DNA of 64,000 nucleotides, taken from NCBI RefSeq assembly GCF_041146345.1, contig NW_027191406.1:1178001-1242000 (forward strand), in the 5' to 3' direction. The position numbers and the translations under genes were made by a program. The notes below the pieces were generated by a model. The model had not been told where the DNA came from. It made no database searches and worked only from the letters and a program-made list of their open reading frames with translations. Every line of letters begins with the position of its first letter. The stretch's first letter is position 1. This stretch comes from Neodothiora populina. Its lineage: Eukaryota. Positions 1-64,000 of the stretch are shown in pieces.

Positions 1-2677
1 TCTTCTCGCTGAGATTCTTCAAGGTTTCCAACTCTGCTTGCAGAGAACCCACGAGTCGCTCGGCTGTCTTTGCCTTTTCCGCCGCACGAGTAACTTCTTC
101 GTTTTGTTCTCTCTGTGCTTTGTCCGCCTCCTCACGCATGCCCTGTAAGATGTCCTCGGAAGCCTTGAGAGCGGCATTCCTCTCGGCCATTTGAGCTTTC
201 AGTTGTTCCTGGAGGGTGGCGAGTTCTTGCTGTAGTGTTTCTGCCGTCCCTTGAGCTTCAGAGGCGGCGTGCTTCAATGCCTCACTCTCTTTCTCATTAC
301 TGTTTCTCAGCTCAGCCAATTCGTCCTCGAGTTTCTTTCTCAAACCTTTGCCCTCCGTGACGTCTGTAGCATGCTGCTTGCGCAAAGCATCCATCTCCTT
401 CTGCATCCGTTTAGTGGCAGCTTCGGCGTCAGCGGCTGCCTTCCTGAGAGTGTTGCTCTCTCCTCGGATTTTGGCATTGTCGGCATCAAGTTGTTTCTGA
501 CACCTGTCAATCTCAATCTCGAGATCCCTGATGATTTGAGCAAGCTGTTCGCGATCCTGCTCCTTCATCTCGATTTGCCGCTGGAGGTCTTTCTCATTGT
601 CCGTGGCTGCGACTTTGCTTTGGTCCAGTGCGGCCTGGACGTCTGCGATTCTGGATTCGACACCCGAGAGCTTCGAGTTCTTCTGTTTCTCTAACTCTGA
701 ATTGAGAGATGATATTTCCTCGGAATGGCTGGTTTTCAGTTGGTCTATCTGTGCTTTTGCGGACTCGGCAGACTTGCGCTGTGTCTCGAGATCCTTTCTG
801 AGGGCGGCGATCTCTTTGGCGTGGTCTGCTTTCGCTTGCTTCTCACTCTGCATGCGTTGCGTGTCAGCGTTCTTACGCTCTGTTTCGAGTTCCTTGTGGA
901 GTGCTGCCACTTCTCGGGCACGGTCGGCTTGAGTAGATGCTAGCTCCTGCTTCAGATCGGCTATCTCTTTGGTATGACTGCTGGCTAGATCCTCTTTCAG
1001 AGCAGTAATTGCTTTGGCGTGACTTTCTTCTAGTTGTTTCTTGTCGGATTCGCCCTTGTTCAAAGAGTCTGCGAGTTGTTTTTGTAGGTCGTTGATCTTG
1101 TCCTGTACCCCTGCCATGGCTTTTGCATGTTCAGTTCTCGTCTTGTCGCCTGATGCCAGCTCTTGCTTTTTGGCGTCGTCGAGCTGTGAGTGAGAAGTCT
1201 TGAGTTGTGCGCGTACTTCGGTCAGCTCTCTAGCCTTGGAGGCCTCGAGAGAATTTGCTCTTCGCCTGGCTTTCTCGGCGTCGGCCTTGAGCTGCTTGAC
1301 CTCGGTCTCATGCCCTGCCTTGACGACGGCGACCGTCTCAGCCTCGTCTCGCAGTTTAGCCAGTTCCTTTGCGTGCTCTTCCTCGACGCCTCGTCGCTGC
1401 TTTTCCACGTCGGCGCGTAGCGCACTCAGCTCTTTCGCGTGAACGACTTTGAGTCTCTCGACCTCCTCGATGGCCTCGGCTTTGAATCTGGCAAACTCGG
1501 CCGCTCTTTCTTCGAGTTTGCGAGGAGACTTGTGATGCGTGTCTGTCGGCGAGATGACTTCTTGATTCCGTTCCAGCCTCTCGATCTCGGCCCGCAGTTC
1601 GCGAATCTCGGTCTGCATGACCTCTCTCATGTTCGCCTCGCGCAGCAGGTCGCTCATTATGCGCATGTCCTTTTGTCGTTGCTCTTCTGTCGTGGAGGAT
1701 GTTCCGTTGGATGGGGCGGTCAGGGGACGCCGGGTTTTCGATGGCACCATTTCGGAGCGAGAGCGCATGTGGCCTCGGCCATTGTTCGACGCAAAGTCGA
1801 GATCAGAGGATGCGGCAAACTGGCGGAGTTTGGGTGGTGAGCGCAGGGAGAAGGCTGAGTGGATGGGTTTGAGAGGAGATGTGGGTCTTGAAGTCGACGT
1901 TGGTGCTCTGGATGCCTCGCTCCTAGTAGGGCTGGATGGCGCAATGGACGAGAGCGTGTCCTCTCTACCATCCACACTGGCGCCATCCTCGTCTTTGTCT
2001 TTGTCTCTTGCACCTCTTAGTTCAAGCTTCTTGGGTGTGGTGGGAGTAGCAGCCAGCCGAGGCTTCAGCGGTGCAGAAGTGTTGATCCTAGGCGGCACCG
2101 CACCAGTGGCCGACCTCGTCTGCGCTACACCTGCAGTCCTCGCAGCTCCAACACCACCCAGACTCGACCTCGCAGACACCCCGGGCTTCTTGGTCGCAGC
2201 GGCTGTGCCAGGTCTTGAAGAAGCAGTGGCGGTAAACGCAGTGCCAGCCCTACTAGTGCGTCCAGCAACAACTGGTCCACTCGCTGCTCCCACGCCGGCA
2301 GCAGCCAGACTGCTCATACGCCTGCTGGTGCCATTGGGACCGAACAAGCCAGGTCGCTGTCTGGGAGCATCATCGTGGTCGCCAGCGGCACTCGAAGTCA
2401 CGGAGCTCGCATCGCTGAGATTCCGTCTGGTCTGGCTCAGCGTCGACGGTCGCGCGGGCGGTTTGCCGATGGAGGGAGCGACTGCAGGACTGCGCGTCGA
2501 TGCCGTCGGTCTTGCTGCTGTCGGTCCTGATCTCGAAGTCGTGGTCGATGGTGACGATGAAGCCGAAGCTGCGGACCGCGTTGCTGAAGCTGCCAGCCTG
2601 GGTGCGAGAGGCGCTGTTCGAGAAGTTGCTGCTGCAGAGGCCGGTGTGCGCCTCTCGTCTGGGACCCGAGAAGACAT
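1..2677 (-). CDS. Large coiled-coil protein (basic Ser/Thr/Arg/Pro-rich N-terminus, then long E/K/A/Q/L-rich coiled coil); 3' end runs off the window
   Basis: ATG at 2677 (MSSRVPDERRTP...). Frame reads open to position 1 (~892 aa visible), with heptad-like segments such as EIRELRAEIERLE and LQQELATLQEQLKAQMAE. Missing from the ORF track because no stop lies in the window; the + strand ORFs here are its shadow. Confidence 0.85.
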   Translation of the reverse strand, partial: MSSRVPDERRTPASAAATSRTAPLAPRLAASATRSAASASSSPSTTTSRSGPTAARPTASTRSPAVAPSIGKPPARPSTLSQTRRNLSDASSVTSSAAGDHDDAPRQRPGLFGPNGTSRRMSSLAAAGVGAASGPVVAGRTSRAGTAFTATASSRPGTAAATKKPGVSARSSLGGVGAARTAGVAQTRSATGAVPPRINTSAPLKPRLAATPTTPKKLELRGARDKDKDEDGASVDGREDTLSSIAPSSPTRSEASRAPTSTSRPTSPLKPIHSAFSLRSPPKLRQFAASSDLDFASNNGRGHMRSRSEMVPSKTRRPLTAPSNGTSSTTEEQRQKDMRIMSDLLREANMREVMQTEIRELRAEIERLERNQEVISPTDTHHKSPRKLEERAAEFARFKAEAIEEVERLKVVHAKELSALRADVEKQRRGVEEEHAKELAKLRDEAETVAVVKAGHETEVKQLKADAEKARRRANSLEASKARELTEVRAQLKTSHSQLDDAKKQELASGDKTRTEHAKAMAGVQDKINDLQKQLADSLNKGESDKKQLEESHAKAITALKEDLASSHTKEIADLKQELASTQADRAREVAALHKELETERKNADTQRMQSEKQAKADHAKEIAALRKDLETQRKSAESAKAQIDQLKTSHSEEISSLNSELEKQKNSKLSGVESRIADVQAALDQSKVAATDNEKDLQRQIEMKEQDREQLAQIIRDLEIEIDRCQKQLDADNAKIRGESNTLRKAAADAEAATKRMQKEMDALRKQHATDVTEGKGLRKKLEDELAELRNSNEKESEALKHAASEAQGTAETLQQELATLQEQLKAQMAERNAALKASEDILQGMREEADKAQREQNEEVTRAAEKAKTAERLVGSLQAELETLKNLSEK

Positions 2678-3090
2678 GTTTCGCTCTTCTTTACTGCAAA
2701 AGTGTGCCGAATATCACGTTATATTATACTTGGACAGGAAAACCCCCCATGAAGGCTCCCTCCAAAATTGTGCTGTTCGATTAGTAGTCAAGTCTTTGGC
2801 GTCTTGTTGCAACTCACCATTCCATGCGCATGATGTTGTTTTGGTACAGTAGAGCAAGTAATGTTCATACAGGCATTGCCAGAAAGTTGTCCGAACGAGC
2901 AGCAGCAGCAGGCAATATACAAACAGCGACTAGACTAGTGTACAACACATGTACTTTGATCTGGGGACTTCTCCAAGAATGGAAAAGATATACAATACAG
3001 GACGTGAGAGATGGAACAGAACGAGAAGCCAGCCGCGACACGTAAAGTGCTAGCCACAGTATGAAGAATATCCAGTAGAGTATAGTAAAG

Positions 3091-3167
3091 CTCCCTCTCT
3101 CTCTCTTTCTCTCTGTCTTTCTAGGTACCGTGCAGTGCAGTACAGTACAGTACAGTACAGTACAGTA
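3091..3167. repeat. Compound microsatellite: (CT)n followed by (CAGTG/CAGTA)n
   Basis: ctccctctctctctctttctctctgtct then gtgcagtgcagtacagtacagtacagtacagtacagta, read directly. Confidence 0.9.
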
Positions 3168-4269
3168 GTTCTCTGCGCAAGCTGAAAGATTAGGTACCGT
3201 ATGTACAGTACCCTAATGTCCGGTGAGGTAAGGTAGCTTGCTGTACATAAAAGGACAAGTACAACTATCTCCAATTTCAGCCCTTCCGTCATCTTCTTTT
3301 CTATGCCTCCCCTGGCAACTTTTCTTAGAACCAACACGAGGTTGAACACCAGTTCTATCTGCCTTGATGATTTGAAATCCTTCAATAAACAAACCAGCAG
3401 TGCCATCATCTCATGTTCATCGAGGTATGGTTAGGTAGGTGCCTAATCCCAACTGCTCTCCTCGGAGTAACACACAGCTAAACTCTAAAAACGCCTCTCC
3501 TCCAAACCTCCGGCGAGCGGTAAACTCGACTCCGCATTCGCCAGAACTCAGAATCCATGCTGTAGAGCCCGCTTTTCTTGTTTTGCTGTCGTCTCTTGGT
3601 TTAACCTTGGCTTTTACCCTTCAGAATCACCGTTGTGCGTGAAACAAAAAGTGCACAGGCTCATCAATCACTTCTTTTCTTCGGTTTTGTGGTATAGTGC
3701 TACTTTAGTGTGTGAATTGTTACAGGGAATCGTACCCACTGCCACCTTTCAGTCTCCTGCTTGGACTTTTCTTTCCTCCCTTCCTCCTCTAATCAACTAC
3801 TACAACACTGCTGGTCTGACCAGAAGTCCGACCCAGTCAGCCCGGATGGGTATTGGGAAAAGATGAGGAATAGAAAGAAAAAACCCCCCCCCCCCTCTAA
3901 GGTGAGATCAATGAACAATCATAGCCAGGTAGGTAGTGTAGAACCACCTTGAAGTCCTGCTCTCTTTTGTCACCTTCTTCTCCCAAAGGCGTCTGCTGGA
4001 GCATGCCGTGCCGTCAACTCATCTATGCATGTCCTGTATATCGTATCTCCAAATCCCCTACAATGCTGTTACCGCTTCGAGCGACCCGAGGTCGTGGTGA
4101 CATTTCGAGGCATCGCTGCTAGCAAGTGCCGACAGGATTGTGATGCGAATGTGACAGGAAAATGCCTGCATTGCAGAAGCGCGTAAAAGACACCGCAGGT
4201 CGCTGCTTGCGGCTAGCAGCATCAGCGTCCACGTACAGACGATACCACAACGACAGGCAGTGACATCTT

Positions 4270-6501
4270 CTAAGCGTCGCCACCAGCGGGTGCAGGAGTG
4301 CTGCCAGGTTGAGGGGTTCCGCTTCCACGAGCACCGCGGCCTCTACCCCGTCCGCTCTCGCCTCTTCCACGGTATCCTCCACGACCGCGGCCGCGTCCAG
4401 AGTCAGAGTCGGACGCGCGCTCGCCGCCTGATCGGTATCCGCCCTCTCGTGCACCGGCCTGAGCTCCTCCGCGCGAGGATCCCCAGGTGCCGGCACCACC
4501 GTGGTGGCCACCTCTTGCGCCTGCACTTCTCTGTACCCTAAACTCACTAATCCTAAGGTTGGAGTATTTCGAATCCTTGTGGGGGCTGCGTTGGAGCACC
4601 TCTTGCATAATCTCCGGGCTGTCAAAGTGCGCGATCCAGAAGCCCTTGCTCGTCTTCTCCAGCTTGTTGATCTTCTTGCCATCCTCTTCGGTGAAGATCT
4701 GGCGGACTTCCGACTCTTCGTTCTTGTCGCCCGCGATCGGAGGAATGAAGATGGCCTGCGATGGCTTGGGCGCTTCTTGAGGGATCGGGGCGGACTTGGG
4801 GTCGGCGGCAGCGGTGCCGTTGGGCTTCTCGTCAGCCTTTGCGCCGTTCGCTGCAGGGAGTTGTGGGGTGACAGCACGCTGAGGTGCAGGTGACTTGGTC
4901 TGCTGCGGGACGGGGACGATGGGCTTGGCGGGCTGTTGGGGTGGTTGAGCGCGCGGCTGGGCCTGAGCCGGGGAGGCAGCAGGCACAGGGGCGGGAGTGG
5001 CAGCGTTGCTGTTGGTGGCGGTGGTGGGGCCGGCGGTCGACGAAGGAGCAGCGGCCTGCTGACCGGGACGCTGGGGGGTCTTGGTTCCTCTGTGGGAGAA
5101 GTTGAAACCTTGAGCACGCATCTCTGTTCCTATCCGGCCTTGATCAATATCGAGCACCAGCCATCCAAAGGCAGCGTCTGCCAAGTTGAAGTTCCACATG
5201 TTCTTGAAAGCGCTCTCGTCCACCTGGCCGCTCGCGGGACCGCCGAAGCCGCCGCCGAAGGGATTGCCACCGTTGGCCACGCTGGGCATCTTGGTGACGA
5301 TTTCGATTGCGAGCTGCAGCAGGCGCTGTTGTGACTCGTTGTCTGCCACCGCCGGCTCGACCTCGGATTTGACGGTTTCCCAGACGTCGTTGAAGGAAGC
5401 CTTGGAGGCAGCGAGCTTGCCGCGATAGTGATCGAGGGTGGGGTTGACAGAGAATTCGTTGTAGGAGCTGCCGTAGCGGAAATGCAGACCGGCGGAGATG
5501 GAGAAATCGGCCTTGAGAGCAACGGAGAGCTGGTTCAGCAGGCCTTCTCTGGCGGGAGAAGCGTGAGTGACGAAAACGCGGGTTTCGGTGGGGTCATAGA
5601 CACGGTTGGCGGTATCCACGAGCTCTCCGATCTGCAGAAGAGTCGTCCACATGGTGCCTTGACCGCCGGCAATGGTCGTCCTGCCCTCGCCATTGTCAAA
5701 CAGCTTGTGCATGACCACCGCTCCGCCGAGACCCAGGAGTCGCAGCTTCACTCCGCCGACGTCGAGTAGTCGCGAGTGAGCCTCGTCGATGATGTGCAGG
5801 TTGGGAACATTGTAGTCGCCGGAGCGGAGCTTCTCCAACACCGAGACATCCTCACACGCTCCCCAGACAGTGTAGACGGGGACTTCGAGCTTGAATTGGC
5901 CGGAGAGAAACTGGGGCAGTTCGGAGAGCGGGAGGCGATCACGGTGGAAGCGTTCCTTGATGGACGTCTGGGGCGGTGCGCGGGCGATGTCGGCCTTGGT
6001 GGTTTCGGTGAGAAGAGGAGAGTACTGCGCCACGTGTTTGAGAGTCCTGTGGATCAGGTCAGTGAATCGCCCGAGGTCATCATGTCATACAAGGCGGCGT
6101 ACTTTTCGGCGATGCGATTGAGCGAGGTGTCGTCGTAGAAGCCAAAGTCACCGGTGTGGATGATATGATCTGCTTTTGCTTGACGCGCGAGGTCGTTGAG
6201 GGATCGGAGGTTGCCTGGTCACAGACGAATGATGGTGGTCAGTTCTTGCGTCTTGCTGGAGTTCTGCTAGAAGCACTGCAAGTGTCACGTTGACGGTGGT
6301 GGCGGCGGTGGTTCAGTAATAGATAGTCTGTTGCTCACCTCTGACATCTGCGATACACAACACTCTCGCGCCATTTGATTGAATCACGCGACCCTGGTTG
6401 GGTAGAAGTGGCGTGGCTCCTGGTGCAGGAACGCCAGATGGTGCACCGTTTGGCATGTATGCTTGGCTGTAGGCACGAGGTTGGGAAGGAGGTTGCTGCA
6501 T
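4270..6501 (-). CDS. DUF2433-type calcineurin-like metallophosphoesterase-fold protein with P/Q/A-rich linker, RRM-like segment and RGG tail (~683 aa)
   Basis: Exons 6501-6339, 6214-6103 and 6046-4270 join in frame via GT-AG introns. Motifs LCIADVRG, IIHTGDFG, VWGACED, FVTHASP and SAGLH; C-terminal RGG/GRG repeats. Confidence 0.85.
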
Positions 6502-6887
6502 TCTTGGGTCAGTCGCTGTCTCTTGTGTGGGTTTATCTGCGTCAAGACAACTGACAGTGGCAGCCATGTGGATGATATTTCCCAAGAGAGGTGGGTGGCG
6601 AGGGATGTTGTGGTTGACAGTGGAAGTTACGATTTACGGGGTATCAGTTCGGTTCGGTCTCAGAGAGTGAAAGAGCTCCAGACGGGGAAAGCGAGGCAAA
6701 GAATTATCGGCCTGTTTCTTTGCTGTAATTAAAGAGAAAGAGATTCGTGAAGAGAGAGAGGACGAAGATGCCTCAGTGACGGATAGCTGAGCTGGAGAGG
6801 GAGTTGTCGATGATCTGAACTTGAATCCTGTCACGATACGGGAGAGTGAGTATACAGTAATGTGAGTTGCACAGAGTTGCACGCTGT

Positions 6888-7005
6888 GCTGTCTGTCTGC
6901 TGTCTGCTGTCTGCTGTCTACTGTCGCTCTTTCCCTCTGAGCTTCTGCTGTCCCTTTCTCCTGCCCTGCTTGCCCTGCTTGCCCTGCTTGCCCTGCTTGC
7001 CCTGC
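6888..7005. repeat. Short tandem repeats: CTGTCTG-type 7-mer array and (TGCCCTGCT) x ~5
   Basis: Read directly at about 6888-6925 and 6962-7005, upstream of the DUF2433 gene. Confidence 0.9.
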
Positions 7006-7256
7006 GGCTCCTGCCTCTGCACACAGGTCTGAGCTTACCCGCCTCTCCCGAGTCGCCGACATTTTACCGAGCTGCATCTACTCGTACTGTGTCGTACAGC
7101 TACCAGCAACCTACCTTATCTACGTCGAATAGTGGAGATCACATATGAGATGTAGCAAACAATATATCAAATGTAGTACATGACCCTTTCTTCATTTTCT
7201 CGCTCGATACAGAAATTGCGAACAATTGTACAAGTAAAAACACCTTCCGAGATCGC

Positions 7257-8794
7257 TCAATATTGCATCGCATCTTCAAACAATTGTCTCAGTTGGCCCC
7301 TCTCCTCGTCTTGGTTCTGCATCTCCAGGTTTGGCGCCAGCATCAGCACTCTCGCTTGAGGGATGGTGCCTTCAACTAATCCATCGATGTCCTTGTTTTG
7401 GAAACCAAGTGCCTTGAGGCCTCTGGGCTGGTCGCCCAACTTGACGAGAAACTCGGCAATTGCCTCGCTCAACACTTCGCCCGCGCTCTCAAGCTTGACG
7501 TTGCTTATATCTACGCCGAATGCTTCTGCCGCCGCCAAATGCCTCTCGGGATTGCTGGCTGCGGTGAACTTGAACACAGCCGGCGCCGAAACTGCGACAC
7601 TGACACCGTGAGGGATGATATCATGATCAACGGCATAACCTTGGTGCTTGTAGCCAGGGTTCTGCCCACTGATGGGATAGCTCATACCGTGACAGAGATG
7701 TACACCTGCATTTCCGAATCCCACGCCTGCGAGCGTCGCCGCGAGCAACATCTGGCTCTGAGCCTCTGCATCATCAGGGTCTTTGACCGCACGAGGCAAA
7801 TACTTGACAGTACTGCGTAGTGCTTGCAAGGAGAAGATGTCTGAGATGGGATTTGCACCTTGGTATGCTGGTCTATTGATCGGGTTCTGCGGTCGAGGTA
7901 CGCGCTCGTAGTAAGGTATTGCCGTCCAGGATTCCAGCGAGTGACAGAGGACGTCAAGACCGCTAGAAGCATGTACTGCACTCGGCATTGTTCGGGTATT
8001 GATGGGGTCTACAATACCAAGTGTGGGCTTCAGGTTTCTGTGCGCAATACCAGTCTTTGCCTTCTTGTCAACGAGATCGAAGATGGCGGTGCCTGTTGTC
8101 TCAGAGCCGGTGCCTGCAGTGGTGGGAACTGCAATCAGAGGCTTGAGCTTGCCCTGGATCGGTAGACCTCTGCCTAGTGGTGCATTCACAAAGTCGAGGA
8201 AATCGGCTTCGGGGAACGAGTTGTACAAGTTCATCAACTTCGCCGTGTCCATGACGCTACCTCCACCTACTGCCAGGAATGCATCGGCATTGTAGGGCTT
8301 CGAGAAGGCGATCGCCTCCTTGATGCTGTATAGTCATAAGTGATCTGCGATATCCGCCCATCCTGAGGTACAGCCACTTACGAGTAGTCCTTCGGTTCGA
8401 CCCGGACCTTGCTGTACACCTCGTATGCGATGCCCTCCCTCTCCAATCCCTCTCTGACCTGCTTCATAGCATCCAGCTTCTCTACCGTGCTATCTGTTAC
8501 CACCATGACCTTCTTCGCTCCCATGTTCTTGAAATCCATGCCCACTTCTTTTGTGCATCCTGGGCCGAATCGGATGCTCGATGCTGCCATTTCGAATGCA
8601 TATTCTTTTTGCTGGCTGTAGTCTATCGGGGTCGCCAGTGCACGCTTTGACTGCGATACCGCGAGCGGTGACAAATGGTTGTGGTGGTGTCCCGGATTAC
8701 TGTGACACGGGCAAGTAGGAGAATGCGAGCCGATTGTTCGGAGCAGATTCAATGCACGCGTTGCCCGCGTGGGAGCTATCCTGATTGCCGCCAT
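7257..8794 (-). CDS. ADHFE1: Hydroxyacid-oxoacid transhydrogenase (iron-containing alcohol dehydrogenase family), likely mitochondrial (~493 aa)
   Basis: Exons 8794-8382 and 8325-7257. Motifs EYAFEMAASSIRFGPG, AVGGGSVMDTAK, PTTAGTGSETT, DVLCHSLES, GVHLCHGMSYPI, PHGVSV; Arg-rich presequence. Confidence 0.93.
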
Positions 8795-9425
8795 TGTTGA
8801 TTTTCTAACCAGCTTGTAGCTTATTTCTAGCCTACTGACTGCAGAAACACAAATGTTCCTGTAAGACAAGAGGATGCAGGTGCAAGAGACTCAAAAGTGC
8901 ATATTATTGCCGGACCCGGTTGCTTATGGGGAAGCGTGCGGGGATATGCAGGTGAGGTCGTCATTATCATTGCCCGCTTCGCCGAGGTACAAAGAGGTAG
9001 AGTAGATACACGAGCTTCTACACTCTGACGACCTCTCTGACCTTATCGTTACCCATAATTGTAATATCTTCCTTAGTCAAGTTTCCTTTCTTCATAGCCG
9101 ACGTATAAGCAATCGCCTGCGTCCGACACAAGGTCCACGGTTTATTTGCCCCACTTACAACTCGCTCGAATCCATAACGTGCTGCTTCAAAAGCCGAGGT
9201 CTCGGCCTTTTGTTGGAGATGGAACAGACTGTACTCATATAACCGTGACACAAGGTATCATACCTGTAGTGATCGAGCGAGTAGCCACATCATCGAATAA
9301 AATCGTCGTCCAGTACGAGAGCAAGTCAGGCCTCAGTTATCCATAATTATAGCAGACCATCTCAACAATCTACATCTTGTGTAAATATATAGCTCCGCAA
9401 AAGCGCTGACTAATCATCAGTCAAT

Positions 9426-9519
9426 GCTGCTGTAGCTCAGTGGTAGAGCGTGGGATTGCAGTTTCATCTATACGAAGCCAATTATCCTAAGGTCCGTTGT
9501 TCGACCCAGCGTAGCAGCT
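9426..9519 (+). tRNA. tRNA-Cys(GCA): tRNA-Cys(GCA) with 22-nt intron (9462-9483)
   Basis: Acceptor GCTGCTG/TAGCAGC, D arm GCTCAGTGGTAGAGC, anticodon stem TGGGA/TCCTA with GCA at 9458-9460, T arm CGTTG-TTCGACC-CAGCG, U discriminator, downstream T tract. Confidence 0.93.
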
Positions 9520-12500
9520 TGTTTTTTGTTTTGTATCTCCCGCTTTTCTCTTTTTGATGTTCTGCATGCTTGTATACGCTTACAATACAATACTCGTCAA
9601 TCTTTGTAGGCCATGTCATGGGCATGTATCATCACTCCTCAGTTGTGAGTAGGAGATGCAGCTCGAGTGCAGTTTTCGGGACTGTGAGAAGATTACCTTA
9701 CTACAGCATGGTACGCATCCGACGGTTCATCTGCGACAGAAATGATTGATGATGACATCTTGACCTATGTCGATGATATTAAGAATGTCGTTCTACTGAG
9801 CATTGAAGCTGTGTCAGTTGTCGCGGACAGGGTTACCCTGCATAAATCATATTGGTCGCATACCTGCTTGCAGCAGAGTCAATAGAAAGCTATCCTCGAC
9901 ATGAAGTATCGTATCGACATCTATAGGTACTGTAGCATCGCATGATAAGATAAGTGTTGCGTGTTCGACAAATCACTTTCACAGCTTTTTGTCTCTGCAC
10001 CAAAAACTCTCTGACAGGCAGGGTAGGTGAGTTGCCCTAGATCATGAGGAGTAAAAGGTAAGGTACGCGCATGAAAGTCTTGTGTTTAAAGGTGTAGCAG
10101 TTATTGAAACGTGGGCATCGTTAGTAGAACGATTTAGACGACTACGTGAGACACAAAAAATTACACGACTCGCATGCGACGAGGCTTGCCATAGATGAAG
10201 GCTATGCCACGCGCATTGTGTGAAGTCTGGCGATGTTCAAAGCTGTAGATGACATGAGCTCATACGACATGGAAATGTAGCATTGACATGTGGCCAGCCG
10301 TGGCTTTTCTTCCTGCCTATGGTGTCCAGGGCCTGATATTGGCCTTCGCTAACCGTCACGAGTGGCATAAAGGCTACCCAGTGACGAGAACATCCCCAGT
10401 GAATTGGGTTTCCCACAGTGGAACGGTGTGACCGATAACGCTCCTAACGCTCCTCAAGCGTTGGCAAACTCTTGAACAGTCTGGGTAGCGGCAGCAGAAG
10501 TCGCCTCGCTGTTCGCAAGGCTGGACTTGCAGTGGCTCTAGAGGTTGTACAAGGTTGAGATCTATGCTATCAATATTGATCCATACGGCACCAGGTCTGG
10601 AAATGGTAGGAGGACATGCTCTGCCCTGCTCAAGAACGGCAGGTGGCGGTAGAGGATGACACTATCACCTGTCAACCCTTTTTTTCCGGGTCGATTTCGT
10701 GAAGACTCGAGGTCTGAATGCTACTTTCTCGGAGCAACCTGCTCGCAGAATGTGGTCTGTGGCGGCACTATTGGTGTGAAGACTGGATGACCCACTTTGC
10801 CCAACGAGAGTGCTTGTGGATTCCAAGATCTGCCGTTTACCCCGTGTCTCGGAAGAGCTGCGTGGGGTCAGTAAACTGTGCTTGCTGCAGTAAATGACTC
10901 GAGACATATTCCCGAACATAGGCTCAACTTTCGAGTGTACACTTTGTGCAATTGATCAGCAAGTGAGGCTGCCGTGATATTGGCATTTCGTTGGCAACAA
11001 TTATTATGTATTTAGATTGTCTCCGCTCTTCAATTCAGGAAGCCAAGAAAGTCGAAGAGCTCGGCGCTGGCGACAACAGCGCGGAGGGGCTCAGCACGGA
11101 GAGGGTGGTGAAGTCCGCTCGGTTGTTGCGGCAGCTGTCAAAGATAGAGGCTTGAAGAGGATGAACTTTGTTTTGAGCCTTCATGTTCATACTTTTGTTG
11201 CTGACCTCTCGCAAAAACATAGTGTAGCTAGCTTTGGCTGCAAATTTACGGGAGACCTATGAGGCCATCAGGACGCGCAGTGTCGTTGCTGGGCACCAAG
11301 CAAACAAGGCTACATAGTCAGAATACAGATACAGAGTATCTTTTTGCAAGGCGATATGTATGACAGACGCTCGTTGTCCTTTGGTGGACCGAATCATAAT
11401 CAGTTGAAGTCAGATTGCAGTAGAATAGCACTAAGTACCTAAGTAGACATCGCAGGTCCTCGGGGAATAAATTCTCGTGAGCGGGTGGCTGCATTGAGAC
11501 CACTATATAGCAAGGCAATTTATCCAAGAATTACCTTTCGCTCTTCGGGTACCTGGCTGTGCCTGGCATGTGAGAGTACATTCCCGCCCAACCCTTACAG
11601 CGCAACCTTAACATACACATTCGCTTCAAGGTAAAGCGTCGCATTCTCAGGCTAGCTTGATCTAAACTCGCATCACGTTACTAGATATGCATTCGCGCGA
11701 CATGATGTGGACAGTAAGGCTCGACAAGACAAGCAATGTGTTATAGCCTATAGGACTAACGCCTGCGTTTATACGCTAACAAGCAGAGAAACCTTAGTGG
11801 AACTTAGATTCCTTCACAATTGATGCCAGGTACCATGTTGATTTCTATTTCGGTCCTTTCGAGAGCTAAGGCACGAGTTCGAAAAACCTTCTTGCTTGAG
11901 TAACAGAACAAATGCATCGAAAATCCGTATGTAGTTCATTCAGACCACGGAACCCTAGGTAAACAGCATTCGTAACACTACCCTGTTTGTAAGTAAGATG
12001 GCAGGACTGAATGACTGCGCCAGGCTTGTATCAGCTGTACCGAAGGAGAACTATCTGCATCTTGTAGACACGTAAGGTTGAGACATTATACATGACCACT
12101 TGGCCACGTTTATGTAGACTCTTTCTGCTTGCACGGGTGCTTGTGTATTTGGCACGACTATCTGAACTCGTGCCGTGCGTTGTACTAGTAGTGGGTGATG
12201 TAAAACTAGGCGTGGCTGTGTGAGAGCTCAGCGCAATTGGCAAATTTTGGTAGCAATGGCATAGTGGATTCGGATGGTCTGCTAGTGCTACCTATGGCAG
12301 CATAGCAGTAGGTAGGTTGAGCTGGGCAGGCATAAGGCTACACTACACCACCAACTGCTGGTCAGAAGCTTTTCCCATCTTATCTTGACTCAGGGCCAAG
12401 CAAATCCCAAGTCGCGATCGCCAACTTTACGGACAAAGCGCGCCTTTATTGCAATAGCACCGATTTCTCCACTTCTTTATTTCAGCCTTCCCGAGCGGAG

Positions 12501-13236
12501 AGCCGTTACACGTCCATCGAGCACGCTGTGTCGTAGGAAACGTTCACACTGATCATGGCACAGACGTGGAAGCAAATATGTTCAAATTGAAAAGAGATGA
12601 AGGTGAGAATGCATGGGAAGCGTGAGAGAAAGGGTACTTGCGTTCGGGTCTGGTTCAGGATGTCAGGTCTGCAGTACCTCTGGTACTTGCCATTGGAGCA
12701 AAATGTCCGATGCAGTCATCTACACGCATACCTTAGCCATGCTTTGGAAACCCGTCACGGGAGGCAACTCGCTACGATCCATTCCAATGGTACCGGAGAT
12801 CCCTCCCTCAGCCGTAGTGTTTGAGGACCATGCGGATAGTGGGCCACTTGACGCCTCAAAGCGAAGGATGTACCAGATGCATGAGCAGCAATCCTCGATT
12901 ATTCCACATTGGGAACTCTGGAAGCATTAGACGCATATTAGGATCCATATCCGTGCCACAATTAGTGACTCGGCATGGCAACACTAGGTTCAATTTCCCA
13001 AAAAGCTCGTCTGTCAATACGACCTGCTAGAGTGTTCTTGTGGTGCCGTGCAATATGGCTCCAACAACTATTATATAGATAGTCCTCGACATCCTCGACG
13101 GGAACTTGAAAGTCCATCTCGATTCCTTTCAACTCACTCCATAGGCTCCATTCGCTCAGCCACTCCATGTGTTCCTCTTTGCATACTTTGTTTTAGTGTA
13201 CTGCTGCTGTATATTCTTCCTCGCACTCGGATCGAG

Positions 13237-16200
13237 ATGAGAGTAGTTTTCTGGTCGATCGCACTATGTGCGGTAGGCGCCCTTGCAGCCCCGAATTCAC
13301 AACAGATCAGACGTGCCTCGACCAGCCAGGAAGGTAGTTGTGGTGCCTCTAATGGCAATACTTGCCTGGGTTCTTTTCTCGGAGACTGCTGTTCATCAGA
13401 TGGACAGTGTGGCAATACCAACATCTACTGCGGTCAGGGATGCCAGAGTGATTATGGTAACTGTACAGGTACGGTCAATGGACTCATGATCTCCAATGAT
13501 GGTAGTTGCGGTAGTGGTGTCACCTGCCAAGGTTCTATATATGGTGATTGCTGCTCAGAGTATGGGTTCTGGTAAGTGTCTTGGTTCGCATCTTCATTGG
13601 CAAAGTACTGACGGGCGAAGCGGATCCACAAGCGACTACTGTGACACTACGTGTGATGACTCGTCCGGTCTTTGTGGGACAACTACCTCATCTGCTTCAA
13701 CAACAATCCCGACTGCATACGGCAATTCAACAACGACTACACGCGCTTTGGCAGCTTCGACAACCAACCCTACCTGCCCAGTTTCGAATGGCACAATCTA
13801 CATTGCCTCAAGCTTGAATCAGTATGAGGTCGAGTGTGGATTTGACCGTCCCGGAAATGACATCAAGATGGTCTCAGTATACTCCAATACTATCTCCGGC
13901 TGCGTCACTCAATGTGAAGCTACAAACGGCTGCGTGTACGTGCACCAAAAGGCTTCATGGAGACTATCGAGCTAATCTCAAGTCTAGCGATATCATCATG
14001 AGTGGCACCAGCTGCTACTTAAAGAACAAGGTTGGCAAACCGAAGAAAAGTGCCAACTTGAGAGGTGCTAGATTGTTCAAGCGTGGACCGTCCCCAAGCA
14101 ACACCTTTACCACTGCAAGTTCGCCTACTACCTCTGCCTCATCAACATCAGCGACGGCCTCTTCTACGTCAGGCACTATCACGTTAACAGGAGCCAGTTC
14201 TACGTCGAGTGGAACTTCTGCTACGTCGCGTGAAGGTTCTGCTACATCAACAGGACCAGCACCAACTTCTATAAACCCGACATGTCCAGCTTCCAACACG
14301 ACTGAGTTCGTCGCCTCGAGCGGAGCTATCTTCCTTATTGAATGCTACATGGACCGCGTTGGGAACGACATGGGTGCAGTACAGATTTACTCGAACAGAA
14401 TTACAGACTGTATCAACAAGTGCGACTCTACTCAAGGGTGTATCGATATATCCATGTCCGGTGAGTCAATATGTGAGAGACTGCAGTGGAAGACGTCTAA
14501 CAAGTTCAGGAACCTCATGTTACATGAAAAGTCAGGCTGGGAGTTACTGGTCCAGCAACAAACAGGTTCGAGGTGCTCGTATGATCTCTGCTGCACCTTC
14601 GCGCAGCAGCACTATGGGCAGCTCTTCCTTGGTGTTGAATAGCAGTAGCTCTTCTGTCGTCTCTGCTATGCCATCTGGTAGTGCCAACTTGACTAGCTCG
14701 AGCGCATCAGCGACGAGCAGCTCATCTAGCGCTGCTGGTAGTAGCAACATCACCAGTAGCACCGCTGGTAGCACCGTGGGCAGCATTATCAGCAGCACCA
14801 CCAATAGCACTATCAACAGCAGTGTCAGTTCAACTTGGGCATCGGGTTATCCGCATCCAAGTGCGAACATTACTTCTCTACCCACAGGCACCGGAATCTC
14901 CTCTAGCACCTCACTGTCACTGAGTACTGGAGCCTCGAGTTATGTTCAGACCAGTGGTACCAGCTCTAGTGTACCATATGGCAATGACACTGAAACAGGA
15001 ACTTCCAAGACGGTTAGCCCAACTGCGCCGATCGGAACGGGAAGCTCTTCTTCTCTACCTCACGGCACCGGAGCATCAAGCGGTTCATCTTCCAGCACCA
15101 GGAGTGTCCCTTATGGCAATGGCACTAGCATCGGTGTCTCTGCTGGCCCTACCGGCACCGGAGCTAGCTCATCCATCCCACTGGGTACTGGAATTACGTC
15201 TGTGCCAGGCCCAACTAACAGTACCACCTCGACATCGATCACAATCCCCTTGACCACAGCACCACTGACCACTGGTGCGTCATCTGGAGGTTCCATACCA
15301 ACTTCCAATGACACTGGATCCTTTACCAACTCTACGACTATAACCAGCAGCACAACTGCTGCAACCTCAACCACTTCATACGCATTCCTTCCTGGCGGTA
15401 TCTCCTCTGGCCACCCACTAGCGTCGAACACAACCGCATGCACCACCAAGCCAATCTCGACGGGAACTTGCAACCGATGCGAGGGACAGCCCGGGACCGA
15501 TAGGTTCTGTGGTTACACTGCCTCCGACAATTCCTACGATGTCATGCCCAAGACTTGTAACACGGTCGAGTACAGTATCGATCTCACAGAATGTACTGTA
15601 TCTCCCGATGGTCTCGCACGCAAGGCTTTATGCGTCAATGGACAGACACCTGGACCGCTCATTAAGGCTAGCTGGGGCGATACCGTTGTCGTCCATGTCA
15701 CCAATTCCATGTCGAAAAATGGCACTTCAATCCATTGGCATGGCATGCGTCAGAACTACACCAATGAAATGGATGGCGTTGTCTCCATCACTCAATGTGC
15801 TCTAGCACCTGGCCAGAGTCAGACATATACATTCAAGGCTACCAACTACGGCTTTTCATGGTACCATTCTCATCTCACGCTCCAGGCATATGAGGGATTG
15901 TTCGGTCCAATGCGCATTCACGGCCCCGTCTCTCAGTCTGCCGACGCTGAGGCGGGTAACTTGATCATTCAAGACTGGTCGCATGTCCCTGTAGATGACA
16001 TGTATATCGATGCTCAGATCAACGGAGTCCGCACAATGGATACTGGCCTGATCAATGGTATGAACGTATGGGGAGACGATGGTTCCTCTAATCAGACCGG
16101 GCAACGCTACACGGTGCCTACCAGTTTTGTGCCTGGACAGAGCTACCTGTTCAACATTGTCAACACGGCCATTCAATCCACCTACAGGTTCTACATCGAC

Positions 16201-17195
16201 GGACATAAGATGACGGTCATCTCGGCAGACTTCGTCCCGATTGTGCCATACGAGACGGACGTTCTTAGCATCAACATCGGCCAGCGCTACCAAGTCATCG
16301 TCACAGCTGATCAGGCCGTCGGAGATTACTGGCTGCGCTTCGATAATCAAAACGCATGTGCTAGCACTGTCAAGTCTGACAACATCAAGGGCATAATCCA
16401 TTACGCGGGCAGTGCAGGTGGCCTTCCCACTTCGACTGCGTACAACTACACTCGCAAATATGCAGGCGATCAGATCCTCGGAGAATGCAAGGACGAAGAG
16501 CTGTCCAATCTGATCCCATACTCACCCATCGATGTTGGCACTCAGACGACCGAGGTCGGACATAACGTTGTTGTTTCAAACTCGAACAGTCTGAATCTTT
16601 ACAGGTGGTATCTAGATGGTACCACGTTTCAATCCAACTGGGCGGACGCAACACTTTATGGCATCTACAATAATGACACAATTCCTGACTATTCCGGTAA
16701 CCTTGCCATCGAGTTGCCGAACCTGGGAGAATGGGTCTATGTCATCATCGAGTCTCCTGTACCGTTGGGTCACCCGATCCACTTGCACGGCCATGACTTC
16801 CACATTCTGGCAAGAGGATTCGGTACCTACAACAGTGGTGTGGAGCTGAACCTCAAGAATCCTCCTCGTCGTGATGTTGCGTTCATGCCTGGCGATGGTC
16901 CGACCGGACAGGGTGGCTTCCTCGTGCTGGCATTCCTGACTGACAATCCCGGAGCTTGGCTGATGGTGAGTAGCTCTTCTGCATGTTTTTATGGAGAGCG
17001 ATAAAGCTAACGAAAATTGAATAGCACTGCCACATTGGCTGGCACGTGGCCATGGGATTTGCTCTGCAGTTCATCGAGGGTCAAGATCTCATCAAGGACA
17101 CCGTGACCGACTCATGCATGCTCAACGACGTGTGCGATACCTGGCGCGACTGGGCCGACGAGTACAGCATCCACACTGACGACTCCGGTGTGTAG
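13237..17195 (+). CDS. Modular secreted laccase-like multicopper oxidase (AA1): signal peptide, 2x hevein/CBM18, 2x PAN/Apple-like, Ser/Thr-rich stalk, 3 cupredoxin domains (~1249 aa)
   Basis: Exons 13237-13571, 13621-13935, 13988-14460, 14510-16965 and 17025-17195 total 3750 nt in one frame; all introns GT-AG with branch sites. Cu motifs HWHG, WYHSH, HPIHLHGH and HCHIGWHVAMGF; C-terminal DSGV typical of ascomycete laccases. Confidence 0.9.
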
Positions 17196-18532
17196 ACGTG
17201 CGATCTTGTCGACACTCAGACTGTACATAGTGCTCTGGCACATGCATATGTGTTCTTTTACTTTCTTCGCTCCAACAGAGCACGCCTGTTAGGACTTTTG
17301 TTCATACCCGACCAGGATTTTTGTTTGTTCGATTTGGTTCAGTACGAGAGGGCAGCAATTCAACAGGGGAAAAGGTGTTGATGTGTAGATGTGGTTGCTA
17401 ATGTATATGTTTTCGATGAATTTGTATCGTTTATGCTGGCTTCGTTTATGCTGGCCTCGATAGTCTCGATAGAGTGGGTCCTGACACGGGTATTCATTAC
17501 CTTATGTTCGAATACAGGAACGTTTGCCATGCTGTATAAGGTCGATACCTAAGGGAGTTTGATATGTGCCGCGACGGGCGACTTGGTGTTTGTATAAAGT
17601 ATATGACTCGTGCGGATCAAGTCGAAGACCCACCTGCAGCAGCGTCATCAGCCCCTATCTCATCAACAAAGGGCAAAGGGCGGTTGGCGGCGCGCTTAAT
17701 ATTAAATGTGCTACAGATTCGTGAGGCACCAGCACCGACCAGGGCTGACACGACTATACAAACGCGCTAGAGACTTCCGCAATGCACGGCATCATCCCTG
17801 AACATGGAAGAAGGCTGTACAAGTGCTGAAAAGGTGATTTACACTGAACAAGACACTATACATCGGATTTTATGTCGAGGCACAGAGGTGACAAGAATAG
17901 CGACAAGTCCCTGTTCATCTTGTCTATTTCGTCAGTCAAGACTCTCTGTCTAGTCCATCTCTAGTTCGTACTTCGAACTCTAGTCTATCCTGAGTCATCC
18001 CCAGTCAACTCCACCTCACCCGAGTCAACTCACATTCGTTGTTGTTATCGCCCGTTGTGCCTGGAGCGCGTCTTTTTACCCTATTAACTTCCGATTTAAT
18101 TGATCCTCCCCTTCCCCTCTCTTTTGGTCCCTAGCAACTGCCACAAAAGAAAAAAAAATAAGCAGATAGCAACATCACTCCTTTCGCGCTTGTTTTCTTA
18201 TTGCGTTTTGTTTCGTTTCCTCCACTCGGGCGTCTCATCTGTTATTCGACCGCGGCCTTCCGCCCGCCAACATACTGTATATCGCGAGCCTCACCGACTA
18301 CTTCTCACATGTTACACCAGACCGGAGAGAGTATGTGGTAGCGACATATAATTCAGCACGACAAGGACACTATTTAGGATAAGGCAGCCATCGGGCGAGA
18401 CTCTGGACGGAAGATTGCTGGCAATCTCATCGCTGCTTATTCAACCAATCATCAATTCACCTGCATCTTGATCTTCTACCAGAGCTGGACACTGTCACTA
18501 TCTCTAGCAAGCCAGTCGTCGCTTCTACAACA

Positions 18533-21425
18533 ATGGACAACCAGACTGTAGAGTTTCCTCTCCCTACGCCCTCGCTGTCTGGCCATGCAGCATCCGACTC
18601 TTTAGTCAGCGTACCTCTGTCCGACTCGGTCCGCTTCTCCGTCACCACCTCACAAGCCCGGGAGCCCGACTCACCGACCGCACATCAGGACGAGGAAGAT
18701 GAAGAGTACATGGCGTCGCTGTTGGCGAGATTGGAGATGGAGAACAATGCCCTGGCAACAGATCCAAAGAATGCAGCTGTACGATCAGTGTCCATGTCTA
18801 CACAGAGCCCTGCACGTGACACAGATACGAGCTCTATACACCCCAGTCTACATGTTCCCCCGGAAGCCCTTGGAATGAGTCTCGGCGACTTCTGGTCTTC
18901 TGTGGTCAGAGACTACCCTGAAGCCCTAGCCTCTATGCCGACTCTGACACCCATCATGATTCGAAAGGGCGTTCCAGACTTCCTTCGCCCAGTGGTATGG
19001 GGCAGTCTTGTCGGCGCGCGTGATCTGGATCTATGCTCCGAGTTCCAGCTATTGCTTGAGCGTCTTGAGGTCGAGCATTCGAGTATCGATGGAATCATTG
19101 ACAAGGACCTCGGCCGGTGCTTTCCCACACACGAACTCTTCATGCACCCCTCGGGAGAAGGTCAGCGGATGCTTGGTCAGGTGCTCAAATGCTACAACCT
19201 GCACGATCCAGAGATTGGGTACTGCCAGGGCATGGGGTTTGTTGTCGGCATTCTTCTTATGAAGATGGAGGCCCAGGACGCCTTCTGCGTATTCGTCCGG
19301 TGAGTGGCAAATGGGCCCGTGCAATTCCTTTCTACCTGCGTGCTGATTTGCTTTCAGACTAATGGAGACCCACGGTCTACGCAACTGCTACTCCAAATCA
19401 CTATCTGGACTACACCTACGGATCTATCAATTCCAGCAATTACTAGCTCCCTTGTCTCCTAATCTCCTAGCCCATTTCAAGAACCTCGGTGTCGAATTTG
19501 CCTATCTCTCACAATGGTTTATGACCATCTTCGCCACCACTTGCCCGCTGGATACATTGTTCCGCATTTACGATGTTGTACTAGCCGAAGGAGCAGACGA
19601 AACTATCATGCGTGTGGCGCTTGCTCTCATCCTCAAAAACGAAAACAAGCTATTGGACATGACTGAAATTGAAGATGTGCTCCAGCTGCTTTTAGGAAGA
19701 GGCATCTGGGACCCTTACGAAGGAGGAGCAGATCAGCTCGTCGAAGAAGTCACAAGTCTATTCGGTCAAGTTGTCACCAGGACTGTCTTGGACAAGCTTC
19801 ACAAATCGTTCCTCAGGGAGTCCGAGGGTCCGGCAGCGGAGAAGACCGCCCGCGCTCTCGGATTCGGTAGTCTTCACGGGAGTGCATTCAGGCTCTTTGA
19901 CAACTGGTGGGCACCGTCCAAGTCTACATCTCTATCGCCAGCCGGATTCCTCCGACGCACCACATCCAAGCAATCTCTGTCGACATTGAATTCTTTGTCG
20001 GGTGGAAGTGGCGCCGATAGCTTAGCGAGCACAGATAGCTATGCCAGCACAGCCCCGACCGAGGTCGAGCGCAACCCCGAAAGGGACAGCGCAACACCGA
20101 CGAAGATGCATCGCTCTGTGCGTCAAGAAGACCGCAGCCTGCATGAGCAGGTCGAAGGTCTTTTGATGGCTCTGAGTGAAGTACAACGGGAAGCTGCACA
20201 GACAGCCGCTGATCTGCAGAAAGAACAAGAGAAACGCGACAAAGCCCAGAACATAGTCGTGGACCTCATGAAGCTCTTCCATCAGAAGAACACCGTTGAT
20301 GCATACACTCATCAGCGCCGCATTACCTTGCCATCACGCATCACCGCCGAGCAGTCGAGTGCTGAACGAAAAGAGTTCCGGCGAAGGTCCAATTTTGTCA
20401 AGTCAGTAACGAAGAGTATAATGGCTGGTAGTGATCCTGCACTTGACAACAATCTTGGACTCCAAGCGTCACTACTGAAGCTGTGTGCATTGTTCGACGA
20501 GGAGCAATCCATGTCCCAGACCAGGATAGCTGCGTTCACCAAAGATGCGCCCATGTCTGATGAAGCTTCCACTGAGGCTCAAATTCTTCAACTCGAAGAC
20601 GAGCTCGCTGCTCTCCGTCAGAAAATGCACAATGACCGAGCTCGGCGCGACTCGAAGCGAAGCGCGGATTCAAAGGGACTACGTAGCTCAACAGACCCCA
20701 TCGACAACTCCTCAGAGCCAATTCGAACTCGCCGGGATCTTTACTCACGCCAAGGCTCAGTCAGAGATACATCACCTGTCACTTTACGAGCGCCAGGACC
20801 TCTATCTATATCAGTTCCTCGTATGCGGCCACACCATGCCAATTCCTTTCCCCAAAACTCATCTCCCGTCTCACGAAGTGCCTCACCTCGTCCTCGGATG
20901 ATCAAGACTCAAGACGGTCGGGAGACACCAGCACCTCAGAAATTCACTAAGCGAACGTCGAGTCTGGTCTCGCGGAACATTCTGGCCACTCCCGATCAAC
21001 AGACACCACCCGACGAAACCTTGCTCGTTGAGCTCGTGGCAGCCAAGACACGCGAAGCTACCGCCATCCAGGAGCGGGACGAAATGAAGGTCCAGCTTGA
21101 CAAGATGCGGCGTATGCAGGAGGCTCGCGAGCATGAACTCCAGGGACAACTGGAGAGTGTGCAAGCTATAATGGCCGCACAAATGGAAGCGCACATGGTC
21201 GAGTTGGAGCGGCTGAAGTCCTTCTATGCCGCAGTAGGCGGTGCCATCAGTCCTGGAACTGCAGGCAGCCTAGGTCCGTCACCCGCGCCAACGCATGAAC
21301 CAGTCGCGTCTGCTGCGGGTCAGAGCAAAGGATGGGGCTGGTTTGGTAAGGGAAGGACAGCCAGCACGCTCAGCACGATGAGTACTACCAGCAATGGAGG
21401 TGGTGCAGGCACCGCTACTTCTTAG
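18533..21425 (+). CDS. TBC-domain Rab GTPase-activating protein (Gyp5/EVI5-like) with C-terminal coiled coils (~944 aa)
   Basis: Exons 18533-19299 and 19358-21425. GVPDFLRPVVW, Arg finger IDKDLGRCFP, Gln finger YCQGM, YLSQWFMTIF; C-terminal LVAAKTREA coil and GWGWF. Confidence 0.9.
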
Positions 21426-22044
21426 CACTTTTTCTCGGGATTTCCCAATACAACTTTACCGTTCATTTCTTGTGGCAAGTACACAGGCGACACGAGTTGA
21501 TATCTGTCAGTCATTTGGGAAATTTTCTATGTATAGAATGGCTTATATGAGCCCGGGGCGCGACGGACATATAGGAAGACGGGAAAGTCCGTAATGTATC
21601 CTATATTGCACCCTACGCTCTTTGCTCGTCTTCAAGCTATTGCGCATGACGCAATGAAGCGACTCATCGAGCATTTAGTCTACTATGTCTACAACAGCTA
21701 TGGGGCAACTAATTTGGGTTGGGTGTTGGTTGAATCACGAGATGTACCATACATAATTGTCCCATGTAAACAAGCACTGAACTCTATTAATCAAGGATTA
21801 TGTATTGTCCAAAGTACCGGCATGCTGCCAAGTAGAGCATATGCAGATGCGCCTGTGCACCTGAGCACTGCCAAGACAAGTGACAGTTGTACAAAGTAGC
21901 TCATCGTGCAGGTATGAGGGCCCCATCAGAATACAGGACATTTCAATGGGAAGCAGATTAACCAGATGAACCTTCGACCTCGGACAATGGTCCGGAGAAT
22001 ACCACGAGCTGTCGCACGCGAGAGAAGGGTGGCAAGTACTGTGC

Positions 22045-24296
22045 ATGAACGGGTTCAGTAGTAGTAGTTTTGCCCATCAAGCTCAAACCCCCCTCCCCAT
22101 AATACTTTACAAGCCCCGAGAGGCTTTGCGACGAACAGGCAGGAGCACGACGATCGATCCGCTCGGCCCGTCGCACCTCGTCTTGTCTCGCTCTCGAACA
22201 ATGAACATACGGGAGCTGTGCGACGCGATTGCTCACTCCATCTCGCAAAGTCTCGCGCAAAGTTTCCAGTCTGGTCGAATTGGTCAGAGTGATAATGTGC
22301 TGAGGGTGTTTGGTGCTGTGGGAGCAGGAGGAGGAGGAGGTGGTGGTGGTGATGGTGATGTGGCGGGTACTTCTGCGGCTGCTGCTTCTGTCGACTTTGT
22401 ATGTTCCCAACGCCCCTCTGCTGTCGCTCCGCCCCAATCACGTCTTGTTGATCAACGACTTTTGTAAATTCCACCTGTGCTCACATTTTATCTTTGCCTC
22501 TGATAAGGGTAGCTTCGATATCTCCGGTCTTGGGCGGGAACAAGAAGCTGATGCGCCCAGTGCTGAGGCTGCCTCTGATTCGCATGCCAGCGAAAGAGAG
22601 GAGTCGTCTATTTCGGCTACTGAAGAACAACAGCAGCAGGAGGCACAGCAGTATCAGCAGCAGCATAGTATAGTCTCAGCTTCAGCTTCGGCTCAATCAA
22701 CGAGGCTGAGAACGAGACGAGTACTCACTCGATACGATGAATCTGACAGTTCAGAAAAAACCAAACGCAGGAAACTAACGGGAGGTCTGCGTCTCGTTCC
22801 AGGGAACGGTGCAAGTACACCTGAAGAATATGAAGAGCCTGAACCAGTCCTAGGCAGGCGCCTCCAGCCAAGCTCAAGGTTGCCGCAGAGAAAACTGCCT
22901 GGCAAAGACGAACCGGCAATGAAACCCTCCACACTGAGCAAACTCATCGTTGGCATCTGGGAGCAGATATTCAGTAGTATTAGCTTTGACATGAGTGCCG
23001 TTGCCGAAGAATGGCATGATCAAGGTCTAATCACTGAAGAGACAAGCAGCGCAGGCACTTCCCCAGCAGCTGCGAATATAGTACCACGCACGGCGAACCG
23101 GGCGTTCAGCCAGATGAATGTCTTGTGCCGCAAAATCAGCCAGGCAAGTCGTGTGAGTCGCGCGCTCGAGGTCATAGTGCAAGCCAGGTGGATAGAGCAC
23201 TTTGACGACCGCACGCAGACCATTCTCAGGGGAAGCGGTAGCGTCACACTGACAAGAGCGAAAATGACTGCGTTGGCCGAAGCATGCCGAGACTTTGGTT
23301 GGACTGAAAAGGAGCTACGCAATAAAATGTAAGTAGATATCGATTTACCAAGAGCAAACAATGCTGACGCAGACAAGGGCTATCTGGCGCGGCTATCAAC
23401 AAATCAAAGAAGAAGGCGGCTGGGTCTGTTTGGTGTTTGCCGGCATGGGCATCTACCGCTTCTGCAAATATCGTGTCGAGTTCACAGCCGAGGCCATGCA
23501 AACCATCAGACGGCTGAGATCGCGTTTCGAAGTCGCCGCAGACACATTGCATCCTCGCTGGCGGGAGATGCTGTCCATCGTCGACGCCGCCTCGCCGCGG
23601 CTCTACACCGGCCATCCCCACGACTGGGTTGTGTCTGACTACGAAGAACCCGTGCCCCTCGCACAAACCTATCTAGAATGGGATCCCAACTTCACATTCA
23701 CGCACCTGGACACATCCGTCGTCGACGTGCACGCCTGGGGAGCATCAGACCCACGCCTGATAACATCACAAACCTACAAGAGCACCTACGTCTGCCACGT
23801 GTGCGCCGAGCACCAATCCGACGACGCAGCGGAGAACGCCTGTCGCTGTTTCCCGAACCTCTTCGGAAGCAGCAACATGACGCCCGCCCCGGTCCAAGTC
23901 TTCCGCACGCGCAACGGCAAGAACAACGGCCTCATAGCGTGCTGTCCCATCGAGCGCGGCACAGCCATCGGCGAGTTCCTTGGTCTCGTGACGAAAGGCC
24001 TCGAAGGCGTCGACGTCATGCAGGCCGCAGCCGAGCAGGGTCGCTATCAGATCTGGCAAGGCCGCGAAGGTAACCATACCAAATTCGCAAATCACTCGTG
24101 CAGACCCATGGCGCAGTTCGAGCGCTTCGTGTGGATGGGCACCGAGCGATGGATCCTCGTGTCAAAAGGCATAGAGGCTGGCACGGAGATTACAGTCGAC
24201 TACTCGGATTCGTATTGGCATAATCTGGAGAAGGTGTGCTTGTGCAACGAGGCGTGCTGCAGATTCAAGGACAAGGGCAGGGTCAGGAGTATATGA
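22045..24296 (+). CDS. SET-domain protein (putative lysine methyltransferase) with uncharacterised N-terminal region (~697 aa)
   Basis: Exons 22045-22398, 22508-23328 and 23378-24296 in frame. SET motifs KNNGLIA, IGEFLG, KFANHSCRP, EITVDY; post-SET CLC...CC. The start exon is less certain. Confidence 0.82.
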
Positions 24297-24629
24297 ATCT
24301 GCAAAGGGGCATTTGTCAGAAAAACTAAAATTGAGGCAAGGAAGAAACAGGTCTTTTTGATTCTCGGATTGTCTGTGTGTCTGTATATGAAGTCCAAACG
24401 ATTGACGGTGGAAGAGACAATGAAGTCTTCTTCTCGCAAGTACAAGTAGATATATTTGATAATCGGCAGCATCAGAAAAGAACACTCGATGGTCGCGCGC
24501 GCGCCGACACTTCAACACGGTGTGAAAAGAATGATTGTCCATCTCCACCCTCTTCGTTCCCATCCGCCACAACTGCTTTCATGGTCGACCGACAGGCCAT
24601 CACCACGTCTCGCTACCAGACAAAAACAT

Positions 24630-25963
24630 CTAGCAGGCAGCGCCAGAGGGAATACCCTTGCACTTGCTCGACTTCTTACCACCAGTGACGGAAACGCCGC
24701 TCCAGGTCCAGCTACTGCAAGACGCGCAAAGGATATAAACCTCAGTGGCATCGCTCGCGACCGAACCAGTGACACCGCTAAGCGTAAGATCGGTGACGGG
24801 AACACCAGAGGTAGGGATACCAGTGGGCGAGCCGTTCTCGTAATCTTGCTCGATGACGACGCCGTAGTCGGTGATTCCGCTGAGAGTGATGTCCTTGTAG
24901 GTCACGTTCTTGACTGTGCCGGTCTCGCCGCTGACGGTCTTTATGCGTACGCCGTTCGCGCTGTTCTTGATGATGTTGTTGTAGATGTACACGTTCTCGA
25001 CCGTGTTGTCGCTGCGGCCGCCGACGGAGCCGATGGAGAGGCCGTGGCCGCCTGAGCAGGTGCCGCCGGTGAAGGTAATGTAGGTGCCCGAGTTTACGGC
25101 GAGGCAGTCGTCTTGGTTCTGGTAAGGGGTTAGCGATTTGCGAGGGGGAACTGGGGCTGGCACGATCGGGGGGATGCTTACCTGGACGTTGGCGTTGTTG
25201 ATGGTAATGTAGGTGCTGTCACCGACATCGAAGGCATCGGTGTTGTGAGCAAGAGCCTTGCCGCCGGACAGAGCATCACCGGCGGAGTTATCGATGGTGA
25301 TCGAGTCAAGAGTCTACAAAGGATATCAGTTCCTTATGACAAGCAAGCATCTTCATTGATACAGAAGGGAGACTTACAAGGTGGTCAGAGCCATCAATAG
25401 AGAAGACCTGCACAGGCGAGTTGATGACCTTGATGCTGGAGATGGTGCTGTCGATCATGTCGTGCGCATAGAAGAACTTGGGCTTGGTCTTTCCTCCGTT
25501 GCCACCCTTGGTGTCCCAGTACTTTGAGCCTTGGCCATCCAGCACGGCGCCACTGGCTCCCTTGACGGTGAGGGAAGTTCCGCTGATGGACAGCAGAGGT
25601 CCATCCCACTCCTTGTAGCCAAAGGTGGTAGTGCCCTCGAAGATGACAGTGGTGCCCTTGTTGAGCTTGGTCAAGTCAAGAGTGGTTCCTGTAAGATATG
25701 TTAGGAGGTGATGCTCTTGATGGGCGTTACACGAGTCACTCGAGCTTACCAGATGGGACGGCAAGGGCGCTAAGAACGATGGTCGCGCAACTGGCCTTGG
25801 ACTTGATGGCAGCAGCAGCACCACCAGAGCCAGAGAAAGTGCAAGTAGTAGCGCGGTCCTCGAGTTTAGCAGGAGCAGTAGGGACAGGGGCAGCGGCGGG
25901 GGCAGCGAAGACACCTGCTGCAGCACCAAGGATGCTGGCAAGCGCCAACTTTGTCATGATCAT
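24630..25963 (-). CDS. Secreted endopolygalacturonase (GH28) (~381 aa)
   Basis: Exons 25963-25750, 25688-25378, 25313-25182 and 25118-24630. Signal and propeptide ending LEDR; catalytic motifs [25 protein letters not shown]. Alternative ATG at 25957. Confidence 0.95.
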
Positions 25964-28900
25964 CTTGAAGTAGAAGTGGATAGAATGAGAGTTGGGCAGA
26001 GAAAGTGTGTGAGAATGAAAGTGCTAAACGAGGCCTGCTCGAGTGTTGATGGGTTGAGAAAACAGTATTCGAGATGGGAGCAGACTCGAGGATACTTATA
26101 CAACTTCAGGATAGCACTTACGGTATATCACGAGCTTGACATCTATCTACTTTACCGTGCCATCCGCCGAGCAGCGGCTTGTTGGACAAAGAACTTGCGC
26201 TTGAGGCGGTCTCATGTGCATTGCTGCCGGCACGGAGATGAGTCCAGGTGCTGCGAATACGTATGCTCGAATGCTTCAAGCGGGTTGTAGGCAGAGAAGG
26301 TTTGTAGAGAAAACCAACTCCCCCGCAAATTAAATAGGCCAAGCTTCGCTAAGCGTTGTCAAGCCTCGGTCTGTTCTTTTAGTCGACGCTATATTGGAAA
26401 CATGCTAAGTGTTACATCAATTGCATGGGGCGCATACCGTGAGCCTTCTAGACTTGAACATTAATGAACAGAGGGGCCAGCGCCATTGTTCTAGATGTGT
26501 CTGTTTCACTGTCAATCACTCGTGTATCGAGCACATCAGTATCTCTTCACTATGCGCTACTTTGTTGTCCAAACCAGCTGCCTATTCCAGCGCCATTGGC
26601 GCCGCTCGCATTCTATTCTATAATCAAGTCGCATTTGGCTGTGTGTCTATTCCTATACAGCGGGTTTATTCGCATCTTTGCAAAGTGTCAACCTACTCCA
26701 CGCTATCCTAATGACGTTCGTACTATCTTTTTCTTTTTGGTCAAGTGAAGCAATCTCATTGCTAGGACTATCATTGCGGACATGTAACCGTTCTCGTACG
26801 AGTATACCGGAACTGTTGGCTACGAGATTATTCTCGTACTCGCTTTCAGTAGACTAGCATGATCTGCACCGGTATCCGCAGGCACACGCAAGTCAGGAGC
26901 AATCAAGGAACATGGTATCGCGTGGACGGGCCGCAGTAGACGAGGGAGGTGTGGGACCTGGTCGGGATGATAGTGTCCTGATTGATGATTCGTCATGCTC
27001 ACCGAGTCCAGCCATATCGATTATAGTTTTCGAAATTCGTAGTAACTGTAGCAAGCGCTTTTCATCTCTGCTGTATATACTTGATATCTAGCGTGCAGTA
27101 GGGAAGTAGTGTGTATACAGGTGTATGCAAAAAACTTCGAAGACCGCAGGTACCGCGGGTGACCTGCATAGCCAGCTTCACTAAAGCCCACCTTATAGTG
27201 GTACCTTGTGAGATACAAAATCGGAGGTACAGCGCATCCATAGACGTCAAATGATAGATAACTCGCTCAGCGCTAGTTGATTCCCTATAGTGCTCCCCTG
27301 ACTAAGCTTGTTGTTAAAGCGGAAGTGCAGAATAAATGCCTTCTCCGCCCCTGATGTCTTTGAACGGCCCTAATTTGTGAACTCCATATTGCTGAGTACC
27401 GTATAGTGTCCACACCTCGCATAAGAATGATTGATGAAAAGACCACTTACTTTTGACTATTGGCTTGGCCTAGCCCAAGTACAAAACTTGATCGTGTCGC
27501 GTTTATGTATAGTGTTGTAAGTATAGTGCTGCGAGACGTCCGAGAGTGAATTACGTACATTGAGCGACCCCAACTTTGAATCTAGGTCATAAGATGGGGT
27601 TTTCACCTACTCTAGTAATCTATACCTCTTCTATCCATAGACGAGTCGGCGACATGCGGATGGACAATCCGACCTGTGTAAACGCGCTGTCGTGGACCAA
27701 ACACACCACGCAATGAACGAAGTCATCAACTCTATGCTCTTACAAGAATCTGTTGCCCGTCCTTGATGTGTATCTGAGCATGGTTGATCTAGACGTACCT
27801 TCGATACTATCTGACCTGCAGCCAAATGTTCAATCACATTGCGCCACGGACAGATATACTCCTCGAAATGATCAGATGATTTGGACCTTCGTTAGACGAT
27901 GCAGAATACACTTCACACTAAATTGTGGCGTTCGTGATACACAGGTTCATGCTGTCAAGTATTATTGCTCGCCATGCCACGTTGACGCGAACCTATCTTT
28001 AATGCCTGTTCAGAAGCCATTGGACACAAGTAGGCCTTGGGGTACAGTCCTGCAGGAGATTGTATGGGCACACCACGGCCGCTACAGCACAATCCTGATA
28101 TAGGTGACGAAGACCTCACATGATTTGTGGATAATCTTGTCCTTCCTCAGAGTACGTATCTTGTGAAGCTGTCCTCCTGTTTCAAGTAGTATTTTGTCAA
28201 TCTGTGTATATACATCCTGGTTTGAGAGATCCTACACTGTCAGTTACAGGGGAGGATTTCTCGTCGCCTTGTACGCAGGGGTCCATGTCTACAATTAGTA
28301 GAGTGGCTGTAATCATAGGCAGAAATTCAAGAACACCATGTCGGCTTCCTTGCATTCGCATCGACTGTTGGGCGGTTGCTGAGTTGAAATTTGCAGCCGA
28401 ACGTGGACGCAGACTTCAATTGCATGTCCCAGATCCAGTTAAAGATGTACCAGACAGCTTCTCCGTCACCCGTTAAGTCAGCAGATTTGTCGACAGAACG
28501 GTAGATGATGCAAACAGCACAATTAGCGGCACAAACTGCAGCAGAAAGCCATGACTAGATAAGAGAGGAGCGCAAGCTTGATATAAGACACTGTCCAGTG
28601 GTACGGAATATCTCTTGATGGGCTGTTACAAGGCATGATGGGATGTCATAACATCACCACTCTACTGATTACTGAAACTGCCAGAATCTATTGCGTCATG
28701 TGAATGGCAGCTAGATCGAGATTCTGCGTCTTTTCAGTCGACGGGTTGCAAGAAGCGATAGAAATTGTACCTTTTCGTATTGGTGCCTACATGTAGGAAG
28801 GACTCGCGAGGAGCGAGTGATACGCTTCGACTTGTCAATGTCAATGAAAGAAGTGACGGTTGGGAGGGGAAGACTCTTTCCCCCGTGACGCTAACACACT

Positions 28901-31900
28901 CTGGACCATTACCATTTTTGTGTCTTGTTTTGAGAAACATCTGGACTCAGTACATGTACCTGACGAGACGAACTTCGTGACAACACAGAAAAGATTGTTG
29001 CACCAATCTGATCGCTGAGTCTGCAAAGCATGGAATGTCGCATTGAAAAGTACTCTGATTCTAACAAACTCAACGAGACAGTAAATCGCGGCAGGCGCTG
29101 AAGACACGCCGTCGCAACATTCGGGACAGATAATCATGCGACCAGACGAGACCAACGTCGCTAGCACCTGAATGATATCTCAATCTCGGATTTTGACTTC
29201 GTCACCCCGTCACGGATATTCTCCGACAGTACTATGGTACAACAACGGCACGGGGCGCGCCGGATAAAACCACCGTCTATGCAGGTCATGAAACAACCAC
29301 ACCTTTGCAACAAATTGCGTCTCGAGCCCCTGACGGAGTCGTGAGTGGGGCGCAAGAGCGATTTACGGAAAGACCACGCGACCGAGGAGCTTTAGCGGTG
29401 GCCGGACCTTACTAGCTTGCGACTCCGGCCATGAATGAGACTTAGTGGAGACTATATCCACTTGGAAGCTGCATTTACTTATCACTGGACTTTCTGGTAC
29501 AATTAGGCGGCGATACGATGACGGAAATGGATCAGAGATAATGTCTCACTCTATTGTGGTGACAGCCGACTCCTGAGCGACGAGTGAATCTACGATGGCT
29601 TTTAGCGCGGCAAGCTCTATCAGCATTTCGATAGGGTCAAATTGTGATATCGCACAAAACCGCGCCTCCCGTCATATCGTACTGAGTATCACAATGGGCA
29701 GATCGAAGGTGTACTGATATATGATGGGTATTGTGCGGTACGATATATGCTGGACCATCGGCAGGTCTTATCTGAGCCTGTACCTGTGTACCAGTATGTT
29801 GTCTGTTCAACCGCCATCTCTGGCAGTCGCTACCCGGTGCCTGGATCCTGGGCTCCGTACTATAGCGGGGGCGACTAATGGCTATGGCGAAGACCGCGTG
29901 TGAGCTCTTGTCACACCCCTCACGACAGCAAGGTCATGCTCCAGGTGCAAGTGGATCAAGATCTGCTGTTATGGCTACCCCAGCCTCCGTACCGAGGGCA
30001 CAATACAAGTACATTATTGTATGACTGGCATAGCACAACCAGAACAATCGAAAGGATCTCGGGCGGACGTCATGTATATCATCAACTGTAGATCATTAGG
30101 TCTACCAATACAAAGGAATCCGTTTTAGTCATTAATCATCCACCGAGTAGTCATTAACTAATTATTGGAGATGATGTACCATTTGCCGAGCACTTATGAA
30201 CTAGTTACTGAAGTACCGTCGACTTTCGATTAGAGTCTGGCCAACTGTTCATGGAAAATTCATCGACTAGTCAACAGAGAGTCATTAACTGTGCACTTGG
30301 AAATCATTGACTAAGAACGATGAAGCTACTTTGCAGTCTGATGTCTATTCTGCCAGTCGCCGTATTCCGGTCGTGTAGCAATATTGAAAGATAGAGCAGT
30401 CATGAGCCACAGATCATTATTTGTATCCGTGAAACACATACTGCTGGAGTCATTCGACGATCAACCCTCGGATCATTGCATATTTCGAAGGCTGTAAGCA
30501 GATTGTGCGCACTTAACTTGTGTGTCACTATCACATAGTCCCACTTTCGCAACGGGACCACATGTCTACAACACGCGAGAGCTGTTAAAGGAATGTTGCA
30601 TATCGTCTTAGCTGCTCCAAGCCGATGATCATGGTAGAACGCGTGGTTGCATTACTCTTGCACATTGGTACAGTCAAACGGTGTTGCAGTAGAGCTCGTC
30701 TTCTCCACCAGTCCACGTATGAGTGGGCGACTTGTTCGTATGCGACTGCCTTGTGATTCTCGGGACTCTTGTGACCATGGGCCCATCATGCAAGCACGTT
30801 ATTGCTACGACCGCTGATGGAAGACAATTATCGACTATTCGTTGCAATCCGGGGGAGTGATTCAGATATTAAGCGAAGTGAAATCAAAAAGCGAGGAGGC
30901 GGGGATGATTCACCGTCTGGGACGGCGCAACGGTCCGTCGCGCGTTGAAAATACGAGTTTATTGACCTCACACAGTAACTTAGGTCAAGTAAGACACTTC
31001 ATGACATGCACAAGTGTGGATTTATTTGATTTTGTGGGTTTGTGGGACACGAGATCCTTCTCTCCAGACCCGGTTTTGACTGCCACGCTTGTACAGTAGG
31101 CTCATGCAGGCGAGTTTTCGCCATCCTGACCTGGCGATCACGCTACACAACGTGAGTAATTGAAGGACTTCCAGCAGCCAGAGGTAAGCATAAGAGTGAT
31201 TACGAACTTTTTATGATCGTCGTTAGACTCAGGATCGAAGTATGAATTGTCTGTCCTTCCACCGGGCGACAAATGCGATCAACCGTAGACGTACGAATAG
31301 CCCACAGAAACATGATTGCCGCCAAGCGCAAATCTCTGGAGTATCTCGCTATCAATGGACAATCAGTGGACCCTCATCTATAGTATCAAACCCAAGTTCC
31401 CGGGTACTGTAGAATATGGCAAGACGAAACGAAAACGCTTCTCAACGATTTATACACTAAAAGATTCACAAGCGGCGAATATGCATGCTCTCTGTTCCTC
31501 TATGACATTACCGTGGTTATAGCAATATACCTTGCTTGACGTACGATTCTTGCCTATCATTGACGCCACTCGGCTTGATCCTCTACCTTCCTCGAAGTAC
31601 CGTGCATAAGCGCGAGAAAAAGCTCCTAGCACCAACACCAAGTGGCTTGCCATCGAAGTACTACTGGTTCTAGTTGCAGCGACCGATCGAAACGCGTCTT
31701 TGACATGCGCCTCTAAACCGCGTGCTGTACTAGAGAAGTGGATCGTGGTGGCTTGGTCTGCATCAGAAACCCCTGTTTTATGCGGGGCTGCTGTATGGCC
31801 AACGTCTCCATTCCCACCATAGACCAGGTCCGTCCATACACCTTGCATGACGAATATGCTGCTATTGACACACCAATCCATCATCTGCACGTAATGTGAA

Positions 31901-32288
31901 ACTAGCATATGTGACCTTGAGCTGGGGGCTAAGGACAAGGGTCTGAACCCACAGTGACTCTGCATGTGCCGCGGAATGAATCTACTGGTCCGTTCCATCA
32001 TGCAGTCTTGTTTGCCTTCACTAGGTCTCACGTATCGAGTGCCACTGGGAGAATGATTCTCGTCAATGTGATACAAACGTGATTTTGATATCATTTATGG
32101 TTGCTATGAGCACAGAAGGAGAGTATGGTAAATCTGTGAATTAGGATACAAGTGCGACTGTTTGTTATGATAACCTTGACGCCTGTGCTCCAATTGGCCC
32201 GCACCGTCGTAAGCGATTGAAGTAACTCATGTAGCCGATAAGGCGAATATAGAAGGAGTAGAAGAAAGGTGCCTGTCAGGCGTGTGAT

Positions 32289-34330
32289 CTAGCTGCGGCG
32301 AATGTACAAAACAACCCATCCGAGCAGCCTGTAGGCGGCAATAATGCCAAGGAGGATGCCAACCCACTTGCCCGTATCGTCGGTACCATAGCCATACTGC
32401 TTCAGCACAGCGGTTCCGCGGATCATGCATTGGTCTTGAAGGTCTGACTCGTACATGCATAGGCAGCCATTAGGAGCCCGCTCATCCTTTGGGCAAGAGT
32501 AGTCACGATAGCCAAACTCATTGACCATCATACCTTGGAAGACGTAGCTTTGGTAGTCGATGAAATGGAAGACATACTTCCAGAAGGGGTTGAGACTGTT
32601 TGGCGCAACCATGAATCCACCAACAGACATCCACAGACCGTTGGCAAAGGCGGTTCCAGCCAGTGCGACAACAAAGATAGGGATGACCGAGGAGATGAGT
32701 ACGACAAGTGATTCGGCAGCAAGCAGATCCAGGAAAAGCCACATGATCCAGCTGAAGAATGCACCAGCAGTAGGGCGGAAGTTGCTGAGCCAGTACCCAA
32801 CGATGGAGAACAGCAGAGAGATCAAGAATAGATAAGGAAGGCCAGTAATGAAATTGGCGACAATGAATGAAGTTGGGCCGTACAGGCCGTTAGCACGCTC
32901 TTTCATGAAGATTGCTCGATCCTCGAGGAACGCTGGTATGTAGGCGACAGCCATGAAAGACATGAAGGCGCCTCCGAAGAAGATGGCGTTGATGAAAGCC
33001 TGAATGTTGCCCTGGGTAGGACTAAGGCGGAGCCAAATTGTTCCAACCATGATAGCCAGAGCCAAGTACATGGCAATACGGATGCCGTAAGCAATGATAT
33101 CTCTGTATGACTTGATGAACGAGCGATGAATGAGAGCCATGATGATGGCGAATGAACCAGCAGAGGCATCGTTGGCATACTGACCGACGTCTGGATTCAT
33201 AGAACCGCGTGCCACTTCGTCTGTGAGCTCAGTAACTGTGGCACATGCCAGACGTGATTTCGTCCAGGAGGAGTGCACCATCTGCAGTTGGGCATCCACC
33301 TCGCATCTGTCACGTGCAAAATCGGTGTTCACAAAATCGATGATGAATTCGGCTGGATTCATGTAAAGGGGGATTGGAAAGCCGCAGGCGTCGAAGTAAG
33401 GCTGGACCTCAGCGACTGGTCCGCTGTATGCTGTTGCGCCTTGAGAAAGAAGAAGGAGCTTGTCAAACATGGCGAAAGTTGAAGTGGACGGTTGATGGAT
33501 ACTTGAGATGACGATCAACTAGAGATATGTCAGGAAGGCAGTGGCATTCGGGAAGCTAGATGGCTCACGTTGTGTTTCTTCGCAATGTCCTTAACGAAAG
33601 AGATGACCTCAAAGGAGGCTGCAGAGTCAAGACCGGAAGTGGGCTCATCCAAGAACAAGAGCTTAGGGCTGGTGATCAGTTGCGCTGCAACACTAACACG
33701 GCGTTTCTGACCACCTGAGATGCCTTTACGGATTGCAGTGCCAATTAATGTGTTTGACTGCCCCTGAAGACCGAAGGCTGTGATGAGAGCTTCGATACGA
33801 GCGATACGCTCGGCTTTATCAATGTCACTTGGGAGCGAGAGGCGAGCCGCGAAGCTCAGAGTTTCTCTGACTGTCAAGGAGCCGACCAGCGCATCCTCCT
33901 GCTCGACATAGGCGCTGATTCTGCGAAATGTCTTTGGGTTTGCAGGAGTACCGTTGATGTAGATGTTGGCCTTGATGTCTGCACCAAGCACTGAGTGTCG
34001 ATGTGCTAGAACATTTAACAAAGTAGACTTGCCAGAACCACTGCACCTGTCAGTCATAACATATGTGTGCGAAGCATGTAATTCTACTTACGAAGGTCCC
34101 ATAAGAGCAAGAAGCTCGCCTGCCTTGACGACACCATTGACATCGTTAAGAAGAGTTTTAGGCTGCTGGGTCTGACGATCTTTGACGGTAACTGTAACAC
34201 CCTTCCAGGCAAAGCTGCCTATGTTGGTGTTGGTGAGTTGGGCGTAGTCGCCTCCGATCATCTTCTCAACATCGGACATCTCCGAGTAGCTTTTACGCTC
34301 TGCCCGCTCGGCAGGCTCAATGACTTGCAT
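32289..34330 (-). CDS. ABCG (White-type) half transporter, NBD-TMD (~646 aa)
   Basis: Exons 34330-34092, 34040-33569 and 33518-32289. Walker A GPSGSGKS, signature ISGGQKRR, Walker B LFLDEPTSGLD, SIHQP, NPAEF, hydrophobic TM segments. Start could be 34279. Confidence 0.93.
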
Positions 34331-36805
34331 AGTGAATCAAATATGAAGAGGATAGGAGGTGAACAAGAGGAGCAAGTAGAAGAAGCACGAGACGTCAAAA
34401 GTGAAGGTGATAAGTATTGGTGCTGTTGATCAAGTAAGTGTGATCTACCAGCCACGTGCTCGATAAGAAGAAGAGGGGAAACGAAGGAGGGACAGTGCGA
34501 TGGGTGCGAGGTGGGATAAGTAAACGAGTGGGTCAGACACCTTCAGAAGAGGAAACAAAAGGTCTTTCGTGCAACGAGGAGGAGCCAAGAAGGCAGCGAA
34601 TTGACTTGCTGAAGGCTTGCGCTGGTGTATGGATAGCTGCAGAACGGCAAGTGAGTGGCAAACGCCGCTAAAGGAAATCAGACACACAGAATCGGAGACG
34701 GGCAGCACGGATTGCCAGATCGACGAAGTCAAACGAGGAAGATAAGCCCAAGGCGCAACAAGTGAGCGCTGAAATATTGATACAGGCCATACGGAAAGCG
34801 ACACGGTGCACAGCGCCAGCTCATTGCGACGATTTACCTAATCCTAGCGGCGAGGCCTAGCTGGTACTTGCTGATTTTCTCTACAATGTCCGAGACTCTA
34901 TATGCACAGTACCGCAGAATGCATCGATATCACAAGCAGACGTTGTTTTAGATGACCATAAGAGGCTGGCGAGAAAGTATAAACCGGACTAGGTCCCTGC
35001 ACGATCTAAGTCTTAGCGCTGGTGGCACAAATCCGCGCCAGTTCAGGCACGGCCACATGATTGGAACGTGTTCAGGGTAGCATGGGAGATATGACCTGTG
35101 TGTTTTTCCATGCACGTTCTCCAAGCAAACACTACGTGACGACAGTCCCAAATTATCGCTGCTTGTCATCATTTGCTATGGCAGATCATGATTAACGATT
35201 TTACCTTAGCTCATGGTCGACGAGACATGCAGTCGTCTACTTTCCCGGAGACTCGTTAGATTTTGAAACACTTCGAAGGTCGTTAGACAGTTGAAAAGCC
35301 GTCAAGACAAAGGGCTGCGAGTCCGTTATTCGGGACGCGGCTTCGCACCCTTCGCCTTGAACCAACCATTAGTCTTTCAGGTCTCCGCTTGCTATCGGAC
35401 AATTGGGGACGACGAGAACCCTGAGGATCAGCGGAAGGCTTTGCATGTAGTCATGGACTAGCGACCGCTTGCCGTGACACAGCGGACCAAGCTGGAAGTG
35501 CTCAATCTAAAACCACACATTACTGTTTGCAGCATACAGCACAATCGAATTGATCTAGCCTGGTTCTTCCTCATGCCTGTCGTTCCACAAGCCACTTTCC
35601 CCACAGCTGGAGGACAAGAATTTGGTAAAGTTGCGGGCTCCTTGAGAAGATCATTCTGGGTCGACCGAATATGGCAGCCCAGCAAGCCCCTTCAATATGA
35701 AACCTGAGAGCTTGTCGGAGTTTTTATTTCTACAGGAAACTTGCCACATGAATGCAGACGAGGCTGCACTTTTGTACGGTCACATATTCTTATACCCTGC
35801 CAGATGTATATGATTGGGTGTGGTCAATCGTAATCCTATGCCAGGAGACGTGCAGCTTCCACGCTAATAGTGTCACATAAGTGATTCTGATTCATCTCGC
35901 GATCTCTCGACGCGTTGACTGCCCAGCGCATAGATGAATGTTGATCTCGGGATATTCTTGGATTTGCCGACGAGAAACCCCCAAGGAGGTAAAGTCGAAG
36001 TGATGGTGGTCGAAGCGAGCCACCAGTCTAGTGCGAAGTCCCCACATGGTCAATAAAGTTCAGCCTTGGGCTGGCTCACGAACCTCGCCGAAGCAGATCA
36101 TCTGGGACCCCACTTGCTACTTATGCTTCCAGCGAAGAGGCTTTGAAAAACGTCTCAAGGTACACATGCGACTACCCATTGGTTGATCGACCCACAGGAT
36201 GGCATTGTGGCGTCTGTCTGACTTGATCAGGCATGAACAAGGTACCGTTCAGCGGCACGACAGACCATAACCTCTGGCCTACGCATGATATCGATTCGCG
36301 CAGTAATAATGTTACCGAGTGACCAGTGCTACATGGCCAGGTCTTAGCTCGGTGATGGACAGCCGGCGCTTTGGTGCGTCTATGATCTGACTATTAGCAT
36401 GCCTCTGCTTGGTACAGCGACCGGTCTCCTTGGTAAGTTCGTCACAAGTGCGCTGCGATGATTGTGCATACTACTAGTGACCTTCCCTCGTCTGGTCTTC
36501 CCTCATCCTTTCCTTGTGCATATCGCCGGCATACTATTCTACGTCACACAGACTCTCCTAATCGTTCTTCAACTACCCACTCTCGTTACCAATCACATTG
36601 ACAGTATAGCGTGCAGCGAGGCTGGTTCTTGATCATGCTTGTCAGCATATGTGCCCATTGAGATCTATTCCTTTGTTTGTATATATTGCCACGCCACATA
36701 GACAAAGCACGGCAGTTGGATTATCATCCCTGCACTCGAGGACGATCACGGTTCGAAGAAAAACATTGTCCCTGGCAGGACTTGACCTCGAAGTAACCTC
36801 ACCTC

Positions 36806-39065
36806 ATGTCAAGACCAGTTTCGCCGTTGGACGATGTCTCGTCTATAATCATAAGTGACATAGACGACCAAGACTATCCAACCGACTACACAACTCCATC
36901 TTCCATAGACTCGCTACATGAGGAAGTATGTACGGATGAGGTCGAGGAGTTTAGAGATCGGGAGTATCCACAATTAAAGGGTATATACACTGCATAGACC
37001 GTCGCGTACTACATACTGAATTATTATCATAGGAAAGACATATCTTGATCATGGCGGGACTACGCTGTATGCGAAATCTCTCATGGAGCAATTCTCTGCG
37101 GACATGATCAGTAATCTATATGGGAATCCTCATTCAGCCTCGACGCCTTCTGCTTTTGCAGGGCACCGAATCGATGCTATTCGATACCGCGCTCTTCGAT
37201 TCTTCAATGCTGATCCGGAGGATTGGGATCTTGTTTTCACCGCTAACGCCACGGCCTCCATCAAGCTGGTGATGGAATGCTTTCGCGACCATGCAGCTAC
37301 GAGTAATACTCCCGTGTGGTACGGATACCACAAAGACTCTCACACCAGCGTAGTCGGCGCGAGAGAGGCGACCAAGACGCACCGATGCTTCGCAAGCGAT
37401 CAAGAAGTAGACACGTGGATCAACAGCGGAGGGCTAGGAGGACCTCGAGCAAGACAACTGGGCCTCTTTGCATATCCTGGGCAGTCGAACATGACAGGCA
37501 GAAGGTTGCCAACCAGCTGGCCTGGGAGAATTCGAAAAACCTTCCACAAAGCCGCAACCTATACTCTACTTGACGCTGCAGCGTTAGCAAGTACGGCGGT
37601 ACTGGATCTGGGGAATACCTCGACGGCACCGGATTTTGTTGCGCTCAGTTTCTACAAGATCTTCGGCTTTCCTAATGTCGGCGCCCTTCTGGTCCAGAAA
37701 CAGTCACAACACGTTTTGAAAGATCGCGCCTATTTCGGAGGCGGCACGGTCGACATGGTCATCGATATCAACGATGCATGGCACGCCAAAAAGGGCTCGT
37801 CTCTGCATGATAGGCTTGAAGATGGCACTCTTCCATTTCATTCGATAATTGCACTTGACCACGCCATGGACGTGCACGAGCGACTCTACGGCGTCAATCC
37901 GATGAAATTCATTTCCATGCATACTGCAAGACTCAGCAAACTGATGTATGAGGGACTGGCTGGGCTCAAGCATAGGAACGGTGCAGCAGTTGCGCGCATC
38001 TACAAAGACGATCAAACAGTATATGGAGATCCCACGGTCCAAGGAGCGACGATCGCTCTCAATGTCATGCGGGCGGACGGTACGATGGTCGGGTACGCAG
38101 ACGTCGAAGAGGCCGCTGACGACAGGAACATTTATGTCCGCAGCGGAAGTCTGTGTAACCCGGGCGGTGTCGCGTCGTACCTGAATTGGACGCCCGCAGA
38201 GATGAGAGCTGCATTTCAGGCCGGACACCGCTGCAGCCATCCTACCCAGGTCATGTTTGGCAAAGCCACCGGAGTCGTGCGTGTGAGCATGGGTGCCATG
38301 AGCACCATCGCAGACGTCGACGCCTTTTTAGACTTTATCAGGGATACGTATCTGGACACGGTCAGTGCAGGTCTGATCGCTACACCATCTGCCCAGACGT
38401 CGGCGAGCCAATCTGACATGACTCGATCTGGGGCAATGACTCCAGACCTGGGGCAAGCACGAAATGCCTTGACGACTTCGAGCTCAAATTACTCGAGATC
38501 AACTTCTAGGATGTCAAGCAGAGGACCATCTATACTTTCGCCGAGGGCGACGTCTTTTGCAAGTCGAGGAACAGACACGACAACCACAGCTTTACCGTCC
38601 GCACCACACGATCGGAATGATGTGGCTAGTCCATCTCCACCGGCAAGTGACACACGCTCTTCCGATCGATCGTCTCGGAACGGACAACTGAAAGGTGTCG
38701 CAGACGTGTCACATGTCGTGCGACAGTCTCACCAAAAGGGCACGCTGCAGGGCGGGGGAAGCGGCCTTTCTAGCTCAATGGAAATTAAAGTTCACGAACA
38801 CAGCAGACGCCACGGTGATGCCAATAGCGTCAACAGCAGCAGTAACAGGCGCCATGGGGATGGTAGCAGCGTCACCAGCAGCAAAGAAGACGAGAAGATT
38901 CAGAGGATCCAAGCCAACATGATGGCAGCTGGTCTTCTTCCCGCACCGCTTCCGCCCAAGGTGGGGGGTAGCGTCAAAAGCAGGAAAGGCTTGGGACTAC
39001 GAGGGTTCTTGCACCGTCGAGGTCACGAACAACAGCAAAATGCGTCGAGTCCAGGTGTCGGATAA
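36806..39065 (+). CDS. Molybdenum cofactor sulfurase-like PLP-dependent enzyme (aminotransferase class V/NifS-like domain only) with low-complexity C-tail (~735 aa)
   Basis: Exons 36806-36980 and 37033-39065. YLDHGGTTLY, GNPHS, FTANATAS, LLDAA, PLP-lysine motif SFYKIFGFP, RSGSLCNPGG, VRVSMGAMS. No MOSC domain recognised. Confidence 0.88.
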
Positions 39066-40293
39066 TATTTTTGTTCTACCAACATTGTCCAAACACAGAC
39101 GGAACTGTCTCGCTCCCCTCGGCTGAAGTCGACGACAACCCATTCTCTTGGACATATACGAAACAGTTTTCCTTTCTCTCTCCCTCACTACCACTACTAC
39201 ACACTTGGGTCGGCCTTTTCGTTTATCAGACGCTCACGCGATCCAAAATACCCAATTGCTTTTCACTGCGAAACACCCATCATTCATACAACATATCTCT
39301 TATATCACCGCCTTCTCTCTTTCTGTCATCTAGGTACGCCGTCGAGGAACATGGCTCGGAATGGGAGGTCCCTTTGTCCTTTTTTCTTTCCTTTCCTTTC
39401 GCTCTTGTCGAGTATCCAGTCTCACCTGTCTTTCTTTTGCTTGTCTTGTCTCGTGTATGTATGGAAATCCCATGTCTCTGTCAGTCTCCTAGTCCGTTGT
39501 TGTTCCGTTTCACTTGTGCATAGAGACTCGAGAAGAGAGAATCATCCTTTGTACATAACATCTGGTTCGCCTCATGACTACCGGGCTGAATGTTGGTCCA
39601 CTAATGAAGTTAGTGCGGTCGCAGATGTAAGGCGCAAATGGGGATTGAACGAAAAGAGCGGGAATGCATCTCGTCAACAGCTCAACCAGAAGCCGGACAA
39701 AGAGCCTGAAGTAAGCATAGGCACCAAAACTCCATGCTTAAGGAATAGGGGATTGCGGGGAGAGTGGACATGAGGTAAACAGCACAATTTGAATAACATG
39801 TTACTACAATGCTACCATCACCCTTTGGTTTCCATCCGTTGGTACTAATCGTGCGATGGAAAAGAGAAAGCAAGAACAGAAAGGAAAAAAAAGCCACTAC
39901 TAGGATTTTCCCAGGCAGACCTAATGTCACGTTGACATGAACACAGTCATACCATCTAACCACTGTGAAAGTATTGGTGCCGAGTAAAGGTGACAGAAAC
40001 CGCGTACTGAGGAATGCGAACATTTTGAGACGGATGGGTGCGACCCTGTCTACTTATCGACGCATTTGATTCCCTGCCTTGTTCCACCTACCGTACAGTA
40101 GCTCCATACGAGGACTATGCTGTACTGTGCTGGACTTTCTCTAGTGGGCGTCTTTGGTCTTGCCTCTTAGCATCGGGGTGATGAACACGAGAGGTATCAA
40201 CACGTCGAGTCCTAGTGTCTGGTTTCCGACTTTCAAGCCTTGATATCGTCAGAGTTGAAGAAGAGGATAGCAAAAACAACGTTTCATGCAGTA

Positions 40294-40560
40294 GTGGCGT
40301 CCGCGCGGGACAACCATGGACCTGTGTATCATAGGTCATTAGAGAGAAAAGAAAGAGAGGCTGCACGCAATGGCGCTATCCGCGTAGGACAATCGCATTC
40401 AGTATAGCTTGGTAGAGTACAGTAGAGCACAGTGCAGTGCAGTACAGTGCAGCATAACAAGACATAATATGCTATACAAGTAATACACTTGAAGTAAAGG
40501 CAGAGACAAAAGAAAGGCTCCACGCAGTGGCGCTGTCCGCGTAGGACGAACGTATGCAGC
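40294..40560. repeat. Imperfect direct repeats (two ~60-nt copies plus one partial) and a CAGTR pentamer array downstream of NCR1
   Basis: 40341-40402 versus 40501-40560 share AAAAGAAAG..GGCT.CACGCA.TGGCGCT.TCCGCGTAGGAC; partial copy at 40294-40313; pentamers at about 40413-40452. Confidence 0.75.
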
Positions 40561-40674
40561 AGGGCAGGCATATTACAGTACGACAAGTTATGGTCTGCTA
40601 CTGTACACGATTCCATTAACCCTTCTCTCCTTTCTTTTCCCTTCACATGATCATAAAAACAAAGAGCACACAAA

Positions 40675-43600
40675 TCAATACTCGTCGGAATCATACTCCT
40701 CATCAGGCAACAGCGCCCTGAACCTCCTACTGTTCAGGTCCCGCTCGAGACCCCCATTGCCATTGCCATCAATACCGCCGCCCTCGGACGAGCCCTCGAG
40801 GTATCCCCTGCCGCCGAAGAAACTCAGCGCCACAGGCAAAAACACAAGGGCATGCAGAGCAGCCCAGACAACCAGGGCGAGCCAGACGCGGAAGTAGTAG
40901 ACCTCGAAGATCTTGCTCTTTGTGAAGGCCAGCACGAAGACGCCAAGGAGTTTCGTTACCGTGATGCCAGAGAACACGGAGCTGCCGACGTTGACCAGAG
41001 CGGCCCAGGCACGGGCGTCTTTGCCTCGGAACGTGCTCGTGCGTTCGAGCAGCGACAATGACGGAACGGTGAATGCGCGGGCGATGTGGGCGCAGAACTC
41101 GACGCTTATTCCGACCGAGATGATCAAGTTGACTAGACTGACGGCGTTCAGAGACACGCCCATCAGAGACATGGTGCCAATGATGTCGATGACAATCATG
41201 GTGACCGTCACCGTCACCGTCATGGCCGTGGCCAAAGACCCAAGAAGCAGAGAACTGATCAGCAGAATAAACGCCAGAGCAGACCCGATCAATGCAGTCG
41301 ACAGATGAACAATGCTGACGTATTGGTCGAAGAAAATGTAAAACTTGCTGTATGGGAAGACCTCGACGCCGGTGTGTTCTTTGATGTCTGAGCTGATCCG
41401 TCTGGCGCTCTGGTAGGCAGCAATGAAGTCAGACTGGCTGCGTAGTGGGGTGTGGCTAGTCCTGAAGTGAGACGCCGGAATTGACAGCGAAGAGTTGTCG
41501 ATGACAAGGGCGTTTCCGTACGCTGCTTTGCCTGCCAGAGGACAATCCGCGTTCGTAGGTGCCTCGATCCAACGTTCGAGATACGAAACAAACTCTTGTC
41601 CTTCAGGCATACCGTGGAGCGTGGCGTTCCATGCAGGGTCACGGTCGGCGAAGCAGGCAGTGGAGCCGTCGATACAACAATCAAGCTCTGGGTTCAGCCA
41701 GAACAAAAACTCGTCTATCCAGCTAGCTGTGGCATCGGCAATGTAAGACGTCTCTGGTCGCTTGCGCTCCTGCTCCAGTATGTTTGTCAGAGAAAAAGTC
41801 TGGCAAGTGGAGAAACGACTGCACAACTCCTGTTGACGCACCCGGGCTGTTGCATTAAGGTCTTTGGTGACAAAATAGACTGGCGGCCCGGCCTCAAAGT
41901 AATCGTACAGGTCGTCGAAATACTTGATAAGATACGAGTCGGACGGGATAGCGATGCGCTGATCCAGACCCAGCTCGACATGAGGCAACAGCGCAATGCC
42001 AGCGGTGAACAGACCGAGGAAGACAGTCATGATGGCAGTCTTGGTCTTCTTGCCGAGGAGGGCAGGTGCATAGGTGACACGGATGAAACGTTGTAGACTT
42101 CCCTCTTCCTCGACGCCAGACATGACGCTGAAGCCATCGCCGAGCATAGACGTACGGCGATTCGCGCCGACCTTGACGCAAGGGAAGCAATCGGCGCGAC
42201 CGGCCTCGACTCTGCGCTGGTTCAAGGCAAGAACAGAGATGAACATGGTGATCTGCAGCAGAGCATTGATGAAGACCGCACCAGCAGCGTACGCGGCGAA
42301 GTTGCGCACAGCCGGCATACCGACAGCGGCACCGAGTGCGAAGGCGACGGTCTCGGTACTGGCTGAAAGCAAGATACTCGGACCCATGCGGCCGAGAGCT
42401 CTGCCGACACGCTCGCTCACGGGCTCATCGGCATGGCTGATGTTGACGCGCTCGAACTCGTGGACGATGAGGAAAATGTTGTCGACACCGACGGCGAGAA
42501 CCAAGAACGGAATGACCTCGGCGATGATCAGAGTCGCTTTGACTCCGAGTGCGGCGAAAAGACCGACAGATGCGGAGACAGACATGAGGACAACGAGGAT
42601 TCCGACAACACCAAGCATGAACTTGGAGCGCACCAGAGCAGTACCGGGGTTGTTCAGCACATCTCTCACGGTCAGAGTGGTGGCACCAAGGGCCAAGGAA
42701 GCGTAGATGAACATGATGATGTAGCTGACGGCGACGATTTTGGCGTCAGTGTTGGTGGACTTGTTCAGCTCTTCCTCGAGACTGATCTCGGTGTTGAAGG
42801 ACAAGCGCAGTCCTCGCTCGCGCGCTTCGTCTTGGACGGTCAACAGCAAGTCCTTCATGCTCTGCTCCCACGCCATGGCTCGCTCGAGCTCAAAGGTGCC
42901 CTCGGAGGGGTTGTTGACGACCCAGGTGATGACGATGGCCTCGGCCTCGCTGACGCTCGAGTTGTATCCACCAAAGAGAAGACGAGGGTTCAGAGGGAGC
43001 TGGAAGTCAGGCAGGCAGTTGACGGGCTGTTCGGCACAGGCCTCAAGGTCCTCGGCCCAAGTATCCGGGTCGACGAGATCAACCTCTCCGCCAAAGTAGC
43101 CGGTGAGGGACTGAACGACACAAGCATCCCCGGTAGGCTTGTAGCAGACATCATCGAGGGTGTAGCCGCCATCGAGCGACTTGATGCGCTGCACGCGACT
43201 CTCCACATCGAACCACCACTGCAAGGTGTCGTAGGTCAAAACGGGCCCAGGACCAGAGGGCCGAGTGTCGTTGACGAGGAAGGCCTGCTCGGCTCGGTAG
43301 AAGGGACCGAAGTTCTCGTCGAAGAAAGCCTTCTCGCGGGCGGCGTCGGAGTTTGGAGAAACCCAGAGCTTGACAGGGTCCGTCTCCACGGCGAAACGGA
43401 GCCATCCCAGACTGAGCAGGCCAACGATGACGACCGAGGTGCCGATGGTGAGGGCGGGGAAACGGGCAGCGGTACGGCCGAGATGGGAGAAGGCGCGGTC
43501 GCAGATGGTGTTTAGACGAAGGATCTTCTGCGGCTTGTCCAGCATACCAGCGTGGTGCACGATGTCGCCCTCGTCCTCGTCGTCGCTGGGCGGAGAGTCT

Positions 43601-44538
43601 TGCAGCAACCTCAGACGCTCGCTCTTGCTCCTGCTGTGTTTGGCATAGGCGACGTGTCCGGTGACAGCAACGACGAGAAGAGCCAGGAAGACCGAGTAGA
43701 TGACGATGACGGCAAAAGACAAGCAGGGCAGGACACCGACATGGCACTCCTGCGTCTCCTTGACCGCAGGTAATGCGGGACACGAGGACTCGCAGTCGAC
43801 GCAGGCGCACCGGTATTTCTCGTCGGTGCTGTTGCAGGGATAGGCGTCCAGCTTCCTCGGCTCCATGCCTGGAAAGTCTCCGGGGCTCGGCATGGGAAAG
43901 TCGATCTGGAAGGGACTGCCAAAGGGCTTCTTGTCTCCCAGGAACTTGAGGAATTGTGTGTAATTCTTTGCTCCTCCACCGATCAGGTCCATCGCTCTTC
44001 CTCCAGTGGCGCCGACCTTGACATCCTTGCAGCTGTTGTAGAAGCCCGAGCCGTAGTCTGCGGAGACGAGGTGGTCGAGCTGGGTGACGAGCAGCTTGTC
44101 GCCCTTGGGGGCCGTGTTGGTGACATTGACAAAGAGGGACTGGTCGGGAGAGCAGGTAAAGGTGCAGAAGAGGTTGAAGAAGTTCTCCTTGCAGGCGGGA
44201 CAGGCAGAGATCAGAGGTTCTGCGCGTTTGAGGTTCGAGCCGAGGGCGTCGAGTTGCTCGTTTGTGCAGCAGACGTCGCTGTGCTGCCACTTGTCGCCGC
44301 AGGTTCCCACGAGCTTGGTGCGTAAGTCGGCGTCTGGTGTGTCTGCGAGGCCGTTGTCTGGACAGGGCAGCTCGGAGCCAAAGAAGCCCTGTTTGCCGCA
44401 GTGGCCGCGGATCGCACACCTTCCCGCCTCGTGTTTCTCTGTCCATCCACCCGCAGCAGCTGCCGTCGTTGAGCCAGGAACAGCAGCGCCGAGACTCAGC
44501 AGCGACAGCGCTCCTCCCAGTGAGACTTTGGGCAGCAT
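40675..44538 (-). CDS. NCR1: Niemann-Pick C1-like sterol transporter (patched/RND family), intronless, 1287 aa
   Basis: Signal peptide, Cys-rich NTD (CPACKENFFNLFCTFTCSPDQS), ETDPVKLW, sterol-sensing domain (EVIPFLVLAVGVDNIF), GPPVYFV, GISVEFCAH. Confidence 0.97.
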   Translation of the reverse strand: MLPKVSLGGALSLLSLGAAVPGSTTAAAAGGWTEKHEAGRCAIRGHCGKQGFFGSELPCPDNGLADTPDADLRTKLVGTCGDKWQHSDVCCTNEQLDALGSNLKRAEPLISACPACKENFFNLFCTFTCSPDQSLFVNVTNTAPKGDKLLVTQLDHLVSADYGSGFYNSCKDVKVGATGGRAMDLIGGGAKNYTQFLKFLGDKKPFGSPFQIDFPMPSPGDFPGMEPRKLDAYPCNSTDEKYRCACVDCESSCPALPAVKETQECHVGVLPCLSFAVIVIYSVFLALLVVAVTGHVAYAKHSRSKSERLRLLQDSPPSDDEDEGDIVHHAGMLDKPQKILRLNTICDRAFSHLGRTAARFPALTIGTSVVIVGLLSLGWLRFAVETDPVKLWVSPNSDAAREKAFFDENFGPFYRAEQAFLVNDTRPSGPGPVLTYDTLQWWFDVESRVQRIKSLDGGYTLDDVCYKPTGDACVVQSLTGYFGGEVDLVDPDTWAEDLEACAEQPVNCLPDFQLPLNPRLLFGGYNSSVSEAEAIVITWVVNNPSEGTFELERAMAWEQSMKDLLLTVQDEARERGLRLSFNTEISLEEELNKSTNTDAKIVAVSYIIMFIYASLALGATTLTVRDVLNNPGTALVRSKFMLGVVGILVVLMSVSASVGLFAALGVKATLIIAEVIPFLVLAVGVDNIFLIVHEFERVNISHADEPVSERVGRALGRMGPSILLSASTETVAFALGAAVGMPAVRNFAAYAAGAVFINALLQITMFISVLALNQRRVEAGRADCFPCVKVGANRRTSMLGDGFSVMSGVEEEGSLQRFIRVTYAPALLGKKTKTAIMTVFLGLFTAGIALLPHVELGLDQRIAIPSDSYLIKYFDDLYDYFEAGPPVYFVTKDLNATARVRQQELCSRFSTCQTFSLTNILEQERKRPETSYIADATASWIDEFLFWLNPELDCCIDGSTACFADRDPAWNATLHGMPEGQEFVSYLERWIEAPTNADCPLAGKAAYGNALVIDNSSLSIPASHFRTSHTPLRSQSDFIAAYQSARRISSDIKEHTGVEVFPYSKFYIFFDQYVSIVHLSTALIGSALAFILLISSLLLGSLATAMTVTVTVTMIVIDIIGTMSLMGVSLNAVSLVNLIISVGISVEFCAHIARAFTVPSLSLLERTSTFRGKDARAWAALVNVGSSVFSGITVTKLLGVFVLAFTKSKIFEVYYFRVWLALVVWAALHALVFLPVALSFFGGRGYLEGSSEGGGIDGNGNGGLERDLNSRRFRALLPDEEYDSDEY

Positions 44539-45193
44539 CTTTGCGATTTGTTGTTCTTGTTCTTGTCACCGGCTCTTGCCCTTCTTCTTGCTGCTGCCTA
44601 GCGAGAGTCGGGAGTGGCGACACGCGAAGCTGTACAGAGACCGTGTGTCTTCTTTTCGATTCAATGCCTTCGAGTGATCGTATCGAGTCTTCTAGCAGCG
44701 GTAGGAGTGGTAGTGGCGGTGATGGCGTCGTGGTAGAGCCACCGTCGTCGTCGTCGTCGTCGTCGTTCAGTCGGGGGGTATATGGGCGGATCACTCGTTC
44801 GTCAAGCTCAAACCATCGAGGTTACAGAGCTAGAGGATCCCGGTCTGGCTTCGAGTACACGAGAGATGCAAAAATCTACTCTCGAAGATGGAGATTGTAT
44901 GGAGATTGAGGTGGTGGTAATGTCGTTGCCTCTCTCCAACAGAGTCGGACGACCGAACCCCATCCTCCAGCTTCGGCCGTTTCTGTGCGCCTGCCGTGCC
45001 GTGACGTATCGACCGTCGTTCCTTCCTTGTTACCTTATGTCCGGAGAGAACCAAAGGAGCATGGGCCATTTCCCCATCTTCTACACCAAATACACCAATT
45101 TACCTCCACAGTACCTGGAACATGACATGTTTACATGATTAAGGCACGGTTTGGTCAAGGTATACATGGTCATGGTACTGCGTTTGTAAATCG

Positions 45194-45210
45194 ATATATA
45201 TATATATATA
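45194..45210. repeat. (AT)n microsatellite
   Basis: atatatatatatatata downstream of the LSB5 stop. Confidence 0.85.
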
Positions 45211-45349
45211 CATATAAATCGTCGAGTATAGACATCTGCACTCACACACTGATACCATCCAAGCTCATCATGCCTTTCGTCCTTGTCCGTTCGTTATGAT
45301 CACGCTCCTGCCCTCTTCTTCCCTACCGACTGCAAGACTGTCGTCGTGC

Positions 45350-47107
45350 TCAAACATCCTTCCACGTCATGCCCTTACGCTCTACACGATGACTGTCCCC
45401 GAACGGATCATCGTCTTCGTCCTCCTCGGGCTCTGACTCGCTCTCCAGCTCGTCGTAATCCACTTGTGGCGCCGGCACGGCCTTTGGCGCTGCAGGTCTG
45501 GGGGGTTTCGGTGGTGCTGCTTCGGCCTGATCACTGAGACTCAGTCCCGCGAGCTGTGACGCCGCGCTGTTACCTCCTCCACCGCCGCTCTTCTGCGCAG
45601 CCTCGAATTTGGCCGCCGCAATATAGTCTTCCGCCGATGGCCGCTCCCATCCGTCGCTGTCGCTGTCTTCCTCGAGACTCTTGTCCATGATCTCGTAGCT
45701 CGTGAGCGCCTTGACCAATTCGTCATTGGCAGACAACAGACTGCCGATCCAGTCATCGCTCTCCACCAGCTGGATATACCGAAGCACCTGACGTCGCAGT
45801 TGCTTGCAGTTCTCGAATCGCTTGACAACTTCTGCATTGTCCGACACCCGCTCGCTCTCTCGATTGATGAGCTGCAATGCGTTCAACAGACTCGTGCTCG
45901 ATACTGATGCTGCCGCAAGCGTCTGCATGATCTGCGGCTTCTCCCTTTCCAGGTTGAACTTGGCGCGTTTGTCTTTCTTCGCCTTGCTTTTGCTAGCCGA
46001 CGATCCGAAGAACGGCGCAGAAGACAGAGAGATGGGCCGAGAGGACGAGCTTGATGGTGTCACTTTCGACGAGGATCGAGATCGTCCTTTGGGTGTTTGT
46101 GCAGGCGGAGGTGTCGGTGCTTCCTCCTCAGGCTCGGGCGATGGGTCACGGAGTGGGTTGTCGGGGTCGTGGGCATCTGCTTCCGTCTCACGAAGCACTT
46201 TGGACTGAGACTGCGGCGCTCTCTTCTTCTGAGGCAGCTGCTTGTACAATGTCGCAATCTGCTGTAGTCCCGGCGTGTCCTTGTATGCTACTGCCCACTG
46301 TCGGAACAGCACGTTGCACTTGTCGCGTACCTGCCGGTCTACCATGTCATCCCTGGGCATAACTCGAAGTCGCTCCAGTAATGGTTCATCCGCGAAGCCC
46401 TTCTGGAATCGTCCGCCCGCATTCTGGATCAGCCCATCGAGGATGACTAGGGCCCGGATCTGTCGATGCGGGTTGCCATACTTGCTTGTCCCGAGTTAGC
46501 ATTGTCACAGAAGATGATGATCGTTGCGAGACCCTACAGTTTCTTACGAATCGCCCTAGCAGCCTCCGTGGGTCCAGAAGCTTGGATGCGGATAACCTCG
46601 ATCAGATCAATGATGCCACTGAAATCTTCTTCTTCGAATTGCTCGCTGGTCAAGCGCTCGATTTGCACTGTCACAGCCGAATATGGCTTTCGCTAATCAT
46701 TCCACATCCTAACTTAGTCTTCTCTTCATATAACGCATGTAACAAACAGGACAAGTGATTCCATATCGTGATAGACGGCAAGGTAGAGCGTATGTTTTCT
46801 TCTTCTTTGGAGCGGAAGGACTTCCGGCGTTGGAGCTCGTATATCTCCATGGTCCATCACGATTATGTTGCCTCTCCCAGTACCTGCCATCGCCTGGCGT
46901 CGAAAGCCTGTTCTGGCTTGTCGCGAGCTCGGCGGGGTCGTATGGGCATGGATACGACATACACTTCCGTAAGAAGTTCATGGTGATGGAAGCGCACTGA
47001 CCGCAGGAGAATACTCAAGAGGGATGATGTGGCATGGGCAAGGACAGATATAGCAAGGCGAAAGGGCTGAATGAGCTAAGGAAACGTACCGACGAGCTAC
47101 TCAACAT
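45350..47107 (-). CDS. LSB5: VHS-GAT endocytic adaptor, Lsb5-like (~435 aa)
   Basis: Exons 47107-47090 (MLSSSS), 46692-46538 (RKPYSAVTVQIERLTSE...EAARAIRKKL) and 46484-45350 (KYGNPHRQIRAL..., GAT region LRRQVLRYIQLVE...LLSANDEL, C-terminal DPF). The first micro-exon is inferred from phase. Confidence 0.85.
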
Positions 47108-48975
47108 TGTCTTTTTTCTCTCAGATCCTTGTCTGCAAAACAAATAATGACTTCAAGATAGGCGACCCGGAAAAGCTACCACGAGGATGTATTGGAAGGT
47201 AGGGTGGGGGGATCCTGTGCGAAACGAGATGTATACGCTCCCTGGCCTTCAGTTCTCTGCTGTGTTAATAGTATCAGCCCTGTGTATGGCGCACATCGCC
47301 GTTGTGATATCGCATCATCATAAGCACTGCATCCCTATGGAATGGTGGTGAAAGTCACTTGTGGAGGTAAGGTCTGATGAAACACCCACACAGGTGCAGT
47401 GATGACACGGCACGAAGAACCATAAATCACTCACAAGCTGCTGATATATGCGCAGATCGGCGGCCCGCCTGAGTCTTTCTGTGACAAGCGAGAAATGCCT
47501 CCCTCACGCCTCTCCTTGGATATGCACTTCTAACCAGGATCACGAAAGTAGGTGAGTGGTTGGGGAGCCGACAGGACAAACAAACAACCCTCCCACAACC
47601 GACTAGGGCTTCTGAAGAGCGATACAGAACGACTCGTCGATTCGACGTTGGTGACTTTTGCTCCACTTGTACGAGTCGACAACGACAGTTGTTATTCTTC
47701 ACTGTGTAGGACACAAACCAAAGGACAGCTTCAATAGATAGCGCAAGGTAGATTGAGGGGCAGCACCACTCACTCTGCGCACGTTTGTGATTACGATCTG
47801 ATTGTGTTCCAGATCCGACCGAGCCGACGTCACTGGCCGAGGGGTATCTTACCACCAGAAACTCCGAGGCGTACCCTTGGCGTCGGTCATTGGGCATTTA
47901 TATGAGCTTATGTCCATTGCTTAATCTGTTCTCATCACGATACATGCATATATGAACGACTGGTCGGCTGCTAGAGATCCGTTCGCGGGCTAAGTTGTGT
48001 TCAGGACGTCGCATGTATGTATTTTCGCCTAGACACCTTCACCACGCGAAGGCCGGGTATATCTCAACCCGAATCTATGAATCTGGATATGCAGTGTCCC
48101 GACGACCGATAAGCCCATCGCGAGCAAGCTTTGTGCGGTTACATCTATTGCGAAAAGTAGGTCATAGCTATCCTAAACCCCTCGCTTGTGGTCTCGGTGT
48201 TTGCGAATCGCTATGTCTTGTGGCAAGTCGTAGGGAGGCAGTGCGACTTGATCTTGTCACATGTTTAGAAGAGGGGAGAGGAGATGCCGAGACTGCGCAA
48301 AGGACGGAAGCTGGTGGTTTGCGTCTTTCTAATGGACTAACTCTACGTGCAGTCGAGACTCGCTCATTGCTGACAGAAGTCGCTATGTTTTTTTTTATCG
48401 CATTGTTTATTCTGTTTACCGAATTTTTTAAACAACCTCCAAACTTGACTTGGAATGGAGAATATCTGAAGAGCAGGATCACTGATATAATCTCGGAAAT
48501 GTACCCGCATCAGGACATTTCTGCAGAACGCTCTCTTATGATATAGTACACGTCATCCGCGATGACATTGACAGAACCAGCAGTATATACGAGATCCCCA
48601 ATACAACACTCTATACCTTGCTCGAGAGACCCTTATTCGTTAAATGACACAGCCACCCTACCATTGACCCACTTCGTGTTGAGGGGTTACTTGGAGATGC
48701 CTGCCATGCACTGTAGAGACACCTCGGATGACCATGCAACATCGATTCTGGTGCGACCAAGACAATTAAGTATCCTGGGTCGCAATAAGAACCCCACATT
48801 GGTGATGCTTCATCTTACCTGTACCCTCCTTCGTTGACCACTAGTCAAAAGTATTCTGCGCCCCGGGTATAATCAGGCCTCCATACCCGAGTTGTGTCCA
48901 TGTTAACTATATTAATGTATGATCTTCCCCTCATCTACTCAGACGTAATCTAAAAGAACCCTTTGAAACAACAAC

Positions 48976-50714
48976 ATGTTAACCAGAAAGGAAAGACCAA
49001 TCATCACATTTGCCATCGATAATCTTGCCAGGAATCATCCGGCGAAAGTCTATGCCTCTATACCGATAGATGACTCGGATCTTTCCAAAGGATCTAGAGA
49101 GATCACGTACAAGCAGTTCGCGAACGCGATCAACGTGGCCTCTTGGTGGCTTGAAGAGACTTCGGTAAATGTGACAACTTCGAGACGTTCAGCTATGTAG
49201 GGCCCCGAGACCTGCGCTATACAATGTTCATCGTTGCTGCTTCCAAAGTATGCAGAAAGGTATACTGAGTCTATCAAAACCACTCAACATGGCATGTGGT
49301 GCTAAGACATCGACCAGGTCTTGCTCCCCTCACTGCTGGCGTCGGTAGAGGGACACGTTGTGCTCGCTCAAAAGCTTGACTGCAAAGCGGTTGTGTATAC
49401 GCCGGACACTATCTCAATTGCACAGAGTATCTCTAGTGGTGTACCAACGGTCAAGCTGGTTGAGGCGCCTGGGTTCGAAGAGTTGATAGACGACAGCATG
49501 CTTGCACCACATTATCCTTATGAGAAGACATTCGACGAATCTGAGTGGGATCCTGTCTTTGTTGTCCATACTTCGGGGACCACAGGTATGTCAAGACTCA
49601 TCTGAACACCAGCGAAATAACATCTAATATGCTTTTCAGGCACGCCAAAGCCAGTCGTCTATACCCAAGGCCACATGTCAGACTACAGTCTTTGGGAACC
49701 CTCCCAGAAATAGACGGTGTCCTTCCAAACTCCTCCCGGCTGTTCCAGCGTAGCTATAGGATGTTCAGCACCATTCCCATCTTTCACGTTTTCGGCATCT
49801 GGTTTGCTCTGACTATCCCGGGTTTGTCTCCTGATGTGGTTGTTCTGTTGGGTCCAGCTCGAGGGCCGCCTTCCGTCGAGTTGGCGGAAACAGTCCTTGA
49901 TTATGGAAAACCTGATGGTGCAGTGTTTCCGCCTTTCCTCATAGAAGCAGCCTCACAGAATCCACGAGCATGGGCAAAGCTGAAGACTTTGGACTTGATC
50001 ATATATGGTGGCGCTCCCTTGTCTGAACGGATCGGACATGAACTAGCCAAGACCACAAACCTCTGGGGAGCCATCGGCTGTACAGAAGGATGTGGCTTCC
50101 CCGGGTTGGTTCTCCCCTCCGAAGACTGGGACTACTTTCGTTTCCACCCTTTTAATGGAATCGAGTTTGAGCAGCAGGGGGATCTGAACCTCTACGAGAT
50201 GGTAATCAAGAAAACCCCTACAAGCAACCACACACATGGCATCTTCAGATCTTTCCCCGATCAAGACGTCTACCGGATCAAAGACTTGTATACTCGACAT
50301 CCCGCGAAGCCGGACCTGTACAAGTATAGCGGAAGAACCGACGACCTGGTACTTCTAACCGGCGAGGTCAAGTTATATGCAAAGGCCATCGAAGACGCGG
50401 TGCGCAAACATGCATACGTGAAGGATGTGATTGTCGGTGGGGACAAGCGAATCGTACCATTCATGCTTGTCGAGCTCGACGAGACACACGGCGAGGTCAG
50501 CGAAGATGTCATCGATGATTTTTGGGGGTATATCGAGGGTGTCAATCAGCGCAATGCCGAATCGGCCATGATCAGGCAAGATTTGACTATCTTCACACAG
50601 AAGCCATTCAAGATGACGCCGAAGGGATCAGTGGAACGCAGGACGACGCTCGAGGAGCATCAAGCGACCATCGACAACCTCTATATTGCTTACGAAGCGC
50701 AGCCGAAAGCTTAG
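48976..50714 (+). pseudogene. Stand-alone adenylate-forming enzyme (fungal NRPS-like A-domain family) disrupted by two 1-nt frameshifts
   Basis: Motifs ITYKQFANAIN, FETFSYVGPRDLRY, HTSGTTGTPKPV, YGGAPL, YRIKDLY, GRTDDL, TPKGSVER. Introns 49260-49317 and 49586-49639. Frame must shift near 49162 and near 49679. Sequencing error cannot be excluded. Confidence 0.65.
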
Positions 50715-51707
50715 TATGTCGTTCTAGATCTAGTATCATGCAGTCATGTATTGTTGCCGAGTATTACTTTGCAAGATGGGTCCGAAAGGGAAGTAGAAAT
50801 CAGCATCAACAATGGTCAGTGCTATCAGATTCCAAGACTACATAGTAGCAAAATGTCTTCACATTTAGTCACAAGTTATGGCTTGATTCTTACAGCGAAC
50901 ATTTCAGCTGGGCGCCAGAACGAAAGAAGCGGTGAGATACGCACGGTACCGTCCAATGCTTGTAATGATCTTGATGTCCAGCTGAACACACCGAACCTAA
51001 TTGACTCGATCATTATAAGCCAATAGAGAAGTAGGCAACAATGTCTACCTACTGTAGTATCCATGACCGGACAAGGTTTGGGACCTGATCCAGTTTTTAA
51101 GCTAACTCCGAGGCTCGGCAAGCCAGGCCGGTCTGGACAGCCTCAGCTTTCGACAAACCCGTTGAGCCGCAACATCACCAGTGACCACCGTGCCACGTTC
51201 TCCCTCCCTTTTCTCCGTCCACACACCTCGAGATCTAAGCTTAACAAATAAGGTATCGAAACAAAACCTACTGCAAGGGTCGGTCGCTAGTACGGCCATC
51301 TCCTTTCTGCTTTAGTGAAGCCAAGCATCTCGGGGTCAGCGAACTAGGCCTTTAGAGTATCGAGGAAATGCACTAACATCCTTGTCTCCCACACTCACTA
51401 CACCCAGAAGAGGCTGTCTGTTGTGGTCGGGATGCAGGAGACTCACTTTATATCGCTGTTCAGCCTTTATGGCTTGACCAGTCTCAAGCTGAAAGAAAGG
51501 TCGCAGCCACCTTGGTGCGATGATGGCTCGCGGTAGGTGAGAGCTGATATTCCCGTTTCATACTTCTCAACGGCCGTTAGGACAGGACCATCCGATAAAA
51601 CCAAAAGAATAAGTGTCTCTATAAACGTCTTTCCTTCCGGCTTTTCTCTTTCTTGCTTCGTTCGTCTCAATCGTGTTATTGTTGTCTGTTTTGCGATTGT
51701 CGAAAGA

Positions 51708-54007
51708 ATGCCTTCATCATCACTCGTTCTGGGTGTTGGCATTGCCGCTCTCTCTGCTTTTGCGCCTCGTTCTTTCGCTCAGACTTATACGTATACTCTG
51801 CAGGACACATATTCCGGCAGCTCGTTTTACGACCAGTTCAATTTCATCTCGGACTCAGATCCGACACATGGCTTTGTGCAGTATCTCGACCAAAGCACTG
51901 CAGCTTCGACCGGCTTGATCAGCGTTGTTGATGGGGTCGCTAGATGGGGTACAGATAGCACTAACATCTACTCTAATACTTCGACCGGGCGCCCTTCTAT
52001 CAGACTAGAAGGCAAGACCAACTACAACCATGGACTATTCATTGCGGATATCAAGCACATGCCCGGGTCCATATGCGGTGCATGGCCGGCTTTCTGGACG
52101 CTAGGTGATGCAACCTGGCCGAGTCATGGTGAGCTAGACATCATCGAGGGCGTGAACAAGGGCACAAACAACCAAATCAGCGCACACACAGGAGACAACT
52201 GCTCGATGGCATTCACAGGACAGAGTGGATGGACGTACACGACCGACTGCGCATTGAGCACTGGTGGCGCAACGGGCTGTGGAGTCGGAGCGAGTCAATC
52301 CAACACGTACGGCGATGGCTTCAACTCTATCGGTGGTGGCGTCTATGCTATGCAATGGACATCTGCCTTCATCAAGGTCTGGTTCTTCCCAAGAGGCTCT
52401 ATCCCGGCTTCCATCACTGCGGGAACTCCAGATTATACTACTTTTGGGACGCCGACCGCGAATTTTGATGGCGCTGGCTGTGACATCGATGGGCACTTTG
52501 CGAATCATCGTATCATCTTCGACTTGACCTTTTGCGGTGACTGGTAAGTTTGCTTGATTGGTATGTCGAAATTGTCGAGACTCACTTATTCGACAGGGCT
52601 GGTTCGGTCTACTCTTCTTCAGGATGTCCACTTGCCTCGGATGGCAGCAACGGGTTTGTTACTCTTATGGCAGCATTGTAAGTACTGTATGGCTAACGAA
52701 GGACTTTCAGATGCGTCAACTACGTCGGAAACAATCCCAGTGCCTTTACTGGAGCATACTGGGAGGTCGACAGTATCAAGGTCTACTCGGAGTCTGTCTC
52801 GGCATCGCCATCGTCGTCCTCGGTCTCTTCATCGGCCTCATCGTCTTCGTCGTTTTCGTCGTTTTCGTCGTCCTTGTCATCCATCTCATCCTCGTCTTCA
52901 CTGTCGTCGTCAGCAACATCATCTCGCTCAAGTTCAGCTTCTTTGTCTAGTAGCATCGTCCCCTCCTCATTGCTATCCAGTACTTCCCCAGCGACGTCTA
53001 GTGCGACAGTAACTTCAACAATCTCTCGCTCCTCTTCGAGCGCCTCGGTATCATTGACTTCAACTAGCAAAGCAAGCTCGACTTCTTCAGCGACGACAAG
53101 TACAGTCAAGTCAAGCACCGTCACTTCGTCTTCGAAAGCGGCAACTTCAAGCACGACTCTGATCAGCACTTCGAAGGCTAGTTCAACAATTTCTTCCACG
53201 ACAACAAAAGCAAGCTCAAGTACGTCGAACACTCTCAAGCCTAGCACAAGCTCTTCTACCGCAAAAAGCACAAGCACATCTCTTGCAAAAAGCATTCAGT
53301 CCACTTCAAAAAGCCCCAGCACCTCGTCTACTACTGTGAAAACTACCAGCTCTTCGATAGCTGCAACAAGCACCAGCCTGAGCACACTCAAGTCATCGAC
53401 GAGCAGAATTATTTCACAACCAAGCTCCATCACAAGCAAAAGCTCTACATCTGTCCTCAAGCCATCCAGCACCATCAAATCAAGCACCACAAACAAAGTC
53501 GTTAGCACAAGCACATCTAACACAAAACCCACAACCACTATAAAAGCCAGCACCAGCAGCAGCACCCCAGCATCCAAGCAAATCTCGCTCTCAAAATCAT
53601 CAAGCACTATCAAGGCAACGACTAACAACGTCAAACCAGCTTCCGTCGCACCCACAACGCTAAAGACAAGCACCACGACAAGCACGAAAACCTCAACAAC
53701 AACCTCCACCTCAGCAGCCACTGCGACGCCCACGACCAAAACCGCCGTCTGCCCAGCCGACAACAACAAGATCCTGGTATCGAACAACAAGCGGTTCCTG
53801 ATCGAGTGCTCCGCGAACCGTAACGGCGGCGATCTCAAGTCCGTGACCGTGACTAGTAGTGGGGGCTTGGCGAGCTGTATTCAGACGTGTGCGACGACCA
53901 CTGGTTGCGTGGATGTGGTGCTATCTGGCACGACTTGTTATCTCAAGAAGACGCTTACGACGGCCGCGAAGAGCACTACTGCTAATGGTGCGAGGCTGTT
54001 GACTTGA
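51708..54007 (+). CDS. Secreted GH16 endo-1,3(4)-beta-glucanase with long Ser/Thr/Lys stalk and C-terminal PAN/Apple-like domain (~729 aa)
   Basis: Exons 51708-52543, 52597-52653 and 52711-54007. Signal peptide, DPTHGFVQY, GRPSIRL, CGAWPAFW, catalytic GELDIIEG, FDLTFCGDWAG, YWEVDSIKVY; Cys-patterned C-terminal module; no hydrophobic GPI tail. Confidence 0.92.
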
Positions 54008-54778
54008 TGAAGTTGCTGGAATTACAGGCGATGCTATGCTGTCTTGGTGGAGATGAGGAGGGGTGATGCAGTCGGATGCTTACACTCACTACGCTAGCTG
54101 AGCCATCGATATGGCCAGCTCCATAGTCCGCTTTCTTGACCCGTGGTCGAGCGTCTGACCATGACCAGCGAGCCACGCAGAGCAGCTTTCTGAAGAGCGA
54201 ACGAAAGCCATTGGCGCTCACAGTTCGCATACAGCTGACCACTCGAGACATCCTGAGATGGACATATCTTACCCCGGATCGTTTATCCGCTTCGCTGTGC
54301 TGAGGTTGTGGCATACAATTCCGACCAAGAAGCTGAGGCAGCTTGACTATCACGGCGCATCAAGTGAGGACGAATACGTGGCCCCTCGTCTCACGAGGAA
54401 AGAGACGAGTGATGTCCTCCTGGTTACATCAATACCCACGGGTCGAAGCGAAGCGGCCTCGAAGCAGGAAGAGGAAGAACACGCGCGGCGGGTACGAACG
54501 GGCTAGACGAGATTTCGCGCGAGCGACAACGAAGGATCGGAAAATCCGGAATGATGATGAAAATAGAAATCTTTCTAGATATATAACCTACTTAATACTC
54601 ACGAAAACCAAAAAACAATCATCAGTCGATTTGTCAGACACTAAAAGTGCCAACGGTTCAGTCTGCCGTTCACTTCTCTCACCTAGCCCGGCTCACTGTA
54701 CCCTTCCTCGACTATCCTTCCAAGCATAATGCAACGGCAACAACACTAGGACAAGATAACCCTAATGACAACCAACCC

Positions 54779-55825
54779 TCACCTCCACAACCTCCCGAGA
54801 AGCCGCTCGATCGAGCCCCTAGGACGACGACGAGGCAGCTCACTCTCGTGACCTTCCCAAGCATTAGCTTCAGATCTAGTAACCACACTCGCGCCCTTTT
54901 CCAGATCCTCAGGACGCCCAGTGTCGATTCTCAGACCCGTCAGGGACCCCCTTGCAGCCCGACCGTCGCCTGCACCCTCCCCAGCAGTACCACGAGCCGG
55001 TGACGTCAACCTCACGTCTCTATGTCTGCTCCGCCCCAACGCATTGAGACTCAGCGAACGCCTTTCCTCGTTTCGTCTCTGCTGTTGCTTCTGGCGCTGC
55101 TCAGAGGATGCAAATCTCGAGACCGATCGCGTGGTCGAATACGGAGGTGGGTTGTCGCCGTGACTAGTGTTATGGTGGCTGGTGGAAAAGGCGCGCGGGA
55201 AGCGTGCGGACGTGGGAGTCATTGCTGTGGCGACTTTGCGCGAAGTGTGCACCAGGGATTGGCGCATGGACATTTGGTGCTTCTTTGCTGTTATGAAGAG
55301 GATCATTGTTACGACTGTGGAGAGAAAAGGGGTTAGTATGGAGGTCTAGTCATGGCATGGAGAAGGCTCACTGCCGAAGACCGAGACCACGCCTACGACG
55401 GCGCAGATTGCTCCAATCGCCCCGCCGCCTAGTTGCCAACTACCGCTTGAAGCGCCGGACGCTCCTGCGTCGTTGTCTACACCTGATCCTGAGTCTGCGC
55501 TCGAGTCAGAGCCACTGATACTACTGTAGTCTGAGCTACTGCTGCTCGAAGCTGCGGCTGACGCAAACGCTACAGTCTCAGAGGGAGCTGAAGACAGGGA
55601 AATGGAGCCAACATGGGTGCTGATCGCTGATGGTAGGGCTGAGGAGAGACTCAAGAAGGAAGACGCTGGGGTCGAGATGGCAGAGGCCGGACTCGATGAG
55701 GTCTTGGTGTTCACATTCTTTACAGTAGCTGTCGAAGTGATCCCTTCGGTAGCCTCTTGAGCAAGTGAAAAAGTGAACGAATAGAAGGAAGAGAGCAACA
55801 ACGAAGATGTGAAGAAGGAACGCAT
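54779..55825 (-). CDS. Type I single-pass membrane protein with Ser/Thr-rich ectodomain and basic cytoplasmic tail (~329 aa)
   Basis: Exons 55825-55372 and 55314-54779 in frame. Signal peptide MRSFFTSSLLL..., S/T-rich region, TM segment GAIGAICAVVGVVSVFGIVTMILFITA followed by KK. Confidence 0.75.
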
Positions 55826-58800
55826 GCTGCCCTTCTCTATCGCTACACTTTTGGAAGCGGTGAAATGACCAATTGTGTACCCCGCGGTGGAAGTGGATCG
55901 GGTATCCAAAGGAGTGGTTAAGTGACGAGAAGGAAAAGTTCTCGAAGAAATGGGAAGTGGAGATTGAAGAGAAAACATGGTCGCGACCCAAACACCTGCC
56001 TGACATCGGCCTGCTATCCACGCGCCGGGGTACCTACATGGGAGTGATTACCTTGACTTCTATTGCCTTACTTTGTGATGTGGAAAGGGGTTGAGTGTCT
56101 GAAGCAGTCCAATAGAGCAGTGTCTGAAACATTCTATGTATGCATGCGAAAGAAAGTTGTGACTCGGCGCTTATTGAAGTAATCGTAGCTTGAGCCTCAT
56201 TGGCCAAGTACGACCAGACAGTCGGCGCGTGCAAACCCTCTAGACCAGTGGCCGGCGCATTCACATGCACAAGACGTGATCCTGAGGATGGACAATGGCG
56301 CTGCTTATTTTTAAAATATAATTGTGCTATATGAACTGGAAAAGGTTGACGACGTGCTGCTTGATTTGATTTGTGGGTTGCCATAACCTCCAAGGGGATT
56401 GCGTGATGACTAATCAGCTGTGCTCTGCAAAAGACATGCTCCACACTACAGTCTATTGCAAGAACTAGTTTACCGTGACCACCTGAAGCAAACTCATATC
56501 TGCGACATTGTTACACGACAATTTTGACACCATGATATAGTCCCTGTTCTTTGAGATGTAATACAGTATTTTGCATCTCGACCGAGATAATCGTGCCCCC
56601 ATAGGCGACGCTCCCCCGGATCATGTGCTGTCGACACATTAAGCACCACATATAGCAGGCCCCTTGTGTAGCAACATAAACCCGAGTATATCCTCCGTTG
56701 TCCTTTTCTCATGACAGCAGATGTATCTCATACACCATCCATATAGCACGACTGCGAGTCTTCGTTTCTCTAGTTTTCCCAGCGTGGTGAGTCATGCAGC
56801 AATATCGTATAGTTGTGTCGTTGATGTCTTGCAAAAGACGGCAGGTTCCTCATCAAGTGCAACTCGGAAGATCGCTTTCTAAGTCTACCTGTGATGAGCC
56901 GAAGGCTGTAAGTCGAATGAGAAGACTATTCAGTCGTATTTATCGATCCTCGGAGCTGATGATAGCAACATCGTACATGGCCTGGCCATTGAAGCAGCGC
57001 GAGCATGCGGCTATGTGTTTATTCACATGACGACTCTCGCGCGAGAAGGTCCTGCTATGATCGGTATGAGGTTGGACTGAAATGGATACATCTCCGTCCC
57101 CGCCTTGACCTTTTCTACCACTTGATGAAGATATTCTGTCGGTCAAGACAAGCAATGGACTACCCTCCCGTCATCCGCACTGATGCAGACGGATAGACCA
57201 GCTTTTCCCTCTTCATCTGCCGCTCAAGGCTTGGAAACATGATCACGATTAGGCAGACATAGACCAGGAATCCGGCAGTGACGCCAAGAGCTCCAAACTC
57301 CGTCATTGTCATAGAATTGAGTTACTGTAGATGAGATAGAACCCACTCAATAGCGAGACAGTGATGTTAATGATGGCTGTCGGTAAACAAGTCGTTTCTC
57401 CAAAGCAGGATATTGACTATTTGATCAGCTAGAGAGCACTAGTTACATGACCAACCTCATGCTTCACGGCAATGCCGAACTCGAGTACACACATAGCCGT
57501 CATGGCAGCGAAGAGCCGTGAACAATAAAGATCTCCCTGAAGATTATCGTGGACGTTTGCGCAGAGCCGTGAGCATTTTTGTATCCGTACGCCCATTACT
57601 CGTTGCCGGGATTGGTAATCGGAAGTTCTCGGGTTGGTCAGAATGAACGTGGAGGAGGACTGGCCTCCCCTCTTTCATCTGGCAACAACGTTGATCCCCC
57701 ACAAAATTGTGCATGGTAAGCCAGCCGCGGTGTGTGGGGAAGGTGCTGTCTGTTCATATTAGGAGTGTTACCACAGTGTGTTTCTAATTCATGAAGAAGA
57801 AACCTGTGATAATCCTGCAATGTTATCTGTATATTCTCGTGTTATCCAAGCGGACAAAAAGAATGAGTTTGTAATGTCAGCCCACTTTTCGGGCCATATA
57901 ACATGGAAGTAAGGATCCCGGTCGTATGGAGTGCATTGCAGCTAAGCTGATTGCTGTACTACCTCGAACACCAACTTAATGCGAACGGGTAATAAAAATG
58001 AGAAATTGATTGCCTGTACATGAGAAAGTAACAAAGAGGTTAATATGAAGGCTCTCTATTCGCAGAGCTGGGTTCTTGTCAATATGAATTCAAATGGATC
58101 AATGGAGGATGTGATTGGAAGGTCGCTGTACGCGGGGTAAAAGAGTACCTGACCTGATGCGCTTACTGGAGTTGGAGTCGTACTTCTCCGCATCGCTGTG
58201 GTGGATAAAGATCATGGTGATACCGCCGTAAAGTCACCAGAGCTACGGTGATACAAGAACAACCTCCATGACTCATCCATTTTATCTCAACGAATCTCAA
58301 AAGTCGTCTGATCCTTCGAAACGATTTTCTGTGTCCGTAAAGAGTAGAACCAGCCTGCATATTTTGTTCCCTGTCAACGCGCAGTGTAGTTTCTTCATAG
58401 CTGACCCTATCGCAATCCCCCTCCTCCACAACCCGAAGCCCAGGATAACAATAGCCGAGGGACCAAAGCTCCCCAAAGTAAGCCCAGGTATGCAACAACA
58501 CAGCGTGCAATTCCCGAGACTGTATCGCATTCTTGCCGCATTCGTGAGTCAGGCGCGGATAGTGGAACAGGATGCGGCCTTCTGATGTAACACGAATATC
58601 ATCAGGGAAATGGGTGGACTAAAATACATCGCGGCTCTGAGGATGAGGCATCGCGGTATGAGCGTTGGCTTACCTGTGACCGTATAGATAGCCGGCGGAT
58701 CCCCTACACCTGCTCACGCAAGCTCCTTGTTGAGTAAGCATATACCCGCAATAATCGGACCTACTATCGTGGACATTCTTTCTGAACATTATAATTTGAG

Positions 58801-58905
58801 TTTAGTCAAGAACTCGGTCGTCAAACACCTGTTCGCAATACACAAGAGCCAGACAAGGCTATTGCGAACTACATTCAGTATAGCTCCACCTACAATTAGT
58901 TTGCG

Positions 58906-59998
58906 ATGAGTGGACAGTCCCTTGCCGAGGCAGCCAAGAGAAAGTCGGACGTCGTTATGACTGCAGCCAAAGACGCACCTGCGGCCGTGAGGTCTGCGGC
59001 AGAGAACCCAGGCAAAGCAACGCAAGACTTCCTACATAAGCCTTTCGTGAGAGGCGCCCTGCCATTCGTGAACGGTGGCCTCGCCGGTATGGTTGCTACG
59101 ACGGTGATTCAACCCATCGACATGATCAAGGTCCGTCTGCAACTTGCTGGCGAGGGAGTCAAGACGGGACCCAAGCCGACACCTTTGTCAGTGACTAGAG
59201 ACATTCTCGCACAAGGCAAAGTAATGGATCTGTACACTGGTCTCAGTGCAGGTCTGCTTCGACAGGCTGTATACACAACCGCTCGATTGGGCCTGTTCGA
59301 CACATTCATGAACACACTCAAGGCTCGTGCCGAGGCCAAGGGCAATGGCATCGGGTTCGCAGAGCGCGCCGGGGCCGGTCTGACGGCAGGTGGACTCGCA
59401 GCAATGATCAGCAACCCAGCCGATCTTGCGCTCATTCGTATGCAAAGTGATGGTCTGAAACCTGCCGCCGAGCGAGCCAACTACAAGTCTGTCATCGATG
59501 CCTTGAGCCGCATCTCCAAGGCTGAGGGCGTCGGCGCTTTGTGGTCTGGTGCGTATCCAACTGTTGTCCGCGCCATGGCGCTCAACTTTGGCCAGCTTGC
59601 GTTCTTCTCAGAGGCAAAGTCCAGACTCAAGGATACCTCTCTGTCACCGCGTACCCAGACATTGACGGCATCTGCCGTGGCTGGTTTCTTCGCTTCCTTC
59701 TTCAGTCTTCCATTCGACTTCGTCAAAACCAGACTCCAGAAGCAGACCAAGGGTCCCAACGGAGAGTTGCCCTACAAGGGCATGGTTGATTGTTTCAAGA
59801 AGGTGGCACTGGAGGAGGGCCCACTGAGATTCTACCGTGGTTTCTCGACGTACTATGTCCGCATTGCGCCTCATGCGTAAGTCTTGCTTATTTTTTTCCT
59901 TGCTCTTGCCTTGTTCGTTGACCCAAAGGCTAATGCTATGTTCCAACAGTATGGTCACCCTGATCGTGGCAGACTACCTCGGCTTCATTACCAAGTAA
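58906..59998 (+). CDS. Mitochondrial carrier family protein, 2-oxoglutarate/malate (dicarboxylate-tricarboxylate) type (~339 aa)
   Basis: Exons 58906-59876 and 59950-59998. Three carrier signatures PIDMIKVRLQ, PADLALIRMQ and PFDFVKTRLQ; GLSAGLLRQAVYTTARLG; RIAPHA. Confidence 0.93.
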
Positions 59999-60464
59999 AT
60001 GGATCATGATGCGCCGGGGCCAGGTATATGTTTAATTGAGTAATAGCGGAGGGCTGTATACCCTGCAAGGAAACAGACACGTCGAATTGATTTTTCTTTT
60101 CTGTCTTGTCACACGTGTTTGGCGCCTCGCATAGAGCGCCCCATCTGGCTCTGTAGACGAGGAATGTAAGGTGGGGCATCTGCAAGAGGCAATCCTTCTT
60201 TTCTTTCGTTTTCAGATAGTACCAGAATATTCCAAGACTTTGAATCTAATTCATAGCTTTCATTCTACTTGTGAAAAGCTAAGTTTCAGTAATGCTCGAA
60301 GGTAGGCAAGACAAGTGGTGAGGACAAAGGAAAATGGCGTGTCGACGACTTCTGGCTTCATTGTCGGCTGATGTCTTGGAATGGTGATATTATCCGGACA
60401 CGGCGCCGTCCTGCCCTTAATTCTAGCAATATACATTAACTAATTTCAATGGAATCTCAACGAA

Positions 60465-60550
60465 GCACCATTGGGTTAGTGGTAAACTTGGTCGTTGCCA
60501 GCTTCCGCAGCAAGTTCGACCAGCCCCGTGTTCGATTCACGGATGGTGCA
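60465..60550 (+). tRNA. tRNA-Gly(GCC): tRNA-Gly(GCC) with 15-nt intron (60501-60515)
   Basis: Acceptor GCACCAT/ATGGTGC, anticodon stem GGTCG/CGACC with GCC at 60497-60499, T arm CCGTG-TTCGATT-CACGG. Confidence 0.93.
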
Positions 60551-60964
60551 ACGCACTTTTTGTCCCTTTTGCTCCATATTAGACTGGCTAGCTACTTCAA
60601 GGTAATCTAGATACCTACTTTTGGCCCGAATTTATGAAGCGTCTGGGAGGCAAGGAGGAGCGCTAGATGTGCTTGCGAATATAGTTCTGAACTTGATCAT
60701 GTTCTTCTGCTGGAGAGCTCAACTCGTTGATTTTGCTTACTCTGCAAGTGTGTACTTTAATAAATATTCGGTAGCAAGATGCTGCTACTGTTGACTTAGG
60801 CGACCAACGAACAACAGAATCGTCCAAACAGCTTCTTGGTCTGATCTGACTACCCTCAGCTCCTCCCAGCTCATACAAAACAGCAAAAGGCAAGTGAAAC
60901 GCTCACGACACTCCTCCCACGATGTCTTTACGCGTTGGACCACGCAAAAAAATATAAAACATGT

Positions 60965-61069
60965 TGAACAGAGTGGGATTCGAACCCACGCCATTTCTGA
61001 CTAGCGTATTCAAGTCTTGATTGGAAGACCACCTTAAGCTAGCGCCTTAGACCGCTCGGCCATCTGTCC
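60965..61069 (-). tRNA. tRNA-Leu(AAG): tRNA-Leu(AAG) with 25-nt intron (61031-61007)
   Basis: Reverse complement GGACAGA-TGGCCGAGCGGTCTAAGGCG-CTAGC-TT-AAG-G...GCTAG, long variable arm, GTGGG-TTCGAAT-CCCAC, TCTGTTC-A. Confidence 0.93.
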
Positions 61070-61148
61070 TTGATGGAGAGAATGAGTATCTGACTGGTAT
61101 ATATTGCAAGAACTTTCCCATCAAGTGTTCAGAAGATCTATTAGCGGA

Positions 61149-62133
61149 GTAAGCTTAGCACTCCCTCTCTGGATCGGTTTCCAACTTGACGAGTACCTTC
61201 GTAGCAACCTTCCAATACTTTTCTACTCAAATCACTCATTGTATTGCAATCGAATCAATGTCACATCGATCTACCATGGATCAACGCGAGTTCATGATAC
61301 AAGCGGCTATTCAAGAGCTCCAAAACCACCCTGAAAAGTCAATTAAGGGTATTGCACGAGAGCATGGCATACCATACTCAACCCTTCATCGTCGACATAA
61401 TGGAGGTGTCAATCAACGCGTCAGTCACGAACAACTTACAAAGGCTTTCGCCCATTCAAGAGAGCTTTCTTGTCGACTGGATGTTAGAGCAAGATATGCA
61501 AGGTCACCCCCTTCTCCGAAGCGTGCTCGCGAAATGGCTCAACAAGTCCTTCGTATGAATGACGACAACGAACCTTTGGGTGTCAAATGGCTCTCTAAGT
61601 TCGTTCAGCGTAATCCAAGGGTTGCCTCTGTAATCGGACGTAAGATCGAGGCTTCGCGAGTTCATGGATACTTGCAAGAAGATACACGGCGTCTTTTACG
61701 CAGTATGCAGTTGCTCAAAAAGAGTCGAAAAATTAGCAAGGATGAGAGAGTTCTATTAGACAAGGCTGCTAAAGCGATCGTTCAGTTTGCTGCGCAAAAT
61801 GCATTTCTCGAACATCAATTAGGAATACAAACATTTCGACTACAAGAAGCAGCTTCTTCGTCGACATCAAGGAAACGAATGGTCATAGATCCGGATACTG
61901 GATTTGTAACCGTAGAACAAATCAAGAAGGCACGAATAGAACATGAGGCCTCAAACGCAGCGAAGCAACCTGAATTGCAAGCTAATAGGGCTGCAGAAGC
62001 CCTCATGAATGTATCTATGGAGGCATGCCTCCATGAATGGCAATTGAATTGATTAAACCTTGGATACTCCATTGAATCTACAAAGAGGTTGAATTCTTGC
62101 AAAAGCGATCAAAAGAGGGTGTGCCAAGCTTAC
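61149..62133 (+). mobile_element. Non-autonomous Fot1/pogo-type (Tc1-mariner superfamily) DNA transposon, internally deleted
   Basis: Imperfect TIRs 61149-61180 and 62102-62133 (27/32 matches by hand). The ORF encodes a psq-type HTH (SIKGIAREHGIPYSTLHRR) and a CENP-B-type HTH (LSPIQESFLVDWM...LGVKWLSKFVQRNP), then jumps to a C-terminal coiled region with no DDE core. Confidence 0.8.
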
Positions 62134-62968
62134 CAAAGAGTCATCTTTGTCTTCTAAACTGTTATATCTTAAGTCAGTAGCAGGGTGAGAGGATACGGTC
62201 GTAATTACAGTGGTCGATGAAAATGTATATAGTAGTGCTTACAGACTCCCGCCAGAACATGCTCAAGCTTGCATCTCTAACTGTAATATTCATTATCTGG
62301 ATCTGCTCTTGTTATGAAATATGCTGAAGTCTCACCCAATGTGGGAGCCACAGCGTCGCTATGCATACCTACTGTACGATCGAGATACTGTATGATCCCT
62401 TTGCTGCTAGGTTGCTTTGCTTACAAAACTTGGTCTGATTGATTTCTTTGTCGGCAGATATTACTAACATCTAGTCGAATCAACAATTTTCAAACTTTCA
62501 ATCTGTGGTGACTTGCTGCTCTACCCGTCGTAGCACTTTGGGGTTATCGTGACTATAAGATGTTCGAAGGAGCTCCGCATTCAGCTACCTTACCTTAAGC
62601 CAACGCTTTCGGTTGGTTGCTGTCTCATACACAAGTCTCATACACAGTCCGGTTTCGGGCTGGAATATCATGTAAGTCGTGCTGTAGAGGTGGGAGTATA
62701 TCCTGTTTGTGCCAAGTCAATCTAGTAAGTCCACGAACACTACAAGGGACTCTTGAGCAAGAGGGCCTATACCTCGATTTCTCCAATATCACTGAGAGGT
62801 ATGCTGTTTCCACCATTCGGCCCTCGACTGACAATCTCCTTCGCTTACAGTACCTCTCGACCTTGACACCCAAACTCCAAGAAACAAGAAAAAGAATACA
62901 AGGATTATATACCCCCAAATTGAGCGCAGAGCCTCAAGATCCACAACTCGAGATATGGACCAATCATC

Positions 62969-63073
62969 GGTTGTGTAGTGTAGCGGTAAGCACGTGGGAT
63001 TTTGATTGTACAAGACTGTCAAGTGTTGGTGATATGGATTCCCGAGTCCCCGGTTCGAACCCGGGCACGACCT
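62969..63073 (+). tRNA. tRNA-Gln(TTG): tRNA-Gln(TTG) with 33-nt intron (63006-63038)
   Basis: Acceptor GGTTGTG/CACGACC, anticodon stem TGGGA/TCCCG with TTG at 63002-63004, T arm CCCGG-TTCGAAC-CCGGG, T tract downstream. Confidence 0.92.
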
Positions 63074-63285
63074 TTTGTTTTGCTTTTCTTCTTGGCATCT
63101 CGTTTGTGGTAGGGGGAACGGTGAATTACCAGGAGATTATGGTAGAGGGAGGTGTGGAGGTGGGAAATTTGGTGCGGAGGAAGACTATGGCGTGCATTTT
63201 TTATAAGAGATGGAAGGGAAATATGATATTGGCCGTGAGCTCGTGGCAATTGTATCTGTGTGAATCATGTCGAGGCTGATGCGTC

Positions 63286-64000
63286 TCATTCGACGAGGAC
63301 TCCGCCTTTAATGGTTCTTCTGCCTCTGGCTCCATCATGAAGATAGACAGCTTCAGAGATACTCCTCCTTGTTCTCCACTCGACCTCCTCTTCCGCAAAG
63401 ACTACCAGATCTGCCTTGTCTCCGTGTGCGATGTTGAGGTGCAGAGGGAGCTTCGAATGAGCCTCCTTAGTGTCCAGCTCTGTTGCCTCGTAACTGGATG
63501 TATCCACCAGCCCAATGGCCGCTCGTGCGCGAGTGGATATGCACTCATACAACATTTCTGCATCACTAACTGTGCCAGCTTGATAGACGCCTACGCACAT
63601 ACTCGCAACAGACAATGGATCACAGCATCCCTGTGGGGTAAAAGCATTGCCCACGTTGTTTATACCTACCGCTGCATTGAGGCCAAGCTCCTTGATCATG
63701 CGTGGGATGGGCAGAGTTCCTCTTACTTGGTTTTCCGTCCTCATCATGAAGAGATCGCTCGTCGGCAGACCGACAAATGAGATTGGGAGATCAGCGATTT
63801 CATGCTTCAGTCTTTGCCATTCGGCGTCGGTGAACAGGCAGAGGCGTGTGCAGTGGCCTAGGACGATTGTCTTGTTTGTTTTGGATGTCCAGGCTTTGAA
63901 TTTCAGGGTTTCGATCACAAACCATATCAGTGGCTCGGTATCGGCGTCGAGATTGTAGTCGAGGTGGAAATCAATGTGTTTTTGAGTAGTTAGGGCGAGA
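63286..64000 (-). CDS. Metallo-dependent amidohydrolase, cytosine-deaminase-like (C-terminal part; 5' end outside the window)
   Basis: Open frame from the window edge: HIDFHLDYNLD, IVLGHCTRL, FVGLPTSDLFM, GINNVGNAFTPQG, ISTRARAAIG, GDKADLVVF. Confidence 0.82.
   Translation of the reverse strand, partial: LALTTQKHIDFHLDYNLDADTEPLIWFVIETLKFKAWTSKTNKTIVLGHCTRLCLFTDAEWQRLKHEIADLPISFVGLPTSDLFMMRTENQVRGTLPIPRMIKELGLNAAVGINNVGNAFTPQGCCDPLSVASMCVGVYQAGTVSDAEMLYECISTRARAAIGLVDTSSYEATELDTKEAHSKLPLHLNIAHGDKADLVVFAEEEVEWRTRRSISEAVYLHDGARGRRTIKGGVLVE

Follow-up and report, generated by a model that had tools for sequence, protein, structure and literature searches.

The window, a 64,000-nucleotide stretch of the Neodothiora populina genome (contig NW_027191406.1), carries on its forward (+) strand a coding region of five exons at 13237..17195, with 1249 codons plus a stop; all features described below lie on this strand. 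The exons (13237-13571, 13621-13935, 13988-14460, 14510-16965 and 17025-17195) are separated by four short introns: intron 1 (13572..13620, 49 nt, GTAAGT...AG), intron 2 (13936..13987, 52 nt, GTACGT...TAG), intron 3 (14461..14509, 49 nt, GTGAGT...CAG) and intron 4 (16966..17024, 59 nt, GTGAGT...TAG). Their removal leaves a spliced coding sequence of 3750 nt that is translated in a single frame into 1249 aa. The sequence-only reading had likewise arrived at five exons and the same length, and the junctions agree with the domain consensus; alternative in-frame splice choices give products of 1249-1261 aa. The introns of the chosen model are canonical, with CTRAC-like branch sites and AG acceptors, and translation is taken to start at 13237, where the open frame that begins at 12988 has its first in-frame ATG. 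All the parts listed in that earlier reading were recovered, namely a signal peptide, two eight-cysteine hevein units, two Apple-like modules, a Ser/Thr stalk and a laccase with four copper motifs.

The splice junctions restore domains. Splicing at the first regains the CCS..G.CG core of a hevein unit. The two PAN copies are interrupted at different spots by junctions 2 and 3, so that each spliced copy is matched by the contiguous exon of the other (GCVDIIMSGTSCY versus GCIDISMSGTSCY), and at junction 4 position 115 of the Pfam Cu-oxidase_2 profile meets position 116. Moreover, an uninterrupted frame of 909 codons (14275-17004) covers the C-terminal part of the second PAN module, the stalk and the laccase, while the remaining + frames across the stalk are interrupted by stops. 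The signal peptide (13237..13290, residues 1-18) has a hydrophobic h-region and an inferred cleavage site after ALA. A hydrophobic stretch resembling a signal occurs only after Met1, where the mean Kyte-Doolittle value is 2.55; for the other 11 Met residues N-terminal to residue 760 this value is at most 1.15. Given the canonical introns, the domain-restoring junctions, the 909-codon frame, the lack of an internal Met with a signal peptide and the collinear alignment of Aureobasidium proteins from residue 1, the locus is almost certainly a single gene with a head-stalk-laccase architecture. Sequence logic and homologues are the basis for both the splicing and the reading as a single transcript.

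A secreted lectin gene and a laccase gene misread as one would be a highly improbable explanation. It would account for the annotation of the homologue from Delphinella strobiligena, the nearest named relative (80% identity), as a headless laccase of 643 aa. However, no in-frame stop separates the C-terminus of the second PAN module from the laccase in the window, and a stand-alone laccase would begin without a signal peptide. Fused proteins have also been annotated independently in Aureobasidium, Aulographum, Cenococcum, Parastagonospora, Ascochyta and other genera. The Delphinella model itself starts within the stalk and has no signal peptide, and we therefore read it as probably truncated.

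The head of the predicted protein begins with two CBM18/hevein units of eight cysteines each. Unit 1 (13333..13464, residues 33-76) was matched by Pfam, below its gathering cut-off, and detected by a homologue-built profile, and unit 2 (13501..13675, residues 89-130), which lies across intron 1, by the homologue-built profile. When exon pieces were scanned with Pfam, Chitin_bind_1 scored 24.6 bits on exon 1 alone (residues 34-76) against a gathering cut-off of 27.8, and unit 2 was split by intron 1. On the spliced protein, the homologue-built CBM18 profile scored 47.3 bits for unit 1 and 41.7 bits for unit 2. Chitin_bind_1 exceeded its gathering score in two of the 20 homologues scanned (P0097 and P0112), and the eight cysteines of both units are in register with those of the homologues in the alignment. 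The chitin-binding face of hevein comprises Ser19, Trp21, Trp23 and Tyr30. Unit 1 (CCSSDGQCG....YC) keeps the Ser and the Tyr, with two of the three aromatic positions replaced, while unit 2 (CCSEYGFCG....YC) keeps the Ser and all aromatic positions. Unlike unit 2 here, both units of the orthologues in another genus, Aureobasidium, are degenerate at the aromatic positions of the alignment. In many homologues from Pleosporales and Botryosphaeriales, unit 2 retains the full Ser-aromatic-aromatic-Tyr pattern. The degenerate aromatics of unit 1 and of both Aureobasidium units suggest that some members of the clade may bind chitin weakly or no longer bind it.

Two modules described earlier only as Apple-like follow the hevein units, and their probable family can now be specified as PAN_4. 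Module 1 (13772..14075, residues 163-246, across intron 2) and module 2 (14280..14586, residues 315-400, across intron 3) each contain six cysteines and were matched by Pfam, below its gathering cut-off, and detected by a homologue-built profile. On exon pieces, the Pfam PAN_4 matches reached 22.1 and 22.2 bits, respectively, against a cut-off of 27, and both stop at an exon edge; for module 1, the match runs to the end of the exon and takes in positions 1-31 of the 51 in the profile. The homologue-built PAN profile, which includes Pfam-passing modules such as those of P0042 and P0039, scored 95.1 and 94.1 bits on the spliced protein. PAN_4 exceeded its gathering score in half of the 20 homologues scanned (P0042, 65 bits; P0039, 42.3 bits). 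The six cysteines are kept in both modules here and in all full-length aligned modules, and they presumably pair as three disulfides. A PAN-bearing copper radical oxidase of Colletotrichum was reportedly described by Mathieu et al. in 2020. As cited in PMC9024836, the Colletotrichum protein resembles ours as a secreted copper oxidase with an N-terminal PAN/Apple domain; it differs in being an AA5 copper radical oxidase rather than a multicopper oxidase, and in having a PAN_1 domain and no CBM18. PAN domains in general make protein-protein and protein-carbohydrate contacts, and yeast Wsc1, with its WSC/PAN fold, is a case of this fold employed at the fungal wall, according to the accessible text of PMC9024836.

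These features of the head also bear on a reading in which it is no working carbohydrate binder at all, serving instead as a dock for proteins (wall proteins or partner oxidoreductases) or as a lectin that shields chitin and is only incidentally joined to the laccase. The aromatic positions missing from unit 1 and from both Aureobasidium units would fit such a role. So would P0122, a secreted GMC oxidoreductase from a related assembly that bears at its C-terminus a PAN copy 71% identical to module 2 over 96 residues, and which indicates that the module can move between oxidoreductases whether or not CBM18 goes with it. Nevertheless, the full Ser-aromatic-aromatic-Tyr pattern in unit 2 here and in unit 2 of many Pleosporales and Botryosphaeriales homologues, together with cysteine frameworks that are intact throughout, makes this reading improbable. 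We consider it somewhat likely that the head binds chitin-containing wall material.

The head is followed by a Ser/Thr-rich stalk (14587..15456, residues 401-690), which shares its exon and its frame with the laccase and with the end of PAN module 2. Its 290 aa comprise 48.6% Ser and Thr, only seven charged residues and 12 N-x-S/T sequons, and include two PYGNxT and four GTGxSS motifs. A long glycosylated stalk of this kind is typical of wall-resident proteins.

The laccase part (15484..17195, residues ~700-1249) extends across intron 4 and contains Cu-oxidase_3 (131.5 bits), Cu-oxidase (106.6 bits) and Cu-oxidase_2 (82.5 bits in exon 4 and 20.5 bits in exon 5), with the scores of all three families above their gathering scores. 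The four copper-binding motifs L1-L4, defined as HxH, HxH, HxxHxH and HCHxxxHxxxxM/L/F, are present as HWHG at residue 783, HSH at 827, HPIHLHGH at 1129 and HCHIGWHVAMGF at 1194, and the T1 axial position is Phe. The closest solved catalytic domain is that of Aspergillus niger McoG (5LM8; E 1.2e-131), which has the copper motifs and the axial Phe in common with the window protein. The laccase of Botrytis aclada (3SQR; E 5e-111) also aligns at all four copper motifs. The window protein ends in DDSGV, and the alignment of its exon 5 with 3SQR extends through the final residue (DDSGV versus DDSGI); the two have a free DDSG(I/V) C-terminal end in common. A DSG(L/I/V) tail is a feature of ascomycete laccases. 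We propose that the accessory modules are N-terminal because these laccases need a free C-terminal tail. In contrast to the window protein, the McoG and Botrytis chains, of 549-580 residues, have neither head nor stalk. By its profile matches and motifs, the catalytic part is a three-domain multicopper oxidase of the ascomycete laccase type, belonging to CAZy family AA1 and AA1_3-like, with predicted phenol oxidase activity.

The comparison with homologues indicates that the gene is a member of a modular-laccase subfamily spread across Dothideomycetes. In a profile search, 43 of the 120 best laccase homologues, from many Dothideomycete genera, carried CBM18 and/or PAN; an N-terminal extension of at least 100 aa was present in 88 of these 120 and one of at least 300 aa in 58. 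Five Aureobasidium proteins (P0010, P0013, P0014, P0015 and P0009; 1222-1402 aa) have the same order of signal peptide, two CBM18 units, two PAN modules, stalk and laccase, and their stalks contain PYGNxT motifs as in the window protein. Their catalytic parts are 72-73% identical to that of the window protein, whereas their heads, collinear from residue 1, are 42-46% identical (45-46% for P0010, P0014 and P0013 when compared with residues 1-405). The Aureobasidium entries are titled 'hypothetical protein', 'laccase precursor, partial' or 'Chitin-binding type-1 domain-containing protein'. In a midpoint-rooted FastTree phylogeny with SH-like support values, which shows the clustering of architectures and not the direction of gain or loss, the window protein falls in a 16-row clade with sequences from Aureobasidium, Delphinella and Taxawa (support 100). 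The sister clade of 51 rows has a long Ser/Thr extension with the head modules absent, suggesting that the head is dispensable for the job of the stalk-laccase there.

Several elements of this architecture have precedents in print. Levasseur et al. (2013, PMC3620520) listed AA1 enzymes joined to CBM1, CBM18 and CBM20 in the accessible part of that work, and our gene model likewise places an AA1 catalytic module and CBM18 on one polypeptide, as in the modular AA1 laccases that they describe. In the accessible text of a 2024 study of Cryomyces antarcticus (PMC11580375), CaMCO8 and CaMCO9 possess N-terminal extensions with predicted chitin-binding domains. They resemble the window protein as multicopper oxidases of a melanised Dothideomycete with an N-terminal chitin-binding extension; however, they have one and three chitin-binding domains with no PAN mentioned in that text, as against two CBM18 and two PAN here. 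A Cryomyces protein of 802 aa with one CBM18 by profile (P0038) is among our best 120 homologues. ZtrLac1A from Zymoseptoria tritici, an AA1_3 enzyme described by its authors as the first modular laccase to be characterised (PMC6700816), has a functional, starch-binding CBM20. Like the window protein, it is an ascomycete-type laccase of a Dothideomycete fused to a carbohydrate-binding module, but the module is CBM20 rather than CBM18 or PAN, the accessible text mentions no long stalk, and its authors placed it in another laccase clade, nearest to the Melanocarpus laccase. KbLcc1 of Kabatiella is a laccase of about 72 kDa.

The sequence-only reading knew of no characterised enzyme with this architecture, and our literature search, within the accessible portions of the sources, likewise found none: it returned no biochemical characterisation of a CBM18- or PAN-laccase and no binding, activity or localisation data for any member of the subfamily. 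In the same sources, the PAN-laccase fusion was not found in print and is the sole part of the architecture without a published mention. The word 'chitin' is absent from a 2026 review of the roles of fungal laccases, in which the CBM20 laccase alone is mentioned. The further suggestion that the gene represents a novel system does not hold, as the design is by now largely both common and described: the same layout occurs in several Aureobasidium species, CBM18 and/or PAN heads recur among the closest homologues (the 43 of 120 above), and AA1-CBM18 combinations were noted in print in 2013. Because the design is common in related black fungi and noted in print, we regard the protein as an uncharacterised member and not a new system. 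The window thus adds one member to a catalogued, uncharacterised architecture and opens no new question by itself.

As a whole, the locus, from a Dothideales-like ascomycete, is probably best explained as encoding a secreted modular laccase that would be tethered to the chitin-containing wall and oxidise wall phenolics, such as melanin precursors. A wall-tethered oxidase, which the earlier reading had also favoured, seems to us the most sensible interpretation of the predicted architecture. Alternatively, the head may aim the laccase outward, at the chitin of competitors or arthropods or at a PAN ligand on plant surfaces, where the enzyme would detoxify phenolics of the host or of competitors, or damage the target surface. 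Many carriers are plant-associated by name (Parastagonospora nodorum, Ascochyta lentis, Neofusicoccum, Phyllosticta and Diplodia), ZtrLac1A offers a precedent for a CBM-laccase aimed at a host polymer (starch, through CBM20), and the range of PAN contacts described in PMC9024836 would suit such a role. However, the layout is also found in rock-inhabiting or saprobic black fungi (Cryomyces and Aureobasidium subglaciale), and the 290-aa glycosylated stalk would fit residence in the wall, so we consider outward targeting rather unlikely.

For the wall-tethered oxidase, we envisage that the protein would receive its copper, together with dense O- and N-glycosylation, while passing through the secretory pathway. 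Once beyond the membrane, its head would hold chitin and possibly another wall polymer or a protein, with CBM18 unit 2, whose aromatics are kept, binding chitin and the PAN modules giving a second contact. The stiff glycosylated stalk would place the catalytic domain tens of nanometres off the anchoring point, where the laccase would draw single electrons from phenolics and reduce O2 to water, and the resulting radicals would undergo polymerisation or cross-linking within the wall. Among candidate substrates, 1,8-dihydroxynaphthalene (DHN) or a similar melanin precursor would be the most plausible in these black fungi. Whether the physiological role is to melanise or cross-link the wall of the fungus itself is a narrower matter, and we put this forward tentatively, at somewhat short of an even chance.

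The genomic neighbourhood gives no functional hint. No melanin, chitin or secondary-metabolite genes, and specifically no polyketide synthase, reductase or chitin synthase, were found among the 10 large ORFs scanned at positions 1-26000; the neighbouring genes encode an Fe-alcohol dehydrogenase, a RabGAP-TBC protein, a SET protein and a GH28 enzyme. A more far-reaching proposal is that the subfamily is a dedicated, wall-resident DHN melanin polymerase of Dothideomycete black fungi. The head would then sit at the chitin layer, the stalk, glycosylated and bearing conserved PYGNxT motifs, would set the depth of the pigment, and PAN would act as a transferable address tag that other secreted oxidoreductases such as GMC enzymes also carry, so that the wall would contain an oxidative machinery with a spatial order. 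This proposal is speculative, and we regard it as unlikely in its entirety; the literature searched, as far as accessible, names no DHN-polymerising enzyme of Dothideomycete black fungi.

The stress tolerance of black fungi depends on melanised walls, as does the virulence of many plant pathogens, and both the site of pigment polymerisation and the enzyme responsible are poorly resolved. A laccase with its own predicted wall-anchoring head would be a testable candidate for this step, and the presence of an orthologue in the genetically tractable Aureobasidium makes such a test feasible. The head could also be used to immobilise laccases on chitin, as a tag of natural origin.

By enumerating GT/AG choices under the requirement of a single open frame, we obtained models of 1249-1261 aa for the modular laccase gene of N. 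populina (13237-17195, forward strand). In the 1249-aa model, five exons (13237-13571, 13621-13935, 13988-14460, 14510-16965 and 17025-17195) are separated by introns of 49, 52, 49 and 59 nt, a range typical of filamentous ascomycetes, with the donors GTAAGT, GTACGT, GTGAGT and GTGAGT, CTRAC-like branch sites and AG acceptors. The frame opens at 12988 and has its first ATG at 13237; a TATA-like stretch precedes this ATG by about 160 nt. Protein logic supports all four splice junctions. At junction 1, splicing rebuilds the invariant CCS..G.CG core of hevein; the two PAN copies are split by introns 2 and 3 at codons that do not correspond, so that the stretch spliced in one copy is contiguous exon in the other, and the spliced copies align gap-free (GCVDIIMSGTSCY versus GCIDISMSGTSCY); at junction 4, the Cu-oxidase_2 profile match leaves exon 4 at position 115 and resumes in exon 5 at position 116. 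Canonical introns and junctions that restore domain consensus thus uphold the single 1249-aa frame proposed by the sequence-only reading. On the 5' side, about 4.3 kb (8900-13236) contain no open frame of at least 130 aa and a few of 90-107 aa without obvious coding character; two readings fit this stretch, a long intergenic or promoter region and a gene of many short exons.

The catalytic part has the domains and copper motifs of a laccase. In Pfam runs on unaltered translations of single exons, Cu-oxidase_3 scored 131.5 bits, Cu-oxidase 106.6 bits and Cu-oxidase_2 82.5 bits on exon 4, to which exon 5 adds 20.5 bits. These three domains, together with the copper motifs HWHG (783), HSH (827), HPIHLHGH (1129) and HCHIGWHVAMGF (1194), confirm the four-motif laccase described earlier as complete, and the C-terminal end is DDSGV. 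The nearest solved structure is Aspergillus niger McoG (5LM8, E 1.2e-131, 443 bits), whose alignment covers the entire catalytic part encoded by exon 4, followed by the Botrytis aclada laccase (3SQR, E 5e-111), whose last 56 residues match exon 5 through to the terminal residue; Melanocarpus and Thielavia laccases (~1e-74 to 1e-68) and basidiomycete laccases (~1e-52 or weaker) come next. The axial T1 residue is Phe here and in McoG, whereas it is Leu in the Botrytis enzyme. Laccases with a non-coordinating axial Phe tend to higher T1 potential, as may the present enzyme. The C-terminal DSG(L/I/V) tail of ascomycete laccases inserts towards the trinuclear site, which would explain why added modules sit N-terminally.

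A search with the catalytic part, in which 8000 candidates were scored, returned 4432 proteins at E <= 0.001, and the best 120 (P handles below, apart from P0122 of a separate search) were examined. Pfam matches to the head modules in the exon translations fell below the cut-offs: 24.6 bits for Chitin_bind_1 (cut-off 27.8), and 22.1 and 22.2 bits for PAN_4 (cut-off 27), with both PAN_4 matches reaching an exon edge. Because introns split these modules, profiles were built from the modules of homologues and the spliced protein was scored on them; the PAN profile includes modules above the Pfam threshold, such as those of P0042 (65 bits) and P0039 (42.3 bits). The CBM18 (hevein) units at residues 33-76 and 89-130 then scored 47.3 and 41.7 bits, and the PAN modules at residues 163-246 and 315-400 reached 95.1 and 94.1 bits. 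Every Cys of the two hevein units (eight each) and of the two PAN modules (six each) aligns in register with the homologues. The stalk (residues 401-690, window 14587-15456) is 48.6% Ser+Thr, with 7 charged residues and 12 N-x-S/T sequons, and a signal-like hydrophobic segment occurs after Met1 only. Profiles, Cys register and composition therefore agree with the signal peptide, two 8-Cys hevein units, two Apple-like modules and Ser/Thr stalk read previously. The stalk also carries GTGxSS four times and PYGNxT, an N-glycosylation sequon, twice (residues 530-535 and 575-580), and none of 2000 composition-preserving shuffles of the stalk produced two or more P[YH]GNxT motifs. PYGNxT is present one to four times each in 10 of the best 120 of 4432 homologues, comprising about six from Aureobasidium (P0008-P0011, P0013, P0014 and P0043 among these), Taxawa P0012, P0006 and P0007.

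The chitin-binding face of hevein is formed by one Ser and three aromatics (Ser19, Trp21, Trp23 and Tyr30). This pattern is kept in unit 2 of the window protein (CCSEYGFCG....YC), and unit 1 (CCSSDGQCG....YC) keeps only the Ser and Tyr. According to the alignment, unit 2 is canonical in many Pleosporales and Botryosphaeriales members, and the contact positions are degenerate in both units of the Aureobasidium orthologues. With unit 2 intact here and both units degenerate in Aureobasidium, these residues make chitin binding plausible for the window protein and not assured for the whole clade. That the head docks to proteins instead of binding carbohydrate seems to us improbable.

Whether lectin and laccase are two mis-joined genes was also considered. 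The sole contrary item is P0001 from Delphinella strobiligena (Dothideales), the closest named homologue among the best 120 of 4432 (80% identity), which is modelled as a headless protein of 643 aa. Since its first Met lies inside the Ser/Thr stalk and a signal peptide is absent, the model of P0001 is probably truncated at its N-terminus. Against two genes, a single uninterrupted 909-codon frame (14275-17004) holds the C-terminal portion of PAN 2, the entire stalk and the laccase, the remaining forward frames over the stalk being interrupted by stops, and the laccase taken alone would have no signal peptide. Aureobasidium P0010, P0014 and P0013 are collinear from residue 1 with window residues 1-405 (45-46% identity) and run on into laccases 72-73% identical to that of the window, and head-laccase fusions are independently annotated in Aulographum, Cenococcum, Parastagonospora, Ascochyta, Tothia and Amniculicola. 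We regard mis-joining as very improbable, and these comparisons make a strong though indirect case for a single gene encoding head, stalk and laccase.

All of the best 120 of 4432 homologues share 49% identity or more with the window protein. Precomputed Pfam annotation places PAN_4 in 12 and Chitin_bind_1 in 8 of them; homologue-built profiles find a head module in 43 (both kinds in 19, PAN only in 12, CBM18 only in 12) and none in 77, and N-terminal extensions reach at least 100 aa in 88 and at least 300 aa in 58. Many "short" rows adjoin long ones in the tree and are fragments or truncated models; P0063 and P0064, for instance, have identical cores with a head in one only. A midpoint-rooted FastTree phylogeny of 121 cores with SH-like support places the window protein in a 16-row clade (support 100) including Aureobasidium, Delphinella and Taxawa, with six CBM18+PAN forms (window protein counted), four PAN, three short and three long without modules. 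As Delphinella is placed in the Dothideales, the window probably comes from a relative of that order. Another clade of 48 rows, in which Pleosporales and Botryosphaeriales names occur, holds 14 CBM18+PAN, 11 CBM18, 8 PAN and 15 short forms. In the 51-row sister clade (Cladosporium, Pseudocercospora and Meristemomyces names), Ser/Thr extensions are long and head modules absent, and many members (e.g., P0019, P0024 and P0012-like forms) combine a signal peptide with a Ser/Thr-rich extension of 300-750 aa; the stalk is thus more widely conserved than the head. The recognised source names are presumably all Dothideomycete genera, two Quercus suber rows excepted. These rows (P0002 and P0047, named "laccase-2 [Quercus suber]") lie within a fungal clade, nearest to P0041, and probably stem from a fungus contaminating a plant assembly. 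Cu-oxidase_3 and Cu-oxidase each occur twice in P0002 (1151 aa), pointing to a fused or duplicated gene model.

A word-limited search for PAN 2 in longer proteins matched, among six candidates scored, PAN-repeat proteins and P0122, a secreted GMC oxidoreductase of 681 aa in which a Ser/Thr linker and, at the C-terminus, a PAN module accompany GMC_oxred_N and GMC_oxred_C. This PAN module (residues 583-678) is 71% identical to window PAN 2 (14280-14586) over 96 residues, so that the module looks like a portable, tag-like unit among secreted oxidoreductases of close relatives. According to passages of PMC9024836, PAN domains in general mediate contacts of proteins with other proteins and with carbohydrates, and the PAN/Apple fold is also present in Wsc1, a wall sensor of yeast, and in a Colletotrichum copper oxidase.

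The signal peptide, intact catalytic motifs, architecture and conserved layout are observed, and we infer binding, localisation and substrate; the best reading is a wall-anchored, stalk-borne secreted laccase acting on wall phenolics. The enzyme would be secreted and glycosylated, with the head anchoring it to chitin-containing wall material and the stalk holding the catalytic part outward, and its phenoxy radicals would polymerise or cross-link wall phenolics. It is possible, and we hold this tentatively, that the head instead targets the laccase outward, to foreign chitin or host surfaces. For the wall-anchored enzyme, the substrate would most plausibly be melanin precursors, these being black fungi. 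A specific melanin role is weakened by the headless state of the large sister clade and by the neighbours, an Fe-dependent alcohol dehydrogenase (7257-8890, reverse, two exons), a RabGAP-TBC protein (18383-21425, forward, two large exons), a SET-domain protein (23337-24296, forward) and a GH28 polygalacturonase (24630-25953, reverse, two exons), none of which is a pigment or chitin gene. A DUF2433/fungal RRM protein is encoded at 4270-6084 (reverse).

AA1 joined to CBM1, CBM18 and CBM20 is stated in a passage of Levasseur et al. 2013 (PMC3620520), and passages on the Cryomyces multicopper oxidases CaMCO8 and CaMCO9 describe extended N-terminal regions with predicted chitin-binding domains (PMC11580375); a Cryomyces protein, P0038, is among the best 120 of our 4432 homologues. 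Haddad Momeni et al. 2019 (PMC6700816) characterised ZtrLac1A, whose laccase part is fused to a functional CBM20, and regard it as the first characterised modular laccase. In a term search of a 2026 review on the physiological roles of fungal laccases, "chitin" occurred 0 times and the CBM20 case was the only CBM laccase mentioned. The literature searched gave no biochemical study of a CBM18-laccase and, with relevance judged from titles and abstract openings, no description of a PAN-laccase fusion, in line with the earlier statement that no characterised enzyme has this architecture. The architecture is thus catalogued and remarked on, yet uncharacterised in the literature searched. The sequence-only reading was reasonable on function; its proposal of a novel system did not survive, since the layout is widespread (a head in 43 of the best 120 of 4432) and CBM18-AA1 is in print. 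The window gene is one more of the known, widespread and uncharacterised modular laccases. What may be new relative to the literature is modest: PAN modules on laccases, their sharing with a GMC oxidoreductase, and the conserved PYGNxT motif of the stalk.
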